Positions 1 through 64,000 of a stretch of 64,000 bases of DNA are shown piece by piece. Numbering within the stretch: position 1 is the stretch's first letter; every line of letters starts with the position of its first letter. Origin of the DNA: Acidobacteriota bacterium. GTDB taxonomy: Bacteria; Acidobacteriota; Blastocatellia; HR10. Location: NCBI GenBank assembly GCA_030550025.1, contig JAUQQC010000012.1:8870-72869 (forward strand), given 5' to 3'. Below the pieces are notes generated by a model. It was not told where the DNA came from. It saw nothing but the letters and a program-made list of their open reading frames with translations, and ran no database searches. The position numbers were made by a program, and so were the translations under genes.

Positions 1-924
1 GATCTGGCTGACGATGTGAAATGACAGGATGCGCCGGAACTCGTTTTGCGCCACCGCGCCCAACACGCCCGTGATCATCGTCAATCCGGCGACGACCAAA
101 ATCAACCTGTGGGTGTAGCCCACGTCATGCACAAAGAGCAGTGTGAAGACGCGAATGAGGGCATAGACGCCCACCTTCGTGAGCAGACCGGCGAAGATCG
201 CCGACACGGCCACCGGCGGCGTGTGATAAGAAGCCGGCAGCCAGAAGAAGAGCGGGAACACGGCGGCCTTGATGCCAAAGGCGATCAGGAAGAGCATGGA
301 GAGCGTCGTCACCAAGCCGGGGTGGTGGACGTTCTTTAACTTCTCGGCGAGATCGGCCATGTTCAACGTGCCGGCCATTCCATAGAGAATACCCACCGCG
401 GCCAGAAAGAGCGCCGAGGACATGAGGTTGAGCGTGACGTACTTGATCGCTCCTTCCATCTGCGCTCGTTCGCCGCCGAGCACAAGCAGCACGAACGAGG
501 CCATCAGCATGACCTCGAACCAGACATAGAGGTTGAACATATCGCCGGTCAGAAACGCTCCGCAGACGCCCATCAACAAGATGTGCAGCAGCGGATAGTA
601 GCCAAACGACTCCCGCTCCGCGTCCATACTGCTCAACGAGTAGATGGCGACCGCGAATCCCATCACGCCGGCGAGCGCGACCATGATCGCGCTGAAGAGA
701 TCGGCCACCACGGTGATGCCGAAAGGCGCCGGCCAGCTCCCCATTTGCACAGCTTGAATGCCGTCGCGCCAGACAGAGGTCAGCAGCCGGAGCGCCACAA
801 AGAGGAGCGCCGTCGCGCCAAGCACGCTCATCCAACGTTGGACGCGCCGCCAGCGCCAGGCCAACAAAGCAGCCACCGCCGTCACGAGCGGGATCAGGAT
901 GGGGAGCACCAGAAGCACGTTCAT
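1..924 (-). CDS. mrpD: Mrp Na+/H+ antiporter subunit D (runs off left edge)
   Basis: Not in the ORF track. Manual translation from ATG at 924 gives [13 protein letters not shown]...[19 protein letters not shown]...[18 protein letters not shown], typical MrpD motifs, directly downstream of mrpC. Confidence 0.92.
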
Positions 925-946
925 CGCCTCAAATAATGTTTCTGCT

Positions 947-1294
947 TCACGTATCCGTCGCTTTCATTTCGTCCAAGTCATCGGTGCCGACCGTTTGATA
1001 GGCGCGATGAAACAGTACCACGGCGAAGCCGAGCACGCCGAAACTGATGACGATGGCCGTCAGGATCAACGCCTGCGGCAGTGGATCAGCATAAGGAGGT
1101 GTTAAGGTTTCAGCACCTTCCGGGATAAAGGGCGCTCGGGCTCGCGTCAGCCGCCCGACGGTAAAAATGAGCAGGTTAGCTCCGTTAGATAAGAGGCCGA
1201 GGCCGATGATCAATTTGACCAGACTGCGCCGCAGCATCATGTAAATGCCCGTCGCGTAGAGCGCCCCGATGACAACCGCCAGTATAGTTTCCAT
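947..1294 (-). CDS. mrpC: Mrp antiporter subunit C
   Basis: 115 aa, three TM helices, [16 protein letters not shown] motif. Confidence 0.95.
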
Positions 1295-1304
1295 AGTCGT
1301 CCCT

Positions 1305-1335
1305 GCCGATTGTGGATCTCGGATTTTGGATCGGC
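1305..1335. repeat. Degenerate 7-bp-period tandem repeat with GCCGAT/ATCGGC inverted ends
   Basis: cgattgt-ggatctc-ggatttt-ggatcgg in the mrpB-mrpC spacer. Confidence 0.5.
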
Positions 1336-1339
1336 TACG

Positions 1340-1753
1340 TCATTCTTCCGCCAACGACAGAATGATCGTCAGCATCACACCGACGACCACCAGATAGACG
1401 CCGAGGTCAAAAATCAGGGGCGTGCCCAAAGGCACAGGCCCAATGCCGAGCACGGTGATATAGCTCCACTGACCGGTCATGAAAGGCTCGCGGGCAAGCC
1501 ACGCCACCATCCCGCTGGCCAGCGCGACCAACAGTCCGACGGCGATCAGTTGGCGCGGGTCAATCCGCAGCAATTGTCGCGCCGCCGCCACATCAAAGGC
1601 CAGCGCATACAGAGCGAAAGCCGCTGCCGCGACCAACCCGCCCACGAAGCCGCCGCCCGGACTGTTGTGACCGCGCAGGAGCAAAAAGAGCGAAAACAGC
1701 AGCAGCAGGGGCAGTAGGAAGCGCGTCGCCGTCCGCAGGATCAGTGACATCAC
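1340..1753 (-). CDS. mrpB: Mrp antiporter subunit B
   Basis: [15 protein letters not shown] and [11 protein letters not shown] motifs. Confidence 0.95.
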
Positions 1754-4068
1754 CCGCCCTCCTTCTTCTCCAGACGCAGCTTCAACAACGCATACGCGCC
1801 GATGCCCGCCAGCGCCAGCACCGTGATCTCGCCCAGCGTATCCATGCCCCGAAAGTCCACCAGGATCACGTTGACGATGTTCCGCCCGTGCGCCCGGACG
1901 AAGCTGTTCTCGGCAAAGTAGTGGGAGATGGGCGGATGAAATCGCATGCTGGCGGCAACCAGCACGAGCGCCGTCATCAAGCCCCCGGCAGCCACGGCGA
2001 CCACAGCGTCTCGATACCGCGCTCGTTGAGGCGACAAGGAGGCAAAGCGCGGCAGGTGATAGAACACCAGCACGAGCAAGATCACCGTCAGCGATTCGAT
2101 CAGAACTTGCGTCATGGCCAGATCGGGCGCGCCGAACAACACGTAGACCAGCGCCACACCGTAGCCGACCACGCCCAGCGCCGCCACTGCCGCCAATCGC
2201 GACCGCGCGCGTACCGCTGTGACCGCCGCCAGAAAAATGAGTGCAGCCACGCCGACTTCATGAAAGCGGACATCGGCGAAACCATGCGGCCGAGGAAAAC
2301 CACCTCGAGCAGCCAGCGTATACGCGGTGAGTCCGACTGTCGTGCCAATGATCATCAGCAGGTAGTACCGCAGGTAGCCGCTCTGGAGCAGCCGCGTCTG
2401 CGCGCGCGCCAGAGCGTTCATGCCGTCGAGCGCCACATCGTACCACCGCGCCGGTCCCCAGTGAGTGATGGGTTCTAACCGTGACGTGGCCCGGCGCACC
2501 ACGCCTCGGCCAAAATAGACGCCCACGCCCGAGGCGAGCGTAAGCACACTGAGCAGCAACACCGGATTCAATCCGTGCCACAAGGCGAGCGTCACTTCGG
2601 TCGGTTCAGCACGCACCGCCGTAACTGCCGGCGAGACCAGCGGTGCGGCGACGGTATTCGGCAGCAACCCAATGATGAAACCCAATCCGGCCAGCATCAC
2701 CGGTCCGAGCCACAAACTCGGCGGCGCTTCGTGCGGGTTCTTAGGCGTGGCCGTCCTCTCTCGGAGAAATGGCCTGATCCCCACGATCCCGGCGACGGCC
2801 ACGAGCAACACGTTGGCCAAAACGCCGGCACCGGTGATGAGCGGTGCGGCGCGCGGTGCTTGCAACTTGGCTTCGTAGAGCAGTTCCTTGCTGATGAAAC
2901 CGAGCAGCGGGGGCAGCCCGGCCATCGAGAGCGCCGCCAAGCCCGCAGCCACCGCCGTGATGGGCATCACCTGTCGCAGGCCGCCGAGCTGCGTCACGTC
3001 GCGCGTGCCGGTTTCATGGTCCACCGCCCCGGCGACCAAAAACAGCGCACCCTTGTAGAAGGCATGGGCCAGCAGAAAGACCATCGCCGCTTGAATCGAA
3101 AGCGTCGTGTCGAGCCCGATGAGCAGCGTCAGGATTCCCAGTGCGCTCACCGTCGAATAGGCCAGCAGGCGCTTGAGATCGGTCTGAAACAAGGCCAGCG
3201 TCGCGCCCACCAGCATCGTCACCGCACCGGCCAGAGTGACCAGGTAGTGCCAGGAGTCGCTACCGCCCAGTACCGGACTGAGTCGCGCCAGCAGATAGAC
3301 GCCGGCTTTGACCATCGTCGCCGAGTGCAGATAGGCGCTCACCGGCGTCGGCGCTTCCATCGCGCTCGGCAGCCAGAAGTGAAAGGGAAACTGCGCTGAC
3401 TTGGTGAACGCGCCGGCCAGCACCAACAAGAGAATCGGCAGATAGAGATGGTGAGTTCGAACCATCTCGCCTTGACTCAACAGCGTTGACAATTCGAGGC
3501 TGCCACCCACCTGCCCCAGCAGCAGCAATCCGGCCAGCAAAGCCAGCCCGCCCACCCCGGTGACCAACAATGCTTGTAACGCCGCTCGCCGCGCGGCTTC
3601 TCGCTCATGGTCAAAGCCAATGAGCAGGTACGAACTCAGGCTGGTCAGCTCCCAGAACACAAACAGCGCGATCACATTGTCGGCCAGCACCACGCCCAAC
3701 ATCGAAGCCATGAACATGAAGAGATAGCCGTAGAAACGCCCCAGTTGATGATGCCCGGCCAGGTAGCCGCCCGCGTAGATCACCACCAGCGCGCCGATGC
3801 CGCTGATGAGCAGAGCGAAGATCAAGCTTAACCCATCCAGGAAGAATGAGAGGCTGGTCTTCAGACTGGGCACCCAGGCGGAGCCGAAGACGAAGACCTC
3901 ACCCTGCGCAATCGGCCTGACAAAACTGGCGAAGTACATCAACTGCATGAGCGGCAACGTGGCGAGAATCCACCCCGTCGCCCGCCGACCGACGCGGTAC
4001 AACCACGGCGCCAGGAGCGCCAGCACAAACCCGAATAGCACCAGTGTGGTGATTCCCATGCCTATCAA
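1750..4068 (-). CDS. mrpA: Mrp antiporter subunit A
   Basis: [36 protein letters not shown] and [18 protein letters not shown] motifs; the true start may be the ATG at 4059. Confidence 0.95.
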
Positions 4069-4180
4069 AACACTGCCTTTGTTACTTGCTGTTTGTCATC
4101 GGTCACTCGTTCGTCTCGGTTGGGGCCGCGCAAATGACAAATAACCAATGGCCAGCAACCTCCTCTCATACGAGCCCTAG

Positions 4181-4208
4181 ATTGTAGGGTCTGCCCGTGC
4201 CATGTCAA
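4181..4208 (-). promoter_or_regulatory. sigma70-type promoter for the mrp operon
   Basis: Minus strand TTGACA-16 nt-TACAAT. Confidence 0.6.
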
Positions 4209-4238
4209 GAGGAAGACTCTGAGCAGGGTGCTCGCTGC

Positions 4239-5912
4239 TCACCGAATCCGCGGCTCGGTCAAAGGCAGATCAACCGAGATGGGGCTATGGTCCGATATGC
4301 GATCGGCAAGACTGTAATTCAAGCTTCGATATGTGCGCCCGAAGTGAGGGGCAAAGCGATAGGACTGATTCCGATCTCGCGGACTCGTGAGGGTTGGCGG
4401 TTTGACGAAGATCCAATCAAGCTTAAATCTTCCCACCGGCCCGATTGTGCGGGTAACTTCATACGTCGTGACGAAGCCCTTGCGTCCGCGTTCGTTGGAA
4501 TTCGCCAGTGTCCCTCGGCGACCGTTGGCCGAACGCTTGGAATCGCCGCGGAAATCAAATGCGCCACCATCGCTGAAGCGAAATCGCTCCAACACGTCGA
4601 AGAACTTCGCCTCGGGATTGGTCGCCACCACGCGAATATGGCGAACGGTCGGATCGGCTTGAGCCCGACCGAATCCGACGCCGCCCAGCACGACATCCAG
4701 CATCAATCCGACGCCGGTAGCGTACTTGAGCCCTTGTCTCATCCAGAACTGCCCACTGCCGAAGCGCTTCTTGATCTCACGACCGATAGAGGTAGGAGTT
4801 GTATCCTTCGTGGACGTGTTCATATCACCCGCGAGAATGACGGGGTGGTCAATGTCCTTGATGTAATCGAGCAATTCTTCCAACTGCTTCACGCGGTTCT
4901 CAGGTTTGGTGCGCGCTTCCAGATGCGTTGCCACGATGGTTGCTTTGCCCCCAGGGATGTCCGGATCAACAATATCCGCGAGCAGCATCATCCGCCCGCC
5001 CCGCCGTACTTCGCGCAGCACCTTTTCCAAGAAAACTCTCCTGCCCACGGCACGCTTGCCCGCCTCCAATCGGGTCACGCCTTTCAATTCGCCGGTATAC
5101 CAGTCGTAGCCCTGATGAACGAACGGAACGAGGCGAACGTTCTGCAACGCGTAGCGACTGAGAATTGCCGTGCCGTGTAGACCCTTGTATCGGGTTCGGT
5201 CAACTTTGATGTGCTCGATGAGTTCCGTTCGATCTTCGGCGGGCACATCTTCGAATTGCTCGATTCCCAAATCGAGCGGGTCAATCTCTACAAATTCGAC
5301 GCCGAAGGCGTAGTTCATCCCGAGCGCCGATGCCAGCTCCTCGGCGACATGACGATACTCGGTGCGCTTCATTCCCCAATCCACCTCGTTGAGAATGATG
5401 ACGTCGGCCTCTCTCAACAGCTCGACCTGCCGCAAGACCCGCATTCGGCGCGTGCTGCCACGCGGGTATTTCGATTTGTCCAACAACGAGGAGAACTTTG
5501 CCGCATCGCTGAGCGCCAACTTGATCGCTTCAAACTCGAGTCCGCGCTCGATATTCCAGAAAACGACTCGGAGGAACCGGCCCAATTTGGGTGAGTATGG
5601 CTTGAGTGGTTTTACGCCGAGGTTGGAGGCCTCATTGTTGATGAATGGTGTGGTCAGCAGGCGATTGAGTTTTTCCCGGAGCGGCGCTGATGGGATTTCC
5701 TGCTCGTATAACTGGACGAGTTCATCATAGGTAAGCAGCTCCGGCCCGGACCGCTGCATCGCCTGAACGGCTGGGACGAAGACGGTCGCCAGCACGGCCA
5801 AACTCACCACGGTGAGCCATACCGACATCCATCCTCGGATGAAAACGACTCGTTCACAAGTCCTGGTGATTGATCTCATAACCATTGCTCCTGATACGTG
5901 GGTGCGAATCAA
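4239..5912 (-). CDS. Endonuclease/exonuclease/phosphatase (EEP) family protein, probably exported
   Basis: WNIERG, LNEVD, AGDMN, LDWIF and SDHSP motifs; hydrophobic signal-like N-terminus; start uncertain. Confidence 0.85.
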   Translation of the reverse strand: MIRTHVSGAMVMRSITRTCERVVFIRGWMSVWLTVVSLAVLATVFVPAVQAMQRSGPELLTYDELVQLYEQEIPSAPLREKLNRLLTTPFINNEASNLGVKPLKPYSPKLGRFLRVVFWNIERGLEFEAIKLALSDAAKFSSLLDKSKYPRGSTRRMRVLRQVELLREADVIILNEVDWGMKRTEYRHVAEELASALGMNYAFGVEFVEIDPLDLGIEQFEDVPAEDRTELIEHIKVDRTRYKGLHGTAILSRYALQNVRLVPFVHQGYDWYTGELKGVTRLEAGKRAVGRRVFLEKVLREVRRGGRMMLLADIVDPDIPGGKATIVATHLEARTKPENRVKQLEELLDYIKDIDHPVILAGDMNTSTKDTTPTSIGREIKKRFGSGQFWMRQGLKYATGVGLMLDVVLGGVGFGRAQADPTVRHIRVVATNPEAKFFDVLERFRFSDGGAFDFRGDSKRSANGRRGTLANSNERGRKGFVTTYEVTRTIGPVGRFKLDWIFVKPPTLTSPRDRNQSYRFAPHFGRTYRSLNYSLADRISDHSPISVDLPLTEPRIR

Positions 5913-6092
5913 GGCGCCGACCCATCACTGCCATCCGATTCGCATTGCTCAAAACCCAAGCGAGACCTTGAGCCCATAGCTGCGCGTCGCCGGGCTGAAT
6001 TGTGGTGCGATGACGGTCCTCTGTTCATGTCCGATCGCACGTTATCGTTGAAGTTCCGAGACCATGTGAACTACTCAGTCGGACTGTTAGAT

Positions 6093-7088
6093 TCATAAAC
6101 TCCTCCTTGCTTCCGAATGAAGGAACAAATCCGCGACCTTGGCCATCTTCTCCGGTGGCCCGAGGATCACCAGAACATCGTTCGCACAAAGTTTCGTATC
6201 CCCGCCAGGATTGGGCAATATTTTCCAATCCCGACGTATGGCCAGAAGGGTCACGCCATATCTCTTTCTCAGATCAATCTCCGCCAGCGATTTTCCCGCG
6301 ATGGGTGATGACTCATCCACGCGGAACGTGCTGATTTCGACATCCGCCAGATGGAGTTTCAAATCGGAGAAAGCGGCTGGCTCGGTGGAGAGGCTGCGGA
6401 ACATCTCGTAGCCGTCGGCGCGCACCTCGGCGATATACCGTTCGATATCCTCGCGGGGAATCAGATACTTCATCAGGACGCGGGTAAAAATCTCAATGGA
6501 CGTCTCGAACTCTTCCGGGATGACTTCGTTCGCCCCTAATTCCAAGAGAGGCGCCATCTCCTGGACGAAGCGCGTGCGGGCGATGATGTGAACCTTCGGA
6601 TTCAATAGCCGCACCAGTGACGTAATGCGTCGCGTGGCGACGGGGTCAGAAATGGCCACCACCACGACGCGCGCCGCCTCGATGCCCGCGTGGTTGAGGA
6701 CCGCTTCCTGAGCGCCATCGCCATAGTAAATCGGCTCGCCTCGGGCGCGTTCACGTTTGACCGTGTCCGGGTTGATCTCGATAATCCGATAAGGGATACC
6801 GGCCCTCCGGGCCGATCGGGCGACATTTCGTCCATTGATGCCGAAGCCGATGATGATCAGGTGATCTGTGGGACGATCTCCCGTGTCGCCCGGCGCGGGA
6901 TACCAGGCGCGCTTGAGACTCTCCGGCAACGGCAATCGCAACAGATAATCGGCCAGGCGAGACCCAACGCCCATGACCAGCGGTGTCGCAGCCATCGTCA
7001 GCACGGAGACGGCTCGGAAAGAGATCGGATGAGTACATAGCAACGACAGATAATCGCCGGCAGACCCTTGCCAAAGTTCGACGCGCAT
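6093..7088 (-). pseudogene. 5'-truncated Kef/CPA2-type K+ transporter (last TM helix + RCK_N + RCK_C only)
   Basis: Homology begins at AVSVLTMAATPLVM, then HLIIIGFGING (TrkA-N) and IAGKSLAEIDLRKRYGVTLLAIRR (TrkA-C); the main membrane domain is missing. Confidence 0.7.
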
Positions 7089-7528
7089 AACCCTTACCGA
7101 TCATCCCTTTCGCTCCTTCCCTGGATCAACCACAAGCATACAGCCCACTTCGCTCCGCCGCCAACCGTGATCCCCCTACCTCACGCTTTTCCCCTAAGTT
7201 GTCAGGCTTAGAGCAGCTTTCACGTGACCTCACCCTAGAAGCATACGCTTCTCGCGTATTAGAGCTATTCCCAGGCTGCGGGCAATCAAAATCGCTTAGC
7301 CAAATTGAAATCGCTCGAAGCGTTGCTTGACCGCTGCTGCTCATCGTCGCCTGCGTGTGAAGAAGGATGCCGTTGATTCGATAGGCGGCTCAAGCGAGAT
7401 TCGCTCGAGATTCGCTAGTGATATCGGACGTGAGTTGCTTTCGCGCCGGACCAACCCGCGTCCCCGCGAAGGCCAGTGGCTTCAATCACTGGCGCGGAGA
7501 TTCATGAGGTTTTAAACTTTTCCGTGCT

Positions 7529-8770
7529 ATGACTCAAGCACAGACCTTCGAAAGATTCATCTTCGACCGCCAGTACTTCCTATCCCTTTTTGAGGCGCTC
7601 ACCCGCAGAGGCTATTGCGTCGTCGGACCGACCGTCTGTGACGGCGCGATCGTCTATCAGGAATTGACCTCACCCGATGACCTCCCGATCGGCTGGACGG
7701 ATCAACAGGATGGTGGAACCTATCGCCTCAAGAGGCGCAACGATCAGGCCCTCTTCGGCTACGTCGTCGGCCCTCACTCCTGGAAGAAATTTCTCTTCCC
7801 GCCCAGAATCAGACTCTTCAGGGCCAGGCGCACTGAGAGGGGATTCAACATCGTTCTGAACGACGTCGCCTCTCCTCCCGCCCCTGACACTCCCTACTCA
7901 GCACTCAACGATCCGCCCTCAGGGATTTCGCCCTCGATTCCCATCCATCCGACTGCTCCGAAATTTGCCTTTATCGGCGTTCGTTCCTGCGAGCTGCACG
8001 CCATCGCTATCCAGGATAAGGTGTTCTTGGGCGGTGCCTATGTGGATCCCACCTACAAGGTGCGGCGCGAGAACGCCTTCATCGTAGCGGTCAACTGCGG
8101 TCAGGCTGGCGGCACCTGTTTTTGTGCTTCGATGAACACGGGACCGAAAGCGACCGTCGGCTTCGATCTTGCGCTGACGGAGATCCTGGAGCCGGCGCGT
8201 CACTACTTCGTCGTTGAAGTGGGCACCGACCGAGGAGCAGCAGTCCTCCAGGACATTCCTCATCGGCCCGCGCACATAGAAGAGGTGCAGTTGGCTGAAG
8301 AAATCGTAGCCCGAACGGCTAGGCAAATGGGGCGACAACTGGACACGACCGACATCAAGGAGCTGCTCTACCGCAACTACGAGCATCCACGCTGGGATCA
8401 GGTTGCGGCGCGGTGTCTCACCTGCGCCAACTGTACGATGGTCTGCCCGACCTGTTTCTGTAGCACGGTTGAAGATGTCACGGACCTCACCGGTGAGCAT
8501 GCCGAACGTTGGCGGACATGGGATTCCTGTTTCACGATGGATTTTTCTTACATCCATGGCGGCAGCGTACGCGCCTCGGCAAAGGCTCGCTATCGCCAAT
8601 GGATGACGCACAAACTGGCGACCTGGATTGATCAATTTGGCACGTCGGGATGCGTCGGCTGCGGGCGCTGCATCACCTGGTGTCCCGTCGCCATTGACAT
8701 TACCGAGGAGGTTCGTGCCATTCGGGCGAGCGAACCGAACCACAAGGAGAAGACCGATGGAAACACTTGA
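7529..8770 (+). CDS. hydB: Group 3b [NiFe]-hydrogenase (sulfhydrogenase) beta subunit, 4Fe-4S
   Basis: [16 protein letters not shown] and [12 protein letters not shown] motifs; first gene of the operon. Confidence 0.9.
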
Positions 8771-9218
8771 ACGCATTCTCGCCGAACATCCGTTCTTCGC
8801 CGGGCTGGATGCCCGGCACATACAATTGATCGTCGGGTGCGCCACTAATGTGCGCTTCGACGCCGGGCAATTCATCTTCCGCGAAGGTGAGGAGGCCAAT
8901 GAGTTCTATGTCATCCGACACGGCAAGGTCGCGTTGGAGATTTTCGTCCCCGGACGCGGACCAGTCACGATCCAGACTCTCGGAGAAGGAGAAATTCTCG
9001 GTTGGTCATGGCTCATTCCGCCCTACCACTGGCATTTTAACGCTCGCGCCATCGAGTTGACGCGAGCCATCGCTCTCGACGGAAAATGCCTTCGCGCCAA
9101 GTGCGAGGACGATCACGACCTGGGCTATGAGCTGCTCAAGCGATTTGCCCACATCGTCGAGCAACGGCTCCAGGCGACGCGATTGCAACTGCTCGATGTG
9201 TATGGTGTCCACTCATAA
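8757..9218 (+). CDS. Stand-alone cyclic-nucleotide-binding domain protein (no HTH)
   Basis: Starts [14 protein letters not shown] after an AGGAG RBS; [19 protein letters not shown] and GEILGWSWL; about 153 aa. Confidence 0.88.
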
Positions 9219-9230
9219 GAGGCTCAGACG

Positions 9231-10061
9231 ATGATGAGCGATCCGATGATCCCGCGCCAGTACCGCATTAGTCGGGTGCGTCGGGAAACGGCCGACACGT
9301 TCACGCTGGAGCTGACGCCCGTCCAAGACGAGGGGACTTTCTCGTTTGCTCCCGGCCAGTTTAACATGCTCTACGTCTTTGGCGTGGGAGAGATTCCCAT
9401 CTCAATCAGCGGCGATCCGGCCAACCCGAGGACGGTTGTGCACACAACGCGCGTCGTCGGCACGGTGACCAGAGCGATGGGCACACTGAAACGCGGAGAT
9501 GTGCTCGGAGTGCGTGGGCCCTTTGGCAGCCACTGGCCGGTCGAGGAGGCCGAAGGAAACGATGTGGTGATCGTTGCTGGAGGGATTGGACTGGCTCCAC
9601 TCCGACCGGCGCTCTTTTACATCCTCTCGCGTCGAGAAAAGTATGGTAGGGTCGTGTTGCTTTACGGCGCGCGCACGCCCGAAGACATCCTCTACCGGCG
9701 CGAACTGGGCCGCTGGCGTGCTCAGTTCGATCTCGACGTTTACGTCACGGTAGATCGCGCGACGGGTGGATGGCGCGGCAACGTCGGCGTGGTGACCACA
9801 CTCATCCCACGAGCGCCTTTCGATCCCCTTAACACGGTGGCGATGGTCTGTGGCCCAGAGGTTATGATGAGGTTCACGGCGCTGGAGCTGCGGAAGCGGG
9901 GCGTTGGAGCCGACAACATCTTTCTCTCGATGGAGCGGAACATGAAATGCGCCGTCGGTTTCTGCGGCCACTGTCAATTCGGGCCGACGTTTGTTTGCAA
10001 AGATGGTCCCGTATTTCCATACCGGCGGGTCAAGGACCTGCTCGCGATCTGGGAGCTGTAA
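9231..10061 (+). CDS. hydG: Group 3b hydrogenase gamma subunit (FAD/NAD(P), 2Fe-2S)
   Basis: [11 protein letters not shown] and [23 protein letters not shown] motifs. Confidence 0.92.
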
Positions 10062-10062
10062 T

Positions 10063-10839
10063 ATGCCGCGAAAACGGAGACCGAAACTGGCCGTCTGGAA
10101 ATTCGCCTCCTGCGACGGCTGTCAGTTGAGTCTGCTCGATTGCGAGGATGAATTGCTCCGTCTCGCCGGACACGTGGAAATCGCCTATTTTCCCGAAGCC
10201 TCGCGGGCCATCGTGAGAGGACCTTATGATCTGTCGCTTGTCGAAGGCTCAATCACGACGCCCCATGACGCCGAGCGGATTCATCAGGTGCGTCGCGCGT
10301 CCAGGTTTCTGGTCACCATCGGCGCGTGTGCCACGGCCGGAGGCATTCAAGCACTGCGAAATTTCAAAGACGTGCGGGAGTTCATCTCCATCGTCTATGC
10401 GACGCCGGTCTATATTGAGACGCTCAGCAAATCCACGCCCATCGCCGAACACGTGTTCGTGGATTTTGAACTGCGCGGCTGCCCGATCAACAAATATCAG
10501 CTCCTCGACGTCATTAGCGCCTTCCTGCACGGGCGGAAACCGAACACGCCGCCGCATAGCGTCTGCATGGAATGCAAGCGCCGGGGCGTCGTCTGTGTGA
10601 TGGTCGCGCACGGCACGCCCTGCCTTGGCCCCGTGACGCACGCCGGCTGCGGAGCCATCTGCCCGACCTATCATCGCGGGTGCTACGGGTGTTTTGGCCC
10701 GAAGGAGACGCCGAACACGAACTCGTTGAGCGCTTGGTGGTCTCACCTCGGAGTGAAAGAGCAAGACCTCGTCCGAGCCTTTCGCGGCTTCAACGCCTAT
10801 GCTGAACCCTTTCGCAAAGAGAGCGAAGCTCATGAATGA
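10063..10839 (+). CDS. hydD: Group 3b hydrogenase delta (small) subunit
   Basis: Starts MPRKRRPK; [19 protein letters not shown] and CYGCFGP motifs. Confidence 0.92.
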
Positions 10840-10845
10840 CCGTTC

Positions 10846-10912
10846 GCCAACGGATCAAATGTGCCAACGGATGGTGACCCGCTTGTATCCTCTGGGACTT
10901 TTCATCCGTTGG
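10846..10912. repeat. Intergenic imperfect hairpin built from 17-bp-period units
   Basis: ccaacggat at 10847 and 10864 pair with atccgttgg (10904) and atcctctgg (10887). Confidence 0.6.
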
Positions 10913-10937
10913 GGGATCACCGGGAGATGAAAAGGAC

Positions 10938-12230
10938 ATGACACAGAACAAGACGATCAAAGTGGATTCCCTGGCTCGCGTCGAAGGCGAGGGCGGGATA
11001 TATATCAAGCTCAAGGGAGCGGAAGTCGTCGACGTGAAGCTGAAAATCTTCGAGCCGCCGCGCTTCTTCGAGGCGTTCTTGCGTGGACGGAGTTTCGCTG
11101 AAGCTCCCGACATCACGGCGCGCATCTGCGGCATCTGCCCCGTCGCGTACCAGATGAGCGCCGTGCACGCGATAGAAGACGCCTTCGGCGTCACAGTGGA
11201 CGGACCGATCCGCGCGCTGCGCCGGCTCATTTACTGCGGCGAGTGGATCGAGAGTCACGCGCTGCACGTCTACCTGCTGCACGCACCCGACTTTCTCGGC
11301 TACGAAGACGCAATCCGAATGGCTCAGGATCATCCTGATATCGTTCAACGCGGCCTCCAGTTGAAGAAGGTGGGAAATGAAATCGTCAGTCTCCTGGGAG
11401 GCCGAGAAGTCCATCCAATTAACGTTCGCGTCGGGGGCTTCTATCGAGTGCCGACCAAACGAGAGCTGAGTCCACTCATGGAGCGATTGCAATGGGCGCG
11501 CGAGGCGGCGCTGGAGACGGTTCGCTGGGCGGCGACGCTCCCCTTCCCCGAGTTCGAACGAGACTATGAGTTTGTCGCTCTCCGCCACCCCGTCGAGTAC
11601 CCCTTCAATGAAGGCCGCCTCGTGTCCAATAAAGGCTTAGACATCGCCGTCCGCGAGTATGACGATCACTTTGTCGAGGAGCACGTGCCCTACTCCAATG
11701 CGCTCCACTCGACGATCAAAAATCGCGGCGCTTATTTCGTCGGACCGCTCGCCCGCTACAACCTGAACTTTGATCGGCTGTCGCCCCTGGTCCAAGAGGT
11801 CGCCCGCGAGGTCGGTTGTGAACCGCCGTGCACGAATCCCTTCAAGAGCATCATCGTGCGCAGCCTGGAAATCCTCTATGCATGCGATGAAGCCCTGCGC
11901 CTCATCGCCGAGTACGAGACGCCTGACAAACCGGCGGTGAAGATTGAGCCCCGCGCGGCCACGGGCTACGGATGCACGGAGGCGCCCCGCGGAATTCTCT
12001 ATCATCGCTATCGGCTCGACGATGACGGTACGATTCTCGACGCCAAGATCGTCCCGCCCACGTCGCAAAATCAAAAGATGATCGAGTCAGACCTCTGGCA
12101 CCTTCTCCCCTCGCTCCTCGATGCGCCTCAAGATCAACTCCTCTGGCGCTGTGAGCAAGCCATCCGCAATTATGATCCGTGCATATCGTGTGCCACGCAC
12201 GTTATAAAGCTTCGCTTTGAACGTGAGTGA
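10938..12230 (+). CDS. hydA: Group 3b [NiFe]-hydrogenase large (alpha) subunit
   Basis: ARVEGEG, L1 motif RICGICP, L2 motif DPCISCATH plus a cleavable C-terminal extension. Confidence 0.95.
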
Positions 12231-12389
12231 AACGCCTCCGAGGACTTGTGCATGCTATCGGTAGCGCTCGAAAATCATGGACGTTTCGCCGCTGATGAAC
12301 ACGGATGGAGGCCGATCAGCTTCCTCATCGGGGTTGATCCGGGTGCACCCGTGAATCTTGAGGCGAGATCAATCGAAATGGATGGGAGC

Positions 12390-12503
12390 ATGGCCAAACC
12401 GATGGAGGCGGCTGAAAACCGCCTGACCCGTCAATTACCCACCGAGCCCCAAAAGCAACTGCCGAGCGTCAGAGAACTGGAACAACACCTGAAAGGTGTG
12501 TAG
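12390..12503 (+). pseudogene. C-terminal remnant of a DUF1016/YhcG-like gene
   Basis: KPMEAAENRLTRQLPTEPQKQLPSVRELEQHL resembles the DUF1016 C-terminal tail (KPIGVAEY..LP..L...LPS.EE.E). Confidence 0.5.
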
Positions 12504-12514
12504 GGTCCGTCCCT

Positions 12515-13033
12515 ATGTCGCCAGGCTTATCCCAAGAACCGAACCAATTCGCCAGACGCAACCCACAATCGGCAATCGTCATCATCGGCATCGGGAATGC
12601 GTTCGGCGGGGACGATGCGGTGGGATTGGTCGTTGCGCGAATGCTCAAAGAGAAAGCTCTCCCTGGTGTGAGGATCGTTGAAGCCAGCGGCGAGGCGACA
12701 TCTTTGATCGAGGTGTGGAAGGGCGCCGATACCGTCATTCTCATTGATGCCGTCCGGTCGGGCGCTCGGCCCGGCACCATCTATCGCGTTGAAGCTCATG
12801 CCGAGCCCATCCCGGCGCGCTTCGAGCATCACTCGACACACGCCTTGGGGGTAGTCGAAGCCATCGAGCTGGCGCGGACGCTCAGCCGGCTCCCTCCACG
12901 CGTGATCCTGTACGGGATTGAAGGTAAAAACTTCGCGGTCTGTACCGATCTTTCTCAAGAGGTCCGAGCAGCGGCCGCCGACGTCGCCACTCGCATTGCC
13001 GATGAGGTACGACGATATGCACGACAGGTGTAG
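12515..13033 (+). CDS. Hydrogenase maturation protease
   Basis: IIGIGNAFGGDDAVG, ILIDAV and STHALG motifs. Confidence 0.92.
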   Translation: MSPGLSQEPNQFARRNPQSAIVIIGIGNAFGGDDAVGLVVARMLKEKALPGVRIVEASGEATSLIEVWKGADTVILIDAVRSGARPGTIYRVEAHAEPIPARFEHHSTHALGVVEAIELARTLSRLPPRVILYGIEGKNFAVCTDLSQEVRAAAADVATRIADEVRRYARQV

Positions 13034-13227
13034 ACGTTTTCAATACTGATCGGCGTTAAAAAACCCGGCATCCAGAGTTATACCTCCTCGCTTGAACAGA
13101 CCCGCTCAACAGACCAGGGTGAAATGGCACATTTTCTGAGCAAGAGGACCCACTCATGACCGTGGTGTTGAGCTCGCTTGCTGGCTAGGCATTCATTCAG
13201 AAACCGAACACGTGCGAGAGGATGGGC

Positions 13228-13252
13228 CCAGGGGGCCAGCGTGGCCCCCTGG
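13228..13252 (-). terminator. GC-rich hairpin just downstream of the penicillin acylase stop
   Basis: CCAGGGGGCCA-gcg-TGGCCCCCTGG, an 11-bp perfect stem; no strong U-tract. Confidence 0.5.
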
Positions 13253-13258
13253 ATGGGT

Positions 13259-16225
13259 TCAGGCACCGGGCCGGAAGACCTGCTCGGAGACTTTGTTCTG
13301 CTCGACTTCTTCAGGCGTGAACCACATCGGATGGTAATCGTTCGTCAGCCACAGGCCGAGTTGACTCGCGTAATGGGGGTGGCCCAGGATGCCGCTTTGA
13401 CCACCCGGGATGACCTGAAGCGTGCGAAGACCATCGGGTCGGACTTCGCCGAGGAACCGTCGCGCTGGCCCGCTACCGAACATGAACGCATCGATCCCCT
13501 GGGCGCGGGCATCATGCCCGGAGGCATCCACTACCTCGAAGCCGCCATCAACGGCCACGCCTCGCAACGCCGAAGCCAGATGGGCGAAGCCACCGGCTGG
13601 CGGGATATTGAACGGATCTCCCAGCGTGTGCGTGAAGACGATACGATGGAGCTTGCCCCAGCGATAGTCTTCCTGGTTGGTCGAGTTATTGAAGGCCGCG
13701 CGAAATTCGTCACCGGCGAGCCGATCCAGAGCTTCCTGGAGGCTCCTCAACAGGAGGATGTCGCGCTCGACCTCCGGCGGCAGGTCTACCCCTGGAACAT
13801 CGAAGAAATTCAACCCCGAAGCTCCGCGTCCCCGCGTCTGCGAGAAGTTGTCCAACAGATTCCGCAATGCCACGACGGCCAGCGACCCGCCGGGCAGATA
13901 CCCCGCCAGCCCGACGCGAGCGAGCGTGGCGTCAATCGTGTTAGCGATGATCCGCGCGCGCCAGACGCTGTAGATCGTCGCAGCCACACTCGCTGCGATC
14001 TCCTCCGGAGAAGGCGGCTGCCGTTCCCCATTCACATCCGAAGCATCATACCCTTCGGGGATCCCCGTCGGCGCACTGAAGTCCCATCGAGCGAGCCGAT
14101 CCACGGCTTCGGCCACACGGGCATCTTGCGCCAGAGCGGCTAAGGGAGCCGGCGCTCCGCTTGCGCGCGCGTTCGCAAATGCCTGTCGAATGTAGGGCAC
14201 GAACACTTCGGCGTCCAGCATCTGGACATTAGCCTGAAAGCGCTCCATGTCATCAAGAGAAATACGCCCATCACCGCCTTGCGCCGGATCCAGCTCGCGT
14301 TGGATCAAGCGGACGATCCGCCCCATGCGCGCGCCGATGCTATAGCCGGGATTCAGATAGAGGATCCCACGCCCGCCGCGTCGCAACTGATTGAGCGGAT
14401 TGTTGTCGAGCGTCGTCCCGATGGGATCGTTGTTGGCATTAGCGATGAATCCTTGCGCGGGGTTGACGACCTGCGGCATCTCTTCAAACGGTAGGATCTC
14501 GAACGGCACGGCCTGCCCGGGCTGGCGTGTCTGAAGTGGCACCCATTCGTGTTTCACAATCCGCTCGATGCTCCCATCCCCTCGGAAGATCGCGCCTGCG
14601 CCGTTGCGGATGAAGAAAGGTGGAGGACCGTCGGGCATCCCCTCTTGCAAGTCCTCACGCAAGGGCAGCTCGCCACTGGTGAAATAGGCGATATTGCCAT
14701 CCACGTCCACATAGGCCCAATTCTGCGAACCGAAATCGAAATACTGGAGCCCGCGCTTGAAATCCTCCAAATTCTTCGCCCGATGCCAGATGAGGAACGT
14801 ATCCAGTTCTCGCGTCGGCCCAAAGCCCGTGTACTGCACGCTCAAGACACGGAAATCGGTCAGCTCCGACTTCACCACACGAATGATCGGCGCATTGTTG
14901 CGGTCTGGGATGACCAAGGCCACCGGCGGAACGCTCACGCCACTGGGCAGCGTTCCCGGCGGGATCACCGCCAGATCGTCCGGCGTCCCGTTGCCCGGTT
15001 GATTCGCGCGAAACACTTGCGGGATGGCGAGGATCCGCCGACGCTGATCTCGAAAGATCGCTGCGATCGGCAACTGCGTCGCGATATCGAGGATGACGCG
15101 CTCTTCGTAAACGTCGGTCACGTCCATAGGATTCGTCGTCGCTCCCCACGCGATTCGCTCGTTCCTGCCGAGCACAATGACGGGCGTCCCGGCGAAGCTC
15201 ACCCCCATGACGTTCATAGGGTTCGGCCCTTCGACGACGAGATGCATCTCATAGAAGATTGCCGGCACACCGAGTCCGAGATGCGGATCATTGGCCAGCA
15301 TGGGGAAGCCCGTGTCGGTCTTCGCGCCGCTCACGATCCACCAATTGCTGCCTGAAGGTGCCGTCGTTCGACCGAGCGCGCTCTGTAAAACCGGCATGTC
15401 GGCGATCTCCGCCAAATACTCGCGGGCGGCGCGAATCGTTTCCGGACTTACCCAACGGGTGATGTCCTCGAGCTGTCGGCTCCACTCGATCTTCCACTCT
15501 CGCCCGGCCACACGACGCATGCCTGCCGATTGGAGGAATCCGGGGATGGAGACCGAAGGATCAAACGGCGCACTCCGGAAGATGTCCTCGAAAAAGAGCT
15601 TCGTGCCATCGAATCCGGCTGCTTGCCCCGCTTGTTGATACGCCGCCAAGCGCACAGTGAAGTCAATATCGTCTAAGCCAAACGAGAGCTGAAACGCGAG
15701 CAACTTGCCGATGACGATGCTGTCCTCCGGCGTCCACGCTGGAATGGCCGCCTTCGTCAACTCAAGCGCCGTGTACTCCGGTGGCAGCGGATTATCGCGC
15801 AGGAAGGCATTCACGCCATCGGCGAAGGCCTGCAAAACGGCTTGCGCTTCCTGAGAGAGCGCGGGATAGGAGGCTTCAGCGGCCCGCCGCAACCCAAGCA
15901 CCCGCAACTGAATGTCTTGCGCGAGCACACGATCCATAGGGCCACGACCGAGCAGTTCGGCCAGCGTCCCGCTGGCCACGCGGCGCAGGAAATCCATTTG
16001 GAAGAACCGATCCTGCGCCTGCACATACCCCATCATGAAGTAGACGTCGTGATCGTTCCGGGCGAAGATGTGGGGGATGCCGAATCGATCCCGGACGACG
16101 CGCACTTCGTCCTGAAGTCCCCGAATCGGAGTAGCCTGCCCCGCACTTCGCCCACTCTTCACCCCGAAAGAAGGAAGGACTAAAGCCCAGATCGCGACAA
16201 GGGTGAACGCTCGACGCATGTTCAT
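13259..16225 (-). CDS. Penicillin acylase family Ntn-hydrolase, exported
   Basis: Signal peptide; RDRFGIPHI, AQDRFFQMD, GSNWW (nucleophile Ser) and ANDPHL motifs. Confidence 0.93.
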   Translation of the reverse strand: MNMRRAFTLVAIWALVLPSFGVKSGRSAGQATPIRGLQDEVRVVRDRFGIPHIFARNDHDVYFMMGYVQAQDRFFQMDFLRRVASGTLAELLGRGPMDRVLAQDIQLRVLGLRRAAEASYPALSQEAQAVLQAFADGVNAFLRDNPLPPEYTALELTKAAIPAWTPEDSIVIGKLLAFQLSFGLDDIDFTVRLAAYQQAGQAAGFDGTKLFFEDIFRSAPFDPSVSIPGFLQSAGMRRVAGREWKIEWSRQLEDITRWVSPETIRAAREYLAEIADMPVLQSALGRTTAPSGSNWWIVSGAKTDTGFPMLANDPHLGLGVPAIFYEMHLVVEGPNPMNVMGVSFAGTPVIVLGRNERIAWGATTNPMDVTDVYEERVILDIATQLPIAAIFRDQRRRILAIPQVFRANQPGNGTPDDLAVIPPGTLPSGVSVPPVALVIPDRNNAPIIRVVKSELTDFRVLSVQYTGFGPTRELDTFLIWHRAKNLEDFKRGLQYFDFGSQNWAYVDVDGNIAYFTSGELPLREDLQEGMPDGPPPFFIRNGAGAIFRGDGSIERIVKHEWVPLQTRQPGQAVPFEILPFEEMPQVVNPAQGFIANANNDPIGTTLDNNPLNQLRRGGRGILYLNPGYSIGARMGRIVRLIQRELDPAQGGDGRISLDDMERFQANVQMLDAEVFVPYIRQAFANARASGAPAPLAALAQDARVAEAVDRLARWDFSAPTGIPEGYDASDVNGERQPPSPEEIAASVAATIYSVWRARIIANTIDATLARVGLAGYLPGGSLAVVALRNLLDNFSQTRGRGASGLNFFDVPGVDLPPEVERDILLLRSLQEALDRLAGDEFRAAFNNSTNQEDYRWGKLHRIVFTHTLGDPFNIPPAGGFAHLASALRGVAVDGGFEVVDASGHDARAQGIDAFMFGSGPARRFLGEVRPDGLRTLQVIPGGQSGILGHPHYASQLGLWLTNDYHPMWFTPEEVEQNKVSEQVFRPGA

Positions 16226-16416
16226 GGATCACCTCCTGTGAGAGATCCTCCCCTTTTCAGGAAGAGGTGCTCCTCGCCCCTGCCGGCCTCTCCCACCGCG
16301 AAGTGTTTCCGACAAACGCGGCATGCGTATGCGCCTCGATTCCCCTTCACTTCTCCCTCCGAAAGGTGGAGTCTCTATAGACCATGCGCCTGCACGTTGT
16401 CAAGGAGGAGGTGTCC

Positions 16417-16974
16417 ATGTATGCTATCGCGTGTATGAAGATCGCGATCATCGGCTCGCACGGCTGTGGGAAGACGGCGCTCGCCTTCTCCCTCTGCACG
16501 GAATTACAGAAGCGCGGGCGACGCGTGGAGCTGGTCGTGGAGATGGCGCGGCGAAGCCCCTTCCCGATCAACGAGGCGACGTCCGAAGCCGGGCAACTGT
16601 GGATCCTGCATCGCCATATCGCCGCCGAATTGGAAGCCTCGGCTCGCGCGGATGCCGTCGTGTGCGATCGTTCGGTTTTGGACAACTACGCCTACTACTG
16701 CCACAAGTTCGGACGGCGGCTGCATCTGGATGCGCTGATCAAGGAATGGATCGGCACGTACACGCTTCTGGTGAAGGTCCCGCTTGTGGACGAATGGCTC
16801 ATCCCTGATGGCGTGCGCTCGATGGATCGAGAGTTTCAGCGCGCCATTGATCTGCTCGTCGAGGACCTCATCGCGGATTTGGCCGAAGGGCGGACGCGCA
16901 TCCTGCGCTTAGATTACCCCTTCGACGTCCGCCAGATTTTGGCCGCTCTGCCTCTGGATGCGGATTCCCGATGA
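16417..16974 (+). CDS. P-loop NadR/Ttd14 (AAA_28)-like nucleotide kinase
   Basis: GSHGCGKT Walker A and CDRSVLD; AGGAGG RBS. Confidence 0.75.
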   Translation: MYAIACMKIAIIGSHGCGKTALAFSLCTELQKRGRRVELVVEMARRSPFPINEATSEAGQLWILHRHIAAELEASARADAVVCDRSVLDNYAYYCHKFGRRLHLDALIKEWIGTYTLLVKVPLVDEWLIPDGVRSMDREFQRAIDLLVEDLIADLAEGRTRILRLDYPFDVRQILAALPLDADSR

Positions 16975-18056
16975 AGCGGGAGACCGTTCAGATCGCCTTT
17001 CTCATCGCCCTCATCATTGGGGTCGGGTATCTCTTCTTTCGGATGCTCGCCCCCTTCCTCTCGCCGATCACATGGGCGATCGTGTTAGTGATCATTTTTC
17101 AACCGATTCACCGACGCATGTCCAGGTATGTGCGAAATGCCGACGTGGCCGCGTTGCTCTCGTGCCTGCTTGTGCTAGCCGTCGTGATCATCCCGGCGAC
17201 GCTCATCGTGATGGGGCTCATTGGGGAACTCATCGCCACCTATCGTCTTATCGAAGAACGCTTCGCTTCAGGTGCATGGACGTTTCGTCTTGAGCCCGGA
17301 CGAAGTCGCGTCCTAGAACGCTCGTTGAGCTGGCTCGCGCAGTATGCCGATCTCTCGGAGTTGAACCTTCACGCCTTCATTCTGAACAATCTGCAGCGCC
17401 TCTCGGGATACTTAGCCGCTCGCTCGGCCGAGGTCGTCAAGCAATTCTCCTCGTTCGTCTTCAATACGGGGTTGGCGATCTTCACCACGTATTTCCTCTT
17501 CCGGGATGGACCAGCGCTCATGGCGCGGCTGAAGCGCGCGATCCCGCTGCCGGAATCGGAAGCCGAGGAGGTATTCGAGCGGATGCAGGAGACGATTCAC
17601 GCCACGCTGTATGGCGGTATCGCCGTCGCTTTAGCTCAGGGGACCTTAGGGGGGATTGCCTTTGGGATCGTCGGATTGCCCTCGCCGCTGATCTGGGGAG
17701 CGGTGATGTTCTTCTTTTCACTCCTCCCGGTGGTCGGAGCAGCCATCATCTGGGTTCCCGCTGCCATTATTCTGCTCGCGCAAGGGAGTGTGGGAAAAGG
17801 ACTCTTTCTGCTGCTATGGGGGACGCTGGTCATCAGCTTGGTGGACAACATCCTCCGCCCGTGGGTGATCGGCGGGCGCACGCGCTTGCCGATGCTGCTC
17901 ATCTTCTTCAGCGTGCTCGGAGGAGTGAAACTCTTTGGCTTCATCGGCGTGGTGATGGGGCCGGTGGTGTTGAGCGTCGCACTGGCGTTGGTCGAGATCT
18001 TTCGGCGTAAGCTCACACCCGCGCGCGCATCGGAAGCGCCTGCGAACGCCTCCTGA
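16971..18056 (+). CDS. AI-2E family transporter
   Basis: Multi-TM protein with DNILRP and GVVMGPVVL motifs. Confidence 0.9.
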   Translation: MKRETVQIAFLIALIIGVGYLFFRMLAPFLSPITWAIVLVIIFQPIHRRMSRYVRNADVAALLSCLLVLAVVIIPATLIVMGLIGELIATYRLIEERFASGAWTFRLEPGRSRVLERSLSWLAQYADLSELNLHAFILNNLQRLSGYLAARSAEVVKQFSSFVFNTGLAIFTTYFLFRDGPALMARLKRAIPLPESEAEEVFERMQETIHATLYGGIAVALAQGTLGGIAFGIVGLPSPLIWGAVMFFFSLLPVVGAAIIWVPAAIILLAQGSVGKGLFLLLWGTLVISLVDNILRPWVIGGRTRLPMLLIFFSVLGGVKLFGFIGVVMGPVVLSVALALVEIFRRKLTPARASEAPANAS

Positions 18057-18066
18057 CGCGCGTCAA

Positions 18067-18765
18067 TCAAAGGTGTGACAGCTCATCCTCTTCCCGTCGT
18101 GGGGAGAACTGTCGGCGCAGCACGTCGCGAGCGAGATCGCGCCCGGCCAATCCGAAGGCGATGGCCAGCGCCAGTGTCACCCCACCGAAGAAGATGGAAA
18201 AGGCCGCGACGACGATATGCGCGGCCAGCGCCAACTGCTCGAGCGCCATCGCCAGGGCGATGGAGACGATCAGCAAGCGCACGCCGCCGGCCAGAAGGCG
18301 CGCCGAGGCCAAATGGGCGTTCACGGCCGCCAGAAGAGCTGCGCGCGCCAGGAAGTTCGCCAACAGGAATCCCCCCACCAGAATGAGCAACGCCGCCACA
18401 ACGCGCGGGAGATAACCGAAGACAGCGGCGAGCATGCGACTGACGAGCGCGATCTCCAACTGCTCCAACCCGACGACGAGGAAGAAGAGGAACAGCAGCC
18501 AGAAGAAGGCCTGCGCCAGAAGATATGAGGGCGCGCGCCGAATCTCCGCGCGCCGCAGGACTTGTACGATCCCCATCTGTTCGCACCAGCGATCGAAACG
18601 AATGGCGCGCAACGCCCGCCCCAACAACGACCGAACGACGGCAGCGATGATCCATCCGGCGAAGAGGAGGATCACCAGGGCGAAGAAATTCGGCAGAAAG
18701 GCGAGCGCGCGTTCCTCGAATCGCTGAAACGTCCCGACTAAGGCGGTCTTCAAAGCTTCAAACAT
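18067..18765 (-). CDS. Membrane protein with TM_helix repeats (MscS/CmpX N-terminal-like)
   Basis: Repeated (F/Y)LP...A..IL..G units; LALAIAFGLAGRD ending; no MscS beta domain. Confidence 0.7.
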   Translation of the reverse strand: MFEALKTALVGTFQRFEERALAFLPNFFALVILLFAGWIIAAVVRSLLGRALRAIRFDRWCEQMGIVQVLRRAEIRRAPSYLLAQAFFWLLFLFFLVVGLEQLEIALVSRMLAAVFGYLPRVVAALLILVGGFLLANFLARAALLAAVNAHLASARLLAGGVRLLIVSIALAMALEQLALAAHIVVAAFSIFFGGVTLALAIAFGLAGRDLARDVLRRQFSPRREEDELSHL

Positions 18766-18854
18766 AGGCTCCTCCTTCGTTGCCTCCCCTCACACGGCCG
18801 CGCCCGGGCTGATGATCGCACGAGCGCGCCGAGAGCGAGCATCGACCTCCTGGC

Positions 18855-20141
18855 TCATCCGCCGGCATCAGGCGCCCCCCACTGCGCGACAAGCTCCGGT
18901 TTTCGCTCCTCGAAATGCCGGCACAACTCCTCGATCACGGCTTCGACCTCTTCGGCCGTGCTCTCAAGCGTCTCGAGGACGAACGATGCGGTGCGCCCGA
19001 GATAGAGCGGCACGAGCGCTTGCAGCAGATGATCCCGATGGATCACGTGCCGATGGAACGCCAGAGCGAAATCGTAGATGACGGAGACCCACACATCCGG
19101 AGGGAAGCGGAAATGCGCTTCGCTCGATCCGGCGATCTGTTGGACCTGGCGAAAGGTCGAGGGGGAGAGGATCCGTTGCCAGAGATCCTTCAGCTCCTCG
19201 GCGCCCAATCGAAAGATGCCGAGCATGCGCTCGACATTAACACGGATCGGCTCCAGTCCCACCTCGTACTCCAAGCCGAAGGTGGGCACCGGCTCCGAGC
19301 CGCGCACGTTCGCCCAGATCGGGAAGTTCGCCTCCATCAGATCGAAGACCGATCCAACCACTTGCATGAGCATGCCGCTCAGGTCCACGCCGGGATCTTT
19401 CGCGTCGTGAATCTTCGCTCCCAAGAAGGCCTGACACACGCGAAAGCCGCCGGTGATCGCCGTCGTGGTCATCCAGATATCAACGCCGAAGCGGGCGACG
19501 TCCGTATGCCAGACATCCTGAGCCAGATAGTGCGCGGCCAGCCGTCCGGAGAACCCGAAGTCGCCGCCGATCGGTTGGCGCACGCGCTTGCCGTAGAGGG
19601 TGCGCGTGAGGGGATAGACGATGGAATTCGTGATCGTGCCGTCATACTTATGCCGCCGATAGAGTGGAGCGACGAAGTCGAAACCCTCTTTGAGAAGAGG
19701 GCCGATGAGCAAGTCCATCCATTCGGGCGTGATGCTGCGCAGGTCGGCGTCCACGACGGCGCAGGCGCGCGCCTGAAGGCGCACGGCGATGTCAAAGACC
19801 AGGCGCAAGGCACTCCCCTTGCCAGGCACACCATGATATGGCGTCGTCAGCCGATGGATGGGATGCCGCGGATGGGCCGCTAAGATCGCGCGATAATCGC
19901 CAAGAGCCGCCTGCCGCACGACTTCCGGCGTCCCATCCTTGGACCCGCCATCCGAATTGACGATCACGGCCGTGTATTCAGGGAAGTATTTCGCCAAGCC
20001 CGCCATCACGGCACGCACGACATGTCCGATGGTGCGGGCGTTGTTATAGCTCGGGATGCCTACGAGGAGATCCACGCGCCCGATCTCGCGCAGGGCGTGT
20101 TCGACCTCCGCCGCGAGTTGCGGTCTTTCGATCTGACTCAT
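18855..20141 (-). CDS. GT2 glycosyltransferase, glucosylglycerate/mannosylglycerate synthase-like
   Basis: GIPSYNNARTI, DGGSKDGT, GKGSAL, DADL, RHKYDGTITN and RQPIGGDF motifs. Confidence 0.8.
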   Translation of the reverse strand: MSQIERPQLAAEVEHALREIGRVDLLVGIPSYNNARTIGHVVRAVMAGLAKYFPEYTAVIVNSDGGSKDGTPEVVRQAALGDYRAILAAHPRHPIHRLTTPYHGVPGKGSALRLVFDIAVRLQARACAVVDADLRSITPEWMDLLIGPLLKEGFDFVAPLYRRHKYDGTITNSIVYPLTRTLYGKRVRQPIGGDFGFSGRLAAHYLAQDVWHTDVARFGVDIWMTTTAITGGFRVCQAFLGAKIHDAKDPGVDLSGMLMQVVGSVFDLMEANFPIWANVRGSEPVPTFGLEYEVGLEPIRVNVERMLGIFRLGAEELKDLWQRILSPSTFRQVQQIAGSSEAHFRFPPDVWVSVIYDFALAFHRHVIHRDHLLQALVPLYLGRTASFVLETLESTAEEVEAVIEELCRHFEERKPELVAQWGAPDAGG

Positions 20142-20394
20142 CCCCCCTCCTGGCAAGCGCCTTCGCGGCGACGATCCGTAACCTGAGGATGCCTTCGGCG
20201 GAAGGCGCTTTGAACGGCCCCTTTATTTATACCCGATCTCGATGCGGCCGACCAGCGCGGCTCCCTCAGGAGACACCCCTTTTGGTAGAATTGACAGCGA
20301 TTGGGAAGCGGAAGGCGCGCGAAAGAGGGAGGATGGAAACGAGTGAGCGGAGAGAACGCGGCATCCGTCTTCTTCCTGAGCTGAGGCTCATGCG

Positions 20395-21582
20395 ATGACG
20401 CGCGAGCAGCTCACAAGCCAGATCAAAGCGCGGGCGCGCGCGCTGGGCTTTCATGGCGTGGGCGTCACGGACATTCGTCCGCTCCGGGAGGATGAAGCGC
20501 GCTACCATCGGTGGCTGCACCAGGGATGGGCGGCTGATTTGCGGTACATGCAGACGAGCGCTTCGGTACGCGCGCATCCAAGGCGCGTGTGGCCGGAAGC
20601 GCGGTCGATCCTCGTGCTCGCCGTGAACTACTACAGCGGTGACTTCGATCCCCTTCCACGTGGACACGGACGCATCGCGCGCTATGCCTGGGGACGTGAT
20701 TATCACGACGTCATCCCCCCTCGACTGCGGCAGCTCGTCGCAGAAATCGAGCGGCTCCTTGAGCGTCCGGTTCGCGCCCGCTGGTTCACGGACGCCGGGC
20801 CGCTGCTTGAGCGCGCGCTAGCGCGCCGTGCCGGCCTCGGCCGCATCGGATGGAATGCGTGCCTGATCACGGAGACCTTCGGATCGTGGGTTTTCCTGAG
20901 TGAAATCCTGCTGGACGTTGAGCTGGTGCCGGATCAGGAAGAGGCCCGCGCATGCCTGAGCGTATTCGAGTGTCAGCGCTACTGCCCGACGGGCGCTATC
21001 GCTCCGGATGGTCTCGTGGATGCGCGCCTTTGCCTCTCCTATCACACGATCGAGAATCGCGGCGCGATCCCACGAGCGCTTCGGCCGAAGCTTGGGGATT
21101 GGCTCTTCGGCTGCGACGTTTGCCAAGCCGTCTGTCCACACAATGCCCGCGTGCCGATCACCGATTGGCCGGAGTTTCATCCGGAAGCGGGCGTGGGCAA
21201 GACGCTGGCGCTTGCGGACGTGCTCGCCATCGCTTCGGAAGACGAGTTTCGTGCTCGATTTCGCGGCACGGCCCTGCGACGCGCGAAACGCCGAGGCTTG
21301 CTCCGCAACGCCGCCATCGTCGCCGCGAATACCGGCTACGATGATGCGATCCCCCAACTGCAGCGTCTCGCCTGCGAAGACCCTGACGAGATCATTCGTG
21401 GACACGCCCTGTGGGCGCTTCAGATGCTCGATCCCGTCAGGTCGCGCCCGATTCTGGAGCGCGCTCGTCGCGACCCACATCCCTTCGTCCGCGAGGAGGC
21501 CGAATCGGCCCTTGAGGGGGGAGGTAACGGAGAGGCGATTCCTGTCGCCGCCAATCCAGAGAGCACAGGGGAGGCGCCATGA
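20395..21582 (+). CDS. queG: Epoxyqueuosine reductase
   Basis: ARYAWGRDYH, FGSWVFL and GCDVCQAVCP motifs; HEAT-like C-terminus. Confidence 0.92.
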   Translation: MTREQLTSQIKARARALGFHGVGVTDIRPLREDEARYHRWLHQGWAADLRYMQTSASVRAHPRRVWPEARSILVLAVNYYSGDFDPLPRGHGRIARYAWGRDYHDVIPPRLRQLVAEIERLLERPVRARWFTDAGPLLERALARRAGLGRIGWNACLITETFGSWVFLSEILLDVELVPDQEEARACLSVFECQRYCPTGAIAPDGLVDARLCLSYHTIENRGAIPRALRPKLGDWLFGCDVCQAVCPHNARVPITDWPEFHPEAGVGKTLALADVLAIASEDEFRARFRGTALRRAKRRGLLRNAAIVAANTGYDDAIPQLQRLACEDPDEIIRGHALWALQMLDPVRSRPILERARRDPHPFVREEAESALEGGGNGEAIPVAANPESTGEAP

Positions 21583-22217
21583 CGTCGTACAGGAGACCGG
21601 CACATGTTGGACATGGGATGCTGATTGGCGCTTTCCTTGTCACCGTCGCCTATTTTCTGCTCAAGCTCGCCTACACACATTGGCTACCTGGAACGCTCAT
21701 CACGTTCGGGCTTCTCGCTGCGGGCTCCGCGTACGCACAGTGGGTCTGGAAGGCGCGCGTCCCTTGGTGGGTTCTCGGATCGCTCTTTCTGGCCGTGCAG
21801 GTGGATTTGCTCGGCAATCATTTCCACATGTACGGACGTCCGTTTGGCCCTGTACAGTACGACGAGTTCGCGCACATGATGGGATCGGGTCTGAGCGTGC
21901 CGGCCTTTATCTGGCTCTTCGCCGAAGTCGCGCACCGGCAAAGGCTCTCACTGTCACGGGGATGGATCGCGACGCTGGCGGTCTCGCTCAGCTTCTCGGC
22001 GGCTGCGATCTACGAGATCATCGAGCTGTGGGACGAACTCTACTTCGGCGGCCGGCGCATCTGGAGCCCGCACGACTGCCCGAACGATCTGCAATGGGAT
22101 CTGGGCGGGAAGATTTTGGGAGCGACGATCACCGTTCTCCTTTGGCGGAATGGCAAGCGCGGCGTCCTGGGACATGCTTCCGAGGAGTCCAAAGGCGGCA
22201 TCCCTCACGCGCCTTGA
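21579..22217 (+). CDS. Membrane protein, DUF2238-like
   Basis: TM helices with YDEFAH, YEIIE and DLQWDLGG, a putative metal-binding pattern. Confidence 0.6.
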   Translation: MTSYRRPAHVGHGMLIGAFLVTVAYFLLKLAYTHWLPGTLITFGLLAAGSAYAQWVWKARVPWWVLGSLFLAVQVDLLGNHFHMYGRPFGPVQYDEFAHMMGSGLSVPAFIWLFAEVAHRQRLSLSRGWIATLAVSLSFSAAAIYEIIELWDELYFGGRRIWSPHDCPNDLQWDLGGKILGATITVLLWRNGKRGVLGHASEESKGGIPHAP

Positions 22218-22238
22218 GATTTCGGAGGGGGTGAGACC

Positions 22239-23297
22239 ATGCGAAAGACGGCCGGGGAGATCGCGGAACTCGTCGGCGGTCGCCTGATTGGTGAAGCGAT
22301 GCGGGAGATCTCCGGCGTGGCGAGTCTGGAGACGGCGACCGAAGGGGAGATCGCTTTCGTGGAATCCGAGGAGTATCGCCCGCAGGCGGAACGCTCGCGC
22401 GCCGGATGCCTCATTGTCCCGGAAGGCTTTCATCTGCTGGGCAAGACGCTCATTGTGGTCGCGCACCCGCGTCGCGCGTTCGCCGACGTCGTTCTCCTCT
22501 TTCATCCACCTTCCCGTCCGGTGCCCGGCGTCCATCCGACGGCGATCCTTGGCGAAGGGGTCATCCTCGGCGAAGACGTGAGCATCGGCCCTTATGTCGT
22601 CCTCGAACGCGAGGTGCGCATTGGGGCGCGCACGTGGATCGGCGCGGGCGTCTACGTCGGCGCGCGCAGCACAATCGGCGAGGACTCGATCGTCCACCCG
22701 AACGTGACGATCTATCATGATGTGCACATCGGCGCGCGCGTCATCATCCACAGCGGGAGCGTCATCGGCAGCGATGGCTTCGGGTATTTCCTCGTCGAGG
22801 GGCGCTATCGGAGATTCCCCCAAGTGGGGAGCGTCATCATCGAGGACGAGGTGGAGATCGGTGCGTGCGTCTGCATTGATCGGGGGACGCTCGGGGCCAC
22901 GCATATCGGTCGGGGCGTGAAGATTGATAACCTCGTGCAGATCGCGCACAACGTGACGATCGAGGGGGATACGGTGATCGCTGCGCAAACGGGCATCGCC
23001 GGCAGCTCCTACGTCGAGCGCGGCGTGCAGATCGGTGGTCAAGTCGGCATCGCCGACCATGTGCGCATCGGCGCACGAGCGATCATTGGCGCGCAAGCCG
23101 GAGTTCCTTCGGGGAAGAAGATTCGCGCGGGGGAGTTCGTCTGGGGCACCCCCGCACGCCCGATGCGCGAATTCAAAGAACAGTACGCGCATGTGAGCCG
23201 TCTGCCCCAGCTGCGCCAGATGGTCGTCGCCTTGAGCGAACAGCTGGAGGAACTGCGGCGACTGGTCCTCGAAGAACGAGCAAAGAAGGATGCCTAG
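22239..23297 (+). CDS. lpxD: UDP-3-O-acyl-glucosamine N-acyltransferase
   Basis: Hexapeptide repeats; GSDGFGY and KIDNLVQIAHNV motifs. Confidence 0.95.
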   Translation: MRKTAGEIAELVGGRLIGEAMREISGVASLETATEGEIAFVESEEYRPQAERSRAGCLIVPEGFHLLGKTLIVVAHPRRAFADVVLLFHPPSRPVPGVHPTAILGEGVILGEDVSIGPYVVLEREVRIGARTWIGAGVYVGARSTIGEDSIVHPNVTIYHDVHIGARVIIHSGSVIGSDGFGYFLVEGRYRRFPQVGSVIIEDEVEIGACVCIDRGTLGATHIGRGVKIDNLVQIAHNVTIEGDTVIAAQTGIAGSSYVERGVQIGGQVGIADHVRIGARAIIGAQAGVPSGKKIRAGEFVWGTPARPMREFKEQYAHVSRLPQLRQMVVALSEQLEELRRLVLEERAKKDA

Positions 23298-23301
23298 ATC
23301 C

Positions 23302-23952
23302 CTACGGGGACGCAGCCTTCAGGCGCAGGAGGTGCGCGACAAGACTCGGCGAGAAGTACGCTTCGATCAACGCCGCGAGAACCAGGAGCACGTACGCCGC
23401 CACCACCACTTTGCCATAGGTGCTCGCTTCCCGCCACCAATCGACGCTCTGGCCGCGCGCCGCCTTGTAGACCCGAAATCCCAAGTGCACGCCCAGAGCA
23501 CCAACCGTGGCAAAGGCCGTCAGCTCCGGGATCCCATGCGGCAGAAGCGCCGCGAGCATCACCACAAGCGGTGTCCCCTGCTGGTGCGAGATCTGGGCGA
23601 GCAACCCGATGAAGTACCCAATCAAGAGCATCTCGGCCAACGAGAGCAAGCCCGCGGTCAAAATCCCTAACGTGAGCATCAGAAAGACGCGCGTGTTGTT
23701 CGTGAAGATGACATGGAAGGTGTGCTCCCCGCGAATGCTCTGCATGATCGTGACAGAGGCATGCACGTCCCGCTCGGGAAGGGACAGCTCAGGAAAGGGG
23801 ACCATGAGTCCAATCCCAAGGCCTACGGCCAAGGCAAGCGCCATGACGCCGAATCCCACAAGCACCCACCGCTTGTTCAGCACGCGCATCGTTCGCTCCG
23901 CTTCCCCATCGAGATCGGCGTGAGTATATTCGGGCGAAGGAGGACGCGTCAA
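23302..23952 (-). CDS. SpoIIM/DUF95 family membrane protein
   Basis: IFTNNTRV, LPHGIPE and AALIEAY motifs. Confidence 0.8.
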   Translation of the reverse strand: MTRPPSPEYTHADLDGEAERTMRVLNKRWVLVGFGVMALALAVGLGIGLMVPFPELSLPERDVHASVTIMQSIRGEHTFHVIFTNNTRVFLMLTLGILTAGLLSLAEMLLIGYFIGLLAQISHQQGTPLVVMLAALLPHGIPELTAFATVGALGVHLGFRVYKAARGQSVDWWREASTYGKVVVAAYVLLVLAALIEAYFSPSLVAHLLRLKAASP

Positions 23953-24050
23953 GAAGCCGCTTCATCCGGCGGGCGACGTGACAGGATTTCCGTGCTTGTT
24001 CTCTCGCATGCCTTCCGGTACACTACCGAGCGGATGAATGGGAGGGGTTC

Positions 24051-25721
24051 ATGCGAAGCGTGGGGATAATGGGGATGCTCGCGATGCTTCTCATGGCGCA
24101 CGTCGGACCGCTTCGAGAGGAAGCGGAACTCGTCTTGCTTGGCGGGCGAGTGTGGACGGGCGATCCGCGTCAGCCGCAGGCGGAAGCTGTGGCGATCGGT
24201 GGCGGACGCATTCTGGCCATTGGTCGAACGGAATCGGTGCGCGCTTTGATCGGCCCGCGCACGCAGGTTCTCACTGTAGAGGGGCGGCTTGTGCTCCCTG
24301 GATTCATAGACAACCACACGCACTTTTTGAACGGCGGATTTCACCTACTCAGCGTGGACTTGCGCGATGCGCGCGATCCGCAGGAGTTCGCTCGCCGGAT
24401 CGCCGAACGCGCGAAGGCGCTTCCGCCGGGGCGATGGATCACCGGCGGCAACTGGGATCACGAGCTGTGGCCGGGAGCACCTCTGCCGCGCAAGGAATGG
24501 ATTGACCCCTATACGCCGAATACGCCAGTCTTCGTCACGCGATTGGATGGCCACATGGGTTTGGCCAACAGCGTGGCCCTGCGCCAGGCGGGCATCACGC
24601 GCCAGACGCCAGATCCGCCCGGAGGGACGATCGTGCGAGATCCGCAAACGGGCGAGCCGACGGGCATTTTGAAAGACGCCGCCATGTCGCTCATCTACCG
24701 AGTGATCCCAGAGCCGAGCGACCACGAATATGACGAAGCCCTTCGCGCGGCGCTGCGCGAGGCCGCTCGCGTCGGCGTCACCTCAATTCAGGACATCACC
24801 GAGTGGGATCATTGGCCCGTCTATCGGCGCGCGCGCCAGCGAGGGGAGTTGACCGTACGCGTGTACGCGCGAACGCCGATCCCGCAGTGGGAGCGACAGC
24901 GCGAGCTGGTCGCCCGCGAAGGCCCGGGCGATGAATGGCTGCGGCTTGGTGGCTTCAAAGGCTTCGTGGACGGGTCGCTTGGCTCGACGACGGCTCTCTT
25001 CTTCGAGCCGTATACGGACGCCCCGCAGACCAACGGCTTGCTCCACAGTCAGATGTTTCCCGAGGGGGTCATGAAGCAGCGGATTGCGGCGGCCGATCGA
25101 GCCGGCTTTCAGTGCTCGATTCATGCCATTGGGGACAAAGCCAATGCGTTGCTGCTTGATCTCTTCGAAGCCGTCATTCGCGAGAACGGCCCGCGCGATC
25201 GGCGATTTCGCATCGAGCACGCGCAGCATCTGCGCCCGCAGGACATCCCGCGCATGGCGCGGCTGGGCGTCATCGCCTCCATGCAGCCATATCATGCGAT
25301 TGACGACGGACGCTGGGCCGAAAAGCGCATCGGGCACGAGCGCTGCAAGACGACCTATGCCTTTCGGTCGCTTCTGGATGCGGGCGTGCGCGTGACGTTC
25401 GGATCGGATTGGCCGGTCGCTCCTTTGAACCCTCTGCTTGGCATTTACGCGGCGGTGACCCGGAAGACTCTGGACGGCAAGAATCCGAACGGATGGTTCC
25501 CCGAGCAGAAGATCACGGTCGAAGAAGCCGTCCGCGCCTACACCGTCTGGGGAGCGTACGCGGAATTCGCCGAGGCCGTGAAGGGATCGCTCGAAGTCGG
25601 CAAGTTCGCCGATCTGGTCGTCCTCTCCCGCGACATCTTTGTCATCCCGCCGGATGAGATCGCTCAGGTCGAGGTGCTCTATACGATCGTCGGCGGGAAG
25701 ATCGTCTACGCCGCGCGCTGA
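24051..25721 (+). CDS. Amidohydrolase (YtcJ/Amidohydro_3 family)
   Basis: PGFIDNHTH, HAIGD, RIEHAQ and GSDWPV motifs. Confidence 0.92.
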   Translation: MRSVGIMGMLAMLLMAHVGPLREEAELVLLGGRVWTGDPRQPQAEAVAIGGGRILAIGRTESVRALIGPRTQVLTVEGRLVLPGFIDNHTHFLNGGFHLLSVDLRDARDPQEFARRIAERAKALPPGRWITGGNWDHELWPGAPLPRKEWIDPYTPNTPVFVTRLDGHMGLANSVALRQAGITRQTPDPPGGTIVRDPQTGEPTGILKDAAMSLIYRVIPEPSDHEYDEALRAALREAARVGVTSIQDITEWDHWPVYRRARQRGELTVRVYARTPIPQWERQRELVAREGPGDEWLRLGGFKGFVDGSLGSTTALFFEPYTDAPQTNGLLHSQMFPEGVMKQRIAAADRAGFQCSIHAIGDKANALLLDLFEAVIRENGPRDRRFRIEHAQHLRPQDIPRMARLGVIASMQPYHAIDDGRWAEKRIGHERCKTTYAFRSLLDAGVRVTFGSDWPVAPLNPLLGIYAAVTRKTLDGKNPNGWFPEQKITVEEAVRAYTVWGAYAEFAEAVKGSLEVGKFADLVVLSRDIFVIPPDEIAQVEVLYTIVGGKIVYAAR

Positions 25722-26741
25722 GTGCGAATCCTGATCATTCACGCTGGGGCTTTAGGAGACTGCCTGCTGACGCTGCCAGCTTTGGGCGCGCTCGCTCGGC
25801 GCTTTCCCGAAGCGGAGATCGAGCTGGCGGGATTTCCTTCGCCTCACGGCTTGCTTGAACGGCGTAGTCCCGTCAACCGCGTGGTCTCGATCGAAGCCCT
25901 TGGTCTCTACCGCGCCTTCACTGGGGAACTTCCCGAAGACCTGGCCGCCTATCTCCGGAGTTTCGACCTGATCATCTCCTGGTTTGGACACCAGGACGAG
26001 GCCTACTGTCGGGCCCTCGCCAGCCTCGGCCACGGCGAATCCGCGCCGCGCCTGCTTATTGCGAGCAGCCGACCACCGGCCGAAAGCTCCGAGCATGCCG
26101 TGGACTTTCTGCTGAGCACGCTCGCGCCCCTTGGGCTCACCATCGACGAGCGCACGCCGCGTCTTGCGCTCCTTGAGGAAGACCACGAAGCGGCCGAACG
26201 CATTCTGCACACCTTCGGGATCGGAACGGCCGATGACTCTCTTCGAGTTATCGCGATTCATCCGGGGAGCGGCAGCCAACGCAAATGTTGGCCTGTTGCC
26301 CGGTTCGCTCCCCTCATCCACGCACTCGATCGGCCAGATCGCCTCTTCCTCCTCATTGAAGGTCCGGCCGATCGTGACTCCGTCGAGCAGCTTCTGGAAC
26401 TATGTGTCCACAGGGACCGGGCGTACACGCAGCTACGTCTGGCCCGATTGAGGAACGCGCCCTTGCCCCATCTGGCCGCCGTCCTGGCGCGCTGTCATCT
26501 TTTCATCGGCAACGATTCCGGAGTCACGCATCTGGCAGCTTCTGTTGGCGCTCCCGTGGTCGCCCTCTTCATCGCGACGGATCCGGCGCGCTGGGGGCCT
26601 CGTGGGCGCGTGCACATCCTGCAAGGCGATCCTTCGGTCGAGGAGGTTCGCGCGCTGTGCGAGCGCGTGCTAGAGGCCACCGCTCTCACCAGAAGACCTC
26701 AATCTCGTACCGATCTGACCCGCTCTTCTTGTCCTCGATGA
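25722..26741 (+). CDS. Glycosyltransferase family 9 (heptosyltransferase-like)
   Basis: GALGD, IHPGSG..KCWP and GNDSGVTHLA motifs. Confidence 0.88.
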   Translation: MRILIIHAGALGDCLLTLPALGALARRFPEAEIELAGFPSPHGLLERRSPVNRVVSIEALGLYRAFTGELPEDLAAYLRSFDLIISWFGHQDEAYCRALASLGHGESAPRLLIASSRPPAESSEHAVDFLLSTLAPLGLTIDERTPRLALLEEDHEAAERILHTFGIGTADDSLRVIAIHPGSGSQRKCWPVARFAPLIHALDRPDRLFLLIEGPADRDSVEQLLELCVHRDRAYTQLRLARLRNAPLPHLAAVLARCHLFIGNDSGVTHLAASVGAPVVALFIATDPARWGPRGRVHILQGDPSVEEVRALCERVLEATALTRRPQSRTDLTRSSCPR

Positions 26742-27102
26742 GGATGCGGGCCGTGAAATTGTTCTCCCGCGTCGGTTGCTCCAGAATTTCGACCCGTCCG
26801 CGACCTCGGACCTTTCGCACACTCACGGTCACAGGTTCAGCCGGCAGCGGCCGCTCTAAGCGGAAATCGGCCTCCACAATCGGCTCGCCCTCCTCGTGGA
26901 TGATCCACACGATCCCTCGTCGGATGCAGAGGATGTCGCGTCCATCCACGCGCCCCCACCATCGCAAGCCACGCTGCGGTGGTTTCTCGGACACCCAAGC
27001 GGTGACCATGCTCGGCGCATGGGGGACGATGTCCCCGAGAGCCCAAACAGCGCCCAGACCAAGCGCCAGAAGCACTTGGAGCGCTCGCTCCCACACCCTC
27101 AT
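26686..27102 (-). CDS. Hypothetical exported beta-rich protein
   Basis: Signal peptide and RBS; W.GRVDG...GRGRV..LEQP..EN.F...I.D..SG...YE...W pattern. Confidence 0.7.
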   Translation of the reverse strand: MRVWERALQVLLALGLGAVWALGDIVPHAPSMVTAWVSEKPPQRGLRWWGRVDGRDILCIRRGIVWIIHEEGEPIVEADFRLERPLPAEPVTVSVRKVRGRGRVEILEQPTRENNFTARILIEDKKSGSDRYEIEVFW

Positions 27103-27263
27103 GTCTTTCCCCTTCTACCCCGAACTCGGCGATCGCCGGTATATTTTAGTCAAACGCCTGCCCCCTCCCGCACATCATAGGCGTACTCATCCGACACGTC
27201 GCCCCGCGACGGGGCGTCGAGCAAGACCATCTGTCCCCTGAAGCGAACAAAGCCGACATCGGC

Positions 27264-27292
27264 TTGACCCTTATGGGGGAAAGGGGTATACT
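27264..27292 (+). promoter_or_regulatory. sigma70 promoter of 6S RNA
   Basis: TTGACC-17 nt-TATACT. Confidence 0.8.
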
Positions 27293-27302
27293 CCCCCACG
27301 TG

Positions 27303-27496
27303 AGGGGCTTCTGCGAAGTTGGTGATGGTTGGCGAAGTTAGAGCCAACACGAGAACGTTGGGGAGGCCGATGCGAGGGACCTTATCAAGGTAGGCCCCGC
27401 CCAGGGAGCGGGGAAACCGACGATAAGGGCTAGGCCGCCCACCTGGAGAAATCCAGGTTCAACTGTCGCCACCACACGGCCAAGCGGAAGCCCCCA
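27303..27496 (+). ncRNA. ssrS: 6S RNA
   Basis: About 190 nt rod: ggggcttctgc (27304) pairs with gcggaagcccc (27484), tggcga pairs with tcgcca, and a 3' cccacc...ggttcaa motif is present; strong promoter upstream and ymdB downstream. Confidence 0.8.
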
Positions 27497-27526
27497 AGAT
27501 TTTTTTACTTCCGAACGGAGGTCCGT

Positions 27527-28300
27527 ATGCGCGTGCTTGCGATTGGGGACATCGTCGGGCGTCCGGGACGCCGTATCGTCCAGGAGAAGCTCCCGCAGCT
27601 GAGGCAGCAACTTGAGATCGAGTTCGTCGTCGCCAACGTGGAGAACGCGGCCGGCGGCTTCGGCATCACGCCCGATGTGGCGCAGGAGTTGCTGGCCGCC
27701 GGCATTGACGTGATGACCTCGGGCAACCACATCTTTGACAAGAAGGAGGTCTTTCAAATCATTGAGACCGAACCCCGGCTTTTGCGCCCGGCCAATTATG
27801 CGCCGGGGGTGCCCGGACGCGGCGTCTGGTCCGGTCGCTCCACGCGCGGACATCCGATCACAGTGATCAATCTGCAAGGGCGTGTCTTCATGTCTCCGAG
27901 CGACTGCCCGTTTCGGACGGTTGATGCCCTCTTGGCTGAGATTCGCGAGCCTCAGATCATCCTCGTGGACATGCACGCGGAAGCCACCTCGGAGAAGATC
28001 GCCATGGGGTGGTACCTGGACGGACGCGTGAGCGTCGTCTTCGGCTCGCACACGCATGTGCCGACGGCCGACGAGATGATCCTGCCTCAGGGCACGGCTT
28101 ACATTACCGATCTGGGCATGACGGGCCCTTACGATGGAGTGATCGGCATCAAACGCGAGCAGATTCTGGATCGGTTCCTCCGCGGGATGCCACAGCGTTT
28201 CGAGGTCGCTTCTGGCGATGTGCGTCTGTGCGGCGCCCTCATCGAAATTGACGAGGCGACCTATCGCGCCACGCACATCACGCGGGTGATGGTGAAGTGA
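27527..28300 (+). CDS. ymdB: TIGR00282/YmdB metallophosphoesterase
   Basis: [29 protein letters not shown] and HTHV motifs. Confidence 0.93.
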
Positions 28301-28342
28301 TCCCCCCTGAGGCGTCGGCGCTTCGCTGTGGTTGAAGAGGTC

Positions 28343-28371
28343 TTGCCTCACCTGAGGGGACGAAGTACAAT
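28343..28371 (+). promoter_or_regulatory. sigma70 promoter for skp-fabZ-lpxA-lpxI
   Basis: TTGCCT-17 nt-TACAAT. Confidence 0.6.
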
Positions 28372-28403
28372 GCCACTTTGTGAAACTATCGAGAGGGAGA
28401 CCT

Positions 28404-29084
28404 ATGAGAACGGTTGGACTTGTGATCGCCGTGCTGAGTTTGGGGTCTCTCGCGCCTATCTGGGCGCAAGGACAGCCTCAAGCTCAACCGCAAGGGGGGA
28501 CGCCGGCGTCGGTCCCCGTCGGACGTATCGCCGTGATCAACACGAACGCCTTCTTCGCCGATGATGGCATTCAACAGCTCCTTCAACAAGCGCGGCGAGT
28601 CAACGACATGTTCAAGGACAAGGAGGCGGAGCTGAATGCTCTCCAACAGCGGGTGGAGAGCCTGCGTCGGGAGCTGGAGACCCAAGGCCCAAACCTGACG
28701 CCACAAGCGCGCGCGGATAAGCAAGAGGCGCTTGAACAGCTGGAGCGAGAGTACCAGCGAAAGAAAGAAGATGCCGAGCGCGCGTATCAACGCGCCTTTC
28801 GAGATGCCATCGCACCGGTGCGCGAGCGAATCGGGGCTTTTCTGGAGACGTATGCCAAGAGTCGGGGGATCACCATCGTTTTGGAAGTCGCCAATCTCGT
28901 GCAGGCGGGCGGACTCGTCTACGTGGATCCGGCGGCCGACATCACGCGCGATTTCATCAACGAGTACAACAAGGCCAATCCGGTGACGACGTCCTCCGCG
29001 CCGGCATCTCCGAGCGCCGAACGCCCAGCTTCCGGGGCCCGATCGGCTCCGACATCTCAAAAGACTCCTCCGCGGAAACCGTGA
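28404..29084 (+). CDS. skp: OmpH/Skp periplasmic chaperone
   Basis: Signal peptide, IAVIN, coiled coil and DIT motif; upstream of fabZ. Confidence 0.85.
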   Translation: MRTVGLVIAVLSLGSLAPIWAQGQPQAQPQGGTPASVPVGRIAVINTNAFFADDGIQQLLQQARRVNDMFKDKEAELNALQQRVESLRRELETQGPNLTPQARADKQEALEQLEREYQRKKEDAERAYQRAFRDAIAPVRERIGAFLETYAKSRGITIVLEVANLVQAGGLVYVDPAADITRDFINEYNKANPVTTSSAPASPSAERPASGARSAPTSQKTPPRKP

Positions 29085-29162
29085 GGGCTCTCGTCTGCGA
29101 GTGCGGAGGGCCTTCTCTTTGAGGGCGACCATGGCGTCGTCCGCACAGGGCGTGGGAGAGCT

Positions 29163-29696
29163 ATGGAGACCGTATTCGATGCCGTGCAGATTCAGCAATT
29201 CCTCCCGCATCGGTATCCCTTCCTGCTGGTGGATCGCATCATCGAGTTCGAGCCGCGAAAACGGATCGTCGGCATCAAGAACGTGACTCTCAACGAGTTC
29301 TTCTTCCAAGGCCATTTCCCGGGAGCGCCGGTCATGCCCGGCGTGCTCGTGATCGAAGCCATGGCGCAGACGGCCGGTGTGCTCATGTACCACGAAGTGG
29401 CCGATGCGAGCAACAAGCTCGTCTTCTTCACGGGCATTGACAAGGCCAAGTTCCGGCGGCCCGTCGTCCCCGGCGATACCTTGCGATTAGAACTGACGGT
29501 CCTCAAGTTGAAATCCCGCTACATTCGGCTCCGGGGGGAAGCGTACGTGGATGGACAGCTTGTCGCGGAGGCTGAGATCACGTCCTCGCTGGTGGACATC
29601 AGCGCCGTTCGCAAGAACGCCGCCGCGCTTCAGGTCCCGGCGTTTCAGGCGGACGGCTCGCCCCATGCGGAGGACGCTTTGGGGGAGAGCGCGTGA
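29163..29696 (+). CDS. fabZ: 3-hydroxyacyl-ACP dehydratase
   Basis: LPHRYPFLLVD and GHFP..PVMPGVL motifs. Confidence 0.96.
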   Translation: METVFDAVQIQQFLPHRYPFLLVDRIIEFEPRKRIVGIKNVTLNEFFFQGHFPGAPVMPGVLVIEAMAQTAGVLMYHEVADASNKLVFFTGIDKAKFRRPVVPGDTLRLELTVLKLKSRYIRLRGEAYVDGQLVAEAEITSSLVDISAVRKNAAALQVPAFQADGSPHAEDALGESA

Positions 29697-30472
29697 GTGT
29701 CACCATTCATCCGACGGCCATCGTAAGCCCGCGCGCCGAGCTGGGCGAAGGGGTTCAAATCGGCCCCTATGCCATCATCGGCGATGACGTCATCCTTCAC
29801 GATCGCGTGCGCGTCGCCGCCCATTGCGTCATCGAAGGGCCGACCGAGATCGGCGAGGAGACCGTCATCTTCCCCTTCGCTTCGATCGGGCAAATCCCTC
29901 AGGACCTGAAGTACAAGGGCGAGCGCAGCCGCGTCGTCATTGGCCGACGCAATCGCATCCGCGAGTACGTGACGATCCATCGCGGTACCGAAGGCGGTGG
30001 GGGGATCACGAGCCTCGGGGATGACAACTTGCTCATGGTGCAAGCGCACGTGGCGCATGATTGCCGCGTCGGCAATCACGTCATCATGGCCAACGGCGCA
30101 TCCTTAGCCGGTCATGTCCTCGTCGAGGATCACGCGACGCTCGGCGCGTATGTCGGCGTGCACCAATTCTGCCGCATTGGGAAATACGCCTTTGTGGGGG
30201 CCTATGCGGTCGTGGTGAAGGACGTCCTGCCCTATTCCCTCTGCGCGGGGAACCACGCCCGTTGCTACGGGCCGAATACCATCGGGCTCCGTCGCAAGGG
30301 CTTCACCGCCCAGCAGAGGCGCGCCATTGATCGGGCGTTTCATCTGCTACTTTCGGCGAAACTCAACACGACGCAAGCGCTCGAGGCTATGCGACGGGAG
30401 CTCGGCCATGTCCCTGAAGTTCAAGACCTCATCGCCTTCATCGAGACCTCGCAACGAGGCGTCGTGAAGTGA
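29693..30472 (+). CDS. lpxA: UDP-GlcNAc O-acyltransferase
   Basis: PQDLKY, HVAHDC and HQFCRIG motifs. Confidence 0.96.
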   Translation: MSVTIHPTAIVSPRAELGEGVQIGPYAIIGDDVILHDRVRVAAHCVIEGPTEIGEETVIFPFASIGQIPQDLKYKGERSRVVIGRRNRIREYVTIHRGTEGGGGITSLGDDNLLMVQAHVAHDCRVGNHVIMANGASLAGHVLVEDHATLGAYVGVHQFCRIGKYAFVGAYAVVVKDVLPYSLCAGNHARCYGPNTIGLRRKGFTAQQRRAIDRAFHLLLSAKLNTTQALEAMRRELGHVPEVQDLIAFIETSQRGVVK

Positions 30473-31293
30473 GCCGGTCCGAGGACGAGCGGCGCTATGG
30501 CCTGATCGCCGGTAATGGGCGATTCCCCCTCCTTGTGCTCGAGGGCGCACGGCGGCGCGGGATCGAGATGGTCGTCGCCGCGATTCGCGAGGAGACGTCC
30601 CCGGAGATCGAGCGCCAAGCGCGCTTGGTGCGCTGGCTGGGCGTCGGGCAACTCGGCCACTTGATCGAGTTCTTCCGCGAGCAGGGAGTCACGCACGCCG
30701 TGCTGGCGGGTCAGGTCAAGCACGTGCAAATCTTCGGCCCCTCGCTCCCGGATTGGCGCATGGTGAAGCTCCTGCTGCGCTTGCCCGGCAAGAACACCAA
30801 TAGCCTGATCGGCGCCGTCGTCGCCGAACTGGAGCGCGAGGGGATCGAGGTCGTGGACTCGACGCTCTTTGTCACCGAGCTACTGGCCCCCGAGGGCGTG
30901 CTCACAGCGCGCGCGCCCTCACGGGCCGAGATGGATGACCTTCGCTATGGGCTGGAGATCGCGCGCGAGATCGCTCGCCTGGATCTCGGGCAAACGATCG
31001 CCGTGAAAGATCGCGCGGTCGTCGCCATTGAGGCGATGGAGGGGACCGATGCGACCATTCGTCGGGCCGCTGCGCTCTTGGGGGGGCGCCCATTCGTCGT
31101 CGTCAAAGTCGCACGCCCCAATCAGGACATGCGTTTCGATGTTCCCGTCATCGGTGTCCCCACGATCGAGACAATGATCGAATGCCACGCGACGGCCTTG
31201 GCTATCACGGCGCATAAGACGTTGCTCCTTGACCGGGAGGAACTTCTCACGCTCGCCAATCGGCGGCGAATTGCCGTGCTCGCCGTTCCCTGA
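30469..31293 (+). CDS. lpxI: UDP-2,3-diacylglucosamine pyrophosphatase
   Basis: GLIAGNGRFP, DLGQT, EAMEGTD and QDMRFDVP motifs. Confidence 0.93.
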   Translation: MSRSEDERRYGLIAGNGRFPLLVLEGARRRGIEMVVAAIREETSPEIERQARLVRWLGVGQLGHLIEFFREQGVTHAVLAGQVKHVQIFGPSLPDWRMVKLLLRLPGKNTNSLIGAVVAELEREGIEVVDSTLFVTELLAPEGVLTARAPSRAEMDDLRYGLEIAREIARLDLGQTIAVKDRAVVAIEAMEGTDATIRRAAALLGGRPFVVVKVARPNQDMRFDVPVIGVPTIETMIECHATALAITAHKTLLLDREELLTLANRRRIAVLAVP

Positions 31294-31577
31294 GGCCGCG
31301 TGTCCTTCACCTACAACCCCTCGTCGTTCGGGGATGCGCCCAGGACGGCTTGGACCTGACCTTCAATAGCCTCTGGCAGGACTTCCCACATCCGCCTCAT
31401 GGGCACGCGCAGGCGGCGCATGCTGAGCGGCGAAGGCCCAGTGAACCGTCGGAGCATTTGACGACGAGGAGGCACGACCCCTACCATTGTGACCGTGAAG
31501 GTTCTGGCGAGCGGTGAAGAGTACACAAGGGAGCGCTCACGAACAGGCTTCCGGCAAGCCTTGGATGTTCCAGGAGC

Positions 31578-31675
31578 GGAGGCGAATGGGGTCTGGTGAC
31601 TTCCCCGGGCTTCAAACCCGGTGGGCGATGGCGAGAGCCGACGCCGGTGGGTTCGATTCCCACGCGCCTCCGCCA
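31578..31675 (+). tRNA. selC: tRNA-Sec (anticodon UCA)
   Basis: 98 nt: GGAGGCG/CGCCTCC acceptor plus GCCA, 6-bp D stem with a TGGT loop, CCGGG-CTTCAAA-CCCGG anticodon arm, long variable arm, GTGGG-TTCGATT-CCCAC T arm. Confidence 0.93.
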
Positions 31676-31711
31676 GAGGTGTTTTGATCTCACCACGCCG
31701 TGACGAAGTGT

Positions 31712-32305
31712 ATGCCACGAGGCAGCGGTGATCCCTCACTCGGATGGTTCCGCGTGTGCCGTTCGCACTTCCGGCCGTTTTTCGTCTACGCCGGTGGGGG
31801 GATTGTTCTGGGCGCTGTGGCCCTCTGGCATGAGTTTGCAGCATGGCCGCAGTTCCTTGGGCTCACCGTTTTGGGCTTCCTGCTCTGGCCCATTGTGGAG
31901 TATACCATCCATCGCGCGCTTCACATTCGAGCGCGATCGGCGCGGATGCGCGCGTTCCTCTATCTCGCTCACGGGATTCACCACGAGACCCCGCAAGTGG
32001 TGGGCTCGAACTTCATTCGCTTCTCGGCGAGCGCGATCGCGAGCGCGCTCTTTTTCCTGCTCTTTCTGGGCGTCCTCCGCTCCTGGCCGAGGGCGGTGGC
32101 GCTCCTCCTCGGCCTGTGGGGGGGATACTTGCTCTACGAGTTCACGCATTACGTCGCGCATTTCGGAAGACCCCGGACGGCGTGGATGCGCTCGCTACAA
32201 CACCATCATCGGCGTCATCATCAGGGAGAGGAGCGCGCGCGTTTCGGAGTGACGACGCCAATTCTGGATTGGCTCCTTGGGACGCTCAGGGGGCTGAGGG
32301 AGTGA
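31712..32305 (+). CDS. Fatty acid hydroxylase/sterol desaturase family protein
   Basis: His boxes EYTIHRALH, HGIHH, YEFTHYVAH and HHRRHH. Confidence 0.88.
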   Translation: MPRGSGDPSLGWFRVCRSHFRPFFVYAGGGIVLGAVALWHEFAAWPQFLGLTVLGFLLWPIVEYTIHRALHIRARSARMRAFLYLAHGIHHETPQVVGSNFIRFSASAIASALFFLLFLGVLRSWPRAVALLLGLWGGYLLYEFTHYVAHFGRPRTAWMRSLQHHHRRHHQGEERARFGVTTPILDWLLGTLRGLRE

Positions 32306-32407
32306 CGCGCCGTTGTGGCCTCCGGCATCTTCTGGTAAACTCCCGTGACGTCTCGCGCGCAAGAGGAGGCGAGGAGCGAGAACATCATCTTCCTTCGGAA
32401 GGATGCC

Positions 32408-33526
32408 ATGGGAGCAGACGTGCGAGATTGGGTGGCGCTGAGTTTGGTGACCGGCGTGGGATCGCGCATGGCCCGGCGTCTGCTGGAGCATTTCGGTTCG
32501 CCGACGGAGGTCTTCGCCGCCCCGCGGTCGGAGCTGCACGCGTTCGGATTGGAGGGCGAGGTGATCGATCGAATTCGTTCGGGAGAGCCACGACGCCAAG
32601 CGGAGGAAGAACTGACGAAGCTCGGGAAGCTCGGCGCCGAGGTGCTCACGCTCGAAGACCCGCGTTATCCGCCGTTGCTGCGTCGTATTTACGATCCCCC
32701 GATTGTGCTTTACGCGCTCGGGCGGGTGGATGCGCTCATGGCGCCGACGCTGGCGATCGTGGGGACACGTCGGCCATCCCCCTACGGGATGAACGTGGCG
32801 ACGGAGCTGGCGCGCGATCTGGCGGGACGGGGTCTGGCGATCGTCTCCGGATTCGCGCGCGGCATCGATGCGGCGGCGCACCGCGGAGCGCTGGAGGCGA
32901 AAGGCCGAACGATCGCCGTCTTCGGCACGGGGCTCGACCTCGTGTATCCTCGAGAGCATCGCGCGTTGGCCGAGGAGATTCGCCAACAGGGCGTGCTGCT
33001 GACGGAATTCCCGATGGGCGTCTCACCGCTGCCGCAGAATTTCCCGTTTCGGAATCGGATCATCAGCGGGATGAGCTTGGGCGTAGTCGTCGTGGAAGCC
33101 GCTCAACACAGTGGATCGCTTATCACGGCCCGCCTGGCGCTAGAGCAAGATCGCGAGGTCTTCGCTGTTCCCGGACCGATCACCTCGCCACGGAGCTACG
33201 GCCCCAACTATCTCATCAAATGCGGGGCGAAACTCGTGCAGTATTGGCGCGATGTCGTCGAGGAGTTGCCCCTGGATGTCCGAAAAGAGATCTTGCGCCG
33301 CGAATCCGAGGCGGCGCCGACCACTCCGGAGCAGCCGGAGTTGCCGCTGGATGAACACGAGCGGCGGGTGCTGGAGCTGTTGCGGTTCGATGCGCCGACG
33401 CACATTGATGAGTTGCTCCTGCGCAGCGGTCTGGCGGTGCCCGAGCTGATGCGCATCTTGCTCGAACTCGAAGTGAAAGATAGAATCAGACAGTTGCCGG
33501 GAAAACAGTTCGTGAAGAAGTTGTGA
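32408..33526 (+). CDS. dprA: DNA-processing protein DprA
   Basis: IVGTR, VSGFARGID and FPFRNRIISG motifs; C-terminal winged helix. Confidence 0.95.
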   Translation: MGADVRDWVALSLVTGVGSRMARRLLEHFGSPTEVFAAPRSELHAFGLEGEVIDRIRSGEPRRQAEEELTKLGKLGAEVLTLEDPRYPPLLRRIYDPPIVLYALGRVDALMAPTLAIVGTRRPSPYGMNVATELARDLAGRGLAIVSGFARGIDAAAHRGALEAKGRTIAVFGTGLDLVYPREHRALAEEIRQQGVLLTEFPMGVSPLPQNFPFRNRIISGMSLGVVVVEAAQHSGSLITARLALEQDREVFAVPGPITSPRSYGPNYLIKCGAKLVQYWRDVVEELPLDVRKEILRRESEAAPTTPEQPELPLDEHERRVLELLRFDAPTHIDELLLRSGLAVPELMRILLELEVKDRIRQLPGKQFVKKL

Positions 33527-33527
33527 C

Positions 33528-36002
33528 ATGGCCAAGAAACTCGTCATCGTCGAATCGCCCGCCAAGGCCAAGACGATCAACAAATATCTCGGCCGAGAAT
33601 TCACGGTCATGGCCTCGGTCGGGCACATCAAGGATTTGCCCGAGAAAGAACTGGGCGTAGATATCGAGAACGACTTTCGCCCGACCTACGTCATCATTCC
33701 CGACCAGATCAAGAAGAACAACCGGAAGATCCTGGCCGAGCTCAAGCGGGCGGCGCGCCAGGCCGAAGAGATTTATCTGGCGGCCGATCCCGACCGCGAG
33801 GGAGAGGCCATTTGTCAGCATCTGAAGGAGGAATTGGTCGGCCCGCGCGAGAAGAAGCCGGTCTATCGCGTCCTCTTCCATGAGATCACGCCGCAGGCCG
33901 TGCGCGAGGCCTTTCAGCATCCGGGGACGATCGATCGTCACAAGGTCGAGGCGCAGCAAGCGCGGCGCATTCTGGATCGGCTCGTCGGCTACTTGGTGAG
34001 CCCGCTTCTGTGGAAGAAGGTGCGACGTGGCCTCTCGGCCGGACGAGTGCAATCGGTCGCCCTGCGATTGATCGTCGAACGCGAACGCGAGATCGAACGG
34101 TTCGTCCCGACCGAATATTGGACGCTCGGCGCACGCCTGTTGGCCGCTGCTCCTCCGCCGTTTGTGGCCCAACTGGTGCGCATCGGCGAGCAGAGCCTCA
34201 AGACGAGCGATTTCGATCAGGGCGTTCGGCCAAATGAGCGACACGTCCGAACGAAGGAGGAAGCCGAGGAGCTGGTGCGCCAACTCTCCGACTGCGAATT
34301 TATCGTCACCTCGGTGGAGACGAAGGAGAAGAAGCGAAATCCGGTCCCGCCGTTCACGACGAGCAAGCTGCAGCAGGAGGCCGCGCGTCGGCTCCGCTTC
34401 TCGGTGAAGAAGACGATGAGCCTGGCGCAGAAGCTCTACGAAGGCGTGGACCTCGGCCCTGAGGGGAGCGTGGGGCTCATCACCTACATGCGGACGGATT
34501 CGACGCGCGTCTCGGAGACCGCTCTGGACGAAGTGCGTCGCTTCATTGCCGAGCGCTATGGTGCGGAGCTGCTCCCCGATGAACCGCACATCTACCGCTC
34601 GAAGAAGGACGCGCAAGACGCGCACGAGGCGATTCGTCCGACCTCGGTCTTCCGCACGCCCGAACGCGTCGCGCCGTATCTCAGCCGCGACGAGCTGGCG
34701 CTCTACACGCTCATCTGGCAGCGGTTCGTCGCTTCGCAAATGAAGCCCGCGCTCTTCGATCAAACGACCATTGAGATTCGCGCCGGGCAGTTCGGGTTCC
34801 GCGCGACGGGCTCCCTCCTTCGGTTCCCCGGCTTCCTCACCATCTACGAAGAAGCCAAGGAAGAGAAAGAGGGCGAAGGAGAAGAAGAGGCCGCTGCGAC
34901 TTTGCCCAAGGTAGAAGTGGGAGAGAAACTGAGACTTCTGGAGCTCCTGCCGGAGCAGCATTTCACGCAACCTCCACCCCGCTACACGGAGGCGTCGCTC
35001 GTCAAGGCGCTTGAGGAGAACGGCATCGGACGCCCGTCCACGTATGCGCAGATTCTGAGCATCATTCAGGATCGCGATTACGTTCAGAAGGTGAACGGAC
35101 GGTTCAAACCGACCGAGCTGGGCCGGCTCGTCTGCGATCTGCTGGTGGAGAACTTCACGGACATCTTCGACGTGGAATACACGGCCGAGATGGAAGCGGA
35201 GCTGGACAAAGTCGAGGAAGGGCGCGTGAGCTGGGTGAAGGTCCTCAAAGACTTCTACAAGAAATTCGCGGCCGATCTAGCGCGCGCCGAGCAGGAGATG
35301 GAAGATATGCGCAAAGGCGCCCCGACCGAGGAACCGTGTCCCGCGTGCCAAACGCTCATGGTGAAGCGGATCGGGCGCTATGGGCCGTTTCTGGCTTGCC
35401 CCTCCTGCGGGACGACGCAAAAGCTCTCTTCGGCCGAGGGCGAAGGGGAGAACGCCTTCGCAGACGTCACTTGCGAAAAGTGCGGCCGCCCAATGGTGCT
35501 TCGACGGAGCCGATTCGGGCCCTTCCTCGCCTGCACGGGATACCCAGAATGCACGCACACGCGACGCATCCGGAAGGACGGACGACTGGCGGCCCCTGAC
35601 CGGCTCCTGGAAGAGCCGTGCCCGGAATGCGGCGCTCCGCTTGTGGTGCGACAGGGACCCTATGGCGAATACATCGCGTGCAGTCGGCGTCCGGACTGCG
35701 CTTACGTCAGGCCGGAGACGCTCGGCATCTCCTGCCCCAAGGCCGATTGCCAAGGGGAGCTGGTCGTCCGACGCTCCCGTCGAGGTCGAGTCTTCTACGG
35801 CTGCAGCGCGTATCCTCAATGCTCCTTCACCGTGTGGGATCGCCCGGTGAAACGCCCGTGCCCACAGTGCGGAGCACCCTTCCTGCTGGAGAAGGCGACG
35901 CGGCGCGAAGGACGCATCCAGTACTGCTATCGGCCGGAGTGCGCTTACCGCGAGATCGTCCCGGAAGAAGAGGTCGCGCCCTCGACGCTCGCCCGATCGT
36001 GA
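33528..36002 (+). CDS. topA: DNA topoisomerase I
   Basis: IVESPAKAKTI, DPDREGE, SAGRVQS and ITYMRTDS motifs; C-terminal zinc ribbons. Confidence 0.97.
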   Translation: MAKKLVIVESPAKAKTINKYLGREFTVMASVGHIKDLPEKELGVDIENDFRPTYVIIPDQIKKNNRKILAELKRAARQAEEIYLAADPDREGEAICQHLKEELVGPREKKPVYRVLFHEITPQAVREAFQHPGTIDRHKVEAQQARRILDRLVGYLVSPLLWKKVRRGLSAGRVQSVALRLIVEREREIERFVPTEYWTLGARLLAAAPPPFVAQLVRIGEQSLKTSDFDQGVRPNERHVRTKEEAEELVRQLSDCEFIVTSVETKEKKRNPVPPFTTSKLQQEAARRLRFSVKKTMSLAQKLYEGVDLGPEGSVGLITYMRTDSTRVSETALDEVRRFIAERYGAELLPDEPHIYRSKKDAQDAHEAIRPTSVFRTPERVAPYLSRDELALYTLIWQRFVASQMKPALFDQTTIEIRAGQFGFRATGSLLRFPGFLTIYEEAKEEKEGEGEEEAAATLPKVEVGEKLRLLELLPEQHFTQPPPRYTEASLVKALEENGIGRPSTYAQILSIIQDRDYVQKVNGRFKPTELGRLVCDLLVENFTDIFDVEYTAEMEAELDKVEEGRVSWVKVLKDFYKKFAADLARAEQEMEDMRKGAPTEEPCPACQTLMVKRIGRYGPFLACPSCGTTQKLSSAEGEGENAFADVTCEKCGRPMVLRRSRFGPFLACTGYPECTHTRRIRKDGRLAAPDRLLEEPCPECGAPLVVRQGPYGEYIACSRRPDCAYVRPETLGISCPKADCQGELVVRRSRRGRVFYGCSAYPQCSFTVWDRPVKRPCPQCGAPFLLEKATRREGRIQYCYRPECAYREIVPEEEVAPSTLARS

Positions 36003-36064
36003 GCGAGCGCGCCAAAGACTGAGCTTGAGGCGAGCCGTCATCTCCCTTCGAAAGGAAACGCATT

Positions 36065-37555
36065 GTGATCTCCGATCTGGCCCGCGCGCGCTACGACATC
36101 TCGGCGTTTCTGGCGCGTCGGTCGGAGTGGGTGTGCCGATTCGAGAGCAGACCTCCGATCCGCGTGAGGGAGGAGCAGATCTCCATCTCGCTCGAATTCG
36201 GGAAGCTCATCCTCACCCTCTGGGGTGAGGATTTCTCCGAATGCTGGCGCATCGAAGCGTATGAGATTCGCGGCGAGCGTCTCATTCTGCAGCTCGGGCG
36301 ACAGCCGGGGCGGGCGGCGACGTTGGAGATCACGTCGGATGAAAGTGTTGAGGAGGAAGAGGCCGAGAAGCGGCGGCGTGCTTTCGCCGACATGCTTGGC
36401 CATCTGATCGAGCGCGGGCTGAGCACGCGCGTCCAGTACATGGCGACGCATCGCGACGACGCGCGACACCTCTCAGGCATCTACACGCGATTGATCCTCG
36501 CGCGGGGAGGGGAACGGGCGATCGCCATCGCGGTGAATCCGGGCGAGCCGCAAGCGCATGTGGATGGCATGGTGACGGCCGGCCTCATCTGGTGGGACCG
36601 CGCCACGAATTCCCCGCAAGGGGCGGAGGCGCGGCGGCTCCTGTTCTTCGCACCCCGCGGAAGGGCGGCGACCATCGCGCGACGCTTGACGGTCTTGCGT
36701 CGGGACGGCCCGCGTCTGGAACTCTACGAGGTGGACGAATCGCGCGGCGCGCTCATCGCAGTGACGCCTTTCGATCAAGGGAGCCTGTTCGATCCCCGCC
36801 GGGTGCGACTTCCGCGCGCCGCCGTCAAGCTGCCGCCACATCCGCTGCGAGATCGCGCGCTGGCGCTCGCTCCGGGACTTCTGCGCGTCTGCCGACGCCC
36901 GGATTCTGCAGTGGAATCGCTTCGCCTCCGGGGATTGGAAATCGCGCGCTTTTGGCGCGGCCGGCTCCTTTTCGGCGTGGGCAACGACAAGCGCCCGCTG
37001 CGTGAGAACTGGGCGGAGTTCGAGCGCCTCGTTCAAGAGGTCGCCCGCATTCGCCATCCAGAGAGCCCGGAGAAGGCACACCCCTTCTATCGCCTTCAGG
37101 CCGAACGGTGGCTGGAAGATGTGATCCGCGAGGACGCGCGTCGCGTGGATCCGCGATTGGACCCGCGCTTCCTCTATCCACAGATTCCGGCTTACGAGAC
37201 CCAAGGCTATGGACGGGTGGACTTGCTCGGGATCACTGAGGATCGGCAGCTTGCGCTTCTTGAGCTGAAGGTGGATGAAGACGCGGAGGCGCCGATGCAG
37301 GCCGTGGATTACTGGTTGCGAATCGAATGGCACCGGCAGCGCGGGGACTTGACGCGGCGCGGCTATTTCCCAGGTCTGGAGATCGCCGATCGGCCGACGC
37401 TGGTGCTCATCATCGCGCCGTTTCTGCGCTTTCATCCCACGTTCGATCTGGTGGCGCGCTGGATTGACCGCCGCGTTCCCATCTATAAAATTGGGATCGC
37501 GGAGGACTGGCGAAAAGGTGTGCGCGTCGTCTTTCGGAAGCGAGCGAACGGGTGA
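36065..37555 (+). CDS. Hypothetical protein with a C-terminal PD-(D/E)xK nuclease-like motif
   Basis: ERWLE...GRVDLLG..ED..LALLELK...QAVDYW; stop overlaps the truB start. Confidence 0.65.
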   Translation: MISDLARARYDISAFLARRSEWVCRFESRPPIRVREEQISISLEFGKLILTLWGEDFSECWRIEAYEIRGERLILQLGRQPGRAATLEITSDESVEEEEAEKRRRAFADMLGHLIERGLSTRVQYMATHRDDARHLSGIYTRLILARGGERAIAIAVNPGEPQAHVDGMVTAGLIWWDRATNSPQGAEARRLLFFAPRGRAATIARRLTVLRRDGPRLELYEVDESRGALIAVTPFDQGSLFDPRRVRLPRAAVKLPPHPLRDRALALAPGLLRVCRRPDSAVESLRLRGLEIARFWRGRLLFGVGNDKRPLRENWAEFERLVQEVARIRHPESPEKAHPFYRLQAERWLEDVIREDARRVDPRLDPRFLYPQIPAYETQGYGRVDLLGITEDRQLALLELKVDEDAEAPMQAVDYWLRIEWHRQRGDLTRRGYFPGLEIADRPTLVLIIAPFLRFHPTFDLVARWIDRRVPIYKIGIAEDWRKGVRVVFRKRANG

Positions 37556-38475
37556 TGGAACGGCACGGCCTTTTGGTCATTGATAAGCCGGCGGGATTGA
37601 CCTCGCACGATGTCGTCCAACGGGTGCGACGCGCGTTGCGGATGAGGCGGGTCGGGCATACGGGGACGCTCGATCCGATCGCGACGGGCGTGCTCGTGCT
37701 CTGCGTGGGGAAGGCCGCGCGGCTGCAGCGCTTTCTCATGGCGCGCGACAAGGAGTATCGCGCGCGCGTGCGTCTGGGGTTCGCCACAGAGACGCACGAT
37801 GCGACGGGAAAGCCGACGACCCCGGTGAGCGATACCTCCTCCATCACGGAGGCGGAGATCGAGCGCGTGCTCGCCGAATTTCGGGGAGAGTACGAACAGA
37901 TCCCGCCCATGTACTCGGCCAAGAAGAAGGGGGGCGTTCGCCTCTACACGCTGGCGCGACGCGGCCAGTCGGTGGAACGCTCGCCCATTCGCGTGCGAAT
38001 CGAAGAATTGGAGCTGGTGGAGGAGGATGGGGTTAAGGTTCGTCGCTTCGAGGATGGGACGGCGGAATTCACCGTGCGCGTGCGCTGCTCGGCCGGAACC
38101 TACGTGCGCACGTTGGCGCACGACATCGGACAGCGCTTGGGCTGCGGCGCCCATCTGCACGGGCTGGTGCGAACGGCTGTGGGCGAGTTCACGCTCGCGC
38201 GCGCGCTCTCGCTCGAAGCCTTTGAAGCGCTCGCCCGAGAGGGCCGGGCGACCGAAGCCCTCATCCCGCTCTCGGAGGCCCTTCCGGAGATGCCCGCGCT
38301 CCAGCTCTCGGAGTTGGACGTGCGCCGCGTGCTTCATGGCCATGCCATCCCCGGACGCGGATTCCGGCATCGAACGTATGTCCGACTCCTGGACGCGTGG
38401 GGTCGCTTGGTGGCTGTGGGCGAGAGCGAGCCCGAGCGCGGCGTGATTCAACCGCGCGTGGTGCTTGAGCCATGA
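37552..38475 (+). CDS. truB: tRNA pseudouridine(55) synthase
   Basis: DKPAGLTSHDVV, GHTGTLDP and PPMYSA motifs. Confidence 0.96.
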   Translation: MMERHGLLVIDKPAGLTSHDVVQRVRRALRMRRVGHTGTLDPIATGVLVLCVGKAARLQRFLMARDKEYRARVRLGFATETHDATGKPTTPVSDTSSITEAEIERVLAEFRGEYEQIPPMYSAKKKGGVRLYTLARRGQSVERSPIRVRIEELELVEEDGVKVRRFEDGTAEFTVRVRCSAGTYVRTLAHDIGQRLGCGAHLHGLVRTAVGEFTLARALSLEAFEALAREGRATEALIPLSEALPEMPALQLSELDVRRVLHGHAIPGRGFRHRTYVRLLDAWGRLVAVGESEPERGVIQPRVVLEP

Positions 38476-38678
38476 AGCGGCTTCATGTATACTAAGGGCC
38501 GATCAGGCTCGCGCGTCGAGCCTGAGCGCACCAAACGGTGATTGACGAAGTCGCAGCGGGATTCTCACGCCGATCTTTGGGACCGAACCACTCGCTCTTT
38601 TGACATCCGGAAAATTTTTTTCTCCGGGAGACGTCCATCCGCTCCCCGCGAGCGGAGATGGGCGAGGAGGAGAGGCGT

Positions 38679-40613
38679 ATGGAGGAGAGGAACAAGAAGC
38701 TGGACATCGCTGAGCTTCTGGAACGGCATCGCCAGGAGCGAGAGAGGCTCCGGTGGGAGGGCACCTTCCGGGAGTACTTCGAGCTGGTGACGCAGAACCC
38801 CAAGATCGCGCGCCTGGCACATGCGCGCATCTGCGATATGATCCTGGCCGCCGGGGTGGAGAAGATCAACGAGGGCCAGCCCAATGAGATCACGCGCTAC
38901 AAGTTCTTCTCCAAGGAGCTATTCGGCATCGACGAGGCCATCGAGAAGATCGTCGAGTACTTCAAGTCGGCGGCGCAGCGTTTGGAAGTTCGCAAGCGCA
39001 TCCTGCTGCTGATGGGGCCGGTGGGCGGCGGCAAGTCCACCATCGTCACCTTGCTCAAGCGCGGGTTAGAGCAGTACACCCGCACCGACGAGGGCGCCCT
39101 CTATGGGATCAAGGGTTGCCCCATGCACGAAGAACCGCTGCACTTGATCCCGCATGACTTGCGTCCGGAGATCGAGCGCCACTACGGCATTTACATCGAA
39201 GGCGATCTCTGCCCGCGATGCCAGTACAACCTCGAACACGTGTACCACGGCCGACACGAAGACGTCCTGGTCGAGCGCATCGTCTTCTCCGAGAAGGAGC
39301 GCATCGGCATCGGGACGTTCTCCCCGTCGGATCCGAAGAGTCAGGACATCACCGAGTTGACGGGCTCGGTGGACCTGGCCGCCATCGGCGAAGTCGGCGT
39401 GGAATCCGATCCCCGCGCCTACCGCTTCGATGGCGAACTGAACATCGCCAACCGGGGCATCATGGAGTTCATCGAGATGCTCAAGTGCGACGAGAAGTTC
39501 CTCTACAGCCTGCTCACCCTCTCGCAGGAACAGTCCATCAAGACCGGACGCTTCGCCATGATCTATGCCGATGAGGTCATCATCTCGCACACGAACGAGA
39601 ACGAATACAACGCCTTCGTCGCGAACAAGAAGAACGAGGCGCTTCAGGACCGCATCATCGTGATCCGAGTGCCATACAACCTGCGCGTGTCCGATGAGGA
39701 GAAGATCTACAAGAAGCTCCTCGATCAGAGCGAGGCTCCCAAGCACGTGCACATCGCCCCATATACGCTGCGGGTGGCCGCCATGTTCGCCGTGCTCACG
39801 CGCCTGCAACCCTCCAAACGCCAGAACATTGATCTCATCAAGAAGATGAAGCTCTACGACGGCCAGGACGTGGACGATTTCAAGGCGAAGGATGTGAAGG
39901 AGCTGCGCGAGGAGGCCGAACGCGAGGGGATGGAGGGCATCTCGCCACGCTACATCATCAATCGGCTCTCCAGCGCCCTGGTGCGCGATGGGATCACGTG
40001 CCTGACCCCCATTGACGCGCTTCGCGCCATCCGCGATGGGTTCGATCAACACACGGGCATCTCCGCCGAGGACCGCGAACGCTACCTGAACCTCATCGCC
40101 ATGGTTCGAAAAGAATACGACGAGATCGCCAAGAACGAAGTCCAGCGCGCCTTCGTCTACTCGTTCGAGGAGATGGCCCGTACCCTCTGCGACCGCTATC
40201 TCGATAACGTCGAGGCCTACTGCAATAAGGAGAAGCTCAAGGATCCGATCACCGAGGAGGAGGTCGAACCCGATGAGAAACTGATGCGCTCGATCGAGGA
40301 ACAGATCGGCATCTCCGAGAACGCGAAGAATGCCTTCCGGCAAGAGATCCTCATCCGCATCTCCAGCTACGCGCGCAAGGGGCGGACGTTCGATTACAAA
40401 TCGCACGAGCGCCTGCGCGAAGCCATCGAGAGGAAGATCTTCGCCGATCTGAAGGACGTCGTGCGCATCACGACGACAAGCAAGACGGCCGATCCGGATC
40501 AGCTCCGGCGCCTCAACGAGGTGATCGATCGGTTGATCCGGGAGCACGGCTACTGCTCCGTGTGCGCCAATGAGTTGCTCAACTACGTCGGCTCCTTGCT
40601 CTCGCGCGCTTGA
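38679..40613 (+). CDS. prkA: PrkA/YeaG AAA+ serine kinase
   Basis: GPVGGGKS, GCPMHEEPL and GELNIANRG motifs. Confidence 0.95.
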   Translation: MEERNKKLDIAELLERHRQERERLRWEGTFREYFELVTQNPKIARLAHARICDMILAAGVEKINEGQPNEITRYKFFSKELFGIDEAIEKIVEYFKSAAQRLEVRKRILLLMGPVGGGKSTIVTLLKRGLEQYTRTDEGALYGIKGCPMHEEPLHLIPHDLRPEIERHYGIYIEGDLCPRCQYNLEHVYHGRHEDVLVERIVFSEKERIGIGTFSPSDPKSQDITELTGSVDLAAIGEVGVESDPRAYRFDGELNIANRGIMEFIEMLKCDEKFLYSLLTLSQEQSIKTGRFAMIYADEVIISHTNENEYNAFVANKKNEALQDRIIVIRVPYNLRVSDEEKIYKKLLDQSEAPKHVHIAPYTLRVAAMFAVLTRLQPSKRQNIDLIKKMKLYDGQDVDDFKAKDVKELREEAEREGMEGISPRYIINRLSSALVRDGITCLTPIDALRAIRDGFDQHTGISAEDRERYLNLIAMVRKEYDEIAKNEVQRAFVYSFEEMARTLCDRYLDNVEAYCNKEKLKDPITEEEVEPDEKLMRSIEEQIGISENAKNAFRQEILIRISSYARKGRTFDYKSHERLREAIERKIFADLKDVVRITTTSKTADPDQLRRLNEVIDRLIREHGYCSVCANELLNYVGSLLSRA

Positions 40614-40670
40614 AGGGTGCGGGGCGACCGAGGCGCGGTCTCGGACGTTCTGACCGCAGGAGGAAGTCGT

Positions 40671-41827
<1,157 letters not shown>

Positions 41828-41831
<4 letters not shown>

Positions 41832-43246
41832 GCGACGCGGAGATCAAGGCCTTAGAGAAGGCGATCGAGGAGATTTGGGACAAAGCCTGCGAACTGGGGC
41901 TTGATCCCTTCCCCATCCATTTCGAGATCGTCCCGGCAACGGTGATCTACGAGATCGGATCTTATGCGCTGCCGGGACGCTACTCGCACTGGAGCTTCGG
42001 CAAGGCCTATCACAAGATGAAGCTCATGTACGACCTGGGGCTATCGAAGCTCTATGAGGTCGTGATCAACGCGAATCCGGCCTATGCCTTCCTGTTGGAA
42101 GGGAACTCCCTCATCCAGAACAAGATGATCATCGCCCACGTGATCGCTCACGTCGACTTCTTCAAGAACAACATCTACTTCTCCAAGACCAACCGCCGGA
42201 TGGTGGACGAGGCTGTGACGCACGCAGAGCGGATCCGCGAGTACGAGTTCAAATACGGGCGGAAGACGGTCGAAGAATTCCTCGATGCCGTCCTCTCGAT
42301 CCAAGAGCACATCAATCCCGATCTCTTCATCCGAGAGGAGCGCGCCGAGGCGGTGGAGAGGCCAAAGCCATCGCCTTCCAAATCGGGGAAGTACGATGAT
42401 CTGTTCGCTCTCGACGAACCGAAGCGGGAGACGTCCACGAAGACAGACGTGGAAGAGGCGCCGCGTCGCTTCCCTCCGAAACCGGAGAAGGATCTGGTGC
42501 GCTTCATCATGACTCATTCCCCGGTCCTGGAGCCTTGGCAGCGGGACATCATGGCGATGATCCACGAGGAGATGGAGTATTTCGTCCCGCAACTGCAGAC
42601 CAAGATCATGAACGAGGGATGGGCCAGTTATTGGCACACGCGCATCCTGCGCGAGCTGGACCTGACCGATGAGGAATTCGTCGAATTCGCCACGCTGCAC
42701 GCCAACGTCGTCTCCCCCCGCAAGGGGAGTCTCAACCCCTACTACGTCGGGTTCAAGATCTTCGAAGACATCGAACGCCGCTGGGATAATCCGACGCCGG
42801 AGGAGATCGAGAAGTTCGGCCGTCAGCCCGGGAAAGGCCGCGAGAAGATCTTCGAGGTCCGGCAACTGGAGAACGACATCTCCTTCATTCGGAATTACCT
42901 CACCCAACAGCTCGTCGAGGATCTGGACCTCTACATCTTCGAGTTGCGAGATGAAGAGGAATGGGTGATCACCGACAAGACCTGGGAGCGCATCCGCGAT
43001 CAGATGGTCGCCGACATGACGAATTTCGGATTTCCCGTCATCGAGGTGCTCGATGGGGATTACAATGGGAATCGGGAACTCTATCTGCGCCACCGATACG
43101 AGGGCATCGAGCTCGACATCGAGTATGCGAAGAAGACGCTGGAATACGTCTACAAGCTCTGGGGGCGCGACGTCCATTTGGAGACCGTCGTGGATGGCGA
43201 GACGCTCGTCCTCCATTACGATGGGGAAGAACATTGGGAGGACTGA
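41828..43246 (+). CDS. spoVR: SpoVR family protein
   Basis: [21 protein letters not shown] and [13 protein letters not shown] motifs. Confidence 0.95.
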
Positions 43247-43352
43247 ACCGCCTCACCACGAGACGAATTCCCCCTTGGCGCTCCCGGCTAGGAGAAGAAC
43301 GACGATTCTCGCGCGCGTTCCTCGGCGGTTGCGACAACCGATGTCGTCCACG

Positions 43353-43613
43353 TCAGCATCCCTTCTCGATGTAAAGGCGTACTAAGCCCTGCTCGTCCAC
43401 CTCGCGCAGAAGGCGATGGGAGAACTTCTTCACCCACGCCTGGATCTCGCGCTGTTGAAACCGGTTGGCCAGAACTTCGAGGACCTCCCCCGGCTGCAGG
43501 TCTTGCAACGCCAGTTTGATCACGCCCAAGCTCCGACAGTCGATCGGATTGAAGAGGCCCCGGACGTCCAGGGTCTTCTCCGCACGGAACATATCCGAAG
43601 GCGTCTCGGTCAT
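43353..43613 (-). CDS. TusA/SirA-like sulfur carrier (atypical)
   Basis: LDVRGL...LQPGEVLEVL...RLYIEK fold signature; no CPxP motif; TGATG-coupled to the upstream gene. Confidence 0.75.
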   Translation of the reverse strand: MTETPSDMFRAEKTLDVRGLFNPIDCRSLGVIKLALQDLQPGEVLEVLANRFQQREIQAWVKKFSHRLLREVDEQGLVRLYIEKGC

Positions 43614-44002
43614 CACCACACCATCACGGCGTCATGGTTTTCGATCAGGCCGACCGTCTCCTCGCGCGAGATGAGCCGCACGCCCGGAACGAGATCGGTT
43701 GGCGCGATCCCCCGCGCTTCAGCATCCTCCCGCACCACGTAGACCTGCCCCCCATTCTCGATCATGAACTTCACGACGCGAGCGGGGTTGGTGTCGAACT
43801 CCTGCACATCCACGCCGAGGACCTTCGCGCCCTTCATGTCCTGACGCTCCACGGCATAGGTGACGGCCGAATCTCGCAGCAAGACATTCACCTCAACCGG
43901 CGTCTCCACGACGCCGAAGGCTGTCGCGAACAGATGCGGATCCACCGGCTCCATGCAGAGGTAAATCGGTTTCTCGAAGATCACGAGCGTCTTCTCGGCC
44001 AT
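43613..44002 (-). CDS. DsrF/TusC-like (DsrE superfamily) protein
   Basis: VLLRDSAVTYAV..Q and VYVVREDAEARGI...HDAVMVW; GAGGAGG RBS. Confidence 0.7.
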   Translation of the reverse strand: MAEKTLVIFEKPIYLCMEPVDPHLFATAFGVVETPVEVNVLLRDSAVTYAVERQDMKGAKVLGVDVQEFDTNPARVVKFMIENGGQVYVVREDAEARGIAPTDLVPGVRLISREETVGLIENHDAVMVW

Positions 44003-44016
44003 GGCCCCTCCTCGCC

Positions 44017-44442
44017 TCATCGGTACGACGGAATCGTGATGACGCGATCGGCCGCTCGGACGAACTTCCAGAGATCGCCCAGCGTCCCGATGGTCACCGA
44101 ATTCATCTGATGCTTCTCGACGCCGCGCTCCTGCACGCAGAGGACGCACGAGACCCAGTCGAGCTTGGCCCCGTGCAAGCCCGCGCGCAGCAGCATGTCA
44201 ATGTATTTGCTCACGTGCGAGTGTTTTTCTCCCAAGATCCCTTGCAAGGCGCCGGGTTCGCTATGATCAATTTGGTCCTTGTTCGTCAGGGTGACGGCTT
44301 CCTCGAACGCCCATACGTTGACGTTGACCCCCCGCTCGAGCAGTTTCTCCGCCAAGCGGAGGACGGTCGTCGGCGCTTCGCGCTCGTAGGAGCCGGTCGC
44401 TAAGACGATGGCGACGCTCTTGGCGCCATTCTGTCGAGCCAT
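44017..44442 (-). CDS. DsrE/TusD-like protein with CxxC
   Basis: TGSY....LRLAEKLL..G..V.VWAFEEAV and SCVLCVQERGV. Confidence 0.78.
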   Translation of the reverse strand: MARQNGAKSVAIVLATGSYEREAPTTVLRLAEKLLERGVNVNVWAFEEAVTLTNKDQIDHSEPGALQGILGEKHSHVSKYIDMLLRAGLHGAKLDWVSCVLCVQERGVEKHQMNSVTIGTLGDLWKFVRAADRVITIPSYR

Positions 44443-44489
44443 AACGCTCACCTCCTGATCCGAAGATGTCCCCGATCACTCGGGGTGCG

Positions 44490-44816
44490 TCAATACCAGA
44501 TGACCTTATCGCAGCCGTCCACGATGAGATCGGCCAGCTCATCCATGTTCGAGAGGCGCACGCCCTCGGCCACCTGCTCGATGCCGCGCGCTTTGGCCGA
44601 GACGTCTTCGGCGAGCACGGTCACGCCGGCTCGGCTCAAGTCGCTCAGACGAGCAGCCAGTTGCGCCCCCTTGCGAGCAGCGAGGACGCCGTTCTCGATC
44701 AGATAGAGCGTGACCTCATGCCCGCGATTCTTCAACGCTCCCGCCAGCTCCAGTACATAGGGGCTGCTCGCGTACTCGTAGAGATCGCGGCTGGTGACGA
44801 TCACATATCGGCTCAT
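44490..44816 (-). CDS. DsrH/TusB-like (DsrE superfamily) protein
   Basis: GHEVTLYLIENGVLAAR and AEDVSAKARGI...KVIWY. Confidence 0.75.
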   Translation of the reverse strand: MSRYVIVTSRDLYEYASSPYVLELAGALKNRGHEVTLYLIENGVLAARKGAQLAARLSDLSRAGVTVLAEDVSAKARGIEQVAEGVRLSNMDELADLIVDGCDKVIWY

Positions 44817-44923
44817 CGCCTCCCTCCTTCCGACGGAATTTCCACGAAACGTCATGCCCAAACTCCACCTATGCCGCCCATGAGGCGGGCTCTTCGGAAA
44901 CGCTCATGGCACGATGTTCGCGA

Positions 44924-45730
44924 CTACTTCGCGAACCAGATGTAATCGCCGTGAGACGTTCCCATGAAGAAGAGCATCGGGAGCGAGAGCCACGCGTTCA
45001 AGCGCGAGGCCAGGAAGGCGCGCCGCGCGAGTTTGGTCGATTCCGGAGGCATCGGCGTGCCCTGTTCCGCACTCTCCTTCGTCCAAGCGATAATGCGCTT
45101 CTGCGCGCGCCAGATGATCCCCCACACGTTCAAGAGCATGATGATCCCGTACCCCCCGCCCAGAGCGATGGAGAGCGATTTGTTCCCGAGCGTCTCGCCC
45201 GTCGGCCCCGCCCCGCTGAGCATCCGAATGATCACCCACGACATGACCAAGATCAGCGCGATGACGATGAGGGCCAGCACCGATCCCTTGTTGAGCGCGC
45301 CCGAGACCGGCTGTAGCAGCGCGTAGATGATCCCCCACGTCGCCACCACGATGGCCAGCCATTTGAAGAGCGTGCTCCAGGTGCCGATCCCCGCATTCTG
45401 GGCCTCCGTGTGGAGGATGTACATGGCATAGTAGGTCAGTCCGACCAGAACCGTCACGACCGCTCCCCACCGGAAGAACCAGAGGGCTCGCGGCATGAGG
45501 ATCGGGACGACCTTCCCGCGCGTTTGAGCGTCCAGTCGTTGCATGAACGGGACGTTCACGAGATTGAAGAAATAGAGAAGCCCGATCCAGGTGATCCCCG
45601 CGACGAAATGCGCCCACCGCAGGAGGATCTTGAAGGTAGACGTCGCATCGGGAGCATGAAAGGTGCTCCCCTCCGATCCCGCGAGCCATGCCAACAGAAC
45701 CGCACCGCCCACAAGCCCTGCTGTCATCAT
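44924..45730 (-). CDS. PuuD/Urate_ox_N-like membrane protein lacking the cytochrome c domain
   Basis: LRWAHFVAGITWIGLLYFFN, LWFFRWGA, IMLLNVWGIIW..Q and ASR.N..LS.PMLFFM motifs. Confidence 0.78.
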   Translation of the reverse strand: MMTAGLVGGAVLLAWLAGSEGSTFHAPDATSTFKILLRWAHFVAGITWIGLLYFFNLVNVPFMQRLDAQTRGKVVPILMPRALWFFRWGAVVTVLVGLTYYAMYILHTEAQNAGIGTWSTLFKWLAIVVATWGIIYALLQPVSGALNKGSVLALIVIALILVMSWVIIRMLSGAGPTGETLGNKSLSIALGGGYGIIMLLNVWGIIWRAQKRIIAWTKESAEQGTPMPPESTKLARRAFLASRLNAWLSLPMLFFMGTSHGDYIWFAK

Positions 45731-45861
45731 AGCTCCTCCTCTCTATCCGGATCGGCCTCCCATCCTCCTCAGCCCGGGCCAACGCTCACTCTCCCGCATG
45801 CTCCGATCCGGCGAAGGCCTTGTCGGGACCTTCGCCGACTGAACCAGCCTCACGCCAGGAG

Positions 45862-45890
45862 ATGATAGAGGCCATCGGAGAGTTTGTCAA
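45862..45890 (-). promoter_or_regulatory. sigma70 promoter for the PuuD-like gene/operon
   Basis: Minus strand TTGACA-17 nt-TATCAT. Confidence 0.75.
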
Positions 45891-46153
45891 CGAAAATGTT
45901 TCTTAATGTCGAACTCCGCGAACACGTCCGCGAACGAGAGCTGCTCGGCCAGCGGCTCTCCTCCCTCGACCGAGTGCGAGCGTCCGCAGCCGAGAGCCGC
46001 TTTGACATCGCGCAGATTGAACCGAATTAAGCGCTTGGTGAGCACGATGGCCGGAATCCGCCCGCGACGACGCAGGCGATGGATCGTCGCTTCGCTGACT
46101 TGCAACAGCTCGGCCAACTGTTTGGCCGTGAGAAACTCCGTCCGTCGCTCCAT
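45887..46153 (-). CDS. HTH_17/excisionase-like DNA-binding protein
   Basis: FLTAKQLAELLQVSEATIHRL...GRIPA...IRF. Confidence 0.8.
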   Translation of the reverse strand: MERRTEFLTAKQLAELLQVSEATIHRLRRRGRIPAIVLTKRLIRFNLRDVKAALGCGRSHSVEGGEPLAEQLSFADVFAEFDIKKHFR

Positions 46154-46157
46154 CGCC

Positions 46158-46799
46158 TCACCCCCCTTTGGCGCGCGCTTTCAGTCGTAGGGCGACGCGA
46201 CGGCGCTCCAATCCCCCCACCTCGACGATTTGCACATCCGGCTCGTATCCACTCGCGGTGGCGGTGAGCCGATACCGTCCTCGCTCGCCTGGGACGCGAA
46301 AGGCGAATTCTCCGCTGGAGTTGGAGATTTGCTCGAGCTTGAGCGGCGGCACCTTCTCTTCGCCGAGCGGGAGACGCTCGAGCACCACGCGAGCGCCCGG
46401 CAGAAGGAAGCCGTTCGGATCGAACGTCGCGCCGCTGATCACGGCGTAGGCCTCCGCACGACGGAGCCGAATGGGCGACTTGAGCGTCGTCTCTCGCCCG
46501 GCCTTGACTTCAACCGAGCGCACGATCGCCGGTTCATGGTCGGCAGAAGAGACCAGCAGCGCATACCGACCCGGCGCGAGATCCGACAGAACGAATCGCC
46601 CGTCTTCGGCCGTCAGAGCTTCGGCGCGCGTGCGATTCGTCCGCACCTCGATCGCGCGGACCTTCGCGCGAGCCACCGGTTGCCCGCGCTCATCCCTCGC
46701 CTCCCCACTGATACTCCCAGACGGGGACGCCTGCGGGATTGCCCCTTCAACCGAGAGCACAAAACCCAGCAGAAAGAGGATCACTCCTGGTCGTCTCAT
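46158..46799 (-). CDS. Exported protein with two carboxypeptidase-regulatory-like domains
   Basis: Signal peptide; ISGEARDERGQPV..A.V and DGRFVLSDLAPGRY, with the pattern repeated. Confidence 0.8.
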   Translation of the reverse strand: MRRPGVILFLLGFVLSVEGAIPQASPSGSISGEARDERGQPVARAKVRAIEVRTNRTRAEALTAEDGRFVLSDLAPGRYALLVSSADHEPAIVRSVEVKAGRETTLKSPIRLRRAEAYAVISGATFDPNGFLLPGARVVLERLPLGEEKVPPLKLEQISNSSGEFAFRVPGERGRYRLTATASGYEPDVQIVEVGGLERRRVALRLKARAKGG

Positions 46800-46932
46800 G
46801 GCCCCTCCGTGCGCGCCGAAAAAGCATAGCACACCACGCTTGGCGTGCAAAACGCTCTTGCAAAGAGCGTTCCGGCCGACCAGGAGTGAGGCCTTAGAGA
46901 AAGTCGCGGGGCTTTGCTAAGATATCCCTTCG

Positions 46933-47874
46933 ATGCCAAGCCGATGGATGATCGGATGGTTGCTGTTGGCGCTGCTCCTTGGCGAGGGAATCGGACGCGC
47001 GCGGGCACAGATCTCGCTGCGGAGCGACTTGGTGACCGTAGACGTCACCGTCTTCGACGCCGAAGGGAATTATGTGACCGATCTCCAAAGGGACGAGTTC
47101 GAGCTGCGGCATGATGGCGTCCCGCAACCGATCGCCTTCTTCGAGGCGCAGATTCGACCGGAGCTGACGCGTCCCTTGGCCGTCGTCTTCGCTTTAGATA
47201 CCTCGGGCAGCGTCGGACCGCAAATCGCCGAACAACAGCAGGCGGCGCGACAATTCCTTAGCCTGATCCATCCGGGATCGGTCTTCGCCGTCATCGGGTT
47301 CAATGATCGGGTTCGCGTCTTCCAGAAATTCACCAACGATCCCACTCGCATCGAGCGCGCCTTCGAGCGCGCCCGAGAGATCGGCGGACGGACGCGCCTT
47401 TATGATGCTCTGGATCGCGCCATCACGCTCCTGAGCCGCGAAGCGCCACGACGGCGCGATGGGCGGATCGTCCGCCGCGTAGTGATCGTGATCACCGATG
47501 GCTTCGACTACACGAGTACGATCAGTCACACCGAGGTGATCCATCGAGCGAACGCCGCCGAGGTCACAATCTATTCGATCACGCTCCCCTCCTACGTCCT
47601 CTCGGTCACCGGTCGGAGGCGCGTCCCCACGTTGCTCGACGCGTCGGGGATCGTGCGACAGACGGGGGGGCGGGACTTCTCCGCTGAGGAACGCGATTTC
47701 ACGCCGATCTTCAAGGCCATCGCGGAGGAGATTCGCGCCAGCTATATCCTCGCCTATTATCCCCCACCGGAGCACCGGCGAGATGGACGATTTCATGAGA
47801 TCACGGTGACCGTCCGTCGCCCGGGCCTCATCGTGCGGCAGAGCCGTCGAGGGTATCTCGCGCCTCAGGGTTGA
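46933..47874 (+). CDS. VWA domain protein (acidobacterial type)
   Basis: LVTVDVTV.D..G, DTSGS MIDAS motif, ITDG and Y.LAYYP. Confidence 0.88.
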   Translation: MPSRWMIGWLLLALLLGEGIGRARAQISLRSDLVTVDVTVFDAEGNYVTDLQRDEFELRHDGVPQPIAFFEAQIRPELTRPLAVVFALDTSGSVGPQIAEQQQAARQFLSLIHPGSVFAVIGFNDRVRVFQKFTNDPTRIERAFERAREIGGRTRLYDALDRAITLLSREAPRRRDGRIVRRVVIVITDGFDYTSTISHTEVIHRANAAEVTIYSITLPSYVLSVTGRRRVPTLLDASGIVRQTGGRDFSAEERDFTPIFKAIAEEIRASYILAYYPPPEHRRDGRFHEITVTVRRPGLIVRQSRRGYLAPQG

Positions 47875-47878
47875 GCCG

Positions 47879-48061
47879 TCACCACTCTTCCTCGTCCTCA
47901 TCCAAAAAATCTTCCTCCGACGCGACCTCGAACTCCAGAGGGTCAACCTCGATGACCTCCAGTTCGACGTCGCACTCGGGGCAGGTCACGAAATCCCCGA
48001 TCTCGACGTCCGGCGAGACGTGGATTTCTCCATCGCATTCCGGGCAGATTCCCGATGGCAT
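47879..48061 (-). CDS. LysW-like zinc-ribbon acidic protein
   Basis: CPECD...CPECDVELEV..DPL; acidic tail ends in EEEW rather than EDWGE. Confidence 0.75.
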   Translation of the reverse strand: MPSGICPECDGEIHVSPDVEIGDFVTCPECDVELEVIEVDPLEFEVASEEDFLDEDEEEW

Positions 48062-48145
48062 AGCGAACCTCCTTGTTGGATGTCGTTGCGCATCGCGCCT
48101 GGCGAAAGATAGCAAGAATCCCTACGCGGAGCAATGCGGGCTGAC

Positions 48146-48868
48146 CTAGGGCCGCAGGCGCTCGCGCGCCCATGCGGCCTCGGCGCTCTGCGGATACCGG
48201 GCCAGGAGTTCCCGATACGCCCATCCATCGTATCGGAGGCGATCGCCGCCCTCATCGTAGACGAAAGTGACGCCCAAGCGATTATACCGATCGAGGCGCA
48301 CATCGTTGAGAAACAGCTGGCGTCGCAGTGCTACTGGGGCCTCCTCGGAGCCCCTCCATTGCCGCCTCAGGTGCGCGGTCAGCTCCTCGGCGGCACGCTC
48401 CGCTTCCTCGGCGAGGATCAGGAGCGCGCGCGGACGCAGCGGCGAGCGCTCGAAGTGCACGACGAGAATCCGGGCGAGGTGCAGTCGGCGAAACCCCTCG
48501 GCCTGCTCGATCAACTCCAGCAGCCGCCGATCATCCCCGCGACGCGCCGGCATGACGAACGCCCGTTCGTGTAACCATCCGCGCGTACGTCGCGTCGTCG
48601 CCACGCGGTGGAAGGTCGCGCCATCAGCCTGACGCGACTCGCTCAAGACGGCGACGAATCGCCCCACGCGTAACCGCTCGATGAGACGCCCGTTCAGCCG
48701 AGGCTCCCGACGTAAGGCCGAGAACCGCTCATCCACAACGTACCCCGAAAGCGCGCGAAACGGAGTCGCCGACTGCCCCCATGCGACAGAAGAGAGACCC
48801 AGACCATACGCCAGCAAAAGACCGATCCCTATGCCACGCACTCGGAATCCGAATGACTCGATCATCAA
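48146..48868 (-). CDS. Exported hypothetical protein with an SH3-like N-terminal domain
   Basis: Signal peptide; LRREP...LRVG..V.V...RGWL; helical C-terminus. Confidence 0.6.
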   Translation of the reverse strand: MMIESFGFRVRGIGIGLLLAYGLGLSSVAWGQSATPFRALSGYVVDERFSALRREPRLNGRLIERLRVGRFVAVLSESRQADGATFHRVATTRRTRGWLHERAFVMPARRGDDRRLLELIEQAEGFRRLHLARILVVHFERSPLRPRALLILAEEAERAAEELTAHLRRQWRGSEEAPVALRRQLFLNDVRLDRYNRLGVTFVYDEGGDRLRYDGWAYRELLARYPQSAEAAWARERLRP

Positions 48869-48908
48869 CTCGCCAGAGAACGTTCAGGAAAGCCCAGCCA
48901 CAGGCGGC

Positions 48909-49394
48909 CTAAACGGATTCCCCTTCCAGAGACGCACGGAGCATCCACGCCATCTTCTCATGCCGTTGCAACAGCTCGGTCAGGAAATCGTTCGTCCCCA
49001 TGTCACGATATTTCTCGGCGCACGTCTCCAGGTCGCTCCGCAGGTGCCGAATGATCGCCTCGTGATCCTCTAGCAAATTCGCGAGCATCGCGCGGGCGCT
49101 CGGGTATTTCCCCGGATGTTCCTTCAGGCGCGTACGCTTGAGGAACTCCGCCAGCGTCCCGATGGCGTTGCCCCCGAGCGCGCGAACGCGCTCGGCGACT
49201 TCATCCACGATGTCATTCAAGGCCTCATACTGCTCCTGGAAGAACCGATGCAGCTCGTGAAATTGCGGCCCGGTGACGTTCCAATGATAGTTCCGCGTCT
49301 TCGCGTAGAGGACGAATTCATCGGCCAGGAGCGTATTGAGGATTTCCACGACGCCCTCGCGCTGCCTATCCGTGAGTCCGATGTTCAACTTCAT
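48909..49394 (-). CDS. dps: Dps ferritin-like DNA-protection protein
   Basis: HWNVTGPQFHELH, DEVAER and EKMAWML motifs. Confidence 0.95.
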   Translation of the reverse strand: MKLNIGLTDRQREGVVEILNTLLADEFVLYAKTRNYHWNVTGPQFHELHRFFQEQYEALNDIVDEVAERVRALGGNAIGTLAEFLKRTRLKEHPGKYPSARAMLANLLEDHEAIIRHLRSDLETCAEKYRDMGTNDFLTELLQRHEKMAWMLRASLEGESV

Positions 49395-49423
49395 GGGTCC
49401 TCCTCCTTTTCCTCCCAAGACGT

Positions 49424-50008
49424 TCACGGGAGCACGAGATCCTCGGCCAAGCTGCGCCGCACCTCAGGGGGGATCGTCGCCTCGGCGCGATAGTTCTCGT
49501 GCGCGATGGCGAGCACAGCCGGAAGCGATTCGTCTTTGAAAGCCCGAATCTCCTCGGGGCTCAAGCGGAAGCGCACATAGTGGACCGTGCTCGTCTTGTC
49601 CTCCTTACTGCGTCCGGGCTCATACAAGGCGCGGACCGCGTGCCGATCGCCGATCCGCAGCCAGACCTGTTCCTCGATACCGATAAGCTTCGGCAACCAT
49701 TGGCGCAACACCTCGAGATCGTCGATCTCGATGAGCATGGTCGCGCTCAGCTCGTTGTCTTCGGGGATCAACTCGTTGTAGATGTCGATCTCCTGCTGGA
49801 TCTTGTCCTCGTGGACGATGCGTTCGGCACGCATCATCTCCTGAATTTGGAAGAGGACGGTCTCACGATTCTCGAAGACGAAGGTCACGATGTCCCCCAC
49901 CTGGACGCGGCGCCTCTTCTTCAACTCGATGATCGAGCGCCGAAATTCGTCGCGAATCTTCTCGTACGCGGCGATATCGCGGACGTCCGCGAGCGTGATC
50001 TTCCTCAT
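49424..50008 (-). CDS. DUF3501 family protein
   Basis: FENRETVLFQIQEMMRAE, YNELIP and STVHYVRF motifs; follows the rubrerythrin and Fe-S oxidoreductase genes. Confidence 0.88.
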   Translation of the reverse strand: MRKITLADVRDIAAYEKIRDEFRRSIIELKKRRRVQVGDIVTFVFENRETVLFQIQEMMRAERIVHEDKIQQEIDIYNELIPEDNELSATMLIEIDDLEVLRQWLPKLIGIEEQVWLRIGDRHAVRALYEPGRSKEDKTSTVHYVRFRLSPEEIRAFKDESLPAVLAIAHENYRAEATIPPEVRRSLAEDLVLP

Positions 50009-51279
50009 GGTCGTCTCCCCTCCTCCTCTAATCCATACGCTCGCGCCAGGACCTGAATGGGATGGAGGGGGCGCTTCTCCGTCCCCTGCAGGATCTGCAA
50101 TCCCGCCAACGGGCAATCGGAGACGACGAGATCGAACGGCTCCCGCTCGATCTCGCGGAAGAGCTTCTCAGCGACTTTGAGCGAGAGGGCATGATACTCT
50201 CGCTTGAGGCCCCATGTCCCATCCACCCCGGCGCACCGTTCAATCACATGCACCTTCGTCCCAGGGATCAGCTGCATGAGGTCTCGCGACTTGTACCCGA
50301 TATTCTGAGCGCGAAGGTGGCAGGGAAGTTGGTAGGCGATGCGTTGCGCGCTCGGTTTGAGGTCCGTCTTCAATCGCCCCTCGCCGTGAAGCTTCATAAG
50401 ATATTCGCAGAGATCGAAGCTCCGTTCCGCAAGGCGACGAGCTCTCTCGTCATCCAACAGGACCGGGTACTCGTGCTTGAGCATGTAGCTGCACGTTGGA
50501 CCGGGGATCACGACGTCGTAGCCTCTCTCGACCAGCTCGCCGAGCACCTGCACATTCTCGCGAGCGTGAGCGAGCGCCGCCTCGATATCCCCGCCATCCA
50601 AAAAAGGCATCCCACAACAGCGCTGCGCAGGGACGACAACCTCCAGCTCATTATGCTCGAGGACGCGCACGGCCGCCCGCCCCACGGCCGGATCGTGAAC
50701 ATTGACATAGCACGTGTAAAAGAGCGCTACCTTCCCGTTCCCCGAGAGCCCGTGAGCGCGCCTAGAGGCGCGGAACCAGTCGAGGAATGTCTCCCGATGA
50801 TATTCGGGCAAACGCCGATCCCGATGAATGCCGATCGTTTTTTCCATGAGCACGCGGAAGGGCCGAAGACGATTGGCCAGATTCACAAGCGGCGCCCATC
50901 GGCTCCCCAAGCGCCCTAACGTCTCGGTGCGTCCCAGGATTCGATCCGACCGCGGGATCCCACGTTCCCGGGCTTGGACGGCCTTCGCCCGCAACATGAG
51001 CCGCGGGAAATCGATGTCCCAGCGGTGCGGGGGCGTATAAGGACAGTGGTTGAAGCAGAGCTTGCACTGATAGCAGAGGTCAACGATCCGCGTGACATCT
51101 GCTCGCGTGAGGTTCTCCACGTCCTCGCCCTTGGCGTCAATCAGCTCGAAGAGGACATTGAAGGACGGACAGAGATTGAAACATCGCCGACAGCCATGAC
51201 AAATATCGAAGACGCGCCGCAATTCCCGATCAAGCGCCTCGCGATTCCAAAAGTCCGGCGACCTCAGATCAAACGCCAT
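50005..51279 (-). CDS. Rubrerythrin-associated Fe-S oxidoreductase (GlpC-like, CCG domains)
   Basis: CHGCRRCFNLCP, CYQCKLCFNHCP and CCGMP motifs. Confidence 0.88.
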   Translation of the reverse strand: MAFDLRSPDFWNREALDRELRRVFDICHGCRRCFNLCPSFNVLFELIDAKGEDVENLTRADVTRIVDLCYQCKLCFNHCPYTPPHRWDIDFPRLMLRAKAVQARERGIPRSDRILGRTETLGRLGSRWAPLVNLANRLRPFRVLMEKTIGIHRDRRLPEYHRETFLDWFRASRRAHGLSGNGKVALFYTCYVNVHDPAVGRAAVRVLEHNELEVVVPAQRCCGMPFLDGGDIEAALAHARENVQVLGELVERGYDVVIPGPTCSYMLKHEYPVLLDDERARRLAERSFDLCEYLMKLHGEGRLKTDLKPSAQRIAYQLPCHLRAQNIGYKSRDLMQLIPGTKVHVIERCAGVDGTWGLKREYHALSLKVAEKLFREIEREPFDLVVSDCPLAGLQILQGTEKRPLHPIQVLARAYGLEEEGRRP

Positions 51280-51433
51280 AGTTCACCCCTTTGGGAAGTC
51301 CCCCTCCGGGAGGAGAGGACCTCCGGGTGGCACCAGGGCCACCCGGACGCCCATTCCGTCAAATGGATTCGGAGCAGCTCGCCCGCCCCCTCCCAACCGG
51401 ACATCCCCCGATCGGGGGGGGAGGTTCGGATGC

Positions 51434-51883
51434 TCACGCGAGCGATTCCGCAGGCTCTTTACCCGCGATCTGCTGCAAGCCCTTGGTGAAACGAGCCGCG
51501 TGCGATTTCTCCGCGCGGGCGAGCGTTTCGAACCACTCGGCCAGCTCCTCAAAGCCCTCCTCGCGCGCCGTGCGCGCAAACCCGGGATACATCTCCGTGT
51601 ACTCGTAGGTCTCGCCCTCGATGGCCGACTTCAGGTTCTGCTCGGTCTTGCCAAAGGGCACGCCCGTCACTGGGTCGCCGACTTCCTTGAGGAAGTCCAA
51701 GTGCCCAAAGGCATGACCGGTCTCAGCCTCGGCCGTATCCCGGAAGAGCCCGCCGATCTCCGGATACCCTTCGATATCCGCGATGCGGGCGAAATAGAGA
51801 TAGCGGCGATTCGCCTGCGATTCGCCAGCGAACGCATGCTTGAGGTTCTCCAAGCTCTTCGTCCCGTGTAACGATTTCGCCAT
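51434..51883 (-). CDS. rbr: Rubrerythrin (short form without rubredoxin domain)
   Basis: [28 protein letters not shown] and AEKSHA motifs. Confidence 0.95.
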
Positions 51884-51929
51884 AGTTCCCTCCTCCTTAT
51901 GAGTGTCGTCGTGCGATAGCAAGACGATT

Positions 51930-51958
51930 ATTAAATAAGAATCATTTTCCGTTGTCAA
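51930..51958 (-). promoter_or_regulatory. sigma70 promoter with an overlapping Fur/PerR-like box
   Basis: Minus strand TTGACA-17 nt-TTTAAT; AATAAGAATCATT at 51934-51946 overlaps the spacer and -10 element; strongly AT-rich patch. Confidence 0.7.
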
Positions 51959-52055
51959 GAGGCGGAGGCCTCCGCCCGACGATGGTGCGCGCCGATTGAC
52001 GGCTCGCGCGCGCGGCGTGTAAGATACCGGTGCAAAGCGTGAGGGGAGAACGATC

Positions 52056-52265
52056 ATGAGACCGGCTTTCGTCTTCGGAAATCTGGGGCTGCCGGAACTG
52101 CTCATCATCCTCTTCATCCTCGTCCTACTCTTTGGGGCGAAGCGATTGCCGGAGCTGGCGCGAAGCCTGGGCCAGAGCATCCGCGCGTTCAAGGAGGGGA
52201 CGGCCGAAGTGAAGAAGCTGGAAGATAAAGCGGGCAGCCCTCAAGAAGGATCATCATCGTCCTGA
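52056..52265 (+). CDS. tatA: Twin-arginine translocase subunit TatA
   Basis: LGLPELLIILFILVLLFGAKRLPELARSLG. Confidence 0.95.
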   Translation: MRPAFVFGNLGLPELLIILFILVLLFGAKRLPELARSLGQSIRAFKEGTAEVKKLEDKAGSPQEGSSSS

Positions 52266-52364
52266 ACCGCGGCCGGCGTGGCGTGGTCTTCGGACGGGCG
52301 ACCGCAGGGTATCTGTGGCGCGCGTGTTGTTGTTCATCGAAGGGCGTCACTTGACGCTCCGACC

Positions 52365-54011
52365 TCAACTCACGGACGCATAAAGGCGTTCGATCTCCTG
52401 GTGAAAGCGAGTGAGAATGGCTTCGCGCCGGAGCTTCCCGTTGGCCGTCAGCAAGCCGTTCTCGATCGTGAAGGACTCGGGCAGGATCGCGTATGCTCGA
52501 ATGCGCTTATAGTGGGGGAGCTGCGCGTTGAACGCTTCCAAGGCAGCCTCGACCTGCGCGGGCATGACGGACCCCGTAATCAGGGCCACCAGATGCGGAC
52601 GTCCATGTCCGACGATGACGACGTGCTGGGCATCGGGGAGAGCGCGAAGGAGCGCGTCTTCAAGCGGTTCCGGCGGAACGTTATGGCCGGAACTAAGGAC
52701 GATGAGGTGTTTGACCCGCCCGAGGATGCTCCAATTCCCCCTCGCATCCACCTCGCCGTGATCCCCGGTGCAGAACCAGCCATCGCGGAAAGCCTGAGCT
52801 GTGGCTTGCGGACGATTCCAATAGCCGGGGAAGACGTTGGGGCCGCGCACGAGGATCTCCCCGTTGTCGGCGAGCTTCATCTCGATGCCCGGGATGGCGC
52901 GACCGACGCATCCGGGCACGAAGTCCTCGGGATCGTCCATTGTGCAGATGGCCGTTGTCTCCGTGAGGCCATAGACTTGGAGCACGGGAATGCCGAGCAT
53001 CATGAAGAACAGTTGCGTCTCGCGGTGCAGCGGCGCCGATCCGCAGATGAGCGCCACAAGATGTGGTCCAAGTCGTCTGCGAATCGCATGGAAGAGCGGA
53101 CGGCAGAGCGCAAGCCACAGGAAGTCGCGCGCTGAGGCCACGCCCTCGAAGCGCCGAAACCAAGCCGTCTGGCCGCGCTTGAAGAGGGCGTACAGGATTC
53201 GCCCCTTCTGCCGCAGTTGGTCTTCGATCCTGGCGCGCATCCGCTCCAGAAGGAGCGGAACGTTCAGGAAATAGTGAGGACGGGCCAACTGCAGCTCCTC
53301 ACTCAAGCGCGTGAGATCGGTCGAGAGCGTGAGCACGCTTGGCCGCGACAGGCACGTCAGCAGCAGAATCCATGAACCCGCGAAGCAGAAGGGCAAGTAG
53401 TGGAAGACGCGCTCGGGCGCGCGCCGCGGACCCATGAGCCGATTCAGCCGCTCGTGCGTGTGTGGGAGCATGAAGGTGACGTTCCCGACGGTGAGGACGA
53501 CCCCTTTGGGTTCGCCCGATGTTCCCGATGTGTAGATGATCGTCACCGGTTCCGAATCGGTCCGTGGGATCGGGACGTCGGGGATCGAATCGCTCTGCGG
53601 ACTCGGCGCGAAGACCTCCGCCAAAAGCGGCATCGGGGGGGCTTCCGACCACAGCGGACGCAATCGCTCGCGCAGCGTCTCATCCTCCACGCAAAGGAGC
53701 GCGGGGGAACAATCCTTCAAAATGCCCACCAATTCCGCGGGCGCCTGGCGCGTGTAGAGGGGAACGACGATGACCCCTTCGGCCATCAGGGCGAGATCGA
53801 GCGCGACCCAGCGAATACTATTAGAGGCAAGTACGGCGCAGCGATCGCCCGAGCGCACGCCCTGACGGCGCAGATACGCGCGCGCCGTGCGGACCAAAGC
53901 GAGAAGATCCGCGCCCGTCACTGAGATGATCCGTCCCTGTCGCACTTCCTGAAGGACGGGGCGATGGGCAGCTTCCTGCAACTGCCGGAAGATAGCCTCA
54001 AGGAAGTTCAT
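52365..54011 (-). CDS. Long-chain acyl-CoA synthetase-like AMP-binding enzyme
   Basis: IIYTSGTSGEPKG, YGLTET, TGD and LLTANGKLRR motifs. Confidence 0.9.
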   Translation of the reverse strand: MNFLEAIFRQLQEAAHRPVLQEVRQGRIISVTGADLLALVRTARAYLRRQGVRSGDRCAVLASNSIRWVALDLALMAEGVIVVPLYTRQAPAELVGILKDCSPALLCVEDETLRERLRPLWSEAPPMPLLAEVFAPSPQSDSIPDVPIPRTDSEPVTIIYTSGTSGEPKGVVLTVGNVTFMLPHTHERLNRLMGPRRAPERVFHYLPFCFAGSWILLLTCLSRPSVLTLSTDLTRLSEELQLARPHYFLNVPLLLERMRARIEDQLRQKGRILYALFKRGQTAWFRRFEGVASARDFLWLALCRPLFHAIRRRLGPHLVALICGSAPLHRETQLFFMMLGIPVLQVYGLTETTAICTMDDPEDFVPGCVGRAIPGIEMKLADNGEILVRGPNVFPGYWNRPQATAQAFRDGWFCTGDHGEVDARGNWSILGRVKHLIVLSSGHNVPPEPLEDALLRALPDAQHVVIVGHGRPHLVALITGSVMPAQVEAALEAFNAQLPHYKRIRAYAILPESFTIENGLLTANGKLRREAILTRFHQEIERLYASVS

Positions 54012-54083
54012 CCGACTCCTCCCTTCCATGGTGGACGGCAGCGCCCAAGAGGGCGGTGGGCGATCCCCGCGTTCGGGTCGCCC

Positions 54084-55535
54084 TCACGCACGGGATGAGG
54101 GCTCTCCGCTCGTCGTGGGCTCTTCGACATCATACTCTTCGAGCAATCGGCGCAGTGTGGGGCTGAGCGGGGGGAGGTACTCTTCCCAGGAGAGAATCCC
54201 CCGGCGAACGGGGAATTCCGGATAGCAGCGATGCAGATACTCCTCGAAATGGACCCCCATGCGGGCCATGAGCTTGAGATTCCGAACCACTGTTCGCCCG
54301 ATGTCCTCGCGAATCGCCTCCTGCTCTTTCTGCAGCGTCGTGAGGACGTGCAGCAACTTCTCCTCCAGCTCCGGATCGTCCACCTCCAGAAGTAGGTGCG
54401 CATGGCCGCGCTCCTGCATGAGGTTGCGAATCCGCTCATCCATGGTGACGCCGGCCGAGACGACGCCGGCTGGCATACTGCACACGATGCCGTGATAGCG
54501 CGAAGAGATCATCAAATGCCCGCAGCGGAGGATGCTCACCAGCTGATACATATCGTATTGATCGGAGGCGAAGATGGGGACGCCGCCCAAGCGTTCGGAG
54601 AGACGGCGGCAGGCATCGCGGTCGAGCATCTCCATAGCGACCAGGACGGGGAAGACTCGGCTTCGCTCTTGGAACGCGCGAATGGCATGCGCCAGCGCCG
54701 TCAGATAGCGCTCGTAGCGCGCGACGACTTCCGGTCCCCATCGGTGGAAGTAGATCGTGCGGTAATGGCTCTCGCGATAAGCGCCCGTGAGGGCATGCCA
54801 CGCATATTTCCAGAGCGAGGGTTTCACGGGCCACCAGTAGGGATTGATCGGACAGACTACGAGCACGGGGCGACGCTCATCCCATCCGGCTTCGCGTAAG
54901 GCGGCGCGCCCGTATTCCGGGCCAAGCGGCTCGAACGTCCAGGCCGTATCCGTGCCGAGTTCGGTCGGAATGCCCAGCCGATTCAAAATGACGCGCGATT
55001 CCTCGTTTCGGGTGATGACCAGCGAATGGCGACAATATCGGCTGACCAAGCGCGCCAGAAACGGATCCATCTCCCCCGCTTCCGCGCCATAGCCGATCGA
55101 GAGGCGATTGCGGGCCGAGGCAATCCCAAGCGCGCCGACCATCATGGTCGTGAGGGCATTGGCGAATTTGCTCTTGAACATGGAGCCCTCGCAGGCGATG
55201 ACGCCATCGTATTTCGGGACCTCGCGCGCGAGCATCGGAGGGAAGACATCGGGGAGCTTGATCTGCTGCGCTCCTTGGAAATACCCGCGCGTCAGCTCGA
55301 AATTCTGCGTCATGACGCTCAGGCTGACGTTCTCATCTCCGAGGATGTGTCGGATCTGCCGCACCATCTCCTCGACGCGCACGTCGGCCCCCGTATTGCG
55401 CGCGCCGTTGTATCCGGCAAAGAGGAGTTTCAGCTTCTCCCCGGGTCGCCATCGATCGCCAAAGCCGAGAATCCACTGGAGCTTGAACCATTCGATCGTC
55501 GCCCCCACCCAGAGTTCGAGGATCACGTCCATCAT
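54084..55535 (-). CDS. Polysaccharide pyruvyl transferase-like protein
   Basis: [22 protein letters not shown] and SSRYHG, a CsaB/WcaK-like pattern. Confidence 0.7.
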
Positions 55536-56725
55536 AGCGCGCCCTCAGATTCGCGAAGATGCGAGGCCAGAACGCGCGGAGGGATTGCTTCGACGTCCTC
55601 CGGCCACGCTTTGTAGGGATAGGCGAAGCGATGCGTCGTGCTGAAGACGTAGAGCGGGTAGCAATACTCGGAGAACGGTGGAGGGGTACGTCCGAGTTCT
55701 TCCACCACGCGCGTGTTGTCAAAGACCGTGTTCCACACCAGATACGGCATAAAGACCTTGAGCAACGACGCCACGTAGCCGACCGTCGTGCGGCGACGCT
55801 CGGCGAGCCAGTTCACCACGGCCGTGAACGGACGCTCCAACGCGGGCAGGTACAGCGGTCGAGGGGTCCGGCGGGCTCGCGCCAAGGCATCGGTCAATTG
55901 GCGGAAGGTTTGCGCTCCCGCGCCGGCCGAGAGGTGATACGTGTCATATCGCGGCCGCTCTTTCTGATGGAGCGCGACAATGGCTTCGGCGACGAAGTCC
56001 ACCGGGACGATATCCAGGCGATCGTCCGGGCGAAACGGCAGCACGGGCAGACTCGCCAGGAAGACGAAAGCGCGCACCATGTCGAACTGCGTCGTGGCGC
56101 CGTAGCGGCTGTCGCCGAGCACGATGCTCGGGCGAAAGATCGTGCGGGGGACATCGGGCAGCAACTCTCGGATCATGTGCTCGCAGAACTTCTTCGTCCG
56201 CGCGTAGGGATCGTAATCCGGGCGATTCCAGTCAATGGCCTCATCCTCCCGCACGATCTCGTCCTTCCGATGACCGGCGACGGCCACCGTGCTCACGTGG
56301 CTGAAGCGACGCAGGCCGTGATGATCGCGGGCGGCCAGAGCGAGCTTGAGGACTTCCAGCGTCCCGCGCAGATTGACGTTCAGACAGCTGCGCTCGGACC
56401 GCCGATTGAGCGACGCCGCGCAGTGAATGATCGAATCCGTCGTATGCGCGAGCTGCCGATACTCGACCTCCGAGAGGCCGAAGCGCGGCTCCGTCAGATC
56501 GCCCACATAGAGCGTCAGGCGCGTCTGCAGATACTCGTAGAAGGTCGGGAAATCCAGATGCAATTGGAACGCTTGCCACAGGCGGTGAGCAGCTTCCTTC
56601 GGCCCTCTGGCGCGCACGAGCAGGTTCAGATGATCCGTGTGGCGCTCCAACAACAGCACCGCCACATGAGCGCCAATATAGCCCGTCGCTCCCGTGAGCG
56701 TGATGGCCATCGTCGAACGGCTCAA
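55532..56725 (-). CDS. Extended SDR, fatty-acyl/thioester reductase-like
   Basis: [25 protein letters not shown] and VPVDFV motifs. Confidence 0.85.
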
Positions 56726-59079
56726 TCTCCCGACGACCCCGCCGCCGCTCCCATGCTCGAAGGCGTCAACGATCCGGAGGCGCGGCGCGATGGTTCTTCG
56801 ATCGAACGCCCCTCAATCAACGGATACGACCAACGGCGAAGGGCTGGGATGTGAATATTGATCCAATACTCCCACCAATCGATGCCGGTGACGTCGTAGC
56901 CGAAGGTCTCGCGCTCTTCGGGCACGAGCGCCGCCTGCAGCCACTCGATGTGCGTCGCTTCGAAGATATGCTCATTGTGGAGGATGAACGGTTCGTACAG
57001 CTCGATCAGTTTCTCCACGCGATCCAGATCGCGCTCCTTCCGCACGAGCGAGGGATGGACAAAGGGCAGCGGCGCGCTGAATCGCTGCAGCGCTTGAATG
57101 AGCGCTTTCTGACTCGGCACCGAGAGCCGCTCATACCGTTCCTTGGAGACCGGGATGGGATCGAAGAAGGCGCGCAGCCGATATTCCAGCTCCTTTTGCG
57201 CGCGGTAGAACTTGCGATGGGCGAGCCCTGTCAGCTCGATCGAGCGACGCATGGGACAGGGATTGCGCATGGAGGTCGCCAGATGATACACCCGCTCGTG
57301 GCACCGTTGGCAGAGCGCGGCGGCGATGAGCATCATGCCCCGCACGACCAGATCCACCGGGATGACATCCAAGCGCTTCCATTGATTGGAGGGGAGCTGC
57401 CGAAAGTACGTCCCCAACAGATAGGAGATGGGCGCTGACGTGTTCACGCCCTCGTTCCATCCTCGGAACGGCTCCACGATGGAGCTCTCGACGATGGAGG
57501 GACGCACGACGGCGATGGGCAAATCGCCCCCTCGCGTGAAGAGCAACGACTCGCCCAGACTCTTCGTGAACGTGTACGTGTTGGGCCATCCCAACTCTTG
57601 CGCGCGGCGCATCCCGGCTTCCACAAGTTGATTGCGAATCCAGCGCAGCCGATATCGGCGGAGCCGCGTCTCCAGCCCAGAGGAGCTACTGTCGTGCGCC
57701 TGGCGAGCCTTCTCCAGCGCCTGCCGCCGCAGTTCCTCGGTGACCTCCGCGCTCTCGGCGCGCTCGCAAATCTCGCGCACGAGCGCGTGCAAGGCTTGGC
57801 GCTCCCGCTCGGCATCAAAATCGGGTACCCCTCGGGGAGTATAGTTCGCGACGGGAACCTCCGGGATGTACCCATCCCGATATCCAACGACATAGCAGGT
57901 CGAGAGATGCAACAGCGCCGCCCGCTCGCACTGCCGCACGAAGTCGAGCACTCGGAGCGTTCCCTCTACGTTGATCGCCAGCGCGTCGCGAAGATCTGGG
58001 TTGAAATCGGTCAACCCTGAGCTGTTGACCACCAGATCGAGCGTCTTCTGCAAGCGCGCGCGCGTCTCCGGGTCAATTCCCAGATCGGGCTGGGTGATAT
58101 CTCCCGCGATGACTTCGACCCGCTCGTTCAAGTATCGCCCGAGCTCCTCCCCATAGCGTTCGTGCAAGGGCTCGAAGACCGGCGACTCGGCCAGGAGCAT
58201 TTCAAAACGGCGTTTGGCCGAAGTCGCGCGATGCGGACGGATGAGCAGATACAGGCGCCCGATCTCGGGCAAGTCCTTCAAGACCTTGGCCAGCCACACC
58301 TTCCCAATGAACCCCGTCCCCCCGATGAGCAAGATGTGCTTGCCGGCGAGCGCCTCGCGTACCGAGAGGCGCTGGATCGGCTTCGGTTTTCGGAAGAGCA
58401 CTAAACGAGAAGGGATCGAGGGCGCTTCCCCCTCTCGACGAGCCGGCGTGATCGCGCACCAGATGACGTGGGTCGGGAGATTGAGATCGCGCGCCAGTTG
58501 CTCCACCGAGAGGCGACCATCAGCCGAGAGGCCGCGCAGTCGCGCCAGTGCACCGCGCGGGCGGATCACCGGATCGAGCAGCCGCCCAGTCGCCAACCCC
58601 GCACGAAACTCCAACCGATTAGCGAGGATGTATGGGACGCCCAGATGCTGCGCCAGAGGACGCAGGATGTGTTCCACCGCCTGACTCACCAGAACGATCG
58701 GGGCACCCCGAGCGGCGAGTTGCTGCACGCGTGCGACCGCTTCCTTGTTCAAGCGCGGCTTGAGGACATAGTGGAAATATTCTTCTCCCAGGAGGTCGAG
58801 GCGATCCCGACTGATACCGCGCAAAAGCGCATGCAGCATGCGCGTGGCCAAGACGCGATCGGTCAGATAGAGAACGGGGCGAATCACGGCCGAGAGTGCC
58901 AAACTCATGCGCCGCGCCCATCGTTCGGCGAAGCTCTGCGCGTTCCACGTGAAGAAGGCGATCGGACGCACGGCGCTCAGGTTCAACAAGCTCCCTTCCA
59001 CGCGCCAGAAGATCCACTGATCCGGAACGCTCGCAGTGTGCGATCGACACGCTTCAGACATACAGCAACTCGACGACAC
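56722..59079 (-). CDS. Fusion of a degenerate HAD-IB domain and a fatty acyl-CoA reductase
   Basis: N-terminal HAD-like region (VLVS, ANRLEF..GLATGRL); C-terminal [33 protein letters not shown] and IPVD motifs. Confidence 0.85.
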
Positions 59080-59127
59080 CTCTTCTCCGTTTCGATTCCC
59101 CGATCATGCCCCGTGAGATCGGCCCAC

Positions 59128-59155
59128 AGTATAGCAAAGTTTGACAGAGAATCAA
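59128..59155 (-). promoter_or_regulatory. Promoter of the reductase operon
   Basis: Minus strand TTGATT-16 nt-TATACT with an extended TGn; a TTTGA-N7-TCAAA inverted repeat overlaps the -35 element. Confidence 0.55.
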
Positions 59156-59352
59156 AGTCGGGATAAGCAGTCCACCCGCTGGCGCGCTCCCGATCCCCAT
59201 GCGCGAGCGGAATGAGCCTCCGAGACGCCTTCGGGCACGGGGCGTCTCGGCCGACATCGCTTTTTGGTCTGGCTGGAACCCCCGTCCGATGTCTACAATT
59301 GGCTGCTGCCTGCGGTGGAGATATCGGAGGGCGGCAAGCGGAGGGTTCACGT

Positions 59353-59571
59353 ATGATCATTGACTTCCGCGCGATCGCGCACTTGATCCCGGGATGGATC
59401 TTCAACGAGTACGGGCAACTCACGGGCCGATACGTCCACCGAGATCGGATCGTCTGCGTCGCCGAGAACGGGCGCATCCAGGTCTGGGTGGATCGCGAGG
59501 CGTACGAGAATCGGGATCCGGAAGGGCTCATCTGCGACTACGACGCCCGCGATTTGCTCGGCATGCGATGA
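59353..59571 (+). CDS. Small hypothetical protein (72 aa)
   Basis: GAGGG RBS; MIIDFRAIAHLIPGWIFNEYG...; genome-like codon usage. Confidence 0.6.
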   Translation: MIIDFRAIAHLIPGWIFNEYGQLTGRYVHRDRIVCVAENGRIQVWVDREAYENRDPEGLICDYDARDLLGMR

Positions 59572-59595
59572 GCGAAGATCAGCGGCGAGGAAATT

Positions 59596-59624
59596 TTGAG
59601 TCAACGACGGCCTCCTGCTAAAAT
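59596..59624 (+). promoter_or_regulatory. Promoter of the ferredoxin-deacetylase-ACP-ligase-kinase operon
   Basis: TTGAGT-17 nt-TAAAAT with an extended TGn. Confidence 0.6.
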
Positions 59625-59663
59625 AGCCCTCTCCAGCCGGAGGGGGGAGCCCCCGTCAAGGTC

Positions 59664-60692
59664 ATGATTTCGGGCGATGGGGCTATGAGGGATGGGCGAC
59701 TCTTTGAAGCTTTCTTGAACCGGCATGATGAAGACGCGTGGCAGCGGATCCTGGCCGAGCTGGAGCCGCATATTCACGAGGTGGACCGAGTGGCCACGCG
59801 CATTTGGTTTCACTTCTTCCCGCTCTCGCTGGCGCAGGCGTTACAGGAGGCGGAGGATCCGCAGGTATTGGCGCGCGAGCTGTTCCTCGATGGGAAGTAT
59901 CGGCTTGCGGATCAGATCGATTCCTCGCATCGGTTTCTGTACGGCCACCGATATTGGCCGGAGGTGAAGCGCGCGCTCATCGAGTATGCGCAGTCGCCGC
60001 GCACGTTGCAGACGTTGGAATTAGCCGGGCACATTCGTGAGGTCGCCTCCCACGTGGCTGAACGACGGCGCATCGAGCCCTCGCTCGTCGTGGGGATCAC
60101 GGCCGTCGCCTTCATGACGCTGCAACAGGTGGGATGGGCGGCCTTCGAAGCGGCTCCGGGCACGATCGCGCTTGATCCTCAGATCGCCGCGCGCACGCCC
60201 GAGGAAGTGCTCGCTTATCGAGCACGCGACGATCGTCAGCGCTTCTTCTACTGGTGGAAGTATCCAGACAAGGTGTGGACGATCACATTCGATGAGAACG
60301 ATCCTGAGGCGACGTTCCGGTTGATCAACCGTCAGCATCTGACGACGGCAGCGGCCCAGGACAAGCGCCCTTATCATCTTCGCGATCCGCGATGCGTGCC
60401 CAATGAAGGGCCGATCCCCGTCCAATGCCGGTCTGGGTCGTGCGGATCGTGTTGGGTGGGTGTGCTCGGCGGCGCCGAGAAGCTCTCGGAGATGGAGGAG
60501 TACGAGCGGCGTCGGCTGCGGGAGTTCGGATACATTGAGACCGAGGAACCGAAGCCCATCATTCGCTTGGCATGTCAGGCGCGCGCGTTTGGGGCGGTCT
60601 CGATCGTAATCCCGCCGTGGAACGGCGTCTTCGGGCGTTTCCTGCGGAAGTGGAAGCAGCAACGTTCGATGGAGCTGACGGGGACGCCATGA
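59664..60692 (+). CDS. Protein with an unknown N-terminal domain and a C-terminal 2Fe-2S ferredoxin
   Basis: CRSGSCGSC...RLACQ motif. Confidence 0.8.
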   Translation: MISGDGAMRDGRLFEAFLNRHDEDAWQRILAELEPHIHEVDRVATRIWFHFFPLSLAQALQEAEDPQVLARELFLDGKYRLADQIDSSHRFLYGHRYWPEVKRALIEYAQSPRTLQTLELAGHIREVASHVAERRRIEPSLVVGITAVAFMTLQQVGWAAFEAAPGTIALDPQIAARTPEEVLAYRARDDRQRFFYWWKYPDKVWTITFDENDPEATFRLINRQHLTTAAAQDKRPYHLRDPRCVPNEGPIPVQCRSGSCGSCWVGVLGGAEKLSEMEEYERRRLREFGYIETEEPKPIIRLACQARAFGAVSIVIPPWNGVFGRFLRKWKQQRSMELTGTP

Positions 60693-60741
60693 TGTTGCGA
60701 GAGGGCCTTCGGAGGAGGCGCTCTCGCCAAAGGAGGCGGAG

Positions 60742-61731
60742 ATGAGAGCACGCGTTCTCTTATTGGGATGCCTCGGGGCGGCGACGCTCCTGGCCTTCTG
60801 GGGAGCGGCGCGCTCGACCGATCCGATGCGTCAGGAGCCGCCGTGGCGGTGGCCTGAGAGCCGCGTCTTGGAGGTCGCTCGCCGAGTGCGTGCCGGACGC
60901 GATCTGACGCCCAGGCAGTGGCCGGGCGGCGCTCGCGTCGCCGTCGGCCTCTCGTTCGACTTCGATAACGAGACGCCGGCACTGCGCGATGGACAAACGT
61001 CCCCGGCCCTCATGGCGCAGGGCGAATATGGGGCGCGCGCGGGTCTGCCGCGCGTTCTGCGCCTTTTGGATAAGTATCAGATCCCGGCGACGTTCTTCAT
61101 CCCCGCTATGAGCGCGAAACTCCATCCACACTCGGTGCGGGAGATCCTCGCGCGAGGACGGCATGAGATCGCCTTGCACGGGTGGATTCACGAGCGGAAT
61201 TCTCTGCTCTCGGAAGACGAAGAGCGGGAGCTGATGCGTCGGAGCTTGGAGGCCTTGGAGCAGATCACCGGGCGCCGGCCCGTAGGGATTCGGACGCCTT
61301 CGTGGGATTTCAGCCCGTGGACGATGAAGCTCATTCGCGAATTCGGATTGCTCTACGACAGCAGCCTCATGGCGGACGACCGACCTTACGAAGTCCTGCT
61401 GGAGGGCGTGCCGACAGGGGTCGTGGAGCTTCCCGTCGAATGGATTTTGGACGATTACCCCTACTTCGGTATGGATCGGCAATCCGCCATTCGGCCGCAT
61501 ACGACGCCGGAGGAAGTCTTCTCAATCTGGCGCGACGAGTTCGATCAGGCCTACGAGGAAGGCACGATCTTCATCCTCACGATGCATCCGCATATCATCG
61601 GGCATCGGTCGCGCATCGTCATGCTCGAACGGCTGATCCAGCACATGCGGCGGCAACCGGGCGTGTGGTTCGCCACGCATGAGGAAATCGCACGCTACGT
61701 GCGGGAGGCCGGTCGTCAACCGGCGAAATGA
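60742..61731 (+). CDS. Polysaccharide deacetylase (CE4), exported
   Basis: SFDFD, HGWIH, RTPSW, YDSS and MHPH motifs; signal peptide. Confidence 0.88.
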   Translation: MRARVLLLGCLGAATLLAFWGAARSTDPMRQEPPWRWPESRVLEVARRVRAGRDLTPRQWPGGARVAVGLSFDFDNETPALRDGQTSPALMAQGEYGARAGLPRVLRLLDKYQIPATFFIPAMSAKLHPHSVREILARGRHEIALHGWIHERNSLLSEDEERELMRRSLEALEQITGRRPVGIRTPSWDFSPWTMKLIREFGLLYDSSLMADDRPYEVLLEGVPTGVVELPVEWILDDYPYFGMDRQSAIRPHTTPEEVFSIWRDEFDQAYEEGTIFILTMHPHIIGHRSRIVMLERLIQHMRRQPGVWFATHEEIARYVREAGRQPAK

Positions 61732-61751
61732 ATCGAGGAGGGACGGCGAGG

Positions 61752-61994
61752 ATGCGCACGTTGGAACAGACGATCGAAGAGTTGCTCGATCTGGCAGCGC
61801 GCTATTTTCGCCTGCCGCGAGAGCAACTCTCCCCGGACGACGATCTCTTCGAGAAGCTGCGGATTGATAGCTTGCAAGCGCTGGAGTTGCTCGGGCGCCT
61901 GGAGCAACATTTTCAAATCGAGTTGCCGGATTACGAGTTGCAGGGAGTGACGAGTTTCCGAGCTTTGGCCGAGCGCATCCATGCGAGGTTGTGA
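61752..61994 (+). CDS. Acyl carrier protein
   Basis: About 80 aa acidic protein with the IDSLQALEL phosphopantetheine site. Confidence 0.88.
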
Positions 61995-63703
61995 TGCTGG
62001 AGTTGGAGCGTTATCAGTCGCTCGGAGAGGCGCTCCGCGATGCGCTGGAGCGGTGGGCGGGTTACACCTGCCTGATTGAGGCTGATCGCGAGCGCGAGAA
62101 TTGTCGGCTGACGTATCGGCAGTTCAAGGAGCGGGCCCTGCCGCTGGTGAGCGCGCTGCAGCAGCAGGGTTTCGCCCCCGATACGCGCGCGGCCATCATC
62201 ATGACCAATCAATCGAAGTGGTTGATCTCAGCCTATGCCATCTTTTATGCGGGCGGCGTGCTCGTCCCCCTCGATTACAAGCTGAGTCCGCGCGAGCAGA
62301 TCGGATTGCTGCGGCATGCGCGTGCCTCAGTGCTCATCACGGAATTTCCATTCTGGCGCGCACTGCGACAAGAAGCCGGATGGCACGAGCTATCGCTGCG
62401 GTTGGTCCTGGTGACGGAAGCGCCGCCGGAGGCGGACCTGGGCGAGGCCGTGCGCTGGGAGGAATTTCGCGGCGATGGTGAGCCGACCTTCATTCCGCGC
62501 CGACGCCAGGACGTCGCCTGTATCGTCTATTCCTCGGGCACGGGCGGGCGTCCCAAAGGTTGCGTCCTGACTCACGAGAACTATCTCGAACAATGTCGCT
62601 CGCTCACGGCCATCTATCCCTTCTCTCCCGAGGTGCGCTACTTGAGCATCCTGCCGACGAATCACGCTATTGATTTCATGGTCGGGTTCATCGGCCCATT
62701 CGTCTGCGGGGCGACGGTCGTGCATCTACGCACGCTTCGGCCCGAGTACATCCGCGAGGCCTTCGTGCGCTACAAGATCACTCATATGACCGTCGTGCCG
62801 ATGATCCTCAAGAACTTGGAGCGCGGATTGCGCGAACGGTTCGCGGCTCTCCCCCGGCACAAGCGCGCGCTGCTTCATGCGCTCATGCGGCTCAATCGGT
62901 GGCTCACGCGCCGGCGGCCGAACGTGCGGCTCAGCCGCCGCCTCTTCCCCGACGTCCATCGCGCTTTTGGCGGGCACCTGGAGATGCTCATCGTCGGCGG
63001 CGCGTTCACCGAGCCGTCCACATTGCAATTCTTCTACGACCTTGGGATTCCCGTTGCCAATGGCTATGGGCTCACTGAAGCGTGCACAGCCGTCACGGTG
63101 AATGATCTCCGGCCGTTTCGTGCCGACACCGTGGGCAGACCGCTGCCCGGCGTGGAGGTGAAGATCCTTGACCCGGATGCTGAGGGGATCGGCGAAGTCG
63201 CCGTTCGCGGGAAGAATGTGATGGCGCATTATCTGGACGATCCGGAGCTGACGGCTGAGACGATCGTAGACGGATGGTTGCTCACGGGCGATCTTGGCTG
63301 GATAGATGAGATGGGCCATCTGCATCTGGTCGGGCGGAAGAAGAACATGATCGTGACCGAGGGGGGGAAGAACATCTACCCCGAAGACGTGGAGACGTTT
63401 TTCGAGGGGCTGCCCGTGAAGGAGTTCTGCATCTTCGCGGCCAATTACCTATGGCCGGAGCGACGGTTGGGCCAGGAACAGCTCCTTCTCGTCGTGCATC
63501 CAGCGCCTGGGGAAGACCTCAGCGAGGTCGTGCGGCAGCAGATTCGCGAGCGCAATCGTCGGCTACCGGAGTATAAGCGTGTGCACGGATACCTCATCTG
63601 GGATCGCGACTTCCCGCGGACGGCATCGCTGAAGATCAAGCGGACGGTTCTGGCCGAGGAGATTCGCACGCGCCGGAGTCGCGCCGACGTCCTGTGGCTA
63701 TGA
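61991..63703 (+). CDS. Long-chain acyl-CoA/acyl-ACP synthetase-like AMP-binding enzyme
   Basis: [23 protein letters not shown] and [10 protein letters not shown] motifs. Confidence 0.9.
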
Positions 63704-64000
63704 GTCGAGGTCGCGATCATTTCTTCGCCATCGTCAATCCGGCTGCGGGTGGAGGACGGTGTGGGAAGCGGGCCGAGTCCGTGCTGGCCGAACTTCGGGC
63801 GCACGGCCTGACAATGGAGGTCGTCTGGACGCGCGGACCCGGCGACGCGACCGCGCAGACGCGCGCGGCATATCGCGAAGGGTATCGCTCCTTCCTCATC
63901 GTTGGGGGCGATGGGACGACGTTCGAGGTCCTCAACGGGGTGTTCCCGGAGGCCGAGGGCGGGCCCGAGCGTCCGCGTTTGGCACTGCTCCCATTGGGGA
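63700..64000 (+). CDS. Diacylglycerol/sphingosine kinase family lipid kinase (runs off right edge)
   Basis: Not in the ORF track. Manual translation gives [19 protein letters not shown]...[14 protein letters not shown]...LALLPLG; ATGA-coupled to the ligase. Confidence 0.88.

Follow-up and report, generated by a model that had tools for sequence, protein, structure and literature searches.

The window, by which we mean the whole 64,000-nucleotide stretch of DNA analysed here, ends in two divergent operons whose genes recall a bacterial ether-lipid pathway, and the question is whether they form one lipid-making system and how it relates to the known one. The source organism is an uncultured hot-spring acidobacterium. 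All nine genes that the original prediction had placed in the leftward and rightward operons are intact open frames at the expected places with their domains confirmed by Pfam (Table 1), and the first three leftward genes overlap as it had described, by 4 nt at each junction; 4-nt overlaps are also present at the CE4/ACP and ACP/ligase 2 junctions. A database twin of the HAD-FAR fusion begins 6 codons later than the longest frame. The whole kinase gene (324 aa) extends 668 nt beyond the window, and directly 3' of it, past base 64000, is a PlsC-family acyltransferase gene, the true start of which is probably near L001 3550–3600. It had been noted that no acyltransferase lies in the window, which is literally so, but the search beyond 64 kb proposed at that time finds this PF01553 gene right after the kinase; the cluster is therefore cut by the window end, and the acyltransferase function is not missing.

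Table 1. Features of the divergent cluster (window positions unless a locus is named).
Feature	Position	Strand	Domain evidence and remarks
Ligase 1, acyl-CoA/AMP ligase, 554 aa	52365..54029	-	PF00501 195.6 bits, AMP-binding_C_3; last gene of leftward operon
Pyruvyl-transferase-family protein, 483 aa (P0002), candidate key enzyme	54084..55535	-	PS_pyruv_trans PF04230, 35.9 bits (cut-off 25.3)
Stand-alone thioester reductase, 397 aa	55532..56725	-	NAD_binding_4 167.6 bits
HAD-FAR fusion, 785 aa (longest frame)	56722..59079	-	HAD PF12710, NAD_binding_4, Sterile (C-terminus)
Divergent spacer	59080..59663		One promoter-like site per strand, small ORF
342-aa protein with C-terminal 2Fe-2S (Fer2) domain	59664..60692	+	PF00111 28.8 bits, residues 250-308 only; first rightward gene
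CE4 polysaccharide-deacetylase-family protein, 329 aa	60742..61731	+	Polysacc_deac_1 PF01522 69.7 bits
Discrete acyl carrier protein (ACP), 88 aa	61728..61994	+	PP-binding PF00550 55.6 bits
Ligase 2, 570 aa, counterpart of ElbD adenylation (ACS) domain	61991..63703	+	AMP-binding PF00501 243.4 bits
YegS/DAGK-family lipid kinase, 5' part	63694..64000	+	DAGK_cat, YegS_C (whole protein)
PlsC-family acyltransferase, outside window	L001 3325-4416 (longest frame)		PF01553 70.4 bits

The closest characterised counterpart is the elbA-E ether-lipid operon of M. xanthus, in which ElbD has the domain order FAR-ACS-ACP-AGPAT (Lorenzen et al. 2014, via the summary in PMC9131029), although even there the ether-forming step has not been assigned. 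Our reference was another myxobacterial elb operon, that of Vitiosangium sp. GDMCC 1.1324 (L113), with domains assigned by Pfam. The FAR domain with its Sterile region, the adenylating ligase, the carrier, the PlsC-type acyltransferase and the PF12710 HAD part all have homologous counterparts at this locus. Residues 18–172 and 238–768 of the fusion match ElbB (30% identity, E 6e-20) and the ElbD FAR domain (34%, E 1e-82) respectively, ligase 2 matches the ACS domain (34%, E 5e-84) better than does ligase 1 (29%), and the acyltransferase matches the ElbD acyltransferase domain (29%, E 1.5e-9). Similarity between the ACP and the carrier domain of ElbD-type proteins is low (34%, E 1e-4), and ligase 2 is 33–37% identical to 120 proteins of ElbD architecture. 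For the FAR part, the 120 best long homologues (36–42% identity) uniformly have that architecture, with PF07993, PF00501 and PF01553. In the genome, which is 98.7% complete, the fusion and the thioester reductase are the only two strong NAD_binding_4 genes.

The differences from elb are equally clear. The four ElbD domains are spread over four genes in two operons, and the HAD part is fused to the FAR domain, with WRVEGS in all 15 fusions where ElbB has its motif I DxDGT, and with no motif IV region; judged from its sequence, the fused HAD domain is a degenerate, ElbB-like domain without its nucleophile. A genome-wide search gave no match for ElbC (Lar_N), and none of the cluster genes is an orthologue of ElbE, the thioester reductase giving no match to it; since ElbD comes with both proteins in myxobacteria and other Acidobacteria, the chemistry may differ. 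Added relative to elb are the thioester reductase, the PF04230 protein, a second ligase, a crotonase and the lipid kinase. The earlier description as a split, remodelled ElbD pathway fits the four ElbD domains, and the HAD part matches ElbB, but the cluster is more than a split ElbD, with ElbC and ElbE missing and four other enzymes accompanying it.

The host group is that of the ether-lipid-producing SD4 Acidobacteria, which are reported to make alkyl glycerol ethers, with elb genes as the proposed route. The lipid had been called undescribed, and our literature search found no published description of this gene set, but elb homologues in SD4 Acidobacteria, split ones included, have already been reported (canonical elbBCDE: Sinninghe Damste et al. 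2018). Canonical acidobacterial elbBCDE operons (e.g. L103–L106, L010) share the phylum and presumed role of the cluster, and L103 and L106 have a lipid kinase homologue nearby, adjoining the fused ElbD gene as also in L107 and L109; unlike the cluster, they are 45–63% identical to the myxobacterial operon and keep ElbC and ElbE.

Among 401 sampled Acidobacteriota genomes the HAD-FAR fusion is found in 14 and the pyruvyl-transferase-like gene in 15, 14 of which are exactly the fusion genomes (61–100% identity). Each fusion genome has one FAR-type match and no second; the other 66 matches, one of them in the unpublished genome G049, are FAR-only and lie mostly in open frames of 1440–1580 aa. 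All 27 genomes of family f4, in which the fused form occurs, lack the pyruvyl-transferase-like gene, and it was not found in Vitiosangium with its canonical operon, so that the canonical and split systems look like alternatives; they never occur together in any of the 401 genomes.

The gene content of both operons is conserved. In 13 of 13 relatives the four leftward genes (module A) are contiguous, the reductase, pyruvyl-transferase-like protein and ligase 1 sharing 50–71% identity, with ligase 1 (50–64%) directly after the pyruvyl-transferase-like gene; in 11 relatives a crotonase gene follows ligase 1 directly. The window's genome has its crotonase copy on contig C10 (61–67% identity, both hydratase glutamates present), where it is relocated. 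The rightward ACP-ligase-kinase module (module B) is likewise kept, the ACP (61–72%) directly preceding ligase 2 (64–71%) in every relative, and the kinase (49–58%) following it in 12; in the thirteenth, G189, no kinase was detected behind ligase 2. The acyltransferase (68–76%) comes after the kinase in four relatives and not in eight.

With moderate confidence, we interpret the window as carrying, in rearranged form, a single conserved but uncharacterised elb-related lipid pathway whose product is probably an alkyl-ether glycerolipid; most likely this is a fatty-alcohol-derived and probably ether-linked molecule. Module A would consist of the pseudo-HAD-FAR fusion, the thioester reductase, the pyruvyl-transferase-family enzyme, ligase 1 and the crotonase, and module B of the ACP, ligase 2, the lipid kinase and the PlsC-type acyltransferase. 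Ligase 2 would load a fatty acid onto the ACP and the FAR domain would reduce it to a fatty alcohol, to which the pyruvyl-transferase-like enzyme, ligase 1, crotonase and thioester reductase may attach, and then process, a three-carbon unit; the resulting lipid alcohol would be phosphorylated by the kinase and acylated by the acyltransferase to give a phosphatidic-acid-like precursor. Such a gene set may help to explain the origin of ether-type membrane lipids in some aerobic bacteria.

An alternative explanation, possible but unlikely in our view, is that the cluster makes a reduced lipid other than an ether: free fatty alcohols or aldehydes, alkyl phosphates, wax-type esters or another alcohol-based polar lipid. 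The two reductases, two ligases and kinase would suffice for a fatty alcohol and an alkyl phosphate. The proposed phylogenetic check against ElbD did not nest the FAR domain within the fused ElbD clade; in an unrooted FastTree tree it clusters outside, with stand-alone FAR-like proteins of unassigned function, which would accommodate a non-ether product, as would the ElbD homologues reported from bacteria without detected ether lipids (Pontiella). However, the PlsC-type acyltransferase and DAG-kinase-type enzyme speak for a backbone resembling that of a glycerolipid, a genome search made without a positive control found no wax synthase, and the cluster and canonical elb are mutually exclusive in the sample.

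It is improbable that the chemistry is simply that of M. xanthus elb, with ElbD cut into genes, ElbB fused to the reductase and the extra genes dispensable passengers. The counterparts for every ElbD domain and ElbB are consistent with this, as are the split elbD variants that have been reported from Poribacteria and from Acidobacteria of soil, but the lack of ElbC and ElbE, the loss of the HAD nucleophile in every fusion and the position of the FAR domain argue against it. The supposed passengers are also retained, with the thioester reductase, pyruvyl-transferase-like and ligase 1 genes contiguous with the fusion in all 13 relatives and the pyruvyl-transferase-like gene tracking the fusion through all 14 genomes. 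Among solved structures, the thioester reductase (TIGR01746 154.7 bits, under the cut-off of 213) has its best relatives in the MxaA reductase (4u7w, E 2.3e-28) and in the R domains of Mtb Nrp and of CAR enzymes. Together with ligase 1 and the ACP it forms the A-T-R logic of those enzymes, but as discrete proteins in a lipid context and with a second, FAR-type reductase adjoining.

The putative pyruvyl-transferase assignment is based on a modest Pfam score (Table 1). To our knowledge, every characterised PF04230 member pyruvylates sugars, and the CE4 gene is translationally coupled to the ACP gene; the two might modify a sugar head group, giving a pyruvylated or deacetylated glycolipid or a polysaccharide anchor, akin to the 'modified glycolipid' of the original prediction. 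We give this little credence, as the queries used found no glycosyltransferase in the cluster or the relatives' fetched loci, the CE4 gene has no tblastn match (E<=1e-5) in any of 24 loci retrieved from the 13 relatives, and the pyruvyl-transferase-like gene is set between reductase and ligase in all of them. The protein resembles CsaB, WcaK and other polysaccharide pyruvyl transferases in exceeding the Pfam gathering score and in its GT-B-like predicted fold (AF2 model, pLDDT 80.7; generic GT-B matches only), but it is far under the CsaB equivalog cut-off (TIGR03609, 59.6 bits versus 213), is modelled with an additional helix at the N-terminus and a helical extension at the C-terminus, and lacks a polysaccharide gene context. 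Sequence searches gave no solved relative and 7781 homologues, the best 120 clusters of which are unusually conserved (67–89% identity).

The CE4 protein itself scores 126.8 bits against TIGR03212, under the cut-off of 424.6. The gene called a ferredoxin does not encode a plain one, since its Fer2 domain is confined to the C-terminus; an NCBIfam search gave no match, and look-alikes in the atlas are Fer2 proteins of 330–345 aa, mostly from Acidobacteriota. An orthologue (65% identity) lies directly before the ACP gene in only one of the 13 relatives, the same-order G291. By these comparisons the Fer2 and CE4 genes are lineage-specific additions and not parts of the system as had been supposed, whereas the other added enzymes (thioester reductase, pyruvyl-transferase-like protein, ligase 1 and crotonase) do travel with it.

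That the operons are unrelated neighbours placed back to back by chance, as their separate transcription here and the occurrence of module B on another contig in four of 13 relatives might suggest, is extremely improbable given that both modules are present in all 13, form one co-directional array in nine, and, by analogy to ElbD, the FAR domain would need the ACP and ligase of the other operon. The divergent operons are best read as a single system. Co-occurrence in other genomes, proposed as a check of the pathway, is borne out, but the two-operon layout belongs to this lineage and does not characterise the system as a whole; with both modules conserved and co-directional in most relatives, it represents a local inversion of one conserved system.

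Each operon was also predicted to have its own promoter. The 584-nt spacer does contain one sigma-70-like site per strand (59155–59128 on the minus and 59596–59624 on the plus strand; two found versus 0.2 expected in shuffles), although both are no more than matches to the consensus. Contigs from two RNA libraries of one study cover 30/30 and 28/30 bins at >=99% identity with uneven depth, and among the contig pieces listed, ends fall at 59074 and starts at 59317/59325; such libraries can contain DNA, so the contigs are not proof of transcription, and the two raw-read runs yielded 0 reads. The spacer also includes a small ORF without a Pfam match (59353–59571, plus strand, 72 aa), with a GGAGG 8 nt upstream.

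The cluster at 52365-64000 holds a genuine and conserved lipid system that is related to elb but rearranged; its product is unproven. Open reading frames, together with Pfam and NCBIfam matches, give nine genes, all intact, that form two divergent units (see table). Overlaps of 4 nt join the fusion to the reductase gene, the reductase gene to the PF04230 gene, the CE4 gene to the ACP gene, and the ACP gene to that of ligase 2. The 584-nt divergent spacer has one sigma-70-like site on each strand (2 found, 0.2 expected), and the G+C content is 0.60-0.65 across the cluster, without a compositional break. The spacer also holds a short ORF, just upstream of which RNA-library contigs start; this ORF has no Pfam match and no tblastn match among the loci of the relatives, that is, the 13 other Acidobacteriota genomes with the fusion.

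The full-length kinase matches both DAGK_cat (78.4 bits) and YegS_C (88.9 bits). The original prediction noted that no acyltransferase lies in the window, and reading past base 64000 supplies one: a PlsC-type gene (PF01553, 70.4 bits against a cut-off of 23) directly follows the kinase, and its translation contains NHVNIFD and AEGTRT, which we take to be the HX4D and EGTR motifs of such enzymes. Next in order come a 197-aa ORF, a PEMT/ICMT-like membrane protein, a beta-lactamase-family protein, a CN hydrolase and BshC, and none of these five is kept beside the cluster in the relatives.

Features of the cluster and associated loci. Plain coordinates are those of the window; G000 is the window's own genome, C-numbers are contigs, and L001 is the window's contig read past base 64000. 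The last column gives the BLAST match to Vitiosangium elb proteins.
Feature	Location	Orientation	Description	Vitiosangium match (identity, E)
HAD-FAR fusion		leftward	785 aa; HAD (PF12710) + FAR (NAD_binding_4 + Sterile)	HAD part to ElbB 30%, 6e-20; FAR part to ElbD FAR 34%, 1e-82
Thioester reductase		leftward	397 aa	
PF04230 protein		leftward	483 aa; polysaccharide pyruvyl transferase family	
Ligase 1		leftward	554 aa; AMP-binding	ElbD ACS 29%, 3.5e-45
2Fe-2S protein		rightward	342 aa; sole domain is C-terminal 2Fe-2S	
CE4 protein		rightward	deacetylase family	
ACP		rightward	88 aa	
Ligase 2		rightward	570 aa	ElbD ACS 34%, 5e-84
Lipid kinase		rightward	YegS/DAGK type; 5' part in window, whole protein 324 aa	
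Acyltransferase	past 64000		PlsC type	ElbD AT 29%, 1.5e-9
Spacer ORF	59353-59571	+	72 aa; GGAGG 8 nt upstream; RNA-library contig starts at 59317/59325	
Ferritin-like	48909-49427	-		
DUF3501	49424-50116	-		
CCG + 4Fe-4S protein	50005-51279	-		
Rubrerythrin	51434-52192	-	greatest depth in RNA-library contigs	
ORF and membrane protein	L001 4525-6275 (= window 65655-67405)		197-aa ORF without family; 370-aa protein with C-terminal PEMT/ICMT-type methyltransferase domain	
Glycerol genes	L001 13706-16880		glycerol kinase (FGGY); glycerol-3-phosphate dehydrogenase/oxidase (DAO + DAO_C)	
Tes-like gene	G000:C13:118512-120533		81% identical to the copy upstream of the fusion in G291	
Tes-like gene	G000:C27:6413-7891		33% paralogue	
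HGD-D frames	G000:C23:146853-149121		two adjacent, 395 and 478 aa; 2-hydroxyacyl-CoA dehydratase type	
Cas6-family gene	L114 6407-7447 (G000:C10)		some 2.3 kb from the C10 crotonase	
PF04230 paralogue	G051:C12:17569-18933		43% identity	
PF04230 paralogue	G361:C148:28487-29818		40% identity	
FabH-like gene	L091 17188-18186		between crotonase and ACP	
FabH-like gene	L093 17136-18140		between crotonase and ACP	

A review (PMC9131029) describes the M. xanthus elb operon as encoding two NAD epimerase family proteins (ElbA and ElbE), a HAD protein (ElbB), ElbC, whose function is not known, and ElbD, with the architecture FAR-ACS-ACP-AGPAT; it presents the route to the alkyl ether as unsolved even for ElbD. 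Our named myxobacterial reference, Vitiosangium sp. GDMCC 1.1324, was reached through the genome behind locus L089, and its operon runs in the order HAD, Lar_N protein, ElbD and Epimerase-family protein. A search of genome contigs with an ElbD alignment picked up generic AMP-binding motifs, with a full ElbD-type gene in one of 80 loci (L010) and no Myxococcus among the 80; its Pyrinomonadaceae and Blastocatellia loci were rejected as carrying unrelated ligases.

Whereas ElbD of the M. xanthus type is one polypeptide, FAR, ACS, ACP and acyltransferase are here divided among four genes. Every one of the 120 best long homologues of the FAR part shows the ElbD architecture (36-42% identity), and in BLAST comparisons with these proteins ligase 2 is closer to the ACS domain (33-37%) than is ligase 1 (29-34%). 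The ACP matches the ElbD-type carrier domain weakly (34%, E 1e-4, in 2 of the 120), and the acyltransferase gives a weak match to their last domain. No frame of ElbD length was found in the window's genome, which has a single FAR-type match and only two strong NAD_binding_4 genes. ElbC (Lar_N) has no tblastn match at E<=1e-5 in this whole genome or in the loci of the 13 relatives, and for ElbE there is nothing beside the cluster and only weak paralogues (24-30% identity) elsewhere in the genome; a comparison of the 397-aa reductase with ElbE gave no match. Conversely, the 20-kb Vitiosangium locus lacks counterparts of the thioester reductase, PF04230 protein, 2Fe-2S protein, CE4 protein and kinase. 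Canonical elbB-C-D-E operons do occur in other Acidobacteria (L103-L106 and L010), where they are 45-63% identical to the myxobacterial operon and include ElbC by tblastn; a third, more distant fused type adjoins a kinase (L107-L109).

Among 401 Acidobacteriota genomes, the window's own included, the fusion finds a match (E<=1e-20) in 80: 14 over the full length (56-100% identity), each with one FAR-type match, and 66 on the FAR part only, mostly within frames of 1440-1580 aa. One of these 66 (G049) is an unpublished genome, on which no other figure depends. Of the 401 genomes, 15 have the PF04230 protein, and these are exactly the 14 fusion genomes (61-100% identity) and one with a 43% paralogue; it is present in none of the 27 genomes of family f4, all of which have the fused form, and is not found in Vitiosangium. 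Two distant paralogues lie outside the cluster, one of them in a genome (G051) without the fusion.

A synteny search had been proposed as a check on whether the two operons belong together, and within the Acidobacteriota it bears this out. In the 20-kb loci centred on the fusion, all 13 relatives keep the fusion, reductase gene, PF04230 gene and ligase 1 in this order, and a crotonase of 267-290 aa follows ligase 1 in 11. The genes for ACP, ligase 2 and kinase come next and are co-directional in nine relatives, forming one array (G189 lacks the kinase there), and are on a different contig in the other four; the acyltransferase follows the kinase in 4/13. The window's two operons are therefore halves of one conserved array, placed head to head in this genome by reorientation. 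The 2Fe-2S protein is common to the window's genome and the same-order relative G291 only, directly preceding ACP in the latter, and the CE4 gene is absent from the fetched loci of all 13. Two genomes of family f3, in the same class, have a FabH-like gene between crotonase and ACP. Upstream of the fusion, 2/13 relatives carry a radical SAM gene of Tes-like type (NF045702, 318 bits, short of the cut-off at 450), and the window's genome has two Tes-like genes on other contigs.

The proposed phylogeny of the FAR domain was made with Vitiosangium ElbD as the myxobacterial member (147 rows without characterised wax-ester reductases; FastTree, midpoint-rooted only for display). A split with support 98 has on one side the 18 HAD-FAR rows (support 100) and 57 FAR-like proteins that stand alone (465-595 aa), and on the other 45 fused ElbD-like rows, Vitiosangium ElbD among them. 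The suggested kinship to elb thus stands, but the fusion lies outside the fused ElbD side of the tree and is therefore a relative of elb rather than a piece recently split off from a fused ElbD. The few names within the stand-alone group, such as the Planctomycetota 'SDR family oxidoreductase', say little about role. The fused HAD domain scores 56.4 bits against PF12710. In our alignment ElbB proteins have DVDGT, DLEGT or DLDGT at what we take to be HAD motif I (DxDGT), whereas 15/15 fusions have WRVEGS, and the fusions lack the stretch carrying the ElbB DSxSD motif, presumably the motif IV region. Because of both departures, this domain is most likely not a phosphatase.

The PF04230 protein scores 35.9 bits (cut-off 25.3) and falls well below the CsaB equivalog TIGR03609 (59.6 against 213.1). 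It is highly conserved, with 7781 matches, the best 120 of which are 67-89% identical; source names include Acidobacteria, Terriglobia and Xenobia MAGs. Its predicted model (pLDDT 80.7) resembles a GT-B fold and has an additional N-terminal helix and C-terminal helical extension; Foldseek returned only generic GT-B folds (TM 0.34-0.51), and a PDB sequence search with the alignment gave 0 matches at E<=1. The thioester reductase is above the cut-off for NAD_binding_4 (167.6 against 20.1 bits) and below that for TIGR01746 (154.7 against 213.35); among solved structures it is closest to MxaA, the R domain of Mtb Nrp and the R domains of CAR enzymes. The crotonase (PF00378) of the window's genome is on contig C10 between unrelated genes, with a Cas6-family gene nearby. 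In an alignment with the 3-hydroxybutyryl-CoA dehydratase 5jbw, its GGGLELA and FPELRLG stretches correspond to GGGTELA and LTEVKLG, so that it retains both hydratase glutamates, which we assume to be the catalytic residues.

By analogy with ElbD, ligase 2 would charge the ACP and the FAR domain would yield a fatty alcohol. Since a PEP-type transferase, a CoA ligase, a hydratase-type crotonase and a four-electron-type thioester reductase stand in place of ElbC and ElbE, these four might put a C3 unit on the alcohol and then process it; the kinase and PlsC enzyme could convert the resulting lipid alcohol to a phosphatidate analogue. In its most specific and decidedly speculative form, which we consider improbable as it stands, a three-carbon ether-linked backbone would be built de novo from phosphoenolpyruvate, rather than by alkylating glycerol phosphate or DHAP. 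The PF04230 enzyme would join the FAR-made fatty alcohol to PEP to give an enolpyruvyl (2-alkoxyacrylate) ether, ligase 1 would form its CoA thioester, hydration by the crotonase would give 2-O-alkylglyceroyl-CoA, and the thioester reductase would release an alkylglycerol, to be phosphorylated by the kinase and acylated by the PlsC-type enzyme. This scheme predicts an ether at the central carbon and gives every conserved gene a role, all steps being proposed. If true, it would be an oxygen-tolerant route to ether lipids without flavin or radical chemistry, and a candidate way into the ether and brGDGT-type lipids of Acidobacteria.

A sphingolipid-type reading, suggested by the combination of ACP, ligase and lipid kinase, was dropped, as no cluster gene scanned has an aminotransferase-family domain. 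Searching the genome for a wax synthase (PF03007) gave no match, but no control genome gave one either. The PF02913 search, made as a check for AGPS, found only two adjacent frames (470 and 447 aa, contig C21), which we infer to be GlcD/GlcE-like. Two adjacent HGD-D frames are present on contig C23.

Published sources report that alkyl glycerol ethers are a product of SD4 Acidobacteria, that some SD4 genomes have the elb cluster (Sinninghe Damste et al. 2018 being the primary source), that split elbD variants are known from soil Acidobacteria, and that acidobacterial ether and membrane-spanning lipids, whose biosynthesis is debated, underlie brGDGT climate proxies. Formation of the alkyl ether bond in aerobic bacteria is an unsolved problem, for which the split set offers concrete, separable candidates for the missing chemistry. 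It represents a second set of companions round the same core of FAR, ligase, ACP and acyltransferase, mutually exclusive with the canonical one, and includes a very conserved PF04230 enzyme from a family not linked to lipids in the literature searched; none of the papers listed in these searches combined a pyruvyl transferase with ether lipids or with Acidobacteria. To this the window adds a HAD domain that appears catalytically degenerate, and it shows that the system tolerates division into a module from fusion to ligase 1, a module from ACP to acyltransferase, and a lone crotonase, in a thermophilic lineage that also bears a Tes-like radical SAM gene.

In two metatranscriptomic libraries, both from one study, contigs with an identity of at least 99% span 30/30 and 28/30 bins of 51001-64000. 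Depth is uneven, at 4-28 over the cluster and 73-122 over the rubrerythrin gene in library X1. Among the contig pieces listed, one ends at 59074 and others begin just 5' of the spacer ORF, and none of those listed spans the spacer; these ends fit two divergent transcripts, and DNA carry-over is possible. Sampling about 3/100 of each of two raw-read runs (X5 and X6) placed 0 reads. Rubrerythrin belongs to a set of iron and oxidative-stress genes (48909-52192) directly left of the cluster, and some 10 kb downstream, beyond CdaA-YbbR-GlmM, are genes for a glycerol kinase and a glycerol-3-phosphate dehydrogenase/oxidase.
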